Positions 1 through 64,000 of a DNA stretch of 64,000 bases are shown here, one piece after another (position 1 is the stretch's first letter; each line of letters starts with the position of its first letter). The stretch spans positions 24,430,001 through 24,494,000 of the forward strand of contig CM075987.1 of NCBI GenBank assembly GCA_038087875.1, written 5' to 3'. Origin of the DNA: Malacoraja senta (Eukaryota). The notes beneath the pieces are model-generated. The model did no database searches and was not told where the DNA came from. It saw only the letters and a program-made list of their open reading frames with translations. Both the position numbers and the translations under genes were made by a program.

Positions 1-11
1 GGTTGGTAATT

Positions 12-80
12 GAGGTTTTAAACGAGTACTTCTCATCTGTGCTCACTAAGAAGACAGACTCTGTAGTTGGAGAATCCATG
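12..80 (+). mobile_element. CR1-type LINE ORF2 fragment
   Basis: Translates EVLNEYFSSVLTKKTD, resembling the linker motif between EN and RT in CR1 ORF2. Confidence 0.55.
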
Positions 81-600
81 AAGTGGTGGGAGGAGGGAGG
101 TGGGGACTTGGATCGTGAAATCCAAGAACAATGTTTGGAAAAAGGGAAGGTGAGATCGATGATTCCCGAGCCGATATGATAATCAGTGTTAACCTTTATC
201 ACTTCCGAAGGACCGTGCAAAAAACACACATCGCTCCCGTCGATGCCAGTTTCAGATGCAGGAGTCTCAGATTCTGTTAAGACTATCAGAACTAAATATT
301 CAGTTTATCACAGAAAATAAACCAAGCTGACGAGTTTCTAGGATTACAAACTAAAATCAGATTTACCAATCAAAATTGAAAACCAGCCAAAGTGAAAAAA
401 ATATATATATAATGTTTCTCAAGTGCTGCTCCACCTGAAGATCCCAAGGCCCAGATTTAACTTAAACAAAATAAATATGAGGCCCCAGTGAGGAATGCAG
501 GGGCACCAAAAAATGACTGGTCTCATTTAGTTTGTGCAGACACTCCACGCAATTCACTGCAACAATTCAGTATTCAATAAACCAGACACATTTTTTTATC

Positions 601-680
601 ACGAGAGGACTAGATCGGGTAGATGCACAGAGTCTCTTGCCCAGGGTAGGTGAATCGAGGACCAGACAACATCGGTTTAA
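601..680 (+). mobile_element. CR1/HER1-like LINE 3' fragment
   Basis: Near-identical to 878-960 (gagagga.tagatcgggtaga.gcacagagtctcttg). Confidence 0.75.
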
Positions 681-877
681 GTTTTAAGGTTTGTCTGTTT
701 ACAGTTTGAATGGTGGCTGTTTAAATAGTACAGATTCCGGGAAAGATCAGGATTAGGAAAACTTAACCATTGTGATTTTTCAGAATGTTGAAATTCAAAA
801 CCTGGCATGAATTGAATTTTGATGTTGCAATTGGGATTCCTTGTCAGATTAAACTGTTGATGCTTGATAAAGTGGCC

Positions 878-1230
878 ATGAGAGGAATAGATCGGGTAGA
901 CGCACAGAGTCTCTTGGCCAGAGTAGGTGAATCGAGGACATGAGGACACAGGTTCAAGGTGAAGGGGAAAAGATTAAATAGGGATCTGAGGGGTAACTTT
1001 TTCACACAAAGGGTGGTGTGTGTATGGAACGAGCTGCCAGAGGAGGTTGTTGAGGCTGGGACTATCCCAACGTTTAAGAAGAAGTTAGACAGATTCATGG
1101 ATAGGGCAGGTTTGGAGGGATATCGGACAAATGCTGGCAGGTGGGACTAGTGTAGCTGGGACATGTTGGCCAGCGTGGGCAAGTTTGGCCGAAGGGCCTG
1201 TTTCCACTCTGTATCACTCTATGACTCTAT
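878..1230 (+). mobile_element. CR1/HER1-like LINE 3' end
   Basis: ORF2 C-terminus FFTQRVVCVWNELPEEVVEA...FKKKLDRFM; 3' UTR with ggccgaagggcctgtttcc stem-loop and (actctatg) tail. Confidence 0.9.
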
Positions 1231-1504
1231 AAAACCTTGACAGTATTCTTGCTTCGGTGAATAGTGCCCAGGATTAATCTCTATTTGGTCGACACTATAA
1301 CGTGTGCCTTTTGTCATCAATGTCACGCCGAGTTCTATCTGCTGCAGTGCATACGATCCAATTGAATCATTGAAAGATGAGGGTCTTCCCTCTTTCTTTA
1401 CACCCTGTCTCCCTCCATCCGCATCCCCATCTCCATCCCACTCACGCACGGTTTGGCCAACACTGGACTATTTTCTCTGCGGTGTCGGAGACGGAGGGAA
1501 ACCA

Positions 1505-1670
1505 GATGGAATGGAATGGAACGGAATACTTTATTGTTACATGTGACAAGGCACAGTGAAATTATTTGCTTGCACACACAAGGTATACAAATAGTCGCCA
1601 CATAAAGGGCACGGACAAAGTTACAAAGTACCCCCATTGTTCTTCCCCCTCCCCCCCCTCATAATGGTTC
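1505..1670 (-). mobile_element. LINE 3' tail of unassigned family
   Basis: Minus-strand aataaa followed by (ttcca)n tail; resembles tails at 8308 and 28545. Confidence 0.5.
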
Positions 1671-1762
1671 CCGTCAATATAATTGTGTACAAGTGTATAT
1701 AAGATTATAAGAGGCATATATGGGGTAGATAGACATAGATAGATAGACAGTCCTTTTCCCCA

Positions 1763-1855
1763 GGATAGTGTTAACGTGCGGGGATCGTCAGTCGGTGTGG
1801 ACTAGGTGGGCCGAAGGGCTGTACCTTTAAACTAAAAAAGACTACACTAAACTTA
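1763..1855 (+). mobile_element. HE1-like SINE 3' fragment
   Basis: ggatagtgtta..gcggggatcg..ggtgggccgaagggc and (aaact)n tail match the other copies. Confidence 0.75.
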
Positions 1856-2177
1856 AAACCTCTTAATATTTCCATTGCGAGCGTGGTTTTAGTGTCAATC
1901 ACCAGCCCAACAGCATTATGGCAGCATTCCAAATTTTCTCAACAATTAAGATTACATCAGATAGCTAATCATATTTACAGATTTTACAAGGCCTGGATAA
2001 AGGATGTTAAAATTTGCATTTCCTTTCCAGTCTTTTAAAAAAAAAAATTCTCCATGCACGATTCAAAAATGTCATCACCTGTTAGCATGTTGATGATACA
2101 GCATTTGGATCTTAAATGCATTATTGTGATCAAGGGTAACAGCAGGGTAGGACACTTCCTGAATGGTGAAAAGTGGA

Positions 2178-2245
2178 ATATAATAATAATAATAATTGAT
2201 TTTATTTATATAGCGCTTTTCAGGACTCAAAGTCGCTTTAATGAA
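2178..2245 (-). mobile_element. L2-type 3' tail
   Basis: Reverse complement reads aaagcgactttgag...aaaagcgctatataaataaa followed by (att)n. Confidence 0.6.
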
Positions 2246-2380
2246 CAATGGAGGCCCAACGAGATTAGTAGTCTCATGTAAGCACAGAATATAACCTAGA
2301 GGCTAATGGAATGTTGTCTAGAGAGTGGACATTAAGCTGCAGTCATATCCAGACTAAGTGAGGCCACAACTGAAGTATTA

Positions 2381-2966
2381 AGGGCCTGTCCCACTTAGGC
2401 TATTTTCTAGGCGACCACAGGTAACTAGGCTGTCGCCACATGGTCGCCAGGGTGTACGGTCGTGAGTCGTCCCCTCAGCAGCCCAAATAGTCGTAGTGTC
2501 TTCCTGGTCGCCACTGGATTTTCAACATGTTCAACATTTTTCGGCGACAGTGGGTTTGACGCCAATGAGCGTAGCTTGACTTCTCCTGACGTAGGTGCTG
2601 CCGTAGGTTGTCGCCAGGTGCTGACTTCGGTGAATTCCATTGGCGACAACCTACGTCAACCTACGTCAACCGGCGACAGGTACCGGCGACTGAATTGTCT
2701 TCAGTTGTCGCCGACAGGGTCGTAGCTTGTCGCGGGTGGACGTAGGGTGTCGTAGGTGTGGTCGTAGGAGGACATCCTAATGGGTCGCCGGTTGTCGGTA
2801 GCTTGCCATAGCTTGCCGTAGCTTAACGTCGACTAGGTGGTAGGTTGTTGTAGCTTGTTGAAGACATTGTCGTCGGGGGGTCCAGTCGCCAGTTTTTCGG
2901 CGACCTGCTACGACTATGACAGTCGCCGGCAGTTGCCTAAAAAATCGCCTAAGTGAGACAGGCCCT
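2381..2966. mobile_element. Non-autonomous PIF/Harbinger element (MITE)
   Basis: TIRs agggcctgtcccacttaggc / gcctaagtgagacaggccct; flanks tta / gta (degenerate TWA TSD); CpG-rich interior. Confidence 0.85.
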
Positions 2967-3695
2967 GTAAGATCAATGGTGAATTCACTCCTTATGATGT
3001 CCTACTAAGGTGATATTTTTAAGGTTAAACTACGGTATTGAACCTGGGCCTTTGGCGCTGTAAGGCAACAACTCTACCGCTGAGCCACCGTGCCAACCCT
3101 CTTGCCTATAAATGTAGTAAATGGAAGGGAGGTTGGTTTGTGTGACGGTCTGGGCTGCTTAAACGATCAACTCTTTTCCCATCAACATGTCGGGCATCCT
3201 TGCCTCGCTCTGCTTCCACTGAAACTAGAAACACGATTCCTGGTCTCGATTTTTCTTCTGCACGTTGAACATGGACAATGATTCCAAGCCAACCATGGTA
3301 GTGGTTGAAGATTGGTCCCGAAAGTCGAACAGAAGCTAGCTGCGAGACCGGAGGAAACTGGCAGGAAGCTTGGAGTTCCTGGGTCGCAGTGACCAGAGAC
3401 AGCAGCTCATTACATCGGCAGTTCTTGTTTGGTGGGGGAAAAAATAAAACTCGACCTACTTATAAAGATTTGGCAATCTTTTCCTCAAGATGCGAGAGCA
3501 AACTCGAACACTTGGCTCGCGATCCGGAAGACTCATTAAAACCAGATTAGAAACACAGTCAACATGAATCCTACTCTATTTCTGGGCTTCCGAGCTCAGT
3601 AATAAGTAACATGTTGAGTCAGAAGAGGGCACAGAATACTCCGCACTCATGTGACCAAGGCACCACCAATGGTGTGATTGGTGAACTTTTGTAAC

Positions 3696-5650
3696 GTATC
3701 GGTGATCATTTTCCCAATGTTCTATAGATTCAGGATCAGTTCCTGTGGATTGGAGGGTGGCTAATGTTATCCCACTTTTTGAGAAAGGAGGGAGAGAGAA
3801 AACAGGGAATTGCAGACCAGTTAGCCTGACATCGGTGGTGGGGAAGATGCTGGAGTCAATTATAAAAGATGAAATAGCGACACATTTGGATAGCAGTAAC
3901 AGGATCGGTCCGAGTCAGCATGGATTTACCAAGGGGAAATCATGCTTGACTAATCTTCTGGAATTTTTTTGAGGATGGAACTGGGAAAATGGACAAGGGA
4001 GAGCCAGTGGATGTAGTGCACCTGGAGTTTCAGAAAGCATTTGATAAGGTCCCACATCGGAGATTAGTGGGCAAAATTAGAGCACATGGTATTGGGGGTA
4101 GAGTACTGACATGGAAAGAAAATTGGTTGGCAGACAGGAAACAAAGAGTTGGGATTAATGGTTCCCTTTCAGAATGGCAGGCAGTGACGAGTGGGGTACC
4201 GCAAGGCTCGGTGCTGGGACCGCAGCTATTTACAATCTACATCGATGATTTTGATAAAGGATTCAAAGTAACATTAGCAAATTTGCAGATGACACAAATC
4301 TTGGTGGCAGTGTGAACTGTGAGGATGATGCTATGAGGATGCAGGGTGAATTGGCCAGGTTGGGTGAGTGGGCAGATGCATGGCAGATGCAATTTAATGC
4401 AGATAAATGTGAGGCTATCCACTTTGGTGGCAAGAACAGGAAGGCAGATTATTATCTGAATGATGTCAAGTTAGGAAAAGGGGAAGTACAAAGAGATCTG
4501 TGTGTCCTCGTTCATCAGTCACTGAAAGTAAGCCTGCAGGTACAGCAGGCAGTGAAGAAAGCGAATGGCATGTTGGCTTTCATAACAAGAGACATTGAGT
4601 ATAGGAGCAAAGAGGTCCTTCTGCAGTTGTACAGGGCCCTAGTGAGACCACACCTGGAGTATTGTGTGCAGATTTGGTCTCCAAATTTGAGGAAGGACAT
4701 TCTTGCTATTGAGGGAGTGCAGCGTAGGTTCACCAGGTTAATTTCCGGGATGGCGGGACTTCATATGTTGAAAGAATGGAGTGACTGGGCTTGTATACTC
4801 TGGAATTTAGAAGAATGAGAGGGGATCTTATTGAAACATATAAGATTATTAAGGGATTGGACACGTTAGAGGCAGGAAACATGGTCCCGATGTTGGGGGA
4901 GTCCAGAACCAGGGGGTCACAGTCAGACACGGAAATCGTTGTCAAAACATGAGGGGGACACAATTTCTTGGCGGCCGCACGCGCGCAAGCACACACACGC
5001 GAGGCTTTGGCCGTGAGCCCTGTGGACGGTAACATCAGGAGCTGACCTGGTTGGTGACCGACTCCGAACTCCAGCAACAGCAGCTTCGTCCGCCCCGAAT
5101 CGTGGGGCTTGAATCGGCCCGTTCGCGGGGCCTTTCATCGGCCGGCGGGGGCTTCAACATCGGTAGCCTCGATCGCCTCGAAGCAGCATTTTGATTTTAA
5201 GCCGCGCCGGGCGCTGAAAGGCCCCGCGAACGGGCCGATTCAGCCCTTAGAAAGCGTTTGATAAAGTCCGGATTACAAAACATGGGGGGGGGGGATTGTC
5301 CCCCACCTCTCAAAGCATGGGGGGGAGGTGTCCCACCCGTCCCCCCCCAGGATTTCCGCCCCTGGGTTTAAGAATAAGGGGAAGGCCATTTAGAACGGAG
5401 ATGAGGAAAACCTTTTTCACCCAGAGAGTTGTGAACCTATGGAATTGTCTGCCTCAGAAGGCAGTGGAGGCCAATTCTCTGGATGCTTTCAAGAGAGAGC
5501 TAGATAGGGCTCTTGAAGATAGTGGAGTCAGGGGATATGGGGAGAAGGCAGGAACGGGGGTACTGATTGGGGATGATCAGCCATGATCACATTGAATGGC
5601 GGTGCTGGCTTGAAGGGCCGAATGGCCTACTCCTGCACCTATTGTCTATT
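3696..5650 (+). mobile_element. 5'-truncated, frameshifted CR1 LINE (RT + 3' UTR), interrupted at 4924-5364
   Basis: ORFs 3745-4818 give [47 protein letters not shown]-terminus resumes at 5365; (ctattgt)n tail; ttgtaac on both flanks. Confidence 0.95.
4924..5364. mobile_element. Non-autonomous DNA transposon-like insert with imperfect TIRs
   Basis: Left end CAGACACGGAAATC, right end (reverse complement) CAGGGGCGGAAATC; splits the CR1 at cacagt|ttaag; internal inverted repeat 5105-5246. Confidence 0.65.
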
Positions 5651-5774
5651 GTAACTATGTCGGCGCCAAACACATGGTCACTCTCGTGTACTGCCTACTT
5701 GAGGTCTGCTGTATGGTCCTACCAGGTTGAATGTAAAACAAAGCATTTCTAGGTACATTTGACAATAAATACTA

Positions 5775-6075
5775 GCGGGAGAGTCCAGGACAAAATGACA
5801 TAGCTTCAGAATTAAAAGACATTCCTTTAGGAAGGTAATGAGGCGGAATTTCTTTCATCGGAGGGTGGTGAATCTGTAGAATCCATTGGCACAGAAAGCT
5901 GTAGAGGCCAAGCTAGTGGATATTTTTAAGGCAGGGATAGATAGATTCTTGATTGGTGCCAGTGTCAGTGGTTATGGGGAGAAGGCAGGAGAATGGGGTT
6001 AGAAGGAAGAGATAGATCAGCGTAGACATGATGGGCAGAATGGCCTAATTCTGCTCCTATCACTTATGAACGTGA
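5775..6075 (+). mobile_element. CR1 3' end (second subfamily)
   Basis: gggagagtccaggac...gagggtggtgaatctg...ggagaaggcaggagaatggggttag; cttatga tail. Confidence 0.85.
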
Positions 6076-6099
6076 ACTTATGATTCATTAGAATCATCG

Positions 6100-6375
6100 A
6101 GGCATAGAGTGATACAGCGTGGAAAAGGACCCTTCGGCCCAACTTGCCCATACTGGCCAACATGCCCCATTGACACTAGTCCCACCTGCCCTCATTTGGC
6201 CCATATCCCTCTAAACCTGTCCCATCCATGTATGTGTCTAAATGTTTCTTAAACATTGCGACAGTACTTTCCACGTTCCACACACCTACCGCCTTTTGTG
6301 TGAAAAAGTTACCTGTCAGATTCCCATTAAATCTTCCCCCCGCCTCACCTTAAACCTATGTCCTCTGGTTCTCGA
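6100..6375 (-). mobile_element. CR1/HER1-like 3' end
   Basis: Reverse complement of the 878-1230 type. Confidence 0.85.
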
Positions 6376-6964
6376 TTGATATAATAGTTGAGAGAAGGAA
6401 TGTCATGGTCAGGGGTTTTATCAATACCACCACAAATCTTGAGGGAAAGCATGGTGCGATCAGATATGCAGGACAAGGTGGGAGTCAAAAAGTTGTTCCT
6501 GTGATGGCTATTAAGCTCTGCATTTCAGGAAAATGGCATGGGAGTAGAGGGTGTTCTTCCTCTCTCGAGAATCATTGATACATCATTTATCCCGAGCTGA
6601 ATTCCAATCCCTCCTTCCTCGTTTCGCTCCAGCAAATCAGTGTCTTCTGACTGTTTTTCTCCGCTGTTCTCCAGCGGTTCGAATCCCACCTAATCCCTTA
6701 ACAATCTGAACTATGAATCAGAGCTCTTTGTTCCGGCAGCTCCAGGCACCGCAGTTTAACTACTCTCACTTGACAAAAAACAGGACCACTCAGCTAACAC
6801 ACAACATAACAACGGATTACAGATGTCGATAAGGCCGTACCAGCTTATCATCCACATCTGACTCGCACAATCCCGATTATGAATTCATCTCTATTCAATG
6901 CATTTCCTTTTTAAATCAGTGGAGAACAGTTTACATAATTCAAAGAGTAACGTGCATGCAATAC

Positions 6965-7645
6965 GGCACGGTGGAGCAGTGGTGGAGCTGCTGCCTTATA
7001 GTGCCAGAGACCCGGGTTCGATCCTGACCACGGGTGCTTGTCTGACCAGAGTTTGTACGTTCTCCCCGTGACCTGTGTGGGTTTTCTCCGAGAGCTCCAG
7101 TTTCCTCCCACACTTATCGTGGTAAAATTGTAAATTGTCCCTAGTGTGTGTAGGATAGTGTTAAGGGGCTGTTCCCACTTGGGCGACCTAATTGGTGAGT
7201 TTAGAAGAGTTTGAAAATGACATGTTGAAGAACTCCTTCGACTATGATGAAGACTATCTTCGACTACCCTCGATTACCAACGACTAACATGCCCGACCTA
7301 CTACGACCTACTACGACTAACCCTACGAGTAAAATTTTTTTTTTTCCATGGCAACCTTTTTTTACTCGCGGGGCATTTTTTCAACATATTGAAAAAAACG
7401 CCGCTACCTAGCTGAAGCCTCGAGTTCGCGGAGACCACTCTCGAGCATGAAGGAGAGTTACAAAGACCTCCTACGACCTCGTGTCGACCATGCTGCGAGT
7501 ATGATTCGAGGGAAAACTCGCCAGAACTCGCGGATTAGGTCGCCCAAGTGGGACAGGCCCTTTAGTGCACAGGGATCGCTGGTCGGCTTGGACTCGGTGG
7601 GCCGAAGGGCCTGTTTCTGCACTGTATCTCTAAACTAAACTGAAC
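6965..7645 (+). mobile_element. HE1-like tRNA-derived V-SINE, split by a Harbinger MITE
   Basis: A box tggagcagtgg, B box ggttcgatcc, central gtttgtacgttctccccgtg domain, LINE-derived tail with (aaact)n. Confidence 0.9.
7164..7561. mobile_element. Harbinger MITE related to the 20200-21698 element
   Basis: TIRs aggggctgttcccacttgggcgacc / ggtcgcccaagtgggacaggccct; perfect TTA TSD; right part matches about 21500-21698. Confidence 0.92.
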
Positions 7646-8018
7646 ACAAAGTTGTTAGAACATGAAGAAAGAATAGATTCAGGACAACAGTGTAAACGTT
7701 GACGCAAAATCTAATGAAGATTCCGTGGCTGATGCAATTCTGCAGTGATTGCATTTATCAAGAAAGAGATAAGTTATATCTTTCATTGCTTCATCATTGT
7801 TCTTTTAATTCCGCAATCAAAAACTATACAAAACAATCCTTTCAATGATAATGAAACCATTGTGCCATCCACATGCAACATGACTGTTCTAACCATGAGG
7901 CGTGGCTGAGGCATTCCTTACCTCATGTAGAATTTAGACTTTAAACTTTAGAGATACAACATGGAAACAGGTCCCTCGTCCCACTGAGTCCGCGGCGGAC
8001 AGAGATCACTCCCTACAC

Positions 8019-8885
8019 TGACAAATTATAAAAGGACTGGACAAGCTAGATGCAGGAAAAATGTTCCCAATGTTGGGCGAGTCCAGAACCAGGGGCCACA
8101 GTCTTAGAATAAAGGGGAGGTCATTTAAGACTGAGGTGAGAAAAAACTTTTTCACCCAGAGAGTTGTGAATTTATGGAATTCCTTGCCACAGAGGGCAGT
8201 GGAGGCCAAATCACTGGATGGATTTAAGAGAGAGTTAGATAGAGCTCTAGGGGCTAGTGGAGTCAAGGGATATGGGGAGAAGGCAGGCACGGGTTATTGA
8301 TAGGGGACAATACAATACAATACAATACAATTTATTTGTCTTTTGGACAAATTTGTCATTTGGACCACGTTGAGGTCCAAACGAAATGTCGTTTCTGCAG
8401 CCATACATTACAAAACGAAGAAGACCCGAGACACAACACAATTTACACATACATCCATCACAGCGCTGTGATGGAAGGCAAAAAAATGTATCTCTCCACT
8501 GCACTTCCCCCCCCCCCCCCTCCGATATCAGAGTCAAAGTCAAAGCCCCCGGCGGGCGATGGTGATTATCCCGCGGCCATTAAATCCACGCCGGTTAATG
8601 CAGGGGTCCCGCACCGGGTCTTGGTGTTAGAGCCCCGGCGCGCGCTCGCAAATACCGGCGGCCATTCCAAGCCGCGCGGGCGGATAAAGCCCCGCTCCAG
8701 GTGCTCTTCAACCCCGCAAATCGGGCGGGAGAAGTCGCCAGTGCGGAAGCCCCGAAAAGCGGTCTCCCACCAGGGGACCCGCGGACGATCGGCCATGATC
8801 ACAATGAATGGCGGTGCTGGCTCGAAGGGACGAATGGCCTCCTCCTGCACCTATTTTTTAATGCTTCTATGTTTCTCTGTTTCTA
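8019..8885 (+). mobile_element. CR1 3' end, interrupted at 8308-8783
   Basis: ORF MFPMLGESRTRGHSLRIKG...WNSLPQRAVEA; UTR resumes at ggacgatcggccatgatc. Confidence 0.9.
8308..8783 (-). mobile_element. Unassigned non-LTR element 3' end with GC-rich body
   Basis: (gtatt)n tail on minus strand; ggac at both junctions; CpG-rich body. Confidence 0.65.
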
Positions 8886-9451
8886 ACACTAGAGACAATT
8901 TACAATTTCCAAAAGCCAATTGACCCAGAAACCTGCACGTCTTTCGAGTGTGGGAGGAAACCGGAGCACCCGGGGAAAACACACGCAGGTCACAGGGAGA
9001 AGGAACAAACTCCGTACTGGGGTCACACATAATCAGGATGGAACCCAGGTCTCTGGCGCTGTAAGGCAGCAACTCTACCGCTGCGCCAACTACTTATACC
9101 ACAACTCTACCGCTGCGCCACTACTTACACCACATGTCATGTAATTAATCATGATTACTAGGGACAATTTACAATCTTTGCTGAAACCAATTAGCCTACA
9201 AACCTTTGTGTTAAAGAAGGAAGTGCAGATGCTGGAAAATCGAAGGTACACAAAAATGCTGGAGAAACTCAGCGGGTGCAGCAGCATCTATGGAGCGAAG
9301 GAAATAGGCAACGTTTCGGGCCGAAACCCTTCTCAGACTGATAGGGGGTGGGGAGAAGAAAGGAAAAAGGAAAAAGGCGGAGGAGGAGCCCGAAGGCTGG
9401 GGAGGGGAGGAGACAACCAGAGGGCTGATGAAGGGGAGGGGACAGCAAGGG

Positions 9452-10018
9452 CTAGCAGAATTGGGAGAATTCAATGTTCAAGCCCCCAGGATGTAGACTG
9501 CCCAAGCGGAATATGAGGTGCATTTCCTCCAATTTACGGTGTTGCTCGCTGTGGCCATGGAGGAGACCCAGGACAGAGAGGTCAGATACGGAATGGGAGG
9601 GGGAGTTGAAGTGCTGAGCCACCGGGAGGTCAAGTTGGTTAATGCGGACCGAACCGGAGGTGTTCGGCGAAACGATCGCCAAGTCTCCGCTTGTCTCACC
9701 GATGTAGATCAGCTGGCATCTAGAGCAGCGGATGCAAATAGATGAGGTTGGAGGAGATGCAGGTGAACCTCTGTCGCACCTGGAACGACTGCTTGGGTCC
9801 TTGAATGGAGTCGAGGGGGTGGTGAAGGGACAAGTGTTGCATCTCTTGCGGTTGCAAGGGAAAGTACCAGGGGAGGGGGTGGTATGGGAGGGAAGGGAAG
9901 AATTGACAAGGGAGTTACGGAGGGAGCGGTCTTTGCGGAAGGCAGACATGGGGGGAGATGGGAAGATGTGGCGAGTGGTGGGGTCACGTTGGAGGTGGCG
10001 AAACTGACGGAGGATCAC
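9452..10018 (-). pseudogene. Penelope GIY-YIG endonuclease remnant (frameshifted)
   Basis: CNRKRCNTC, CIRCSRCQLIYIGET, PVAQHFNS, RKLEEMHLIFRLGSLHPGGLN. Confidence 0.92.
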
Positions 10019-11260
10019 TTGTTGTATGTGACGGCTGGTGGGTGAAAGGTGAGGACTAGGGGGACTCTGCCCTTGTTGTGAGTGGGGGGATGGGGAGAGC
10101 GAGCAGTGTTGCGGGGTATGGCAGAGACCCTGGTGCGAGCCTCATCTATGGTGGAGGAGGGGAACCCCCGTTCCCTGAAGAATGAGGACATTTCAGATGC
10201 CCTGGTGTGGAACGCCTCATCCTGGGAGCAGATGCGGCGTAGACGGAGGAATTGGGAGTGGGGGATGGAGTCCTTACAGGAAGCAGGGTGGGAAGAAGTG
10301 TAGTCCAGATAGCCATGGGAGTCGGTGGGTTTGTAGTGGATGTCGGTAAGGAGTCTATCACCTTCGATGGAGATAGTGAGGTCAAGGAATGGTAGGGAAG
10401 TGTCGGAAATGGTCCAGGTGTATTTGAATGCCGGATGGAAGTTGGTGGTGAAGCGGATGAAGTCAGTCAGTTGTGTGTGGGTGCAGGATGTGGCACCAAA
10501 AAACTCATCGATGTAGCGGAGGTAGAGGTCGGGGATGGGGCCCTTGTACGCATTGAACAAGGATTGTTCTACGTACCCGACAAAGAGGCAGGCGTAGCTG
10601 GGGCCCATGCGTGTGCCCATAGCTACGCCTTGTATTTGGAGGAAATGGGAGGAGTCAAATGAAAAGTTATTAAGTGTAAGGACCAGCTCCGCTAGGCGGA
10701 TGAGGATGTCAGTGGCCGGGTATAGGTTGCTTCTAAGGTCGAGGAAAAAATGGAGGGCTTCGAGACCATCCTGGTGGGGGATGGAGGTGTACAATGACTG
10801 GACGTCCATGGTGAAGATGAGGGGGTGAGGGCCTAGAGAGTGGAATGCGCGGAGATGACGGAGGGTGTCTGAGGTGTCTTGAACATAGGTGGGGAGGGAT
10901 TTAACCAAGGGGGATAGTATGGAGTCGAGGTAGGTGGAGATGAGTTCGGTGGGGCACGAACAGGCAGAGACAGTGGGTCTACCGGGACAGTCAGGTTTGT
11001 GGATTTTGGGGAGAAGGTAAAAGCGGGCTGTGCTGGGCTGGGGAACGATGGGGTTGGAGGCTCGGTCGGGCAGGGCGTGGGAGTGGATGAAGTCGGTGAT
11101 GGTGCTGGAGATGGTGGCCTGGTGCTCGTCAGTGGGGTCATGGTCCAGGGGTAAGTAGGAGGAGGTGTCCGAGAGTTGGCGCGTGGCCTCAGCTTTGTAG
11201 AGATCGACGCGCCAGACTACCACGGCACCTCCCTTGTCGGTGGGTTTGATAACCCAATCT
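10015..11260 (-). pseudogene. Penelope reverse transcriptase remnant
   Basis: KPTDKGGAVV, FYLLPKIHK, GRPTVS, DVQSLYTSIP, GVAMGTRMGPSYA, RYIDE (second catalytic D replaced by E), FLDL, YKPTD. Confidence 0.95.
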
Positions 11261-11667
11261 AGGTTGTTGCGGAGTGAGTCGATGGCAGTGCGTTCAGGGG
11301 GGGAGAGATTGGAGTGAGACAGGGGAGTGGAGAAGTTGAGGCGGTTGATGTCATGTCGATGGCAGCCTACAAACCTTTATGTCTTTGCAGTGTGGGAGCA
11401 CCCGGAGAAAACCCACGCAGGTCACGGGGAGAATGTACATACTCCATACAGACATGACCATTCCTTTTATAAATGGGGGTATCTTCACAACCTAAATATA
11501 TTTTCCACTAAATAATGCCATTAAATAATGGGAAGATACATAGTCATATCTTGTCAGTCGGGTTTCTGATCTCAGTCTGGATCTGCCAGAAGGTGGTGAA
11601 AAGATACCTTCCTTGTTGTTCGACGAGTCAATTCTGCCAATTTAATTTACTTGCAAGAGCAAGCATT

Positions 11668-11958
11668 GGGCGGCATGGTGGCACAGCGGTAGAGTTGCTT
11701 GTATACAATGCTTGCAGCGCCAGAGACTTGGGTTTGTACGGAGGTTTGTACGTTCTCCCCGTGATCTTTGTGGGTTTGCTCCGAGATCTTCGGTTTCCTC
11801 CCACACTCCAAAGACGTGCAGGTTTGTAGGTTAATTGGCTTGGTCTGAATGTAAAATGTCCCCAGAGGGTGGCGTTAGCGTGCGGGGATCGCGGGCCGGC
11901 GCGGATTTGGTGGGCCGAAGGGCCTGTTTCCGCGCCGTTTCTCTAAACTAAACTAAAC
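11668..11958 (+). mobile_element. HE1-like SINE
   Basis: Head, central domain and (aaact)n tail. Confidence 0.9.
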
Positions 11959-12496
11959 AATATCAAAGCTGCAAGAGTACAATGCCATTAATTAAATGAA
12001 AGTTCTGAAGGCATCAAAGAAATGGTATCAGATGAACTTTAACACCACGTTCCTGAGAAGATCAAACGCGTGGAGCAAGGGGGCACACCAGACTCTTGAT
12101 TGTTGCTGCCCTTTTATGAGCCCGTCGAATCAAACAGCAGCCAAGGTCTCAGAAAGAAAACAAAACCAGGCCAGATTTATTGATTGGAATGGCTTCTACA
12201 GCACTAACATGTCAGGGATCAGCAAATCAGCACCTCTAGCCTGGAGAGGAAAGTTAGCACACTTGTGCACTTAAGGAAAGAATCTTAGCTGGTGAAGCTG
12301 CATCAAGCTGTCCATATGGAAATATTTAAGATACAGTAACACAGCATCAGTGAACGGGGCACATGTTAACCTTGTTGCTTGAAAAGAACCAAACAGCAAA
12401 GGAAAGGCTTACGGCAATGTTTACAAGTTTTGGTTTAAACTTTATTAGCCCAGTGTTGATCTGGCCTGGACTACTGTCCCACGATTCTACACTTCC

Positions 12497-12851
12497 ACCG
12501 TGGCGCAACGGTAGAGTTGCTGCCTCACGGCGCCAGAGACCCCGGTTCTATCCCGACTAGGGCTGCTGTCTGTACGGAGTTTGTACGTTCTCCCCGTGAC
12601 TGCGTGGGTTTCTTCAGAATGCTCCGCTTTCCTCCCACGCTCCAAAGACGTGCAGGTTTGTAGGTTAATTGGCTTGGGTAAAAATTGTAAATGGTCCCTA
12701 GTGCGTAGTGCATTGGGTTGGTGTAAATGTAAATTGCCCCTGGTGTGGGCACGATAGTGTTAATGTGTGGGGGTCGCTGGTCAATGTGGACCCGGTGGGC
12801 CGAAGGGCCTGTTTCCGCGCTATATCTCTAAACTAAACTAAACTAAACTAA
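12497..12851 (+). mobile_element. HE1-like SINE with internal duplication
   Basis: Full layout; ttgg.ttggt...tgtaaat segment duplicated at about 12670-12745. Confidence 0.9.
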
Positions 12852-13139
12852 GCTGCTAACAGCCTTCTCCGGGTCTTCACCATGAGGCTTGTTGTTAAAG
12901 TATTAGCAGAGGATATCGGCAGAATTGGCAGATTCTTCAGTCGTCGAGGTGTCGCAGCCAAAGTTATCCTCTCCAAATGGTTCTGCTGCCTCCCAAATTC
13001 CAGTCACCCAGCTTCAGAATTAAATGTGGCACCATTTGCACCTTCTCATACCCAAAGTCGTTGTGCATTGCTAGGTTCATTGGTCACACTAAGTTCCTCC
13101 TGGTGCGTAAGCAAGTTATGGAGTCTGGGGGGAGTCGAT

Positions 13140-13430
13140 GACATTTAAAAGATTCTTGGACAGGTACATGGATAGAGTCATCGAGTGAGCCCTTCGGCCC
13201 AACTTGCCCAGCATGTCCCAGCTACACTAGTCCCACCTGCCTGCGCTTGGTCCATATCCCTCCAAACTTGTCCCATCCATGTACCTGTCTTACTGCTTCT
13301 TAAACATTGGGATAGTCCCTGCCTCAACTACCTCCTCTGGCAGCTTGTTCCATACACCCACCACCTTTGTGTGAAAAAGTTACCCCTCAGATTCCTATAC
13401 AATCTTTTCCCCCTTGAACCTATGGTCCTC
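13140..13430 (-). mobile_element. CR1 3' end (preceded by a short plus-strand piece)
   Basis: Reverse complement of the HER1-like tail and ORF2 end. Confidence 0.8.
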
Positions 13431-13462
13431 GAGATCTGAAAATGTTCAGTCTTCTGAGATTG

Positions 13463-13600
13463 TTCAGTCCGAAGAAGGGTCTCGACCCGAAACGCCACCC
13501 ATTCCTTCTCTCCATGCAGATGCTGCCTGTCCCGCTGAGTTACTCCAGCATTTTGTGTCTACCTTCGATCTAAACCAGCATCTGCAGTTATTTCCAACAC
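13463..13600 (+). mobile_element. Short Penelope terminal-repeat copy
   Basis: ccgaagaagggtctcgacccgaaacg...gctgagttactccagcattttgtgtcta, homologous to 9212-9345. Confidence 0.85.
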
Positions 13601-14289
13601 ACTTTATTTGAGCTAGGTTAGTTTTGCAGCACAGAAGGGCAGATATCAGCCACAGGATTTTCAATTCATGGTATTTGTATTTGGTAAAATATTTTGAATT
13701 AATAAAGTAATTATTAATCAAGTATTCAAGAATAAAGTATTTTGAATTCATGGTTATCAGCCTTGATTCCTCTCAATATGGCCTTTCACATTTTAGTGAC
13801 AGTACTGGCCTTCAGATCTGAAGCATTGCCAGCTTTCTTGTACAATGTGACCAGGGGAGAAGTATAAGGAGAAATATTCAGCAGATAATTTTTGCAAGAT
13901 ATTGCAAATATGATCACCTTGGACAAAGAGAATTGTTTGATCAAACGGAGTGGAATTATCTTCTTTTCACCTTGAGATAATTGTGGTTTGATCCCAAAAT
14001 TGTCAAATGGGATTGATATTGTTTCGTTGGGGCTCTGGGTCTCGATCCTATGTTCTGAAACGCTATCAAGTTCCATTTTTTTCTAGGACAGTGCGCGAGA
14101 CGGGTTTCATGTTATCATCGTTTCTGTTTGGCCTGGAACAAACAAGTAGAAGGCAACTATTTTCAAGGTTTTCAGAGTTTATCTATTTGAATAGTTGTAA
14201 CTATGCAGAGTTGGTCTCTCATGGTTGACGGGTGACACCTGCAATCTAGAACCAGCAGTAAATAAACATAGCCGAGACAGAGGTATGGA

Positions 14290-14582
14290 GACACGGTGGC
14301 GCAGTGGTAGAGTTGCTGCCTTACAACGCCAGAGACCCGGGTTCAAACCTGACTAGGGGGCATGGTGTTCGTACGTTCTCCCCGTGACCCGTGTGGGTTT
14401 TCTCCGGGATCTCTGCTTTCCTGCCACACTCCAGAGACATACTAGTTTGTATGATAATTGGCTTGGTTTAATTGTAAATTGTCCCCAGTGTGTGTAGGAT
14501 AGTGCTCGTCTACGGGGATCGCTGGTCGGTGCGGACTTGGTGGCCTGAAGCGCCTGTCTCCACGCTGTATCTCTAAGCTAAC
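14290..14582 (+). mobile_element. HE1-like SINE
   Basis: A/B boxes, central domain, tail. Confidence 0.88.
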
Positions 14583-14811
14583 AGAAACCAAGTCGGGATG
14601 TTATGTTTGTACATGATATTGATGAGGCCGCACTTAGGTGAGGAACACTTATTGGGTTCAGTTCTGGTTACGCCGCTATAGGAAGGATGCCGTTAAACCA
14701 AAGGGCCTATGATGAACTTCCAACCAGAAATCCTACACCTTCAGAAATGGATACTTCTGTGAATTCATAACTTAATGAATTTACACGTAATGACACCATT
14801 TTATCAGTGTA

Positions 14812-15330
14812 AGTTCATAAGTGGGAGTAGAATTAGACCATTCAACCCATCAAGTCTACTCCACCATTCAATCACGTCCAATCTATCTCTCCCTCCTAAC
14901 CTCATTCTCCTGCCTTCTCCCCATAACCCCTGACACCCGCACTAATCAAGAATCTATCAATCTCTGCCTTTAAAATATCGATTGACTTGGCCTCCACGGC
15001 CTTCTGTGGCAATGAATTCCACAGATTCACCATCCTCTGACTAAAGAAATTCCACCTCATCTAAAGGAACGTCTAATTCTGAGGCTATGACCCTTGGTCC
15101 TAGACTGTCCCACTAGTGGAAACATCCTCTCCACATCCACTCTATCCAGGCCTTTCACTATTCGGTAAGTTTCAATGAGGCGTCCCCCCCTCATCCTTCT
15201 AAACTCCAGCGAGTACAGGCCCAGTGCCGTCAAACGCCCATCATATGTTAACCCACTCATTCCCGGGATCATTCTCGTAAACCTCCTCTGGACCCTCTCC
15301 AGCGCCAGCACATCCTTCCTCAGACAGGGG
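14812..15330 (-). mobile_element. CR1 3' end
   Basis: LERVQRRFTRMIPGM...LGLYSLEFRRMRG...MFPLVG; 3' UTR. Confidence 0.92.
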
Positions 15331-16109
15331 GGCCCAGTGTATAGCTCCTGAGACATATTACTTTAATATAAACGGTTTAATTTCATTCCGATTGTAGTCT
15401 TTCTGTAATTGCAGAACAAAGTCGAAGCACTCCGAGAGCTAAGAACTCGGGCTTTGCACTATTTTTTTCTGCTTAATAATGACTGCTTCTTCATTACTCC
15501 CCTTAATCTAAAATCTATACAAATCTGGTCCAAAACGGGGCTGGTGTGATTTAAAACATCAGGCTTAGAATGACTATATCCCCATGGACGGAATGACCTG
15601 TGAAATGCATTGGAGGGCTCTGTGGTTCTGTGACTGTCGCACTCAGTTCTAAACATGTTTAATGTATCCATTTGTTTTGTTCTTGCATGATGAGGTGAGA
15701 TTTACATCTGGTCGTAGTACTTGTAGGTCATGTATAATGAAGGTCGGGAAACCCTGGCATTATTTCAGCAGGGCAGACATAACTCCGATAATTCAAAAAA
15801 GGGCACCTGCTTTTGATTTTTGCACCTCATCACAGCACAGCTCAATACACAGGTTTCCCTTTCCCTCAGAAAGCAGCTAAACAGCACCCCGACAGACAAC
15901 TCCTGTGATGTTACAACATTCTCCGCTAAATCTTCAAATCAATTGAAATAACGTTGCATCTCCTGCCTTCAAAGTACTCCGCTGCCGTGCAGAAAATAAG
16001 CACATGTGCGCACTATTAGGTTTTTCTTTTTGCTTACAAAATCATATTTCCCCTCATATTCCTTCTGTCTGCACATTATATATCGCAGTCAAATACTACC
16101 TTCAGCTGA

Positions 16110-16204
16110 AGATGCACACAAAAAGCTGGAGTAACTCAGCGGGACAGGCAGCATCTCTGGTGAGAAGGAATGGGTGACGTTTCGGGTCGAGACCCTTCTT
16201 CAGG
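16110..16204 (-). mobile_element. Short Penelope terminal-repeat copy with intact hammerhead-like motif
   Basis: Minus strand reads CTGAAGA A GGGTCTCGACCC GAAAC GTC at 16176-16203. Confidence 0.85.
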
Positions 16205-16428
16205 CTTTTGCACCCAGAGAGTTGTGAATCCGTGGAATTCTCTGCCACAGAAGGCAGTGGAGGCCAATTCACTGGATGTTTTCAAGACAGAGTTAGGTAT
16301 AGCTCTTGGGGCTAAAGGAATCAAGGGATATGGGGTGAAAGGAGGAACGGGGTACTGATTTTGGATGATCAGCCACGATCATATTGAAGGGCCGAATGGC
16401 CAACTCCTGCACCTAGTTTCTATGTTTC
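16205..16428 (+). mobile_element. CR1 3' end
   Basis: TQRVVNPWNSLPQKAVEA; (tttctatg) tail. Confidence 0.88.
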
Positions 16429-16569
16429 TGCTCAAGCCTGCATACTATACAAGTGAGTGAAATCATAATTTTAAGATTTCATTACATGCTTGTGCCGAGC
16501 AAGAAGTGTCTGCTTGTGAACTGCTTTTCTTATCTTGAAGAGGTGAAAACCTGCCTGAGATTAGTTTGT

Positions 16570-16664
16570 GGGTAGACAAAAATGCTGGAGGAACTCAGCG
16601 GGTGCGGCAGCATCTATGGAGCGAAGGAAATAGGCAAAGTTCCGGGCCGAAACCCTTCTTCAGG
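16570..16664 (-). mobile_element. Short Penelope terminal-repeat copy
   Basis: Matches the 9240-9340 subfamily. Confidence 0.85.
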
Positions 16665-16777
16665 CTTAGTTTGTTAGATTTTAGATGAAGGGTAGGAATA
16701 TGAAAAAAGGTCTCACTTGTTGCAGAGAAAACAATCCATAAAATCAGGACGAATGGAAGCAAATACTACAGCTTGAG

Positions 16778-17030
16778 TCTAGTTTAGTTTAGACTTAGAC
16801 TTTAGACTTTAGACTTTAGAGATACAGCATGGAAACAGGCCCTTCGGCCCACCGAGTCCGTGCCGACCAGCGATCACCCTGTACACTAGCAGTATCCCAC
16901 ACTCTCGGGACAATTTACAATTTTACAGAAGCCAATTGACCTACAAACCTGTACATCTTTGGAGTGTGGGAGAAACGGCCAGAGAAAACCCAGGCGATCA
17001 CAGGGAGAACGTACAGACTCCGTACAGACG
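16778..17030 (-). mobile_element. HE1-like SINE (5'-truncated)
   Basis: Tail and central domain on minus strand. Confidence 0.88.
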
Positions 17031-17034
17031 GTCG

Positions 17035-17982
17035 ATTGTAATCGACTTCAGGAAGCAAAGCAGAGCACACACCAGCACCTACATTGATGGCGCCGAAGTA
17101 GAGGTGGTTGAACCTCTTCACTCTTCATTCTTCCTCCGCACAATTATAGCATGGAATAATCTTCACCCTACCATAGTTACCCAACCAGATGCAACTAAAT
17201 TTAAGGTAGCTCTTTCTTCCCAAAAACCCTTTCTGGCTTAAGTCCTCCCTCCACCACCTCCAGTTTAAATTCCATTTGGAATATTTTGGAGGACCAAGAA
17301 ACCAAGAAGAAACCAAGAAACCCTTCCAGTTCTGAGGCATAAACATCACTAGCAATTTGATCCTGATCCAGCCAAATTGAAGCAATGGCCACTAACACCT
17401 CTACTTCCTTCGAAGGCTTACGAAGTTCGGCATGTCCCCAACAACCCTCACCAGATTTGCCGTAGAAAGCATACATCTCAGGCTGGTTTGGGAACAGCTC
17501 CATCCAAGACCACAAGATATCCCAGAGGGTTGTGGACGTAAACCAGACCATCACCCCAACCAACCCCTCCATTGACTCTACCAACACTTCATGCTGCCTC
17601 GGCAAGGCAGCATAATCAAGGACCAGTCACCCTCCTCTCTCCTCTCCCTTCAGGCGAGAGCTACAGAAAACGCACACCTCCAAATTCAGGGACAGTTTCT
17701 TCCCAGCTGTTATCAGGTAACTGAACTGTCTTCTCACCAACTAGAGAGCAGTCCCGCCCTCCCATCTTCCTCATTGGAGACCTTCAAGCTGTCTTTAATC
17801 GAACCTTATTGGAATTTACCTTGCAGTAAACTCTACACTCTATACGTCACACATGTATCTGTACGCTATGGACGGCTTGATTGTAATCATGTAGAGACCT
17901 TTCCCTGACTGGACAGCACGCACCAAAAAAGCTTTTCACTGTACCTCAGTACAGGTGTCGATAATAAACTAAACTAAACTGA
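17035..17982 (+). mobile_element. Rex1/Babar-like LINE remnant, interrupted at about 17112-17325
   Basis: IDFRKQSRAHTSTYIDGAEVEVVE followed by decayed C-terminus; tail aagcttttcactgtacctc...aataaactaaact. Confidence 0.8.
17112..17325 (+). mobile_element. 3' end of another LINE family
   Basis: SFFLRTIIAWNNLHPTIVTQPDATKFKVAL (an 'FFPRTI..WN.LP'-type C-terminus); (ccaagaaa)n tail. Confidence 0.7.
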
Positions 17983-18062
17983 ATAGAATCCCACCCTCAT
18001 ATCCGTAACTTCAATTAAGTGAATCTCAAAGGCAGAGCATAACACATCAATGTTGCTAGAGA

Positions 18063-18340
18063 AATGGTGGAGCTGCTGCCTCACAGCACCACAGCCCCCA
18101 GTTTGATCTTGCTGTCTGTGTGGAGTTTGCATGTTTTCCTCGTGACCACAAGGGTTTCCTCCGGGTGCTCAAGTTTCCACCCACATCCAAAAGGCGAGTG
18201 CATTTGTAAGTTAAATTGGCTTCTGTATAATTGCCCCGAGCACGTGGGAGAGAGTGGATGAGAAAATGGGATAACATGGGAATATCATCAATGGTTGGTG
18301 TTGTCCCAGTGGGCTGAAGGGCCTGTTTCCATGTCGTATC
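18063..18340 (+). mobile_element. Diverged HE1-like SINE
   Basis: Central domain and gggctgaagggcctgtttcc tail. Confidence 0.8.
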
Positions 18341-18470
18341 CATCACTTATTCACCCATGCAATACTCATTTAATTTTAATTTAATTCCGATTGTAGTCTT
18401 TTGCTACGCTTGCAGAACATTGAGGAAGACCCAACCTGCAAATGTAACTGAACAAGGTTCTGAACAAGGG

Positions 18471-18564
18471 CCTGAAGAAGGGGTTCGGCCCAAAACGTTG
18501 CCTATTACCTTAGCTCCATAGATGCTGCCTCACCCGCTGAGTTTCTCCAGCACTTTTGTCTACC
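18471..18564 (+). mobile_element. Short Penelope terminal-repeat copy
   Basis: ctgaagaaggggttcggcccaaaacgttgcc...gctgagtttctccagc. Confidence 0.85.
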
Positions 18565-19162
18565 AAGGATTTGGCTGTTTATTTTGACTGAATAGACTTA
18601 TGTTCCTGAGTATTATTTTTCATTACCAAATATAGCACAGTCCCAAATGGTCACCAACATATTGGTCAGTTCTGAAGCCAGAGAAAGGAAATTAATTCTG
18701 CTGTTTAACCTTTGTGAACCCATCCCCCCCCTTGACCGCAAACAATTCTATAACTACAGACTCATCATGCGATTCCGATTATTTGTGCAGGCAGGTGGCT
18801 GGAATGGGCATGAATTAATAGATACAATAATATCATGACAAATGCAAGCAGGCAACAGAAATAACAAATTCAAAGCAAAGTATCGAAGACTTAATGTTAT
18901 TTTGGTGTGAGATCTTTATCCCCCCGTGAGAAATGCATGTAACGATTCAAGCTCTATTTACAAAATAACAATATGGGTTTCGACACCTCTTTCCTGCCCC
19001 ATTTCCTTTGCCTGAGACGGTTAATCAAAAAACCCCAACATACCACAACCTATGCACAAGGCTCGAAGGCATTGAAGTATGTTTAAATGGATTGTATGAT
19101 TCAAGGTACCAGAGGTTAGAACATAAGTTTATTGAATTTTGAAACATAAATCCTCACTGCAG

Positions 19163-19425
19163 TTTGACAGCATTGGGCCTGTACTCGCTGGAGTTCAGAA
19201 GGACGAGGGGGGAATCTCATTGAAACTTACCGAATAGTGAAAGGCTTGGATAGAGAGGATGTGGGGAGGATGTTTCCACTAGCGGGAGAGTCAAGAACCA
19301 GAGGTCGTAGCCTCAGAATTAAAGGACGTTCCTTCAGGAATGAGATGAGGAGGAATTGCTTTAGTCAGAGGGTGGTGAATCTGTGGAATTCTTTGCCACA
19401 GAAGGCTGTGGAGGCCAAGTCAATA
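19163..19425 (+). mobile_element. CR1 ORF2 C-terminal fragment
   Basis: KGLDREDVGRMFPLAGESRTRG...WNSLPQKAVEA. Confidence 0.88.
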
Positions 19426-19551
19426 TTTTACCTTCAATTTCCGTGAATTGCAAGCTTAGTTCTCAGTCTTTGTTGAGAAATTTTACCAAACCAATTCCTA
19501 ATACCCATGTAACTAGCTTCCTTTGACTGTCCCCTGTCCACTGCCTTCAAT

Positions 19552-19885
19552 AGTTTTAGTTTTAGTTTGAGAAATACAGTGTGGAAACAGGCCCTTCAGC
19601 CCACTGAGTCCGTGCCTCCATGACCTGTTCCCACTAGTTCTAGATAATCCAACTTTCACATCCACTCCCTACACACGAGGGACAATTTACAGAGGCCAAC
19701 CAACCTACAAACCGATATGGGATGAACCCAGAGCACCCGGAGCAAACCTGCGCAGTCACAGAGAGGACATGCAAACTCCACACAGACAGCGCCGGAGGTC
19801 AGGACCGAACCTGGGTCTATGGTGCTGTGAGGCATCAGCTTGACTGGCCGTGCCACTGTGCCACCCTTGCTCGCCACTGTGCCAC
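19552..19885 (-). mobile_element. HE1-like SINE
   Basis: Full layout on minus strand. Confidence 0.85.
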
Positions 19886-20589
19886 CATTTAATTGTAGGG
19901 ATATCACCCATCCAACACCAATCTAGAATGCAAGAACCTTGTGGCCAAAAAGACCTGATATTATATTGATAGATACATAAAATAATCAATGTATGACAAT
20001 TAAAGACGTGACGACCCTTGAGTCTTCAATGCACTCATCAATAGCTACCAGATGATTTTTCTTTCATTTTTCCTGTCATTTATTGAATGCAAAATTGTTA
20101 GCTTCTTGATGCACTGTTGAGTTTGAACAGGCTTTATCGTGCAGGAAGAGAATGCAGATGCTGGTTTACACCGAAGATAAATACAAAATGCTGGAGTAAA
20201 GGGCCTGTCCCACTTGGGAGACCTCCACCGCGACCTCTGGCGACTACAAAAAAATAATCAAGGTCGCGGTGACCTACAACCTTCCTCGACTATGTGTACG
20301 ACCTCCTTCGACTATGTTGAAGACCTCCCTTGACTATGAAGAAGACCTCCTTCGAATATGTTGAAGACTGGCTTCGACCATGTACGTTTTACTCGAGGAT
20401 GGTCTCTGGCAAATTGGTCCGTGAATGAGCACGACCCCCTTCCACCTCAGAGGACCATACCGAAAACCAACAACGACCAGTGACAAGTGTCTACAGCTCA
20501 AATGGTCACCTGATAAAATGATGTCATGTCTGCATTTTTTTCCTCACTAAAAAATGGCTCCCAGGTTTTTTTTTAAATCATTCTGAACC

Positions 20590-20870
20590 ATGCAAGCAAG
20601 GAAGGAACTAGTTTGGAGGATGTTAGTAAAAGTACAACTACTGCCGTTTGCAGTAGCCCTTTTGCTTCAGCAGCCTTTTAAGAAAGGCAGAAGGGGAAGA
20701 GCAAGGGTGAAGAGGAAGCACAAGAAGAGGTCTCAATGGGTGAATGGAGATGATGTGATGGACTGTCCCCGTACACCAGATGACTGGAAGAGAGTGGCGC
20801 TGGGCTTTGACAAAAGATGGAACTTTCAGCACACATGTGGGGCAGTGGATGGCAAGCATGCCATTCTTGT
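20590..20870 (+). pseudogene. Harbinger (HARBI1-like) transposase remnant
   Basis: Basic N-terminus (KRKHKKRSQWV) joined to CPRTPDDWKRVALGFDKRWNFQHTCGAVDGKH, which carries the first catalytic D. Confidence 0.88.
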
Positions 20871-20889
20871 CCCTGTCCCTGTACCCCTC

Positions 20890-21230
20890 AGGATGGCATT
20901 CTGCTGGAACCATTCCTCAAGGTCCCCCTCCTGCTGCCTGGTGAAGGTGTAGGGCATAACCTTCCTCCAGCCCTCCCTCACCATCAACGGGGCATCTGCC
21001 TCTGATGCTGTGTCAGACACAGGAGAAAGGGCTGCTTTGCTGCCTTCAAATGAGGCAGTGAAGGATGGGGTGGTGGTGGGGACATATACTACCACCCTGG
21101 TCACCTCCTCCAGGGGTCTCTCATGCAGGGCTACCTCCTCCTGCACTATCACCTCCTGTAGCATCACCTCCTGCCACTCCTCCTCCTGGGTGGGCAACAC
21201 CTGCAGGGCCATTTTTTTTAGGGTTGTGCC
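20890..21230 (-). pseudogene. Putative Harbinger second gene (Myb/SANT-like) N-terminal remnant
   Basis: Acidic region then YTFTRQQEGDLEEWFQQNAIL, resembling helix 1 of a MADF/Myb-like domain; convergent on the transposase. Confidence 0.6.
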
Positions 21231-22445
21231 CTCCCCCTGCGCTGCTGACCTTTTGGTGCCATCTCTAAAACACAAGTCTCCTCTCCAAAAAACTCTCCAG
21301 CTATGAATGAACATACATGCCTTGGAGTGACAGAGGTGACGTTCTGCTGTTTAAATTACCTTTTATTTCTACTGACCTTTTTTTCCCCCCCGGAGCTATT
21401 ACCTTCGACTACCTACGACTAGCATCACGACCTACTACGACCGGCTTCGACTAGACCTACGACTAAATAAAATATTGATTTTTCCCACGGCGACCTATTT
21501 TTAGTCGCGGCCAATTTTTAACATCTTGAAAAATACGCCGCGACCTAGCTGAAGCCTCGACTACGCGGAGACCACTCTCGACCATGAAGGAGAGTGACGA
21601 AGACCTCCTGCGATCTCGTGGCAACCTTGCCGCGGCTGTGAGTCGCGGGCAAACTCGCCAGAGGTCGCGGTGGAGGTCGCCCAAGTGGGACAGGGGCTTA
21701 ACTCCGCATCTCAGGGAGAGAAGGAATGGGTGACATTTCGGGTTTGAAGAAGGGCCTCGACCCAAAATGTCACCCGTTCCTTCTCTCCAGAGGTGCTGCC
21801 TGTCCCGCTGTGTTACTCCAGGATTTTGAATCTATCCGCTTTATTGTGCTCCCTGCCGTATGATGTGAAATGTGCAGGAAACGCAATGTACCGGTCCCTG
21901 GAGCTGTTAACAATGAACGCGTACATGCCCAGACATGTTTATATTCGTCCTGGAGAGGATGGTTGCTTTCTTAACTTCCACCGTCCAAATTATATCTCTG
22001 TTTGAAGCTCGGAAATTGGAAGGAAATATACGTAGCATATAAATATAGGTAGTATGCCAGATAATTGCAATGTTAAAATAAAGATAACTGTTCAGGGACA
22101 TTTAATTCCCCAAGCAATTTAAAAAATGTCAGAGGATCTGGCTCAGAGATCTAATGCAAAGGAGATGATGGAACATAAACAGTTGAAGTGAACATGACTA
22201 TTTTGTCAACGAAAGCACATGAATTTCAACGATTCTCCCTCATCTTAAAAAATTAACACATATTTTATTCCTTTGGTCCAAGCCAAGTTTATTCTTCTTC
22301 AATCTACGCTGAGATAATAACAGAGGCTACTATTTCATTCCGCTGTTTTTTGACCAACGGATCATGCTTTGGGATGTTTGTGTTATGTCGATCCGTCTTT
22401 CAGGCAACAAGCGGGTAAAAAAACGACACACACACACACACACAT

Positions 22446-22765
22446 GGCACGGTGGCGCAGCGGTAGAGTTGCTGCCTTACAGCGCCAGAGACCGGGTTCG
22501 ATCCTGACTACGGGTGCTGCCTGTGCGGAGTTTGTACGTTCACCCTGCGACCTGCGTGGGTTTTCTCCGGGTGCTCCGGAATTTCTCCCACACTCCAAAG
22601 ACGTATTGGTTTGTCGGCTAATTGGCTTCGGTAAAATTGTAAATTGTCCCTCGTGTGTGTAGGATAGTGTTAGTGTGCGGCGATCGCTGGTCGGCACGGA
22701 CTCGGTGGGCCGAAGGGCCTGTTTCCACGCTGTATTTCTAATTCAAACTAAACTAAACTAAACTA
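22446..22765 (+). mobile_element. HE1-like SINE
   Basis: Full length; flanked on both sides by short (CA)n tracts. Confidence 0.92.
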
Positions 22766-22987
22766 AAAAAAAGCACACACACACACACACACTAATTCAT
22801 TTATATCCGACACATTTTTAAGCCATAACGTTGATTCTTCAAACATTTTCATTGACTATGGAATGGCTGGCTTAACATCTCCAGCCTTATTAGGTACCTA
22901 CCTGAGCAGGTGGTGTCTTCGTAACCTAGCCCATTGGGATTTCGTCATTCAATCTTGTTAGGTTAGGCATGATACAGATACAGGTAC

Positions 22988-23275
22988 AGAGATACAGCGC
23001 GGAAACAGGCCCTTCAGCCCACCGAGTTCACGCCGACCAGAGATCCCCGTTATACTAGCACACTCTACGCACTAGGGACCATTTACGATTTTTACCCAAG
23101 CCAATTAACCTACAAACCTGTACATCTTTGGAGTGTGGGAGGAAACTGCAGCACCCGGAGAAAACCCACAAGGTCACGGGGAGAACGTACAAACTCTGTA
23201 CAGACAGCACCCGTGGTCAGGATCGAACCTGGGTCTCTGTCGGTGTAAGGCAGCAACTCTACCGCTGCGCCACCC
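22988..23275 (-). mobile_element. HE1-like SINE
   Basis: Full layout on minus strand. Confidence 0.92.
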
Positions 23276-23654
23276 CAAATGAAATAAAGTAAGGATTGGA
23301 TTCTTGTGTGGGAGCCAAATGGAGTTTCTAACCCTCACCGATGAGGTGTTAAAAATCCCACTATGTATCAGGTCATAGAATCTATAATATTTTGGACATT
23401 AAATACTAGATTTTAGAATATTTTAAAAATACTGAATTCCTTTCATTATGATTTTCATCCTGTTATTGTCAAATTGTTCTATGTTAGAATTCAGTGTTAG
23501 GATCAGTAAGTGATGAAACATTTAGTGCTGCTGGCTCACAACACTGGAGACCTAGCTTGGATTCTGATCTCCGATGCTGTCTAAGGCAGAGCGTATATGT
23601 TCTCACCACTTTCTCCAGGTGCTCTAATTCTTTCCCACATCCCAAAGACATGTT

Positions 23655-23822
23655 TACAGACACAAAAACCCGGAGTAACTCAGCGGCTCAGAAGAAGAAT
23701 GGTCCCGACCCGAAAACATCGCCTATTCCTTCTCTCCAGAGATGCTGTCTGTCCCGCTGAGTTACTCCAGCTTTTTGTGTCTATCTTCGGTTTAAACCGG
23801 CATCTGCAGTTCCTTCCTACAC
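23655..23822. mobile_element. Inverted Penelope terminal-repeat pair inside an old SINE
   Basis: Short minus copy + plus copy; cccaaagac at both sides. Confidence 0.75.
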
Positions 23823-23894
23823 CCCAAAGACGCGTTTCTTGGTTAATTAGCCCTTAATACACCTTAATAGCGACCGTTAATTACTAGTTAATAA

Positions 23895-24417
23895 TTTGGT
23901 GAGGCCACTTTGGGATATTGTGTTCAGTTTTATTCGCTTGTTATGGGAAGGATGTTGTTAAGCTGGAAAGGGTGAAGTGAAGATGTATGAGGATATTGAC
24001 AGGACTCAAAGACCTGAGCCGTGAGCAGGCTAGGACATTATTAATTGAAGCACAGGAGGATCTTATAGAGGTGTACATGATCATGAGGAATAGATAGACT
24101 AGATGCACAGTGCCTTTTACCTCGAGTGAGGCAATAAAGAACCAGATGAAGATGAGGAGGGAAAGGTTTAATAGGAACCTGAGGAAAATCCTTTTCACGC
24201 AAAAGGCGGTGGATGTCTAATTGAGCTGCCAGAGGAGGTACAGTAGCTGTGGCAAGTACTATCACAACATTCAAAAGACATTTGGACAGGTACATGGATA
24301 GGAAAGGTTTAGGATATGGGCCAATTTCAGACAATTGTGGCTAACGTTGACTTGGCATATTGGTTGGCTTGGATAAGTTGGGCCAAAGGGCTTAATACAA
24401 TGCCGTATGACTCTATA
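23895..24417 (+). mobile_element. Diverged CR1 3' end
   Basis: gtgaggccac..tattgtgttcagttt through a HER1-like tail atgactctat. Confidence 0.8.
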
Positions 24418-24429
24418 GGTTAATGGCAA

Positions 24430-24521
24430 AGGGAGAAGGGCCTCGACCCGAAACGTCACCCATTCCTTCTCTCCAGAGATGCTGCCTGATCCGCTGAGTT
24501 ACTCCAGCATTTTGTGTCTAT
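24430..24521 (+). mobile_element. Short Penelope terminal-repeat copy
   Basis: gaagggcctcgacccgaaacgtcacccattcc... Confidence 0.82.
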
Positions 24522-24859
24522 CAATGGGGATAAGATGGGTGCGTGTGTGTGAGAGAGAATAAGTTGCAAGAAATGAGAGGGTGAATGGGACGAATAGATT
24601 GGTTCCCACGAGATGCCACTAACTCCATTCTGTGTCATGAGAAGTATAAAATAAGAATAATATCTGCGCAGGCCTGTTGTTTTGTAGCCGGGGGTCTTTG
24701 CCCATGGGGATGGTGAACTTCTCGCTCAATCTTTAGTTTAGTGTAGAGATACAGCGCGGAAACGTCCCTTTGGCCACTTAGCCTACGGACCTGTACGTCT
24801 TTCGAGTGTTGCAGAACCAGTGGTCAAGGCATTGTTTCACACAGCCACTGCTCACCAAT

Positions 24860-25119
24860 AAACTGATGACTGAAGGCCAGTTGAAAACCCGCTGTTTGCT
24901 GGGTGAGAACGGGACCCTGGTGTGACTTGGGTGGGGGAGGGATGGAGAGAGAGGGAGTGCAGGGGTTACTTGAAGTTAGAGAAATCGATAGCCGTACCGC
25001 TGGGCTATAAGCTGCCCAAGCGGAATATGAGACGCTGTTCCTCCAATTTGCGATTCGCCTCACTCTGACAATGGAGGAGGCCTAGGACAGAAAGGTCAGT
25101 GTGGGAACGGGAAGGAGAA
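24860..25119 (-). mobile_element. Penelope GIY-YIG C-terminal fragment
   Basis: Homologous to 9450-9600. Confidence 0.82.
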
Positions 25120-25140
25120 CCTTTAATATTGTCATGGTGT

Positions 25141-25783
25141 GAATAACGGAAGATGGTCCAGAACTAAATGTGTTTCAAAAGAAACTAATGGACTATGGGT
25201 TAATAACTGGAAAAAAGCTAATTCTAAAATTTTGGAAGAAGGCTAAAATACCAACTATAAATATGTGGATTTCAAATATGTTTGAAACATTACACCTAGA
25301 AGAGATAAGACTCCTCCTAGCAGGTAAACCAGATCACTTCCACCTGACGTGGTCTGCATTTATAGAATTATTACAAATATAGGGTGCAAAAGTACTTAAA
25401 AACAAAAAAAATTGAGGTCAGGTAAGGGGGGATGATAGTTGAAGAGTTGGTATGTCCCATTTACGTAATGCTCATAAAAATATTTGTTTCTCTCTTTTTC
25501 CTCTTTCTCTTTCTCTTTCTTTTCTAGGGTCTATTTCTTAACTCTTTTTCTTTTGTTTTTAATTTTGCTCTTATAGGGTCTTCGTCCTTTTTTGTTGTCA
25601 CATTTCCTACACTCTCACTTTTTCCTTCACTTTCTTCTTTCTTTCAATCTTTTCCTTTTCTAGTGTAAAAAATAAATGGAGTACATTAATTGTAAGAAGA
25701 TATAAATGATGAGTACTAATGTATGCGGTTGTAATGTAATGTACTTCTAATAAAAAAAAAATAAAAAAAAAAAATAAAAAAAA
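25141..25783 (+). mobile_element. 5'-truncated L1-clade LINE
   Basis: ORF2 C-terminus GKKLILKFWKKAKIPT..W...LHLEEIR..TWSAFIE; aataaa and poly(A); 16-bp TSD aatattgtcatgg(t/c)gt at 25125-25140 and 25784-25799. Confidence 0.9.
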
Positions 25784-25910
25784 AATATTGTCATGGCGTA
25801 ACTGTATCCATGACTGGCTTTACAAAATTCATTACAAACTATCTTTTGAAGTTGGAGACGAGGTGCTGGAGTATCTCAGTGGGTCAGACATCATCTCTGG
25901 ATGATAAAGA

Positions 25911-26207
25911 GGGCGGCACAGTGGCGCAGCGGTAGAGCTATTGCCTTACAGCGCCAGAGATCCGGGTTCGATCCTGACTGCGGGTGCTTGTCTGTACGGA
26001 GTTTGCACGTTCTCCCCGTGACCTGCGCGGGTTCTCTCCGAGATCTTCGGTTTCCTCCCACACTCCAAAGACGTACAGGTTTGCAGGCTAATTGGCTTGG
26101 TGTAAATGTAAACTTGTCCCTAGTGTGTGTAGGATTGCGGGGATCGCTGTTTGGCACGGTCTCGGTGGGCCGAAGGGCCTGTTTCTGCGCTGAATCGCTG
26201 AACTAAA
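25911..26207 (+). mobile_element. HE1-like SINE
   Basis: Full length. Confidence 0.92.
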
Positions 26208-26809
26208 CAAAAAGAATAGTTTGCAAGGTGGAAAACTATCAACCCAGTATTGTAAACACATCCCATGAAAAACGGATCAATCCAACAAATAGTATAATTT
26301 GACGTTGACAAAGCTACGCTAATGACACACTTCAACTGTATACAACATGACTGAAAATATGAGTGGTGAAGTACAATTACTTTTAAAATATGCTTTCCAT
26401 TAAACGTGAACTTAATGGGAAGTAGTGTACTTTACTGAATTAGTGTTGTTGGGACACGAATATCTCCAGCACACAGCGTTTACACGTCAGTGAAATTCCA
26501 CACAGCGGGGAATGCCTCACTACTTGCAGAGGAGATCATTACCAGTTTAATGATTTGTCCGAAATTGAAGTTATATTAGTTCATTTTTAGTGGTTCAGTC
26601 TGTGGGAAAATAATCAAATCATAATTTCCAAGAGGGCACAAAGAGGGGGAGCCTGAAAGTATGTTTTAACTTGCAGGAGAATCACAGAGCAGAGAAGCAA
26701 AAGAACAGGAGATGAACAACAGGCCCAAGGTCATTAAACTCGGTTGGCATTGGTTATATACACCGGAGCAAAGTAATTTTGAAAGGGATTTCAAATGGAA
26801 AGCCTTCTA

Positions 26810-27175
26810 TTGCCACAGGAGTCTTTTGGGGCCGAGTCAGTGGATATTTTTAAGGCGCAAATTGACACTGTCACTGCTTTGGACATTGGTAGGAGAGTCT
26901 AGGACCACAGGTCACAGCCTCAGAATAAAAGGATGTTCCTTTAGAAAGGAGATGAGAAGGAATTTCTTTAGTCATTGGGCTGCGGAGGCCAAGTCAATGG
27001 ATATTTTTAAGGCAGAGATAGATAGATTCTTGATTAGTACGGGTGTCAGGGGTTACGGGGAGAAGTCAGGAGAATGGGGTTGAGAGGGAAAGATAGATCA
27101 GCCATGATTGAATGGCAGAATAGGCTGAATGGGCCAAATTACCTAATTCTATTCCTGTAACTTAAGGACTTATGA
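26810..27175 (+). mobile_element. CR1 3' end (rearranged)
   Basis: GESRTTGHSLRIKG...FKAEIDRFLI; 3' UTR. Confidence 0.85.
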
Positions 27176-27321
27176 ATACCTTATTTGCAAACTCCAAAGT
27201 CCATGAGAAAGTGAAAGGAAGTTTCAAGTGCGAATTCCAGAACCTCATCTAACAGGAAACACTTAAAGAAAACCATGTTGGAACTTAAGAAAAAGAAAAC
27301 TAATGGGTAACTTCCCTATGT

Positions 27322-27446
27322 ATAGGAAGTAACTGCAGATGCTGGTTTACACTGAACATAGACACAAAATGCTGGAGTAACTCAGCGGGACAAGCAACAT
27401 GTCTGGATAGGAATGGGTGGTGTTTTGGGTCGAGGCCCTTCTTCAG
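27322..27446 (-). mobile_element. Short Penelope terminal-repeat copy
   Basis: aactgcagatgctgg...gggtcgaggcccttcttcaga. Confidence 0.82.
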
Positions 27447-27511
27447 ATAACTTCTCTATTGCAGCTAACATCGGAATTACCTTGCATAACTGGAAATCTC
27501 TGCTTTGTTAA

Positions 27512-27840
27512 TTTAGTTTAATTTATTTTGGTTTAGTTTAGTTTAGAGATACAGCACAGAAACAGACCCTTCGGCATTCTGAGTCTGCACCGACCAGCGA
27601 TCCCCGCACATTAACACACTCGTGACGCTTTTATTTCACGTCACAAGCCAATTAACCTACAAATCTGAACGTGTTTGGAGGGTGGGAGGAAAGCGAAGAT
27701 CTCGGAGAAAACCCACGCAGGTCACGGGGAGAACGTACAAACTCCGTACAGACAGCACCCGGAGTCAGGATCGAACCAGGGTTTCTGGAGCTGCAAGCGC
27801 AGTGAGGCAGCAACTCTACCGCTGCGCCACCGTGCCACCC
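27512..27840 (-). mobile_element. HE1-like SINE
   Basis: Full layout on minus strand. Confidence 0.92.
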
Positions 27841-28194
27841 TTAGACAGGTCAGAGATTAGTGAGGCAGTATCTTAATGCAGTGGCCATTTACCAGACATT
27901 GGGAACTTTCTTGTGTGAGTATTTTTCTTTTCTCCTGACTATGTGAAAATTAGACAGCCTTGGGCCAGTGGCTCCAGGCCAGTATTTGGATGACTTGCTT
28001 GTACATTAGTTGGCAGAGTCATGATTGCATTGCTTTCCTTTTTGGGAATCGTTCAAAATCGTTCTGAAACTTTTTACCTCCATTCTGCCCGCACCCTCAT
28101 CCTCCCCCCACATCAGCATCAATCCAATACACACTCCTTCAATAACATTTAGCAATAAACCCTCTCTAAAAAATTGAGCTGAGATCTAACATAT

Positions 28195-28432
28195 TCATGT
28201 GTAGTCTTTCCGCTGACTGGATAGCACGCAACAAAAAAGCTTTTCACTCTACCTCGGTACACATGACAATAAACTAAGCTGAACCAAACCAAACCAAACT
28301 AACTAAACTAAACTAAACTAAACTAATCTAAATTAAACTAACCTAAACTAATCTCAACTCAACTCAACTCAACTCAACTCAACTCAACTCAACTCAACTC
28401 AACTCAACTCAACTCAACTCAACCAAGCTAAA
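28195..28432 (+). mobile_element. Rex1-like 3' tail with expanded pentanucleotide repeat
   Basis: Tail as at 17890-17980, then (aacca)n, (aacta)n and (aactc)n runs. Confidence 0.8.
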
Positions 28433-29095
28433 CAATAATGCTGGCCTGTCAGGAGATTCAAGAGAGAGACATGGCTTCACACAGTATATGGATTGCAATA
28501 AAAAACAAGCCATCAATTTCCCACGATGATGAATTTCTGGACCAAGATTCAAAAGATTCAAGAGAGTTTATTGTCATGTGTCCCTGATAGGACAATGAAA
28601 TTCTTGCTTTGCTTCAGCACAACAGAACATAGTAGGCATTGACTACAGAACAGATCAGATGTGTCCATATACCATGTTTTCCTTTAATGTATTTTTCCAA
28701 CATGTGGTCATCTTCAATGGTTGAATGGTTCTAATCCACATGAATATTCTGTGTCAGATATGAATTGGATTGCCTGGCCCTCTCTATTTAATGGCAAGGC
28801 ATCACTGGGGCCGACAGCACTTGGCAAGACCACAACACACTAGCAAGTGTAAAAGCTGATAAAAGTGGGCCCAACTTAGTTTCTCATCGTTATCGCAACG
28901 CTGAGGTTCGTTACAATTTGAAACACACTGCAAACTGCCCATTGTTATACATAATGTGGAAACATGTAGCCTTTTTTCACAGTGATCTTTGTTTGCTTTA
29001 TCCAAATATATATTGGACCTGGATGTTCACCAGAAGTGGGTGTTTAGCTCCCCCTCGTGAATCAGACAATTAGGTTAAAGTCAATACCATGATTT

Positions 29096-29892
29096 ACTCC
29101 TCCCTCGACTCCATCCAAGGACCCCAACAGTCCTTTCAGGTGAGGCAGAGTTTCACTTGCATCTCCACCGACCTCATCTACTCTATCCGCTATTCCAGGT
29201 GTGGACTCCGGTATATCGGCGAGACCAAGCGTAGGCTCGGCGATGGTTTCGCTCAACATCTCTGCTCAGTTCACCTAAACCTACCAGATCTCCCGGTTGC
29301 CAAACACTTTAACTCCCCCGCCCATTCCCAATGGGTTTCGGCCCGAAACGTTGCCTATTTCCTTCGCTCCATAGATGCTGCTGCATCCGCTGAGTTTCTC
29401 CAGCATTTTTGTGTACCACACTGACCTTTCTGTCCTGGACCTCCTCCATTGTCAGAGTGAGGCCCAGCGCAAATTTGATGAACAGCACCTCATATTTTGC
29501 TTGTGCAACTTACAACTCATGCTTCCATCCTACATTGTACCAGTGCATCAAAATTTAACGGCGAACTGCCTCGCCATTTTCCTTTCGTATCATTTTGTAT
29601 GACTATTGACTTGCATAACTTCAAGTAACCCTTGCATTCCCTCTGACTTCTGAGTAGTTTCTCTGTTCTCCTGCTTACATGTTGCTGATTATACGCCTCG
29701 TTGTCACCTTCCCCTCAGCTAACAATGAACCATTCTACATTTCCTTGACCATCGTCCCCTTACCCTTCCATATCTTATCTCCCTCTCCCCTGTCTTTCAG
29801 TCCGAAGATGGGTCGACCCGAAACGTCACCGATTCCTTCTATCCAGAGACGCTGCCTGTCCTGTTGTGTTACTCCAGCATTTTGCGTCTATC
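29096..29892 (+). mobile_element. Penelope GIY-YIG and 3' region fragment with two inserts
   Basis: IQGPQQSFQVRQSFTCISTDLIYSIRYSRCGLRYIGETKRRLGDGFAQH; terminal-repeat copy inserted at 29332-29417; own terminal repeat at 29797-29892. Confidence 0.9.
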
Positions 29893-30077
29893 ATGATTTA
29901 CTTGAGCAGTAGACCCAAAAGGAGCATTAGATCAGTGCAGCATAGCTGCCATGAGCCTGGTTCAATTCCAACCTTGGGTGGTGTCTTCGTGGGGTTTGCT
30001 AGTTCTTCCTGTCACTGTAGGAGAGCCCTCCCATCTTCCGAAGACATGCTGAAGGATAGGTTAAGCAGTCACTGTAA

Positions 30078-30213
30078 ATCAGTCTGAAGAAGGATCTCGA
30101 CCCGAAATGTCACCCATTCTATTTCTCCAGAGATGCTGCCTGCCCAGCTGAGTTACTCCAGCATTTTGTGTCTATCTTCGGTTTAAACCAGCGTCTGAAG
30201 TTCCTTCCTACAC
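30078..30213 (+). mobile_element. Short Penelope terminal-repeat copy within an old SINE (about 29925-30280)
   Basis: tcagtctgaagaaggatctcgacccgaaatgtcaccc... Confidence 0.82.
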
Positions 30214-30353
30214 ACTGGTCAGCACAGACTCAGTGGGCTGAAGGGCCTGTTTCCGTGCTGTATCTCTAAAGTCTAAAGACTACTCAGTAAGGAAATAACT
30301 GAGAGAAAGCGTGATCAGAGTTTCAAAAGATAGCCACATGCTGTTGGAATTCT

Positions 30354-30591
30354 GTTTAGTTTTGTTTGGACTTAAGATAGAGCACGCAAACAGGCCCTTC
30401 GGCCCACCGAGTCCGCACCGACCACGCGCATTAACACTATCCTGCACGCACTAGGAACAATTTACAATTTTGCCAAAGCCAGTCAACCCACAAATCTGTA
30501 CGTCTTTGGAGCGTGGGAGGAAACCGGAGCGCCCGGAGAAAACCCACGCGGGTCACGGAGAAAACATACAAACTCCGTACAGGCAGCACCC
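30354..30591 (-). mobile_element. HE1-like SINE (5'-truncated)
   Basis: Tail and central domain. Confidence 0.88.
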
Positions 30592-30716
30592 TTTCCAAAT
30601 TGACAACATCTTTCCCATAACACGATGCCCAGAACTGAACACAATACCTTAAATGCTTCTTTAGAAAAAGATGTAACGTTCCAATTTGCTATCTCATCTC
30701 TGTCATAAGACATGTG

Positions 30717-31156
30717 TGGCAGCATGGTGGCGCAGCGGTAGAGACCCGGGTTCGATTCCGACTACGGGTGCTGTCTGTACGGAGTTTGTACATTCTCCCC
30801 GGTGACCTGCGTGGGTTTTCTCCGAGATCTTCGGTTCCCTCCCACACTCCAAAGACGTACAGGTTTGTAGGTTAATTGGCTTGGTAACATTGTAAAATTG
30901 TCCCGAGTGTGTATAGGGTAGTGTTATTGTGTATAGGGTAGTGTTATTGTGTATAGGGTAGTGTTATTGTGTATAGGGTAGTGTTATTGTGTATAGGGTA
31001 GTGTTATTGTGTATAGGGTAGTGTTTTTGTGTATAGGGTGGTGTTATTGTGTATAGGGTAGTGTTATTGTGCGGGGATCGCTGGTTGTTGCAGATTCGGA
31101 GGGTCAAAGGGCCTGTTTCCATGCTGCATCTCTAAATTAAACTAAACTAAACTAAA
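30717..31156 (+). mobile_element. HE1-like SINE with internal minisatellite
   Basis: Full layout with an expanded internal segment. Confidence 0.9.
30911..31070. repeat. 20-bp minisatellite, 8 copies
   Basis: (gtatagggtagtgttattgt)x8 with two substitutions. Confidence 0.97.
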
Positions 31157-31793
31157 GATATCGATGCTTCCAACCTATATTATATCAGTGCATCAAAATT
31201 TAATAGCGAACTGCCGTGCCATTTTCTTTGCAAAGTGCCGTTCTCCATTCTATTATCAACACCACATTCTTGCAGCTCATAAAGAGAGAATTTTCTATTT
31301 TTTTAGAGAAAAAAGTCAATTACACACTCAAAACATTATTTAGCATTATGAGACCAATATGCGGTAATGGATTCAAAACAGATGACAACACAGTCGTAAC
31401 GTTCAATTTATTCTGAATGGAAAGATTTTGGGTCAGTAATAAATCAATGGACAGATGATATTTCCGAACTAATTATTCAGATGGTCCCAGGTTAATGATA
31501 CCCAGGAATACTCAACAAGTTGGCAACACCACTGTTTCCTTAGGGGTGGCACGGAATTCGATTTAATGAGCATGGATTCAGTGAGCGGGGCCTAGTCTCA
31601 GTGCTTGACGAGAGGCTTATTAAAGTAAAAAGTGTCCTGCGCGGGATTACTGTCCCCGAAGCAACAAATCCAAGAGATAGACGCGTATTATTAATGATAA
31701 ATCAGGAAACAAAATACCGGACGTGAAGCATAATGTGCGATCCCATTCAAAAATATTAAATAATTTCCAAGCATTCCACCCCCCCTACCCCCC

Positions 31794-34191
<2,398 letters not shown>

Positions 34192-34384
34192 AAAAACAAA
34201 AAAAAACACAAACAAAAAAAAGCAGGTGCGTAGTTGCACTCTGACAAGCATTTTGTCTTGAGTCCTGAAACTTTTGGAAAAGCAATTGTCACTAATGCTG
34301 TAAATGGCAAAGCTCTATCTATTGCCCTTATGGCAACCCACAGAAATTCTCCGTCATCGATATGCAACAAAGAATATTCATACT

Positions 34385-34545
34385 TATAGAGTCATAGATA
34401 CAGCGTGGAAACAGGCCCTTCGGCCCAACTTGCCCACACCAACCAACATGTCCCATGTACACTAGTCCCACCTGCCTGCATGTCCCTCTAACCCTGTCGT
34501 ATCCATGTACCTCTCCAAATGTGTCTTAAATATTGTGATAGTACC
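34385..34545 (-). mobile_element. CR1/HER1-like 3' end
   Basis: atagagtcatag...ggaaacaggcccttcggccc. Confidence 0.82.
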
Positions 34546-35011
34546 AGCCTCTTGAAAATGGCCCCCAACTGGCGACTGTGTATACTGTCTCAGAGTACAG
34601 CTACGATACACTTGTACTCTGGTGCCCTTAAGGCAGCAACTCTACCACTGCGCTCATGCCGCCCCTCTTCAGAATTTCCCGGATATTCTACTTTCATGTC
34701 AAATTTCTGAATTTTGCTTTTGGACTTGATTTTTCTGTCTGTTTTTAAGATCGTTTTTTTCCATCGTAAATCAGATTAAAATCAGCAAGCCTGAATTTTG
34801 CCCGTAGGTATCAAATTTACCTGAAGTTCTTCTCACCATTATCCTGTCTCTCTCTCTCCAGAGGCAAACAACTTGTTGCCTTTCAAATTAGACTGTACAG
34901 CTTGCGTATGATGGAAGTGAACAGGCCTGTTCTTTTTGGCTTCCGTGAGTTGAGTTTTCAAATGTCAGATAGATGTCCATCCACCTGCGAAATTAATTGG
35001 CTCATCACTTA

Positions 35012-35379
35012 AGGGCCTGTCCCACTTTCCCGAGTTATTCACGAATTCTCCTGAGTTTTCAAACTCGCAGAATGTTCGTAAAGAGTCCGTAGGAGTCCGT
35101 GGATATATCGTAGCGGCTCGTTACGCCAGCCGTGGGTACTCGGGGCTATTTTTTTATTCGTGGACATTTTTCAACATGCTGAAAAAACATCCCGACTTAC
35201 CTGATGCCCCGAGTACCTACGGCTGGCATAACGAGCCGCTACGATATATCCACGGACTCCTACGGACTCTTACTCCTACGGACTCTTTACGAACATTCTG
35301 CGATTTTGAAAACCCGGGAGAATTCGTGAATAACTCAGAAGAGAATTCGTGAATTACTCGGGAAAGTGGGACAGGCCCT
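35012..35379. mobile_element. Palindromic Harbinger MITE
   Basis: TIR agggcctgtcccactttcccgag; perfect TTA TSD; arms complementary over more than 100 bp. Confidence 0.93.
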
Positions 35380-35554
35380 TTAGTCTGCTGTTTCACTATG
35401 AAGAGGAGGTAATGTATGAAATTAGGGGCAGGGCAGGAGGTGGTGGTTGTAACAGCCAGGTAATGTACATGTACATTGGCCTGGTTATTGTTCCATTAAA
35501 GCATTCTGTGGAGAAAAGCTTCATTACAGTATTTGCCAGCAATCATATTATGTT

Positions 35555-35885
35555 AGAAACATAGAAACATAGAAATTAGGTGCAGGAGTAGGCCATTTGG
35601 CCCTTCGAGCCTGCACCGCCATTCAATATGATCATGGCTGATCATCCAACTCAGTATCCCGTACCTGCCTTCTCTCCATACCCTCTGATCCCTTTAGCCA
35701 CAAGGGCCACATCTAACTCCCTCTTAAATATAGCCAATGAACTGGCCTCGACTACCCTCTGTGGCAGAGAGTTCCAGAGATTCACCACTCTCTGTGTGAA
35801 AAAAGTTCTTCTCATCTCGGTTTTAAAGGATTTTCCCCTTATCCTTAAGCTGTGACCCCTTAAGAATTTTGTAAGTTTCTATAAG
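35555..35885 (-). mobile_element. CR1 3' end
   Basis: (tagaaaca)n tail, UTR and ORF2 end on minus strand. Confidence 0.88.
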
Positions 35886-35931
35886 ATGTTGGTTGCATAC
35901 GCACAATCAAAGCTAACCAGGTTGATATATT

Positions 35932-36106
35932 GGTAGACAAAAATGCTGGAGAAACTCAGCGGGTGAGGCAGCATTAATGGAGCGAAGGAATAGGAATACC
36001 TGAAACGTCACCCATTCCTTCGCTCCATAGATGCTGCCTCACCCGCTGATTTTCTCCAGCATTTTTGTCTACCTTCGATTTTTCCAGCATCTGCAGTTCT
36101 TTCTTA
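35932..36106. mobile_element. Inverted Penelope terminal-repeat pair
   Basis: 35932-35990 is the reverse complement of about 36015-36073. Confidence 0.85.
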
Positions 36107-36274
36107 AACAGGTTAATATATTGTATTTGTTTAAAGTGTATACCTGCACTTGTGCACATTATTACCATTACATACTTTATAAAGTGTCATTGTCATTCTG
36201 CAAGTTTATCACTTTAGGCTTGCATTTTCGAACATATGGAGCAGTACAGCACAATATCTGTGCTGAACGAGATA

Positions 36275-36420
36275 AGTTCATACGTTCATGTGATAGGAGC
36301 AGAATCAGGCCATTCTGCCCATTGTCTACCCCGCCATTCATTCATGGCTGATCTATCTCTCCCTCTCGATCCCATTCTCCTGCCTTCTCCCCCCAACACC
36401 CGTACTAATTCAGAATCTAT
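36275..36420 (-). mobile_element. CR1 3' UTR fragment
   Basis: taggagcagaatcaggccattc...cccattctcctgccttctccc. Confidence 0.78.
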
Positions 36421-36571
36421 CTGAGATGTCAAGATAAGCTCAGCTCATCTGCCTGCAAGTGATTTTGCCCTCTAGTCAAAGGAAGGGCTGGGAAAAAGGT
36501 TCTGACTGACTGGCCAAACTCAGTCTCTCATTATTGCTTTGAAGAATGATGTCTATGCTGCCCATTAAAAT

Positions 36572-36872
36572 GGGGCGTCATGGTGGCGCAGCGGTGGAGT
36601 TGCCGCCTTACAGCGCCAGAGACCCGGGTTCGATCCTGATTACTGACGATGTCTGCATGGAGTTTGAACGTTCTCCCTGTGACCTTCGTGGGTTTTCTCT
36701 GGGAGCTCTGGTTTCCTCCAAAGACGTACAGGTTTGTAGACTAATTGGCTTGGTAAAATTGTAAATTGTCCCAAGTGTGTGTAGGATAGTGTAAGTGTGC
36801 AGGGATCGCTGGTCGGCACGGACTCGGTGAGCCGAAGGGCCTGTTTCCACGCTGTATTTATAAACTAAATTA
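36572..36872 (+). mobile_element. HE1-like SINE
   Basis: Full length. Confidence 0.92.
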
Positions 36873-36898
36873 AAATCACATAATTCCTATATACATCA

Positions 36899-37375
36899 GA
36901 GATAACATCAGAGAAGGGTCTCAAGATCCACCAGGGCAGGAAAAAGTGCCTGAGAGAGCTTGGTGAGGGGCCTCGCATTGACCATTACTTTCTAAGAGGT
37001 TGGCCAAATCAGTCGAGTGAAGCCCAGTGGCAGGTTAACCACCACAGTCCACAGGGTATCAGCACCCCAGGCGAAGCTCAACCAAGTACTGTCCCACCAA
37101 CGGACACGAGTCCAGAGCCCAACCAGCCACAGTCAGCGGTAGAGAGGAAGATGGAAGGGAAAAAGCCGAATGCAGCAGTCACTGGCTGTGGCTGAAGATA
37201 AAAGATGGTGTCTGGGCTGCCACGTGACCACGTAGAGGCTATCAATAAGACACACACCCAGGGCTGATCACCCTGCGGTGGGCCTGCCTCGACTGAGGGT
37301 GTCTTGTGATAAAAGGCCGAAACACCCAGTGACGTTGAGGTACACAACTGAAGATGTGTCTGATTGGTAGCAAAA
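36899..37375 (+). mobile_element. Internally deleted HERO-like (R2-group) non-LTR retrotransposon
   Basis: My translation of 36899-37170 gives EITSEKGLKIHQGRKKCLRELGEGPRIDHYFLRG... (second half of an N-terminal zinc finger). 37165-37227 in another frame gives AECSSHWLWLKIKDGVWAAT* (HERO-type C-terminus). A structured 3' UTR follows. Family assigned by motif recognition, not by search. Confidence 0.72.
37287..37361 (+). ncRNA. Candidate pseudoknotted hammerhead-like RNA with kink-turn
   Basis: GUC site, GAAA and CUGAAGA cores with helices GGGUGU/ACACCC, UUGUG/CACAA and CCUCGAC/GUUGAGG; see findings. Confidence 0.5.
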
Positions 37376-39025
37376 TCACCTCGTGGTCACCCCCAAGAAT
37401 GTCAATTGTTGTGAAAAACCTTAGGGATTGTAACATCCAGTCCTACTAATCAATCTATGACAGGTAATTCTGAGTAAAAAACGTAGAGTTTTTATTCCAT
37501 GGAAGGTTTTGCTATTTTAACTTTTGAGTGCTGATTTATGTATCTATCTAGTTATGATTTATCTAATTATGCCTATCTATATATCTCTTTATGCAGCTCA
37601 CTGTGTGATGTGTCATTGAAGAGGCCCACTAAGCACTCATTAATATTAGACCTTTGAAATCAAGTTTTTGTTGTGTGAATTCAATTGATTGAGCCGCTTA
37701 ATTCATGGCTCAAAACACATTGTCCTGTAGTAATTCAGCATGTCAGGCAGCATCTCTGGAATGAATGGACACTCCATGTTTCAGGTTGGGACCTTTCAAA
37801 GAGTAGACCTTGCCTCACCAAAAGAAAAGGGAAAATTGCAAGATATGACTATTTAAATCAGAAATCAAGTTTTTTTTTTTAAATTTGAGAAACAAAACTA
37901 GCAATCCATTTTGGTTGGCTACTGCCACTATCCCAATGTTAGCTGAGAAGGGACATGTGAATTTTATATTTCAGCATCTAATTTGCTAATATGCTAATAT
38001 TATGTTGGCTATTAGGCATGGGGAGGGAGGGGGGGGAGGGGGAGGGGAAGGGGCATACAGTGAGGTCAAACAATACGTGAAATCTAAAACATGCACATTC
38101 CTAAGGGATGAGATTTACCAACAGGAACTGCCTTGCGTTCCTTTGAATGTAAAACTATACTTTAAAACAATCCAGCAGTCATCTCAGGTAATATATTCCA
38201 CACATCCATCAGCATCTGTTACAGGATTTCCATCTAAATTTTCCAGTTTGCAGACTCCTGGTCTTTTGCCTTTTCTTCCGAAAGTAGCTTTGAAAAGAAA
38301 ATCCATTCTTGATTTTGAAACATGGAGAATATCACTTTCCAGTCTCTTCGTTGCAGTGGGCTTCTTTATCATGCTGATTATGGATACTCAAACACAATCT
38401 TAGCACTTGATATCTTGCCATCGACAAAAAGATGTTTCTTCTTGTCTTGAAGAGGTGCTCCAGGCAACATTTGCAACGTGCCCTTTTACCTGCCTTTTCC
38501 CCCACCGTTCAGGACTACATGCACACATTCAAGGTGAAGCAATAACTTACATGCATTCCTTTCAACCTGATATAAATCCCTCTTCACTGGGTAGAATAAA
38601 TACAGACTGGTTGACCACTTTGCAGAAGACCTCCCTCCGTCTATTCAGTCTGCAATCGTTATCCCAAATCTCTGGCCAAACTGGCATTTCAGTGCCCTGG
38701 TCCGCCCCCAGTCCAATCTAACACAATACAAACTCACAGAACAACAGTTGAGTTGAGTTTAGTTGAGAGATACAGCGTGGAAACAGGCCCTTTGCCCCAC
38801 CGAGTCCACACCGACCATTGATCATCTGTACACTGGTTCTATCCTACATACACCAGGGACAATTCACGGAGAAATATGAAGTCATCCTCTAGGTAGGAAA
38901 AATAGAAAGGCAGGGTTTTGATTAAAGAGTTCATTACTATGAAGCATGAATGTAGGGGTGTCCTTGCTTGTGAATCACTGTTGTAGGTACAGCAAGCAAT
39001 GAGGAAGGGAAATGGAATTTTGGGA

Positions 39026-39702
39026 ACTAAACTAAATTAAAGTTCACTAAACTAAACTGAACTAAACTAAACTGAGTTGAGTTGAGGTGAGTTGAGTTTA
39101 GTCTATTGTCACGTGTACTAAGGAACAGTGAAAAGCTTTTGTTGCTTGCGAGCCGGTCAGCGGAAAGGCTATACATGATTACAATCAAGCCGTCCACAGT
39201 GTACAGATACATGACAAGGGAATAACGTGAATAACATCTAGTGTAAGATAAAGTCCAGTAATGTTTGATCAAAGATAGTCTGGGAGTCTCCAGTGAAGTA
39301 GATAGTAGCTCAGAACTTCTATCCAGTTGGTAGGATGGTTCAGTTGCCTGGGAAGAAACTGTCCCTGAATCTGGAGGTCACACTTCTGTGCCTGGTGCTC
39401 TCCCCTAATTGCCCATTTACCTCTTGCCCGATGGGAGGGGAGAGAAGAGGGAGAGGCCGGGGTGCAACTTGTCATTGAATAAGCTGATTAGGCCTTGCCG
39501 AGGCAGCGTGAGGTGTAAATGGAGACAATGGAAGGGAGGTTGGTTTGCGTGTTGTTCTGGGCTGCGTCCACAATCTTGAGGTCTTGGATGGAACGCTTCT
39601 CAAACCATGCTGTGATGCATCCCGATAAAATGCTTTCCAGGGCACTTCTGTGGAAGTTGGTGAGATTTGTTGTGGGCATGCTGAACTTTCTAAGCTTTCT
39701 AA
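39026..39702 (-). mobile_element. Rex1/Babar-like LINE 3' portion
   Basis: RKLRKFSMPTTNLTNFHRSALESILSGCITAWF...AQNNTQTNLPSIVSIYTSRCLGKA; pentanucleotide tail. Confidence 0.88.
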
Positions 39703-40066
39703 AGGGCCTGTCCAACTTACGCGACCTTTACAGGCGACTGCCGGCACCCGTCATAGGTCAGCGAAATTTTCAACATGTTGAAAATTCAGCGGCGACCAGA
39801 AAGATGCTACGACTCTTTGGAGACCTCTCAAGACCATAGCAGACCTCTCACGACCATACAGGCGACCCCTGGCGACATGTCGCGGGTGACCTCTCACGAC
39901 CATAGGAGATCTCTCATGACCATACAGCCTATGGTCGTGAGAGGTCTCCAAAGAGTCGTAGTGTCTTTCGGTTCGCCGCTGAATTTTCAACATGTTGAAA
40001 ATTTCGGCGACCTATGACATGTGCCGGCAATGGCACTGTAAAGGTCGCGTAAGTGGGACAGGCCCT
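39703..40066. mobile_element. Palindromic Harbinger MITE
   Basis: TIR agggcctgtcc(a/c)acttacgcgacctttaca; perfect TAA TSD; long complementary arms. Confidence 0.93.
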
Positions 40067-40712
40067 TAAGGAAACTAAACTAAACAAAACAAAACTAAAC
40101 TGGTGTGAAGGGCAGAGTAGCCTACTCCCTACTTCTATATCTTATACCAAAACCAGTCCACAGTTCGAAATAAGGTTGCAGATTTGCAAATAATCTATAA
40201 CATCTAGCCACTTAAACAGCAATGTTATTTATCTTGTGGATAGGTTAGTTGGCCGAAGAGCATTTCATAAGTGAATTTAAAAGCCTAAAATGCCCACAAT
40301 GGCTAAGGACAAGAGCTTTTAAATTTCCAGTTCACACTGGATTATTTCCAAAAACTGCACTGCGTTATAAATCACAATTATGCTTTCTTAATCCTGGAAT
40401 TTAAACACACAAGATTCCCACAAAGGAATTTGTGAACAACTTGAAATGAGATTGAAACCATACCTATTGAAATAAGAATAATATTCATCGACTCCCTATA
40501 GGGGGAATTAATAAGAAGCTTTTTCACCAACCATTGGAAACTTTGGTAATTTCGCTCATGAGCATAGTTTGTAAACAAATAATAATTAAAAACCACTGGA
40601 GCCCAACCCTCCAACCAATACATATCTGAAAAAAGGTAAGTTTTACATGAGACTCCAATGTTCCTGTTTTCAGAGGAAATACAGTATTTCACACGGAAGA
40701 TATTTTATTGAG

Positions 40713-40920
40713 GTCTGTGGAATTCTCTGCCTCAGAGGGCGGTGGAGACTGGTTCTCTGGATGCTTTCAAGAGAGAGCTAGATAGGGCTCTTAAAAATAG
40801 CGGAGTCAGGGGATATGGGGAGAAGGCAGGAACGGGGTACTGATTGGGGATGATCAGCCATGATCACATTGAATGGCGGTGCTGGCTCCAAGGGCCAGCT
40901 CCTGCACCTATTATCTATTG
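40713..40920 (+). mobile_element. CR1 3' end
   Basis: ORF2 end and UTR; tattgag at both junctions. Confidence 0.9.
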
Positions 40921-41083
40921 AGTTCCATTAGCAATGAGATAGCAATTAGATGTATATTTTCTAATGGAGATCATGATGATAATAAAATACTAAAATATGA
41001 CCTAGAGAATACTAATCCAAAGCCATTATAAATTGACTGTTATTTACAGATGAAATGTTTAATATTGACCAGAATATATTTCA

Positions 41084-41764
41084 TTTAGTTTAGTTTAGTT
41101 TAGTTTAGAGATAAAGCACGGAAACAGGCCCTTTGGCCCATCGACTCCGCACCGACCAGCGATCCTCACACATTAACACTATCCTACACTAGGGACATTT
41201 TTTACATTCATACCAAGCCAATTGACCTCCAAACCTGTACGTCCAGACATGCTAGAGGCAGGAAACATGTTCCCGATGTTGGGGGAGTCCAGAACCAGGG
41301 GCCACACACAGTTTAAGAATAAGGGGTAAGCCATTTAGAACGGAGATGAGGAAACACATTTTCACGCAGAGAGTTGTGAGTCTGTGGAATTCTCTGCCTC
41401 AGAAGGCGGTGGAGGCCGGTTCTCTGGATACTTTCAAGAGAGAGCTAGACAGAGGTCTCAAAGATAGCGGAGTCAAGGGATATGGGGAGCAGGCAGGAAC
41501 GGGGTATTGATTGTGGTTGATCAGCCATGATCACATTGAATGGCGGTGCTGGCTCGTGGGGCCGAATGGACTACTCCTGCACCTATTGTCTATTGTCTTT
41601 GCAGTGTGGGAGGAAACCGAAGTACTCAAAGAAAACCCACACAGTCACGGGGAGAACGTACAAGCTCTATACAGACAGCACCCATAGTCGGGATCGAACC
41701 CGGGTCTCTGACGCTGTTAGCACTGTAAGGCAGCAACTCTACCGCTGTGCCACTGTGCCGCCCC
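41084..41764 (-). mobile_element. HE1-like SINE split by a CR1
   Basis: Parts 41084-41243 and 41598-41764 are collinear. Confidence 0.9.
41244..41597 (+). mobile_element. CR1 3' end
   Basis: MFPMLGESRTRG... and (ctattgt)n tail. Confidence 0.92.
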
Positions 41765-42063
41765 TGAAATAATGTTGTGCAGAGGAAGATGAGTGATAAT
41801 TTTCTCTTAGTAACATCAATTCAGTTTTTCCAGTCACCACAGCTCTGCATATCACAACTTTTACATCTGCCTATCTTTGCATTCTATCTCTCAAACATCC
41901 CTCATTAATGTGTCAACTAGATGCCTTCACCACAGCAACAATAGTCTCCTCCTATCAAGTATATTCCCTTTGTCCTACTTAGCAAACCATGCCTTCTATT
42001 TCTACAGCCCTGGACTTAAGTATGCTCTTTTTCACTCTTGCTGTGTCTCCAGTGCTCACTAAA

Positions 42064-42305
42064 AGTCCGAAGAAGGGTCTCGACCCGAAACTTCACCCAC
42101 TCCTTCACTCCAGAGATGCTGCCTGTCCCGCTGAGTTACTCCATCTTTTTGTGTCTATCTTCACTAAAATAGATACCATTTCACTAGCAGTGTAGGAAGG
42201 AACTGCAGATGCTGGTAGACACAAAACGCTGGAGTAACAGCAGGACAGGCAGCATTTCCGGCTGAGTTACTCCAGGGTGGACGTTTCGGGTCGAGACCCT
42301 TACTC
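42064..42305. mobile_element. Two convergent Penelope terminal-repeat copies
   Basis: Plus copy 42064-42162; minus copy 42191-42305. Confidence 0.82.
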
Positions 42306-42759
42306 AGCAGCATCCTGAACCATGTTATTTGTTTCTCTAAAGAGACGTTTTTGCATTTTAAGGGTATTTCCGTGCCTGATTTGTCTCTGGATATGATTAT
42401 TTAAGGTTGTCTTGGTCTGAAGCATCCATTCTAGTGTTATCTATATGCTGACTCACATATCTCCGACACTTGCCAACGTGCCTTCACTCTCGCTCGGCAA
42501 CGCCTTGAGTTAAAATCTCTCATCCTTATTTACTTGTTGCACCTTGGCCTGTCCTTCCTTCTGTAATCCTTTTAAATCAAACCTTCAAGGTCTGTAAATT
42601 TATCGATTTCTGGTCCCTTCCAAATCGCTGAAATTAATTATTTTGCCAGCCATGCCGTCACCTTTCTGAACCCAATACTTGAGAATTCCTTATACCCCTG
42701 CAGTGTCTCGATGCTCACGGAAAACCAACATCATTGATTGTCACTTTTTTGTTGTTTCG

Positions 42760-43052
42760 TTTTTAGTTTCCAGATACAGGCTATTCGGCTCGCCGAGTCC
42801 GCACCAACCAGCGATCCCCACACCCGACACACACACTAGGGGCAATTTTACTTTTTTTGTAACATTTGTACCAATTAACCATCAAACCTGTATGTCGACG
42901 GAGTGTGGGAGGAATCCGGAGCACCCGGAGAAAACCCACGCAGGCCACGGGGAGAGCGGACAAACTCCGTACAGACAGCACCCGTAGTCAGGATCAAACA
43001 CAGGTCTCTGGCGCTGCAATGCAGCAACTCTACCGCTGTGCCACCGTGCAGC
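42760..43052 (-). mobile_element. HE1-like SINE
   Basis: Full layout. Confidence 0.9.
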
Positions 43053-43139
43053 CCATGTGATGCTTTCTATCATAATCCATCCATCTGTCTCTATCTTCAT
43101 CTATATATATTTATATATATATATATATATTTCTGTATT

Positions 43140-43338
43140 TATATATTCATTGCTTCCAGCTCCAGTTCCCCACCTCCCAGTTCGGACCCAAGCCGGACTA
43201 TCGATATATTTCTTCTTCCCGCCCCCCCCACCCTGCATCAGTCTGAAGAAGGGTTTCGGCCTGAAACATTGCCTATTTCCTTTGCTCCATCGATGCTGTC
43301 GCACCCGCTGAGTTTCTCCAGCACTTTTGTCTACCTTC
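43140..43338 (+). mobile_element. Penelope 3' end with terminal repeat
   Basis: catcagtctgaagaagggtttcggcctgaaacattgcc... Confidence 0.8.
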
Positions 43339-43382
43339 ATGTGTATATATATTTTAATACAATAATTTTTTTTTTTTTTTAA

Positions 43383-43409
43383 ACACACACACACGCACGC
43401 ACACACGCA

Positions 43410-43499
<90 letters not shown>
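43383..43499. repeat. Compound (CA)n/(CGCA)n microsatellite
   Basis: Direct reading. Confidence 0.95.
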
Positions 43500-43501
<2 letters not shown>

Positions 43502-44195
43502 ATAACCGTATGTACCCCAAGTATTTAAGCATACATTACAGACTTTAGGCTTTAAGGAATCATTTCATCTGATCCATGCTCTATTATTTTTGGACAGATT
43601 TACCATGAACCTCGATAACAAACCCCACAACCATACTGGGTTTCAGCGTTATCAACATTGCGAGGAGATTCACAGATACAGAAAACAGATGTCGAGTTAG
43701 CAAAGGAGAGATTAAGAGGGTTAGCAGCACAGCTGGTTGGCGAGATGGGTTTGGATGGAGATTTTGAGGGGGAAATGAAGATGAGAGTGTGGTACAGGAT
43801 CATAGGGACAGATAAGGAAAGAGTGGCCATCTGGAGAAGAGATGTGTATCCCGAGACAAGAAACAAACCCTCAATAAATGGAACGCGCCAAAGGAATTTA
43901 CTTTTTGAAGGCAGGCTTCATTATAAACCAAGCACGCACTAAAGTGGTTGCCTGGAAAATAATTAACATGGTCCTCTGCCAATAACCTAATACATTACTC
44001 CAAGTAGCCGCAAATTGAAGGCATAACTATCATTCCCATTTTTGCACAAAGTTTGAAGTTCATCCCCGACCACCCTACCCAGCAAGGAAGTCGTGCCAAG
44101 CCCCACACAGATATATCAGGACTAAACAATGCAGATGTGTTCATTTTAGTGGAGTCAGTGCAGTGCAAGTAATAGCTACAGTAAGTAATGTTCGA

Positions 44196-44500
44196 TTTTA
44201 GTTTAGTTTAGTTTAGGGATACAACGCGGAAACAGGCCCTTCGGCCCACCGAGTCCGCGCCGACCAGCGATCCCCGCACACTAACACTATCCCACACACA
44301 CACACTAGGGCCAATTTACATTTATACCAAGCCAATTAACCTACAAGCCAGTACGTCTTTGGAATGTGGGAGGAAACCGAAGATCTCGGTCACGTGGAGA
44401 ACGTACAAACTCCGTACAGCACCCGTAGTCAGGATCGAACCCAGGTTTCCGGCGCTGCAAGCGCTGTAAGGCAGCAACTCTACCGCTGCGCCACCGTGTC
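44196..44500 (-). mobile_element. HE1-like SINE
   Basis: Full layout. Confidence 0.92.
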
Positions 44501-44624
44501 GCCGGAGTGTGCTCGAGTGTTCCAATCAGAGCTCCGGGTCCCGGCTTTGATCCTGACCTGGGATACTGGTTCACACAAGAAAAGTGGCTTTTTAGTATAT
44601 TCAGTGGAGAGGCAGAGATGGCAC

Positions 44625-44635
44625 GAGAGCGAGAG

Positions 44636-44671
<36 letters not shown>
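44625..44671. repeat. (GA)n microsatellite
   Basis: Direct reading. Confidence 0.9.
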
Positions 44672-44674
<3 letters not shown>

Positions 44675-44679
44675 AAGCT

Positions 44680-44946
44680 GAGGTTGAGTTTCGAGTTTAG
44701 TTTATTGTCACGTGTACCGAGGTACAGGGAAAAGCTTTTTGCTGTGTGCTAACCAGTCAGCGGAACGACAATATATGATTACAATCGAGCCGTTAACAGT
44801 GTACATCTAGACACATGATAAAGGGAATATCGTGCAGTGAAAGGTGAAGCCAGTCAGTGCAACATAGATTGTGCAAGGGTCTCCAATGAGGTAGATAGTA
44901 GCTCAGGACTGCTCTCTAGTTGTTGGTAGGATGGTTCAGTTGCCTG
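44680..44946 (-). mobile_element. Rex1-like 3' tail
   Basis: Homologous to 39090-39350. Confidence 0.82.
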
Positions 44947-44984
44947 GTGTTCCAGGTTACTGGTGCTCCCTCCCCTAAGGGATG

Positions 44985-45780
44985 TAATGCTAAGGCTCTA
45001 TAACGCTCTGTCAGGCCACATTTGGAATATTATGAGCAATTTTGGGCACCACATCTGTGGAAGGACGTGCTGTCTGGAGATGGTCCAGAGGAGGTTTACA
45101 GGAATGATCCCAGGAATGTGTAGGTTACCATATGCCGAGCGTTTGACGCCACTGGGCCTGTACTCACTGGAGGTTAGAAGGTTGAGGGGGGGACGGGACG
45201 TCATTGAAACATACCGAATAGTGAAAGGCTTGGATAGAGTGGATGTGGAGAGGTTGTTTCCACCAGTGGGAGAGTCTAGGACCAGAGGCCATAGCCTCAG
45301 ATTCAAAGGACAGTCCTTTAGGAAGATGCAGGGGAGAATTTAGGTAGATAGATTTTTGATTAGTATGGGAGAAGGCAGGAGAATGGGGTTAAGCCCCAGT
45401 CCCACGATGCGTTCTTTACCCAAGAGCTCTCCCGAGTTTAAAAAAAATCAAACTCGTGGTACTTCATCACGAGTATTTTTTTACTCTTGGAAATTTTTCA
45501 CACTGTTGAAAGATCATCATGAGTTTCCGCGTTTCCCGAGTACCTGCCGTTAGCATTACGAGCCACAACGAGACATCCACGAGCTCCGACGTACCCGCTA
45601 CGTACATTCTACGTACTTACCACGAGTTTGAATTTTTTTAAAACTCGTGAGAGCTCTTGGATAAACTGGCATTGTGGGACAGGGGCTTTAGGAGGGAGAG
45701 ATAGATCAGCCACGATTGAATGGTGGAGTAGACTTGATGGGGCAAATGGCCTAATTCTGCACCTATGACATGACCTTATC
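44985..45780 (+). mobile_element. CR1 3' end split by a Harbinger MITE
   Basis: LEMVQRRFTGMIPGM...LGLYSLE...; UTR resumes at 45691. Confidence 0.9.
45392..45687. mobile_element. Harbinger MITE (same family as 57674-57993)
   Basis: TIRs agccccagtcccac / gtgggacaggggct; perfect TTA TSD. Confidence 0.92.
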
Positions 45781-45917
45781 ACCTTAATTCCCCATTTTAC
45801 TGGTGCCCTGGTATACCATCTCTCTCACTGACACACTCTATCACTCCATCCGTTGATTTGTAGTAGATGTTTTCCTTCTGTGATGGGAAGAGAGAGATCA
45901 AGAATGGGGAGAGAGAG

Positions 45918-46620
45918 AGAGTTGTCAGAGATAGTCCAGGGGAATATGAGGGCAGGGTGGACTTTGTTAACTCCACAGATTCTGCCTAGGTGCAGGAGGC
46001 AGAGCCCAATGTAGTCGTCAATGCAGCGGAGAAAGTGTTGGGGGGATAGGGCCAGTGATCATTTGTAATAAGGATGGTTCAATGTAACCAACAACAAGAC
46101 AGCCATAGCTGGGGCCCACACGAGTGCCCATGGACACACCTTCAACTTGAAGTAAGTAAGAGGAGTCCAAAGAGGGGTTGCTTAGGGTGACGCCAAGTTC
46201 CAGCAGGCAAACTGATTGTGTAGGAAGGAACTGCAGATGCTGGTTTACACTGAAGATAGACACAAATGGCCGGGGTAACTCTGCGGAGCAGGCAGCAACT
46301 CTGGAGAGGAAGGAATGGGTGACGTTTCGGGCCGAGACCCTTCTTTAGTCGCGGGAAAGGGAAACGAGAGATATAGACGATGATGTAGAGAGATGAAGTA
46401 CGGTGAATGGAAGATATGCAAAAAAGTATCGGTGATAAAGGAAACAGGCCAGTGTAAGCTGCTTGTTGGGTGAAAGACGAGAAGCTGGAATGGGTCTCTG
46501 TTCAGGCAAGAACAGGAGAGACCTTGAGATGGGGGATGGAGATGTTAACGGACTGCACATCCATGGTAAAGATAAGGCAATGGGGGAAGAGTTGAGGGGC
46601 GCGTGAGATGCCTTGGATGT
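45918..46620 (-). mobile_element. Penelope RT fragments with an inserted Penelope 3' end (46217 to about 46490)
   Basis: DSSYLLQVEGVSMGTRVGPSYGCLVVGYIEPSL. Confidence 0.8.
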
Positions 46621-46703
46621 AAGTCGACCCAACTGGCCCACACCAACCAACATACCCCATCTACACCCGTCCAACCTGCCTGCGTATATATCTATATACA
46701 CTA

Positions 46704-46903
46704 TGTAGGAAGGAACTGAAGATACTGGTTTAATTCGAACATAGACACAAAATGCTGGAGTAACTCAGCAGGACAGGCTGCATCTCTGGAGAGAAGGAAT
46801 GGGTGACATTTCGGGTGAAGAAGGCTCTCGAACCGAAACGTCACCCGCTCCTTCTCTCCAGAGATGCAGCCTGTCCCGCTGAGTTACTCCAGCATTTTGT
46901 GTA
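46704..46903. mobile_element. Inverted Penelope terminal-repeat pair
   Basis: Minus copy ends at tttcgggt and joins gaagaagg of the plus copy. Confidence 0.87.
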
Positions 46904-46939
46904 TATATATATATCTATATTTCTGTAATTTCATTCTCA

Positions 46940-47057
46940 TTCATACAGGTATCAGAGGTTTATGGGGAGAAGGCAGGAGAATGGGGTTAGGAAGGAGAGA
47001 TAGATCAGCCACGATGGGTCGAATGGCCTAATTCTACTCCTATCACTTATGACCTTA
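46940..47057 (+). mobile_element. CR1 3' UTR fragment
   Basis: tatggggagaaggcaggagaatggggttag...cttatgacctta. Confidence 0.8.
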
Positions 47058-47851
47058 GGACTCCCTGTGCATATATTTGATGCCACAATGATCAGCTATC
47101 ATCTCGCCTGTAATCTTTAAACCAGCCTATCTGATTCCTTCCACAACTAACATTGTTATCTGCCACAGTCACCCAGGTTAAAGATAGTAAGCATGGCTTA
47201 GTGCAACACGGCAGGCAAGGTAAATGCTGCATTACTGCATTACCTCACACTTGTTTGGACAAGGACGTCGTTGCCAAGAGAAACATTTAATAAATGCTCA
47301 GCACACGGAAGGTCTGACAGTATTGTTTTTACTAACGTTGCACTGTTTGAAAACAATGTCGTTCCCGACACAATGGGAGGTTTTGTTAGAATGTATTACA
47401 TCTCAAAATGAAGTCAATGTGTGGAGAATGTACTCAACATGAACCTAGATTTTTTTTTTTTTTAAACATACTTATTTCGTTGAGAATAGCTACAGGCAGT
47501 GGGGCAACTTCGGACCAACTTCACACAAAGGCACTGTCTCTCCAAAGATTGTTCACACACCCCGCTCCAAAGCCTCTTGGCAGGCATGCTGAAGAAAAGT
47601 TTGACAACTGCCTAATAGAAACACATGTCATTTGTAATTCAATTGAAGTGCTCGTCAGATTTCTCGCTCACAATGGCTACTCAAGACAATCTTATGGGGT
47701 TCAAGCAGTTGAACTCAGCTAACAGATAGAGACAAAACAATTGAAACGTTAATTAGTTCTTCGTGTGCTTTTATGTTTTCATGTTTTTTTAAGGCATATT
47801 AAAGAGCAAAACTTATACAAATCAAACGTTTTGACTCTCGGTCAATGGAGT

Positions 47852-48112
47852 CTTAGTTTAGTTCAGTTTAGAGATACAGCAAAGGAACAGGCCCTTCGGC
47901 CCATCGGGTCCACAACGACCAGCAATCCTTGCACATTAACACTATCCTGGGAACAATTCACATTCATTCCAAGCCAATTAACCTACAAACCTGTACGTCT
48001 TTGGAGTGTGGGAGGTAACCGAAGATCTCGGAGAAAAGCCACCCAGGTCACGGAGAGAAACTGTGTACAGATAGGCACCATTAAGTCAGAATCGCACCAG
48101 GATCTCTGGCTC
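47852..48112 (-). mobile_element. HE1-like SINE
   Basis: Tail and central domain. Confidence 0.85.
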
Positions 48113-48184
48113 TGTTGTGTTGATGGAGAAAAAAATGCTCTTTGAGATAATATAGGGTGTCTTGTCTAATCGGTTTCACCCTCT

Positions 48185-48530
48185 AATAGAATAGATTGGG
48201 TAGATGCCCAGAGTCTCTTGCCCGGAGTAGGCAAATCAAGGACATAGGTTGAGCATGAGGGGGAAAAGATTTAGTAGGAATCTGAGGGGTGACTTTTTTC
48301 ACACAAAGGGTGATGAGTGTATGGAATGAGCTGCCAGAGGAGGTATTTGGGGCTGGGATTATCGCAATATTTAAGAAATAGTTAAACAGGTACATGGATA
48401 GGACAGGTTTGGAGGGATATGGACCAAACGCGGGCAGGTGGGTCTGGTGTAGCTGGGACATGTTGGCTGGTGTGGTGGGCAAGGTGGGCCGAAGGGCCAG
48501 TTTCCACGCTATGACTGTATCACTCTATGA
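48185..48530 (+). mobile_element. CR1/HER1-like 3' end
   Basis: Homologous to 878-1230. Confidence 0.9.
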
Positions 48531-48889
48531 CTTACCAGCACCTGCCCTTCCACACAACGCAGTGTGAAAACAAGCACGGACTCGTGTGAAACGCCGAGAC
48601 ACAAAGAGAATCTTACTGGCAATTCACTTCCAAGCCGCCGGCAAAAGGTGAATATGTTTCGGCCAACAGGCGGAGAAATTAATAAAACGATTCAAAACAA
48701 AAAGCAAGGCTGATATGGTGGAGCCAACAACAGCACATATTTACAAGGGCGCGATCATTGAACTAATTATCTGAACTTCATCTTGGCTGAATGCAGCTGC
48801 AAAACTTTTAACATTGTGTGACTCAAACAATCAAAGCGGAAAGAAAATAGTTAAACAAGCTCGTGCCTGACGTCAGTGGGTCCAATGGA

Positions 48890-49810
48890 GTTTAGTTTAG
48901 TTTAGAGATACTTCGCGGAATCAGGCCCTTCGGCCCACCGAGTCCACGCCGGCCCGCGATCCCCGCACACCAACACTATCCTACACTCACTAGGGACAAT
49001 TTACAATTTTACCAATCCAATTAGCCTACAAACCTGTACCACTTTGGAGGAAGAATGTACTCTCTTTGAGTTCACTCATTCAGGGAATTACTAGCATGTA
49101 AACAGGCCCTCTGGCCCAACTTGGCCTGACCATCCAAGATGCCCCAATACAAACTAGTCCCATTTGCCCTCACTTGAAGCACAACCTTCTAAACCTTCCC
49201 TATCTAGCTACCTGTCCAAATGTCTTTTAAATATTGTAATTAGATCTGGCTCAACAACCTCATCTGGTAACTCATTCCTTATCTACCCACCAACATCGTC
49301 TGTGTGAAAAAACTGCCCCTCAGTTTCCTTATTATTATTTTTTTTCCCCACCTTAAACCTGTGCTCTCTAATCCTTGATCCCCCGACCCTGGGGAAATGA
49401 TGGTGCATTCACACTATCTATTCCTCTCACGGTTTTATCCACCATGGAATTTCTTTAGTCAGAAGGTGGTGAATCTGTGGAATTCTTTGCCACAAAAGGC
49501 TGTGGATGCCAAGTCAATGGATATTTTTAAGGCAGATTCTTGATTAGTCTGTCAGAGGTTTTGGGGAGAAGGCAGGAGAATTGGGTTAGGAGAGATAGAT
49601 CAGCCATGATTGAATGGCGGCATAGACTTGATGGGCCGAATGGCCTAATTCTGCTGTTATGACCTTATGAGTGTGGGAGGAATCTGGATCACCCACAGAA
49701 AATCCACGCGGTCATAGAGAGAACGTACAAACTCCGCACAGACAGCACCCGTAGTCAGGATCGAACTCGGGTCTCTGGGGCCGTAAGGCAGCAACTCTAC
49801 CACTGCGCCA
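48890..49810 (-). mobile_element. HE1-like SINE halves (48890-49050 and 49668-49810) flanking two opposite-strand CR1 3' ends
   Basis: CR1 minus at about 49095-49440 and CR1 plus at about 49446-49668 lie between collinear SINE parts. Confidence 0.75.
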
Positions 49811-50257
49811 CAAGTGGTGCCCCTAAGCAGAAGGCAAAAGCTGTGGTTGGATTGAAGATTCAACAAAGTATTTATCTGTTGCGACACATTTTTCTCGTAA
49901 ATCTATTAAATAATAAATTAATATGAATGAATTAATTAAGTGATCTCAGAAGATGAATTATACATAGCAGGTCATGATATTATGCTGGTAAGGATGGGAG
50001 GGGGGGGGGGGTCACATGATTGTCCACTAACTCTCCCACTATTACAGATTTGAGTCTCACTCCTACTCTGAATCAGATCACCTTCCCTGACACTTCATGG
50101 CATTGTTAGAACAGCAGTCTTTCAGAAAAGGCATTGACCTGAGATTCCTGGTATTAACGACCCTGGGTAGTTTGTGTACAAGACATTCTCATCAAACATA
50201 CAGACAAACCACCTACAGTCAGGATCGATCAACATCCTTGCAAAAGAAGGCAGCGAC

Positions 50258-50535
50258 TCTTGTTAAGAATAAGGGGTAGGCCATTTGGGACTGAGATGAG
50301 GAAAAACTTTTTCACCCAGGGAGTTGTGAATCTGTGGAATTCTCTGCCACAGAAGGCAGTGGAGGCCAATTCACTGCATTTATTCAAGAGAGAGTTAGAT
50401 TTAACTCTTAGGGCTAATGGAATCAAGGGATATGAGGAGAAAGCAGGAACGGGGTACTGATTTTGGATGATCAGCCATGATCATATTGAATGGCGGTGCT
50501 GGTTCGAAGGGCCGAATGGCCTACTCCTGCACTAG
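50258..50535 (+). mobile_element. CR1 3' end
   Basis: LRIRGRPFGTEMRKNFFTQGVVNLWNSLPQKAVEA. Confidence 0.9.
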
Positions 50536-50664
50536 TGTCTTCTTGTTTTGTATATAATTTATTATCCAGAATAAAGTTTATCTTGATTAAAAATAAACAA
50601 ATGAGACCCAGGTTGATCTGAAGAATCTTATATCACAACTTGCAGATGAATGGAGAATGTCATA

Positions 50665-50865
50665 CCAGTATCCTGACCAATATTTCCACCCCCGCCATCA
50701 ATGACAGGATCTGATCATCACATAATTGCTGTTTGCGGATTGGGCGATGCAGAAGTTAGTTGCCACGCTTCCGACATTAAAACATTGTCTACACTTCAAA
50801 AGTACTTAATTGGCTGTAAAGTGCTGAGGGATGTCCCAAGGTGCCGTATAAATGCGGGTCTTTAA
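50665..50865 (+). mobile_element. Old Deu-SINE (SacSINE1/AmnSINE1-like) 3' portion
   Basis: tcctgaccaatattt...attgctgtttg...ctacacttcaaaagtacttaattggctgtaaag...tataaatgc resembles the shark Deu-SINE 3' half (recognised from memory). Confidence 0.72.
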
Positions 50866-51059
50866 TTTCTTTAACAGTTCAGATGAGAATAGTAAAAGAA
50901 AGTTATTGTGGCAATGCAAGGGAACGTTCGGCTTTGCCGGGCTCAATTGAACTTTAGGATTGGCGAGAGGGTTATTTTTGTGTGCTGTGAACTGCAAGGT
51001 GAATGCAGCAAAAAATGAAATATGTTCTGTGCCATTGTCACGTAGAACTTAAAGAACAA

Positions 51060-51355
51060 TGGGCGTCACGGCGGCGCAGCGGTAGAGTTGCTGCCTCACA
51101 GCGCCAGGGACCCGGGTTCCATCCTGACTGCGGGTGCTGTCTGTACGGAGTTTGTACGTTCTCCCCCGTGTTCTCTCCGGTTTCCTCCCACACTCCAGAG
51201 ACGCACGGGTTGGTAGGTTAATCGGCATGGCATAATTGTAAAAAATGTCTCGGGTGTGTAGGATAGCGTTAGTGTGCGGGGATCGCTGTTCGGCGCGGAA
51301 TGGGTGGGCCGAAGGGCCTGTTTCCACGCTGTACCTCTAAATTAAACGAAGTTAA
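51060..51355 (+). mobile_element. HE1-like SINE
   Basis: Full length. Confidence 0.92.
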
Positions 51356-51359
51356 ACAA

Positions 51360-51740
51360 TAGAGCACTGGAACGGGCCCTTCGGCCCACAATGTGTGTGC
51401 GTGTGCCAGACATGATGCTGGGTTAAATTTATTTCATCCTGCCTGTACATCATCCATATCTCTCTATACCCTGCACTTCCATGTGCCTATCCAAAAGCCT
51501 CTAAAATACCACTATTATATTATTATCTGCTACCACCACACCACACCAAACCCCCACCAGTCTCTGCGTGAATATTTGCTCTGAACATCGACATTAAACT
51601 TTCCCCCTCTCATCTTATTGCTGCGCCCTCTAGTGTTGGACACTTCCACCTCGGGAAAAAGACTCTGACTGTCTGCCTTATCCATGCCTCTCATTATTTT
51701 ATATACTTCAATCAAGTCACCCTTCCACCTCCGACGTTCC
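51360..51740 (-). mobile_element. Diverged CR1 3' end
   Basis: ERRRWKGDLIEVYKIMRGMDKADSQSLFP. Confidence 0.82.
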
Positions 51741-51909
51741 GTACTTGTAAGTGAAATGTTCTGCAAGTTCACTGAATGTAATGAAGAAATTAACTCTCTG
51801 TCTTGCTATGTCCAAGTGTGTTTTTCCACCAAGTCTGAAAAGAGCAGAGCAGTGAAGTCATATTATCAGTTTTGATGAGTTATATCTATTGTTTATCAGT
51901 TAATTAGTT

Positions 51910-52255
51910 CAGAAGTTCATAAGTGATAGGAGAAGAATTAGGCCATTCGGCCCATCAAGTCTACTCCGCCATTCAATCATGGCTGACCTATCGCTCCCTC
52001 CTCACCCCATTCTCCTGCCTTCTCCCCATAACCCTTGACACCGGTATTAATCAAGAATCTATCTATCGCTGCCTAAAAAGTAATCATTGAGTTGTCCTCC
52101 ACAGCCGTCTGTGGCAATGTATTCCATAGATTCACCACCCTCCGACTAAAGAAATTCCTCCTCATCTAATTCCTAAAGGAATGTCCTTTAATTCTGAGGA
52201 TATGACCTCTGGTCCTAGACTCTCCCACTAGTGGAAACATCCTCTCCACATCCAC
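51910..52255 (-). mobile_element. CR1 3' end
   Basis: Homologous to 14812-15140. Confidence 0.9.
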
Positions 52256-52743
52256 TAATGAAACCATGAAGTGTTTTTAGCTCAAGATTCCAGCACCTGC
52301 AGTTTCTTGTGTCTCCATTTAAAGAGTTAAGATTGGCTGTGATTTTACAGATTCCTCTCCCTCCTTTGTTTTCTTTAGAATTATTAGTCTTATTTAATTT
52401 TTTTTCCTCTAATCAACCATGTTTATCCATGTCAATACTGTAGAATATTACTGGTACTAAATCTGCACCACTATTTCCAGCAGTTTCTGCTTTTACTTGT
52501 AATCATATTCAACTCCACGAAACGACAATTTTCATGCACAAAGCATTGAAAAGTGTAAAACAAGGAAGCCGAGAGTAACAGAAACCTTTGTCGTAGTTAA
52601 TGAACATAAAAAACATGGACAAATGAATACAGCCAAGTAATTTCACTTCTAATTATGGTAAGTGCTGGCTGTACAAAAGTGGTATTATCTTCTTTGTAAA
52701 ATGACATATTGTAAAATGTCATACCTAAGACACACAGCAGAAG

Positions 52744-53078
52744 GTTTAGTTTAGTTTATTTTAGTTTAGGTAAGAGATACACTGTGGAAGCAGGCCATTT
52801 GGCCCATCAAGTCCATGCCAACCAACAGTCACCTGTGCACTAGTCTGTGCTATCCCACTTTTGCATCCTACGCCCCAGGGGCATTTTACAGAAAGCCAAT
52901 TAACCGACAAACCCACACGTCTTCGGAGTGCGGGAGGAAACCGGAGCATCCGGAGAAATCCCTTGCGGTTACGGGGAGAACGTTCAAACTCTACACAGAC
53001 AGTACCCGTAGTCAGGATCGAACCGGGGTCTCTGGCCTTGTGAGGCAGCAACTCTACGGCTGCGCCACCGTGCCACCC
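52744..53078 (-). mobile_element. HE1-like SINE
   Basis: Full layout. Confidence 0.9.
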
Positions 53079-53604
53079 CACTTGCTTCATTCTTGTTGCC
53101 TCACAGCAAGGGGGTGCTAGAGTTTTGGAAACACCTTTTCCCCAGTTAAAATATTGATTATTAATGGCTTTTTTAATGGAGTTTTAGTAAGTAAATAATG
53201 TGGTAGACACTGGTTTGGGTGGAGTGCTTCATCCGACTCATCGAATCAGGAAGATGGGTGACATAAGGATCAGGAATGGGAGTTGGCAAAATAGCCAGCA
53301 TCAAGCCCCTGTCATTATCCCTGTCTCTGAATGTCACATAAAGGGATTGAAGTCCAATTTGGAAGTGGATTGAAGTTGGAATGGTTCACATCAGCTCAAC
53401 TTTGTTACTTATTTAATAGAGACACTGTGTGATTTTAAAACATTTTGGGATTAATCAATAGTTGAACAATATTGCCATTGGAGGTTCATCAGACATTCAA
53501 GTCCGATGCCACATAAACAGAGGGATAGAGAATTAAGCTGTTTAGAGAACTCGAATAAACAGCTCCAAAGAGGTTTGTCAGAGGAAAGTGGAACTTTTGG
53601 CCCT

Positions 53605-53842
53605 GTTTTAGTTTAGTATAGAGATGCAGTATGAAAACAGGGCCTTCGGCCCACCGAGACCGCACTGACCAGGATCACCTGTGCATTAATTCTGTCTTAC
53701 ACACACGAGGGACAATTTACAGAAGGCAGTTAACCTATAAACCTACATGCCTTTGGGTTGCAGGAGGAAACTGGAGCACCCGCAGAAAACCCATGTGGTC
53801 ACGGGGAGAACATGCAAACTCCATATAGACGGCACCCGAGGT
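53605..53842 (-). mobile_element. HE1-like SINE (5'-truncated)
   Basis: Tail and central domain. Confidence 0.85.
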
Positions 53843-53997
53843 GTCCTTTTGAGCTCGGTAAATGTTTCCTTGTGAAGATGATCGAGTTGCTGTTGAGTTG
53901 ATCTCATGTAGAATGGACCTGGGGAAAGCGGCAGGTCAAACATTACAAAACCCTGATGGATGATCATCAAAATAACCTAGTCTTGTTGACGGATTAG

Positions 53998-54335
53998 ATA
54001 TAGAATCATTGAGTCGGACAGCACAGAAACAGGCCCTTCTGCCCAACGTGCCCATGTTGACCAATTTGTTCCATCTTCACCTGTCCAAGTTTGTCCCATA
54101 TCCCTTTGAACCTTTCCACTCCATGTACCTGTCCAATATCTTTTATATGTTGTTATAGTTCTTGCCTCAACTATCTCCTCTGGCAGCTTGTTCCGTATAC
54201 CCAATCCACGCTGTGTGAACAAATTGCCCCTCAGGTTCCTGTTTCCCTCTCAACTTCAACCCATGTCCCCTGGTTCTTGATTTACCTACTTTGGGTAAAA
54301 TAATCTGTGCATTCACCTTAACTATTCCCCTCATG
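53998..54335 (-). mobile_element. CR1/HER1-like 3' end
   Basis: FTQRGLGIRNKLPEEIVEA. Confidence 0.85.
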
Positions 54336-54399
54336 ATCTTATGATCTGTGTATTTAAACAGATGAAGGTCAAAATGAACAAATGCCAAATAAGGCAACA

Positions 54400-54595
54400 G
54401 AGGCCAAGTCAGTGGATATATTTAAGGCAGAGATAGATAGATTCTTGATTAGTACAGGTGTCAGGGGTTATGGGGAAAAGGCAGGAGAATGGGGTTAGGA
54501 GGGAGAGATAGATCAGCCAGGATTGAATGGCAGAGTAGACTTGATGGGCCAAATGGCCTAATTCTACTCCGATTCCTTACGACCTTATGACCTTA
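54400..54595 (+). mobile_element. CR1 3' end
   Basis: gaggccaagtcagtggatat...(ccttatga)n. Confidence 0.87.
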
Positions 54596-55013
54596 AGTTG
54601 AGTAGGTGGTGGGTGAAGGACGGGAGAATCTAACATCATGTATATCTTCAGTGAAAAGGAGTGCTTCTCTCTTGCTGAAGGTTAAATCCAAGGGAAGTTA
54701 TAACTCATCTACAATCTGATATCAAGGCAATAGATGGTGGGCTCAGTGAAAGTGGCCAAGTCAGGAGGATTGGTCGTGGTGGGGCTGAAGCAAAATCAGA
54801 CATAATACATTAATTGGAGTCATGTGTTTTAAAGAAGAGATATTCTTAACTTCGAGAAAAAAATACTCGGAGACATTATTGGTTAGAAAGCTCGAACAAA
54901 CACAAGCGATGTTCCCTATACTTATGAGAATACCTTTTTGTCTTGTCAAGAGTACAGTGATTGGGTTCAGCATGAATTATTTGAAATGTCTCACACTTTT
55001 ATACATTAAACGG

Positions 55014-55562
55014 GGGGCAGGGTTGGCGCAGCGGTGGAGTTGCTGCCTTACAGCGCCAGAGACCCGGGTTCGAGCCTGACTACGGGTGCTAGTCTGTACG
55101 GAGTTTTTTACATTCTCCCCGCGACCTGCTGAGTTTTCTCCGGGTGCTCCACTCAGTCAAACTCTGCCGACGTGGCCTTAAAGTCTGCACGGGAAAAATA
55201 TTGTGCCCATTGTCGGGGGATTTTTAAACAGTTGCCTCCAGGTCCAGAAACCTCCAGTAGCGACTGCCGTTCATCATCACCGTCTTGAGAAGTCTAGTTG
55301 TCATATCAACAGCAAAGGGCGGCTCACTGGTGCAACAGGTAGGGCTGCTGCCTCATAACGCCAAAGACCCAGGTTAGATCCAGTTCTCGGGTGCTGTCTA
55401 TGTGGGGTTCGAGGTTAATTGGCTTCTGTAAATTTTCCCTGGCGTGAAGGAAATGGATGAGAAGTTGGGATAACATCAAACTAACATGAGTGGGTAATCA
55501 ATGGTCGGCAGAAACTCGGTGAGCCTGACCTGGTTCCATGCTATATCTCCAAACTAACCTAA
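55014..55562 (+). mobile_element. Two HE1-like SINE pieces (55014-55150 and 55317-55562)
   Basis: A/B box heads; the second piece has a tail. Confidence 0.8.
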
Positions 55563-55710
55563 AGTTGCAGGGATAAAAGATGAAGCTTTTTTCTTCATTT
55601 CCTTTCGCTGGTTTTTAATTTGAAAAATAAAATCTGAACTTGAAAGCGTGAGATCGGAAAAGGAAAAAAATTGATAGAAGTCAACCAATTTTTATTTTAA
55701 AAAGGAATAT

Positions 55711-56010
55711 AGTTTAGTTTAGAGATACAGCGCGGAAACAGGCCCTTCAGCACGCTGAGTCCGCACCGACCAGTGATCCCCGCGCATTAACACTACCCTA
55801 CACACACGAGGGACAGTTTTACATTTATGCCAAGCCAATTAACCTGTAAGTCTTTGTAGTGTGGGAGGAAACCAAAGATCCCAGAGAAAACCCACACAGG
55901 TCACGGGGAGAACGTACAAACCTCGTGCAGTGAAGGACCCGTAGTCAGGATCAGAATCTGGGTCTCTGGCGTAGTAAGGCAGCAACTCGGCCGCTGCGCT
56001 ACCATGCTGC
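55711..56010 (-). mobile_element. HE1-like SINE
   Basis: Full layout. Confidence 0.9.
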
Positions 56011-56089
56011 CAGTGAGGCAAAATGCTGTTTGCTTGCAACAGAGGTGACGTTTATCATTTGATGCGATTTTTAGTCACATTGAATTCTT

Positions 56090-56424
56090 TTTTTTTCTTC
56101 TTTTTTTTTTCTTCTTTTTTTTTAATTAGAAGTACAATTGTATACAATCATATTTTCATAATACATTTTATGTACAGCTTCTTGTTTTTTTAATTTTGTA
56201 ATAAAGAAGAAAAAGAAAAAGAAGTTAGATAATGAAGAATAGAAAAAATGTGAGATATATAGTGTGTGAAAAAGAAAAATAGAGAGTGAAAAAAGAAAGT
56301 TAAGAAATAGAAAATAGAAGAAAAAGAGTAAAAGAAGAAAAGAGAAGAAAAAGAAAAAAGAAGTGAGGAGATCGTATTTATCATCTTGACCATTCCTCAC
56401 CCAGTCACGGATTAGCTTTTACAC
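56090..56424 (-). mobile_element. L1-clade 3' UTR with poly(A)
   Basis: Poly(T), ttagaagtaca (as the gtacttctaa end of the 25141 element), purine-rich body; 17-bp TSD agtc(a/g)cattg(a/g)attctt at 56073-56089 and 56425-56441. Confidence 0.82.
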
Positions 56425-56639
56425 AGTCGCATTGGATTCTTGAGAACGGATGAGAGACAAACAAGAGAGTTTGCTTAAGTTCAAGAAAACAGAAATGAAA
56501 CTTGATGACCAAGAGGGAGGTACAATTACTGGAGAGATGGTTCAGCATCTGCTCCTACCCGCGGTGCCAGGAAATTCCAAATGTAGAGTGCCCAGAGAAG
56601 CTAGGATAGTTTCTCCTTGGAACAAAGAAGGTGATAGTC

Positions 56640-56930
56640 TAGCTTAGTTTAGAGATATGGCGCGGAAACAGGCCCTTCGGCCCAGCGAGTCCACCAGTGA
56701 TCCCCAACACACTAACACTACCTTACACACATTGGGGACAATTTTACTTTTACCAAGCCACTTAACCTACAAACTGTATGACTTTGGCGTGTGGGAGATC
56801 TTGGAGAAAACGCACTGCGGTCACGGGGAGAACGTCCAAACTCCGTGCAGACATACACCCATAGTCAGGATTGAACCCAGGTCCCTGGCGCTGTAAGGCA
56901 GCAGCTCTACCCCCATGTCACCATGCCAGC
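56640..56930 (-). mobile_element. HE1-like SINE
   Basis: Full layout. Confidence 0.87.
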
Positions 56931-56974
56931 CTGATGTTAGACCAAACTCTCTATGGTCTAACTAGGATGGTGGC

Positions 56975-57095
56975 AGGGGTTACGGGAAGAAGGCAGGAGA
57001 ATGGGGTTGAGAAGAATACACAGATCAGCCATGATTGAATAGCAGAGTAGACTTGATGGGCCGAATGGGCTAATTCTGCTGCTATAACTTATGAA
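56975..57095 (+). mobile_element. CR1 3' UTR fragment
   Basis: gaaggcaggagaatggggttgag...cttatgaa. Confidence 0.8.
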
Positions 57096-57673
57096 TAAAA
57101 ATACTCTAATCAATAGCTAACAGATCAGCCCATAACTACATATGAATGTGACTCTAAATGGGTCTCACTGCTGCTTGTTGTAATTAGAGCTACATTTCAA
57201 ATCCACATTTCAGGAAGCAGAAATGTCAATTTTGATAATATTAACTTTTATTGCAATATTCACCGCCTCAAAAAATGCATGGTTAGATGCTAAACAAACT
57301 CAGTGACAAGAAAATATGTGAATGGTACACAAATGTGTCTCAGACAGCTCCAGCCTGTAATTTCCAACGTTAATCTCTGACAGCTGGATTGCGGAGATGG
57401 GAGTGATATTCTTCAGAATATAAAAGATGCTCTCATGTGCATTTGGCATAAAGCAAGTCATGGAAGTACTATTCCCAAGTGGAACCAATCTGTGTGCCGA
57501 AAGCAACAGGGGAAATTATAGGCTGAGAAAAGACTCTTCAATCTATCTGACCAACCCTCCATTAATCCTCTGTGTCCAATCCCATTGCCAAGCCAATTCT
57601 GCATCAATGTTTCCTCACTATCTGCATCCTCAGCAATATTCTCTCCACTGAAGTTGTTAACTGCAACGTGTTA

Positions 57674-57993
57674 AAGCCCTGTCCCATGGTGCGAGTTCAT
57701 TCCAAGAGCTCTCCCGAGTTTGCCCTGATTCGAACTCAGAGATTTACGGTAATGGCCACTCGTCGGTACTCGGGGCTCTCGTGGACATTTTTCATCGTGT
57801 TGAAAAATCTTCACGAGTCTTCCCGTGCTTACCTGCCGTTAGCGAGTCTTCCCGAGTACCTGCCGTTAGCGCTAAGAGACGTCCCCGAGCTCCGACGTAC
57901 CCGCTACGTTCATTCTCCGTGCTTACCATGAGTTTGATTTTTTTTTTACTCGGGAGAGCTCTTGGAATGAACTCGTACCGTGGGACAGGACTT
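57674..57993. mobile_element. Harbinger MITE
   Basis: TIRs aagccctgtcccatggtgcgagttcattccaagagctctcccgagt and inverse; perfect TTA TSD. Confidence 0.93.
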
Positions 57994-58054
57994 TTAGGGA
58001 AAAACAGGCCCGAAATTCTGCACTTTATAAAGTGGATTAAAATTGTGTAAAACT

Positions 58055-58518
58055 CCCCCTATCCTAGTTCTCCGACCAATCTGACTGTCCGCCTGATTAA
58101 ATGTTATCTTTATATGCCTCGTTGTCACCTTCCCCGAGCTAACAATGATCTATTCTGCATTTTTCTTGATCTTCATTCCCTTTGATATCTCGTTATCACA
58201 CCTTACTCTTCCCTATCTCTGTGTCTCCTTCTCCCCCTGACTGAAGAAGGGTCTCGACCCACAACGTCACCCATTCCTTCTCTCCAGAGATGCTGCCTGT
58301 CCCGCTGAGTTACTCCAGCATTTTGTGTCTATCTTTGAACCAAGTCGGTATCGTGCAAGATCACGCGGGAACAATTCTCTAACATTTATGTTTAAGAAGG
58401 AACTGCAGATGCTGGAAAATCGAAGGTAAACAAAAATGCTGGAGAAACTCAGCGGGTGCAGCAGCATCTATGGAGCGAAGGAGATAGGCAACGTTTCGGG
58501 CCGAACCCTTCTTCAGAC
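58055..58518. mobile_element. Penelope 3' end (+, 58055-58335) and terminal-repeat copy (-, 58390-58518)
   Basis: Homology to 29640-29892 and 9212-9340. Confidence 0.85.
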
Positions 58519-59132
58519 TTTTTCTAACATTTATGGTGCACCTTGTGATTCATGAATCCCAGGCCTTCTGCCACGATGAACAGCAACTCCCCTGCATGGG
58601 GGCATCTGTTGAAGAGATGGTTTCTGAACTGTGCTTTAATAGCAGGGACAGCTTAGGGCATATTTACCCTCCAGTGAAGATTGGTTGCAGGGAACAGGTA
58701 CCAGATATTTCCAATAGCCAATAAGACATTGTTACCCACGCAAGTGAGAGCTGAGGGATTGCCCTGGTTTAGGCCTAGGCATTTTTTCGAGGATGGAGGA
58801 CATTTTGATTGTGTGCGAAGATTTGGGGCGGCACAGTGGCGCATCGGTAGAGTTGTTGCCTTGTAGCGCCAGACTACAGGTGCTGCCCATACAAGACTAT
58901 GTGAATGTTTGCATGTTTAGAGATACAATGCAGAAACAGGCGTTTCAGCCTCGGCACTGACCAGCGATCACCTCATACAATAATACTTGGTCCTTTGTTG
59001 CATCAATCAGGACACTTCCGATACTTCCTCTCAACTTTCATTGAAATGGCTTTCATGTCTCACTATTTTGTCTTCTGTCATCTACAGCTCCTGTTTGCCT
59101 ATAACTCGGTATGGCCTTAACAATCTATATTT

Positions 59133-59320
59133 GTAACTCAGCGGGACAGGCAGCATCTCTGGAGAGAAGGAATGGGTGATGTTTCGGGTCTGAAGAAGGG
59201 TCTCGACTCGAAATGTCACCCATTCCTTCTCTCCGGAGATGCTGCCTGTCCCGCTGAGTTACTCCTGCTTTTTGTATCTATCTTCGGTTTAAACCAGCAT
59301 CTGCAGTTCCTGCCTGCACA
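59133..59320. mobile_element. Inverted Penelope terminal-repeat pair
   Basis: Junction tttcgggt|ctgaagaagggtctcgactcgaaatgtcaccc. Confidence 0.87.
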
Positions 59321-59485
59321 ATCTGTATTTGTTTCTCACCTTATCATTTGATCAGGGGGCTTGTTTACATTTATCTGCAAATGATGGCACAGCACATATA
59401 ATGTAAATAAATGAACAATGGATCATAATCTCGTCCCATTATTTCTTGCATTGCTTGACTTGAAATAGATTTCTATGCAGAATTG

Positions 59486-59998
59486 GACGGTACGGTGGCG
59501 CAGCGGTAGGGTTGCAGCCTTAAGGGCCTGTCCCACTAGGGCGTCATTTGCGCGTCACGCAGGTGGCGCGCGAAGATTTTGAGAATCCCCAAATCCTGGG
59601 GTGCCGCGCGCAACACTGCCTACATCACCGTATGCGCACCGTGCGCTCATCATGTGTGCGTCGTGATGCGTAAATGATGTCGCGTAAATGATGCAAAAAT
59701 GACGTCCAAGTGGGACAGGCCCTTTACAGCTCTTACAGAGCCAGAGACCTGGGTTCAATCCAGACTACGAGTGCTGTCTGTACGGAGTTTGTACGTTTTC
59801 CCCGTGACCTGCGTGGGTTTTCTCCGAGATCTCCGGTTTACTCCCACACTCCAAAGGCGTCCAGCTTTGTATGATAACTGGCTTGGTAAAAATGTAAATT
59901 GTTCCTAATGGGTGTAGGGTGGTGTTAATGTGTGGGGATCGCTGGTCGATGGGCCGAAGGGCCTGTTTCCGCGCGGTATCTCTAACACCAAACTAAAC
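59486..59998 (+). mobile_element. HE1-like SINE split by a Harbinger MITE
   Basis: Head interrupted at gcagcctta|cagc. Confidence 0.9.
59523..59723. mobile_element. Harbinger MITE (201 bp)
   Basis: TIRs agggcctgtcccact / agtgggacaggccct; perfect TTA TSD. Confidence 0.92.
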
Positions 59999-60267
59999 TT
60001 CTTGCGAGAAGCCATGGAAATGTATACCTGGACCCGTGCCAATGGCGGATGCTGAATAGGTAGAAAATATGTTCTTGGAGCATTGAGCAAGGTGTATTTG
60101 GAAATACAGGATAGGAATTGAAATAAATCTCTTATAGAGATAATAATAATAGCACTGGAGCTAATTACCCTCCCACACGTGGGCTGACCTTCTCTAGAAA
60201 GCTGCAGTTTAGATTAGCAGAAAGTGTCAAGGATGGATGTCATTGCTCCGATCTGCAAAACAAATCT

Positions 60268-60642
60268 TTTAGACTTTAACTTTAGAGATTTTAGTATAGT
60301 TTAGTTTTGTTTTGTTTATTGTCACGTGTACCGAGGTGCAGTGAAATACAACACGGTAACAGGCCCTTCGTCCCACCGAGTCCACGCCGACCAGCGATCA
60401 ATGGCACACACTAACACTATCCTACACACACTAGGGACAATTTACAATTTTTACAGAAGCCAATTAACCTACGAACCTGCACGTCTTTGGAGTGTGCGAT
60501 GAAACCGGAGCTTCCTGGGAAAACCCACGCGGTCACGGGGAGAAAGTACAAACTCCGTACAGACAGCACCCGTAGTCAGGATCGAGACCCGGGTCTCTGG
60601 CGCTGTGAGGCAGCAGCTCCACCACTGCGCCACCGTGCCACC
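60268..60642 (-). mobile_element. HE1-like SINE with a short Rex1-like tail inserted at about 60291-60345
   Basis: Full SINE layout; tttattgtcacgtgtaccgagg insert. Confidence 0.88.
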
Positions 60643-60925
60643 TTCACTGATGGTAACATTGTCCTTTATTGAAGAAAATGAGTTATTTCTTCTGCATGCA
60701 ATATATTTTCAACAACTCTGTCATTTTATGTACCAGACCAGGAATACTTCTATTTTTCTCACATTAATAACTATGATATCTAAAATTAAATAAAATTAAA
60801 ATTAAATTAATAACTATGATATCTAAAATTAAACCAAAGTCATCAATTGTGAATGTTTGTTTGCAGTAGGAATATCACATTGCATCTTCCACACGTTGCC
60901 AATTTGAGCACACATGTCAAACCTG

Positions 60926-61137
60926 TGTAGAAACAAGGAACTGCAGATGCTGGACTAAGAGAAAGGACACAAAGTGCTGGAGGAACTCAACGGGTCAGGC
61001 AGCATCCATGGAGAACATGGATAGGTGACATTTTGGGTCGGGAAAATCTGAAGGAGGGTCCTGAACGGAAACGTCACCGATCCATGCTCTCCAGAGATGC
61101 TGCCTGACCCGCTGAGTTACTCCAGAACTTTGTGTCC
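60926..61137. mobile_element. Inverted Penelope terminal-repeat pair (diverged)
   Basis: 60965-61030 is complementary to 61070-61137. Confidence 0.8.
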
Positions 61138-61174
61138 AGTTATTGAACCCTCGGGACAAAACTAAACCCAAGAA

Positions 61175-61435
61175 GCCAGAGACCCGGGTTCAATCCTGAC
61201 CACGGGTGCTGCCTGTATGGAGTTTGAACGTTCTCCCCATGACCTGCGTGGGTTTTCCCCGAGATCTCTGGTTTCCTCCCACACTCCAAAGATGTACAGG
61301 TGTGTAGGTTAATTGGCTTGGTAAAATTGTAAAATGTCCCAAGTGTGTGTGTGTAGGATAGTGTTATTGTGCAGGGATCGCTGGACAGTGCGGACTCGGT
61401 GGGCTAAGGGGCCTGTTTCCGCATTGTATCTCTAT
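61175..61435 (+). mobile_element. HE1-like SINE
   Basis: B box onward. Confidence 0.88.
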
Positions 61436-61702
61436 TACTAATTTCTTTTTTTAAATCCTTAAGAATTGGGAGACTTCTATTCCCAATGCATTGCATTTTT
61501 GCTTTCATCAAATGTAACGTCTTAGTGAATATAAAACAATAGCAATTGAGACTAAGAAGCAACAATCAATTGGCGGAACTCTCCAACTACATTAAGCAGC
61601 ACCGAAACAAAGTGATTCAACTCAAATATGAGCTGGACCATCATAACAGTGGCAGCAAGGATTAAGAAATCTGGCACAGTTCACCAAGGGATCAGACGAA
61701 AT

Positions 61703-62333
61703 GTGCAGGAAGGACTGCAGATGCTGGTTTAAACCAAAGATAGACACAAAATACTGGAGTAACAGCAGGACAGGCAGCATCTCTGGAGAGAAGGAATAGG
61801 TGACGTTACGGGTCGAGACATATAAGAAACATATAAGATTGTTAAGGGTTTGGACACGCTAGAGGCAGGAAACATGTTCCCGATGTTGGGGGAGTCCAGG
61901 ACCAGGGGCCACAGTTTAAGAATAAGGAGTAAGCCATTTAGAACGGAGACAAGGAAACACTTTTTCTCACAGAGAGTGGTGAGTCTGTGGAATTCTCTGC
62001 CTCAGAGGGCGGTGGAGGCAGGTTCTCTGGATGCTTTCAAGAGAGAGCTAGATAGGGCTCTTAAAAATAGCGGAGTCAGGGGATATGGGGAGAAGGCAGG
62101 AACGGGGTACTGATTGGGGATGATCAACCATGATCACATTGAATGGCGGTGCTGGGTCGAAGGGCCGAATGGCCTACTCCTGCACCTATTGTCTATTGTC
62201 TATTGAGACCCTTCTTCAGACTGAAGAACTTCACTCAGTCTGCAGAAGGGGCTCGGCCCGAAACGTCGCCCATTCCTTCTCTCCAGAGATGCTGCCTGTC
62301 CCGCTGAGTTACTCCAGCGTGTTGTGTCTATCA
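61703..62333. mobile_element. Inverted Penelope terminal-repeat pair split by a CR1
   Basis: Minus copy 61703-61819 + 62205-62225; plus copy 62234-62333. Confidence 0.85.
61820..62204 (+). mobile_element. CR1 3' end
   Basis: LDTLEAGNMFPMLGESRTRG...; (ctattgt)n tail; gagac at both junctions. Confidence 0.93.
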
Positions 62334-63159
62334 CCAAGGGATCAGCTCCACCATATGAAAATCATAAACAATAGTGATTTTGAAGACTCCACGTACATTG
62401 TTTGACACCCGTTGCCAAATTAAACTAATCCACTCCCAACTAATCTGCAAGAGTTCAAAAAAGGCATTATTGATGTGAATGAACTAAAATCAGAAAATAA
62501 GGACACACAGATGTTGCAATGAAAGAATAGCAGATTGGAAACATTTGTTTTCATAGCCTTGACTTTTTGTATTAAGAACTTCAAGAAACAATTCTAAGGC
62601 CGGATAAGTTAAACAGGCAACATTTTATGAAGATCAAGTCTTATACGTAATATTTTACGTGAATAGGGAGATTATCAGTAAAAATACGTTCACACAACAT
62701 AACTCCCACTGAGAACATTACCACAATCTTGGCTCATTTCATTGCAGGGTCGATCCACGTCCCAATACAAAGTGAAATTCTGCAGGTGTCAGCTGTCTTA
62801 TTTATCACAATGGGGAGGACTATGTTAACAAAGAACTGCAGAGTGTAAATAATATTAAACGTAGATAACCAATCTACATTTTTTACAAACTACTTAGTGT
62901 GTACCAATTTTTCAAAGACACTCCGTAACAGCTCTGTAATTTAACCCTTAGGTTCAAGTCATGATGGTCATTGTTCCAACTGTGTTCACTGGTGTCCTTT
63001 AGCCAGGCCAGAGAGATTCATTTGGGAAGTCATGAAAGCTCCTCTGAAATTGGGGCCAATATTGTAGAAACTGATATTATCGTCAAATGTAATTGTTTGA
63101 CGATAATCGTTTGTCCGCTTGTTTGATCTTGAGCAGCAATATTGAGATGAAGGTACAAG

Positions 63160-63655
63160 GACAATAGACAATAGGTGCAGGAGTAGGCCAGTCGGCCCTT
63201 CGAGCCAGCAGCGCCATTCAATGTGATCATGGCTGATCATCCCCAATCAGTACCCCGTTCCTGCCTTCTCCCCATATCCCTTGACTCCGCTATCTTTAAA
63301 AGCCCTGTCTAGCTCTCTCTTGAAAGTATCCAGAGAACTGGCCTCCACCGCCCTCTGAGGCAGAGAATTCCACCGACTCAAAACTCTCTGTGTGAAAAAG
63401 TGTTTCCTCGTCTCCGTTCTAAATGGCTTACTCCTTATTCTTAAACTGTGGCCCCTGGTTCTGGACTCCCCCAACATCGGGAACATGTTTCCAAACCCTT
63501 AATAATCTTATATGTTTCAATAAGATGCCCTCTCATCCTTCTAAACTCCAGTGTATACAAGCCCAGCCGCTCCATTCTTTCAGCATATGACAAACCCGCC
63601 ATCCCGGGAATTAACCTTGTAAACCTACGCTGCATTCCTTCAATAGCAAGGACCT
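63160..63655 (-). mobile_element. CR1 3' end
   Basis: QRRFTRLIPGMAGLSYAERMERLGLYTLE...; (ctattgt)n tail. Confidence 0.93.
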
Positions 63656-63697
63656 GGAGATGCTGGAATTCTGGGCAAAATACAAGGTGCTGGAGGA

Positions 63698-63865
63698 TGG
63701 CACGGTGGCGCAGCCTTGCTGCCCTGCTGTGCCAGAGACCCGGGTTCGATCCTGACTACGGGTGCTTGTCTGTACGGAGTTCGTACGTTCTCCCCGTGAC
63801 CTGTGTAGGTTTTCTCCGGGATCTCCACACTCCAAAGGTACAGGTTTGTAGGTTAATTGGCTTGT
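63698..63865 (+). mobile_element. HE1-like SINE (3'-truncated)
   Basis: Head and central domain. Confidence 0.85.
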
Positions 63866-64000
63866 TACAAAAGGACTAATTGATCTTTTTTTTTAAAGGT
63901 TCAAGACGTTCAAATATTTGCCTGTATCCTGACAGTCACTGATAATTTCATTTGATAAGGTAAGAATGTTTTCTATGCCAACCCCACTCAAAAAGTGTGC

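What the first reader, a model, noticed from the sequence alone, without database searches (positions are those of the whole stretch)
37287..37361. Hammerhead-ribozyme core in a non-canonical pseudoknotted strand order, closed by a kink-turn, in a HERO-like retrotransposon 3' UTR
Seen: all three hammerhead core strands lie within 75 nt. Strand C is GGGUGU-C^-UUGUG (37297-37308, GUC site at 37303). Strand B is AGGCC-GAA-ACACCC (37314-37327). Strand A is CACAA-CUGAAGA-UGUGUCU (37343-37361). Stem III (GGGUGU/ACACCC, 6 bp) and stem I (UUGUG/CACAA, 5 bp) are perfect and abut the core as required. Stem II is weaker: an extra U after A9, G37356-C37318, a bulged U, then GUCU/AGGC. Established: natural types I, II and III use orders ABC, BCA and CAB; here the order is CBA, which cannot be nested, so standard descriptors would miss it. 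Seen: stem III continues through a 3-nt AGU bulge, tandem G.A/A.G pairs (37331-37332 with 37295-37296), a C.U pair and a 7-bp helix CCUCGAC/GUUGAGG, matching the kink-turn consensus. Inference: the kink would bend the chain back toward stem I, and the short AUAAA linker joins the ends of stems I and II, which are neighbours in the hammerhead fold. R2-group elements are known for 5' HDV-like ribozymes; I know of no description of this 3' architecture but cannot check the literature. Cleavage would cut the element's own 3' end, so it may be regulated, re-ligating, or a structural RT-binding fold only.
Basis: partly seen in the sequence, partly recalled or inferred. Interest (0 to 1): 0.88.

Follow-up and report, generated by a model that had tools for sequence, protein, structure and literature searches.

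The report
Permuted hammerhead ribozyme in retrotransposon tail
The flagged stretch is the core of a conserved, knotted RNA domain with every hallmark of a self-cutting hammerhead ribozyme wired in an unusual order, and it sits just behind the protein-coding part of a whole group of jumping genes in aquatic animals, where such a ribozyme has not been described.

Summary
The sequence is as described. The motif alone is weak evidence: about 1 chance hit per 300 simulated windows.

Comparison settles it. The window copy (36900-37457) is a 5'-truncated copy of an internally deleted derivative of an R2-group retrotransposon that carries a restriction-like endonuclease.

A covariance model finds the same ~115-nt domain in 52 of 79 unnamed contigs encoding relatives of that protein (35-81% identity), usually just 3' of the ORF.
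- 91.9% of helix cells pair, against 58% when shuffled.
- 35 of 37 pairs change on both sides.
- The hammerhead core is nearly invariant. N7 is free and H17 is C, A or U, never G (0 of 52).

Stems I and III, the kink-turn and the I-to-II linker are confirmed. AGGCC 37314-18 pairs with GGCCU 37281-85, and 37355-61 pairs with 37248-54.

The CBA order is already published as the "type SGC" hammerhead (Eckert et al. 2023). This is a further permutation of it, with the chain ends in a helix inserted between A9 and G10.1.

Cleavage was not tested, and genomic copies show no pile-up of 5' ends at the cleavage site.

The parts
36900..37457 (+). 5'-truncated copy of an ~839-bp internally deleted (non-autonomous) derivative of an R2-group retrotransposon. 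The common 3' end reads ...CUACUAAUCAAU with 0-4 variable extra bases.
   Evidence: copies are 93-98% identical, have variable 5' ends and share one 3' end. The window copy aligns to unit positions 279-839.
37180..37227 (+). Remnant of the C-terminal codons of the parental ORF (...HWLWLKIKDGVWAAT, stop at 37225-27). The matching residues (W-x-W-x-K-R) are invariant or nearly so in relatives.
   Evidence: Read. Compared with P0001, alignment A1 and the upstream flanks of parent copies.
37248..37254 (+). P0, 5' strand (AGACACA). It pairs with 37355-61 and closes the domain.
   Evidence: helix 1 has 8 of 8 pairs changed on both sides and is 91.0% paired.
37255..37280 (+). P2 hairpin. The loop CUGAUCA (37264-70) holds a 6-nt palindrome.
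   Evidence: helix 2 has 8 of 8 pairs covarying and is 91.6% paired; palindromic loops in 30 of 47.
37281..37285 (+). Stem II, 5' strand (G10.1 onward; GGCCU). This is the true partner of 37314-18.
   Evidence: 5 bp or more in 33 of 41; helix 3 is 84.6% paired, 4 of 5 pairs change on both sides, and the 10.1-11.1 pair is GC in 42 and GU in 3 of the 50 rows with letters at both positions.
37287..37293 (+). Outer (bridging) helix, 5' strand. It is the non-canonical stem of the kink-turn. U37294 is position 3n.
   Evidence: helix 4 has 7 of 7 pairs changed on both sides.
37295..37296 (+). Kink-turn G.A / A.G positions on the non-bulged strand.
   Evidence: G in 42 and A in 48 of 52 rows..
37297..37302 (+). 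Stem III, 3'-side strand, ending in U16.1 (37302).
   Evidence: helix 5 is 98.2% paired. U16.1 in 52 of 52.
37303..37303 (+). H17 (C). Cleavage is predicted between 37303 and 37304.
   Evidence: C 21, A 16, U 15, G 0 of 52. The cleavage site follows by analogy with type SGC (PMC10085705, section 14). It was not tested.
37304..37308 (+). Stem I, 3' strand (UUGUG).
   Evidence: The U37305-A37346 pair is A-U in the second family.
37309..37313 (+). Linker from stem I to stem II (AUAAA). It is 2-9 nt in relatives.
37314..37318 (+). Stem II, 3' strand (AGGCC, ending in C11.1).
37319..37327 (+). G12 A13 A14, then A15.1 and the stem III 5'-side strand (GAA-ACACCC).
   Evidence: G12 in 49 of 50; A13, A14 and A15.1 in 50 of 50.
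37328..37333 (+). Kink-turn bulged strand: 3-nt bulge AGU, then G.A / A.G (37331-32), then 3b (C37333, which is T in a subfamily).
37334..37340 (+). Outer (bridging) helix, 3' strand.
37343..37347 (+). Stem I, 5' strand (CACAA), preceded by UA (37341-42).
37348..37354 (+). C3 U4 G5 A6 N7 G8 A9 (CUGAAGA).
   Evidence: C3 46/50, U4 49/50, G5 50/50, A6 49/50, G8 49/49, A9 49/49. N7 is U 27, A 13, C 6, G 3.
37355..37361 (+). P0, 3' strand (UGUGUCU). It starts directly after A9. It is not stem II.
   Evidence: offset 0 in nearly all sequences; helix 1.
37362..37457 (+). 3' tail downstream of the ribozyme domain. It is the presumed module for start of target-primed reverse transcription (inference).
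   Evidence: Shared 3' end of copies. By analogy, the last 67 nt of the R2Tg 3' UTR suffice (PMC12222951, passages).

Best explanation
Window 37248-37361 is one copy of a ~115-nt RNA domain that is a hammerhead-type self-cleaving ribozyme with non-circularly permuted connectivity.

Shown by comparison:
- The order 5' to 3' is: P0a, P2 hairpin, stem II 5' strand, outer helix 5' strand, GA, stem III strand with U16.1, H17, stem I strand, short linker, stem II strand with C11.1, GAAA, stem III strand, 3-nt bulge plus GA, outer helix 3' strand, stem I strand, CUGANGA, P0b.
- Stems I and II are tied at their far ends twice. One tie is the linker. The other is the outer helix, which a kink-turn folds back from the tip of stem III.
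- The chain enters and leaves through helix P0. Together with P2, P0 forms a linker-free four-way junction exactly at the A9/G10.1 step.

Inferred:
- This is the published type-SGC hammerhead with its old ends joined through the kink-turn and new ends opened inside the CUGANGA block.
- The fold places C37303 for in-line attack and cuts between 37303 and 37304.
- The elements lie head to tail. The ribozyme therefore most likely processes multi-unit or read-through transcripts into unit-length RNA with 5'-OH and 2',3'-cyclic phosphate ends. Such ends can be re-joined into circles. This would resemble hammerheads in Penelope-like elements and retrozymes, and the HDV-like ribozyme at the 5' end of R2.

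The copy in the window is a dead, 5'-truncated copy of a non-autonomous derivative. It matters as a representative of the family.
For: Element:
- The family has 1030 first-look candidates.
- A second, autonomous family shares only ~100 nt of 3' UTR around the motif. It has 902 pattern matches against 0 in the control.
- Its 1006-aa ORF has RVT_1 at E = 3e-23. The best PDB matches are R2 proteins.
- CCHC, RPD, ELT and K motifs are invariant in 15 aligned relatives.

Conservation across relatives:
- The strand-order descriptor hits 44 of 79 unnamed contigs. One hit is judged false. U16.1 lies a median 58 nt behind the projected ORF end.
- A covariance model holding only P0, P2, the outer helix and stem III gives 57 matches (E <= 0.01) in 342,560 nt. 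All are in the expected orientation. They fall in 52 of 79 contigs, the window (95.5 bits) and both units of L091.

Structure:
- 91.9% of cells pair, against 58.3% shuffled (0 of 500 shuffles reach it) and at most 41% when partners are slid.
- The covariation score is 0.737 against 0.185.
- 35 of 37 pairs change on both sides.
- Stems I and II were not in the model, yet pair at 96.6% and 84.6%.
- Stem I has 4 or more contiguous pairs in 47 of 50 rows, against 11.9% in a cross-row control.

Core: near-invariant C3, U4, G5, A6, G8, A9, G12, A13, A14, A15.1 and U16.1. N7 is free. H17 is never G. G10.1-C11.1 is kept.

Head-to-tail organisation:
- Same-strand pairs and triples about 3.95 kb apart.
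- L091 units are 98.9% identical.
- The domain lies at both ends of L112 and L123 and at the start of L096 and L103.
- 5' ends run continuously across unit junctions.

Precedent: type-SGC hammerheads cleave in vitro at the predicted site (PMC10085705, section 14). Their supplementary structure line shows the same connections apart from where the ends lie.
Against: - No cleavage assay or RNA-end data. Only contigs were available, and no RNA holder was listed.
- Genomic copies do not pile up at the predicted cut. One independent insertion starts there in the window's family and none in the second family. Two neighbouring control positions gave 0 and 0.
- In 7 of 12 arrays of the window's family, the upstream partial unit runs through an intact site. 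The templates were therefore uncut or re-joined.
- An insertion of helices between A9 and G10.1 has no precedent. Eckert et al. state that known alignments hold at most one or two extra nucleotides there (section 13). It could disturb the A9/G10.1 metal site.
- Type-SGC ribozymes are slow (section 18).
- In a Penelope-like element the hammerhead was dispensable for insertion in vitro and left no RNA-seq ends (PMC11167929, passages).
- 8 of 59 contigs with at least 150 nt of 3' flank lack the domain.
Confidence: 0.75

Rival explanations
1. A structural RNA platform only. The domain adopts a hammerhead-like fold that is kept because the element's protein, or a kink-turn-binding host protein of the L7Ae/SNU13 family, binds it. 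Possible uses are cis-capture of the RNA right after translation, or packaging of two RNAs through the palindromic P2 loop. Under this reading cleavage is absent, suppressed or incidental in vivo.
For: - Genomic copies carry the site uncut, and there is no pile-up of 5' ends at it.
- A kink-turn signature is conserved.
- P2 loops are palindromic in 30 of 47 rows.
- R2 proteins recognise pseudoknotted UTR RNA (PMC12222951, passages).
- The Penelope-like-element hammerhead was not needed for insertion in vitro (PMC11167929, passages).
Against: - Protein binding alone does not explain why exactly the eleven catalytic-core positions of the hammerhead are fixed at the right junction places.
- It also does not explain why N7 is free and H17 is any base but G.
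- An RNA that adopts the active fold with all functional groups should cleave.
- In R2Tg the element needed for reverse-transcription start is the last 67 nt of the UTR. Here a separate ~96-nt tail follows the domain.
Confidence: 0.2
2. A chance co-occurrence of short hammerhead words on an ordinary nested 3' UTR hairpin.
For: - The motif alone is expected about once per 300 windows at this quality.
- The MFE of the isolated stretch is unremarkable.
- There is no Rfam match.
Against: - The domain is present with covarying stems and a fixed core in 52 of 79 distantly related contigs.
- The descriptor gave 44 hits in about 0.28 Mb, where chance predicts fewer than one.
Confidence: 0.01
3. A box C/D-like small RNA module, as in snoRNA-derived retroposons. 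CUGA (37293-96) together with GUGA(C/U)G (37329-34) would form a C'/D'-type kink-turn that recruits snoRNP proteins.
For: The kink-turn strands read like box D (CUGA) and box C (RUGAUGA), best in the T37333 subfamily. This resemblance is recalled from general knowledge of box C/D RNAs.
Against: - No guide regions, no terminal stem and no C/D family match in Rfam, even at E <= 10.
- Position 3n and the base 5' of it vary freely in relatives. Only the generic GA/GA kink-turn core is kept.
- The rest of the domain is fully explained by the hammerhead fold.
Confidence: 0.02

Closest known systems
Type-SGC (HRIMA-1 and variants) non-circularly permuted hammerhead ribozymes. Eckert, Friedrich, Weinberg & Weinberg, NAR 2023 (PMC10085705). 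Read: outline, sections 13, 14, 15 and 18 part 1, and supplement passages.
   Same: - Site block, then GAAA block, then CUGANGA.
- Stem I of about 5 bp.
- A short linker from stem I to stem II.
- A further helix joining the other sides of stems I and II.
- That helix is connected to the tip of stem III.
- All core nucleotides conserved.
- At least two pseudoknots in the core.
   Different: - Here the stem II strand that should follow A9 lies upstream of the site block.
- A9 is followed by helix P0, through which the chain enters and leaves. A hairpin (P2) lies between P0 and G10.1.
- The old SGC ends are joined, so the bridging helix meets stem III through a kink-turn.
- The host is an animal retrotransposon, not the metatranscriptome RNAs found beside hairpin ribozymes.
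- No k-turn, reverse transcriptase or retrotransposon association is mentioned in the text or supplement searched.
Hammerheads in pseudo-LTRs of Penelope-like elements and in retrozymes. Cervera & de la Pena 2014 (PMC4209133) and 2020 (PMC7229834): search listing and start of abstract only. Frangieh et al. 2024 (PMC11167929): abstract and passages.
   Same: - A retroelement organised as full or partial head-to-tail tandems.
- A hammerhead in the untranslated spacer between ORFs.
- Multi-copy transcripts proposed.
- 5'-truncated copies.
   Different: - Those are type I, often minimal or dimeric, hammerheads with canonical strand order.
- They sit in elements with a GIY-YIG endonuclease and telomerase-like RT, or in non-autonomous repeats.
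- Here the element has an R2-type RT plus a PD-(D/E)xK endonuclease, and the ribozyme is permuted and pseudoknotted.
HDV-like ribozyme at the 5' end of R2. Mentioned in PMC13580325 (passages). The primary papers are recalled, not read.
   Same: A self-cleaving ribozyme built into an R2-group element, used to process the element RNA from a longer transcript.
   Different: - A different ribozyme class.
- It lies at the 5' end and cuts at its own 5' edge.
- Here the ribozyme lies about 20 nt behind the stop codon and about 150 nt (first family) to 210 nt (second family) before the element's 3' end.
- No HDV-like match was found in full units of either family.
Pseudoknotted 3' UTR element bound by R2 protein for target-primed reverse transcription (R2Tg and R2Bm; PMC12222951, passages).
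   Same: A conserved, pseudoknotted RNA module in the 3' UTR of an R2-group element.
   Different: [quoted passage not shown]
- It has no hammerhead core.
- Here a separate ~96-nt tail follows the domain.
Kink-turn (Kt-7 / box C/D type). The consensus is recalled.
   Same: Canonical stem, 3-nt bulge, tandem G.A/A.G, a variable 3b.3n position, then a non-canonical stem.
   Different: - Here it joins stem III of a ribozyme to the helix that clamps stems I and II.
- A minority of relatives (11 of 41) lack the strict kink-turn signature. Some of these (for example L124) carry a different asymmetric loop in its place.

Membership tests
Hammerhead ribozyme | Conserved core C3 U4 G5 A6 N7 G8 A9 / G12 A13 A14 / A15.1-U16.1, with H17 not G | tested here: met
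   52 distinct rows: each fixed position is kept in 46-52 of 49-52 rows. N7 is free. H17 is C 21, A 16, U 15, G 0.
Hammerhead ribozyme | Three helices I, II and III abutting the core, kept by compensatory change | tested here: met
   stem I 96.6%, stem II 84.6%, stem III 98.2% paired, with changes on both sides in 3 of 3, 4 of 5 and 5 of 6 pairs. Searches cover the whole of stem I.
Hammerhead ribozyme | G10.1-C11.1 pair next to G12 | tested here: met
   of the 50 rows with letters at both positions, GC in 42, GU in 3 and unpaired in 5.
Hammerhead ribozyme | CUGANGA directly continuous with the stem II strand (A9 followed by 10.1) | tested here: not met
   A9 is followed by P0b. G10.1 lies about 70 nt upstream, after P0a and P2.
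Hammerhead ribozyme | Site-specific self-cleavage 3' of H17 that is abolished by core mutations | not testable with these tools
   No assay was possible. Sequencing runs were available as contigs only.
Hammerhead ribozyme | Match to Rfam hammerhead models | tested here: not met
   no match, even at E <= 10 for L040 and E <= 1 for L091. This is expected for a non-nested permutation.
Type-SGC hammerhead (Eckert et al. 2023) | Uninterrupted blocks in the order S, G, C | tested here: not met
   S, G and the CUGANGA half are in that order. The stem II half of block C lies 5' of S.
Type-SGC hammerhead (Eckert et al. 2023) | A short linker from stem I to stem II, and a helix joining the other sides of stems I and II that connects to the tip of stem III | tested here: met
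   Linker of 2-9 nt. The outer helix lies 0-1 nt after the stem II strand in 26 of the 41 sequences (of the 28 that have an outer helix of 3 bp or more), and 0-3 nt before the stem I strand. The published structure line was seen.
Kink-turn | C stem, 3-nt bulge, tandem G.A/A.G, NC stem | tested here: met
   strict in 30 of 41; the four G/A positions are kept in 42-48 of 45-52 rows. The tight kink and any protein binding are not testable here.
R2 group of non-LTR retrotransposons (restriction-like endonuclease) | A single ORF with RT followed by CCHC and a PD-(D/E)xK endonuclease | tested here: met
   RVT_1. R2 proteins are the best PDB matches. C220, C223, H231, C236, R332-P333-D334, E349-L350-T351 and K365 are invariant in 15 sequences. 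The motif assignment is by eye; no Pfam model matched the endonuclease.
HERO clade | RT phylogeny grouping with the HERO reference elements | not testable with these tools
   No reference sequences are held. Named relatives are from teleosts, lamprey, amphioxus and bivalves. The literature gives HERO as the mostly non-site-specific RLE clade that includes fish elements (PMC4640811 and PMC3636483, passages).
HERO clade | Dispersed, mostly non-site-specific insertions | tested here: met
   Copies lie on many contigs with unrelated flanks.

The most novel reading that the evidence does not exclude
A previously unseen hammerhead architecture: SGC-class wiring, chain ends in a helix inserted at the A9/G10.1 step, a kink-turn clamp and a self-complementary kissing loop. 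It would be the processing and circularising ribozyme of an autonomous R2-group retrotransposon clade spread through aquatic animals. The unit-length RNA would be cut and re-joined into a circle, or paired as a dimer through the P2 loop. It would then be copied by rolling-circle target-primed reverse transcription. This would explain the head-to-tail arrays and the 5' ends that run smoothly across unit junctions.
Probability: 0.25. Interest if true: 0.95.

Novelty: new variant of a known kind. Interest (0 to 1): 0.85.

Why it matters
- Non-circularly permuted hammerheads are so far known only from uncultured RNA found in metatranscriptomes. Here one appears as a conserved part of an autonomous animal retrotransposon clade, so genetics, expression data and biochemistry can be applied to it.
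- It breaks the working rule that the three hammerhead blocks cannot be interrupted. That rule underlies descriptor searches, so more such ribozymes are probably being missed.
- It extends ribozyme use in the R2 group from the 5' HDV-like ribozyme to a 3' hammerhead. It parallels Penelope-like elements and retrozymes, which suggests that tandem retroelements repeatedly recruit self-cleaving RNAs.
- R2-group elements are being engineered for gene insertion. A compact, self-contained processing module with a kink-turn and a possible dimerisation loop is of practical interest.

Tried and rejected
- Rfam: gathering threshold on the window, and E-value threshold on L040 and L091. No ribozyme family matched, and no HDV-like match was found at the 5' ends.
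- Covariation inside the window's family: impossible. The 61 copies aligned with the window copy are near-identical to it in 37270-37375. Only C37333/T is polymorphic.
- A discrete ~295-nt 'solo' element starting at 37165. I first read it as SINE-like or as a ribozyme-made 5' end. It is the deletion breakpoint of the non-autonomous derivative, and those copies continue upstream into the parent ORF.
- A recurrent array boundary at UACAC (window-equivalent 37341), suspected. Rejected: 12 of 13 sites are intact copies. Most carry a point change in the G-block region (often at the C11.1-G12 CpG), one has a 1-nt insertion and one shows no change. Only 1 is truncated.
- Pile-up of genomic 5' ends at the cleavage site: not seen.
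- A third family in the same genome, sought with exclusion patterns: none found with that anchor.
- RNA evidence: no RNA holder was listed. The four runs laid were contigs only. They show that the family is present in four coded organisms but cannot show RNA ends. One contig, L141, stops exactly at H17. I give this no weight, because assembly graphs may also break where the variable stem I begins.
- Earlier findings of this scan: nothing for this place or sequence.
- Box C/D reading of the kink-turn: see the rival explanations.
- I built no consensus of the element. The only profile made is of the ~115-nt RNA domain.
Full report
**1. What is in the window**

A descriptor for the order site / GAAA / CUGANGA with abutting stems finds only this site in the window, on both strands.

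The same descriptor hits 1 of 300 Markov-1 simulations of the window at the observed quality, and 0.02 per window at relaxed quality. In a scan of very many windows, such a motif is not evidence by itself.

Rfam finds nothing. The minimum-free-energy fold of the isolated stretch is ordinary (z = -0.06).

**2. The element**

The stretch lies in a repeat with 1030 first-look candidates in the 1.94-Gb genome. The scored copies are 93-100% identical.
- Copies share one 3' end (...CUACUAAUCAAU plus 0-4 variable bases) and have variable 5' ends. This is typical of non-LTR retrotransposition.
- The window copy spans 36900-37457.
- Longer copies show a unit of about 839 bp arranged head to tail. The 5' ends run continuously across the unit junction.
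- Copies that seemed to start sharply at window-equivalent 37165 continue upstream into a longer ORF. The 839-bp unit is therefore an internally deleted, non-autonomous derivative: a 5' part with a small zinc-finger ORF joined to the last ~295 nt of the parent.

A second, autonomous family was found through a loose end in laid contigs and a pattern search. That search gave 902 matches against 0 in the control, many as same-strand pairs or triples about 3.95 kb apart.
- One array (L091) has units 98.9% identical.
- Its ORF has an RT domain, with R2 proteins as the best solved relatives.
- In an alignment of 15 relatives, CCHC, RPD, ELT and K motifs are invariant. I read these as a restriction-like endonuclease.
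- Named relatives come from teleosts, lamprey, amphioxus and bivalves.

'R2 group' is therefore supported. 'HERO' fits the literature description of a mostly non-site-specific RLE clade with fish members (PMC4640811 and PMC3636483, passages). It could not be tested phylogenetically.

The parental reading frame ends at 37225-27. The motif does lie in the 3' UTR.

**3. Two families, then many**

Only about 100 nt of the two families' 3' UTRs can be aligned, and this island is centred on the motif. Within it:
- H17 changes from C to A, and N7 from A to U.
- The stem I pair U37305-A37346 becomes A-U.
- The outer helix changes at four to five pairs with compensation.
- None of the eleven fixed core positions changes.

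A protein-guided scan of metagenome contigs gave 424 relatives, of which 79 loci were kept (35-81% identity).
- The descriptor demanded only the core plus at least 4 bp in stems I and III. It hit 44 of the 79 loci. One hit (L128, inside the ORF) I judge false.
- U16.1 lies a median 58 nt behind the projected ORF end.
- Of the 36 loci without a strict hit, 20 have under 150 nt of 3' flank.

A covariance model was built from 20 sequences with only the nested helices P0, P2, outer helix and stem III.
- It gave 57 matches at E <= 0.01 in 342,560 nt, all in the expected orientation.
- The matches lie in 52 of 79 loci, the window (37247-37362, 95.5 bits) and both units of L091.
- Of 59 loci with at least 150 nt of 3' flank, 51 carry the domain by one method or the other. 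Eight do not.

**4. The fold**

Comparison of 41 sequences and pair counts on the 57-row model alignment give one consistent structure.

On the alignment as a whole:
- 91.9% of 1765 cells form standard pairs. Shuffles give 58.3% (0 of 500 reach the observed value), and slid partners give at most 41%.
- The covariation score is 0.737 against 0.185.
- 35 of 37 pairs change on both sides.

The alignment was fitted to P0, P2, the outer helix and stem III, so those counts lean toward the structure. Stems I and II were not in the model, yet they pair at 96.6% and 84.6%.

With positions anchored only on H17 and C3, stem I pairs 1-5 are paired in 49, 49, 49, 48 and 42 of 50 rows. It has at least 4 contiguous pairs in 47 of 50 rows, against 11.9% in a cross-row control.

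- The strand after A9 gives at most 2 contiguous pairs with the 11.x strand in 39 of 41 sequences.
- A segment just 5' of the outer helix (window GGCCU 37281-85) gives at least 5 bp in 33 of 41. For representatives this is 83%, against 17% in a cross-locus control.
- It begins with the conserved G10.1 opposite C11.1.

The strand after A9 (37355-61) pairs with 37248-54. This helix, P0, has at least 7 contiguous bp in 29 of 41 sequences. For representatives this is 69%, against 13% in the control.

Between P0 and stem II lies hairpin P2. There are no spare nucleotides at P0a|P2, at P2|G10.1 or at A9|P0b. That is the layout of a perfect four-way junction set into the A9/G10.1 step. The junction geometry is my inference.

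The kink-turn signature is strict in 30 of 41 sequences. It consists of GA next to stem III on one strand, and a 3-nt bulge plus GA on the other, followed by the outer helix. Its four G/A positions are kept in 42-48 of 45-52 rows.

**5. The core**

Counts are from 52 distinct rows, of which 50 are complete.

| Position | Count |
|---|---|
| U16.1 | 52/52 |
| G12 | 49/50 |
| A13, A14, A15.1 | 50/50 each |
| C3 | 46/50 |
| U4 | 49/50 |
| G5 | 50/50 |
| A6 | 49/50 |
| G8 | 49/49 |
| A9 | 49/49 |
| N7 | U 27, A 13, C 6, G 3 |
| H17 | C 21, A 16, U 15, G 0 |

The few deviants are low-scoring, apparently decayed copies.

Free N7, 'anything but G' at position 17, and the kept G10.1-C11.1 and A15.1-U16.1 pairs are the specific signature of catalytically competent hammerheads. 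This rests on established knowledge, restated in PMC10085705.

**6. Relation to what is known**

That work reports 583 predicted examples from metatranscriptomes, five of which cleave in vitro at the predicted site, with all four helices validated by compensatory mutants (PMC10085705, sections 13-15 and 18).

The supplementary structure line reads:
stem III strand - site - stem I strand - linker - stem II strand - GAAA - stem III strand - optional hairpin - [helix strand a - stem I strand - CUGAUGA - stem II strand - helix strand b].

The present domain has the same connections with two differences.
- Strand b runs on, through the kink-turn, into the stem III strand. The SGC ends are therefore joined.
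- The chain is opened between A9 and the stem II strand, by way of P0 and P2.

It is thus a circular permutation of type SGC with block C interrupted. Eckert et al. assumed this cannot occur (section 13).

I found no paper that places a hammerhead in an RLE, R2-group or HERO element. The library does not hold most subscription journals.

**7. What it probably does**

Shown:
- The fold and its conservation directly behind the ORF.
- The head-to-tail organisation of the elements.
- The domain at both ends of L112 and L123, and at the start of L096 and L103.

Inferred: self-cleavage after H17 processes multi-unit or read-through transcripts. The products may be re-joined into circles that would give multi-unit cDNA.

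Against efficient cutting of the RNAs that were actually copied:
- 7 of 12 upstream partial units in arrays of the window's family contain an intact site.
- Only one independent genomic copy starts exactly at the site. Two control positions gave 0 and 0.

The closest functional parallel is the Penelope-like element of Anolis (PMC11167929, passages). There the elements are tandem, the hammerhead was active only with protein present, it was dispensable for insertion in vitro, and it left no RNA-seq ends.

A purely structural, protein-binding role is the main rival, at about 0.2.

**8. Verdict**

- The ribozyme reading is strongly supported by the pattern of conservation, but is untested.
- The strand order is already known.
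- The interrupted-block, kink-turn-clamped version and its home in an autonomous animal retrotransposon clade appear to be new.

Noticed in passing
window 37264-37270; P2 loops in alignment A3 (columns 17-45): The apical loop of hairpin P2 holds a perfect 6-nt palindrome in 30 of 47 rows: UGAUCA 22, UGGCCA 5, and UGUACA, GACGUC and AGUACU once each. Shuffled loops give a mean of 4.1 and a maximum of 10. The centre of the loop changes while staying self-complementary, as expected for a kissing-loop dimerisation signal.
   Followed up: partly
G000 C1 (places listed); L091; L040 (oriented 1151-2283): Both families occur as head-to-tail partial tandems. The units are about 3.95 kb for the autonomous family and about 839 bp for the derivative. 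5' ends are spread continuously across unit junctions, as in Penelope-like elements.
   Followed up: partly
window 36900-37195; L022, L040: The non-autonomous 839-bp unit keeps a small ORF of about 130 aa with a CxC...H...C zinc finger. It is homologous to the N-terminal part of the autonomous element's protein (P0002). The layout recalls the internally deleted 'SIDE' derivatives of R2, which I recall but have not read.
   Followed up: partly
L005, L011-L013, L015-L020, L023-L030: At least 17 loci on small unplaced contigs carry the same insertion with identical flanks. One copy of the element therefore sits inside a larger unit that is itself repeated many times.
   Followed up: no
L171, L173, L175, L180, L182, L183: In genomic copies of the second family the CpG formed by C11.1 and G12 is often decayed to CA or TG. 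This knocks out the hammerhead core, as expected for methylated dead copies.
   Followed up: no
L141 1225-1279: This unnamed contig ends exactly at H17 of the domain. It could reflect an RNA end or merely an assembly break where the variable stem I begins.
   Followed up: no
L128 about 2440-2500: A tRNA-like stretch with box A-like and box B-like words (GGUUCGAGUC) lies between the ORF end and a degenerate copy of the domain.
   Followed up: no
window 31794-34191: A 2.4-kb (CA)n microsatellite with 1199 copies and 83% matches. It explains the ORFs that are open in three frames in this stretch.
   Followed up: yes
L124, L149, L161, L135, L160 (A3 rows): In a subgroup of relatives the kink-turn is replaced by a different asymmetric internal loop. 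For example, 7 nt lie on the 5' strand opposite 1 nt on the 3' strand. The outer helix and the core are kept.
   Followed up: no
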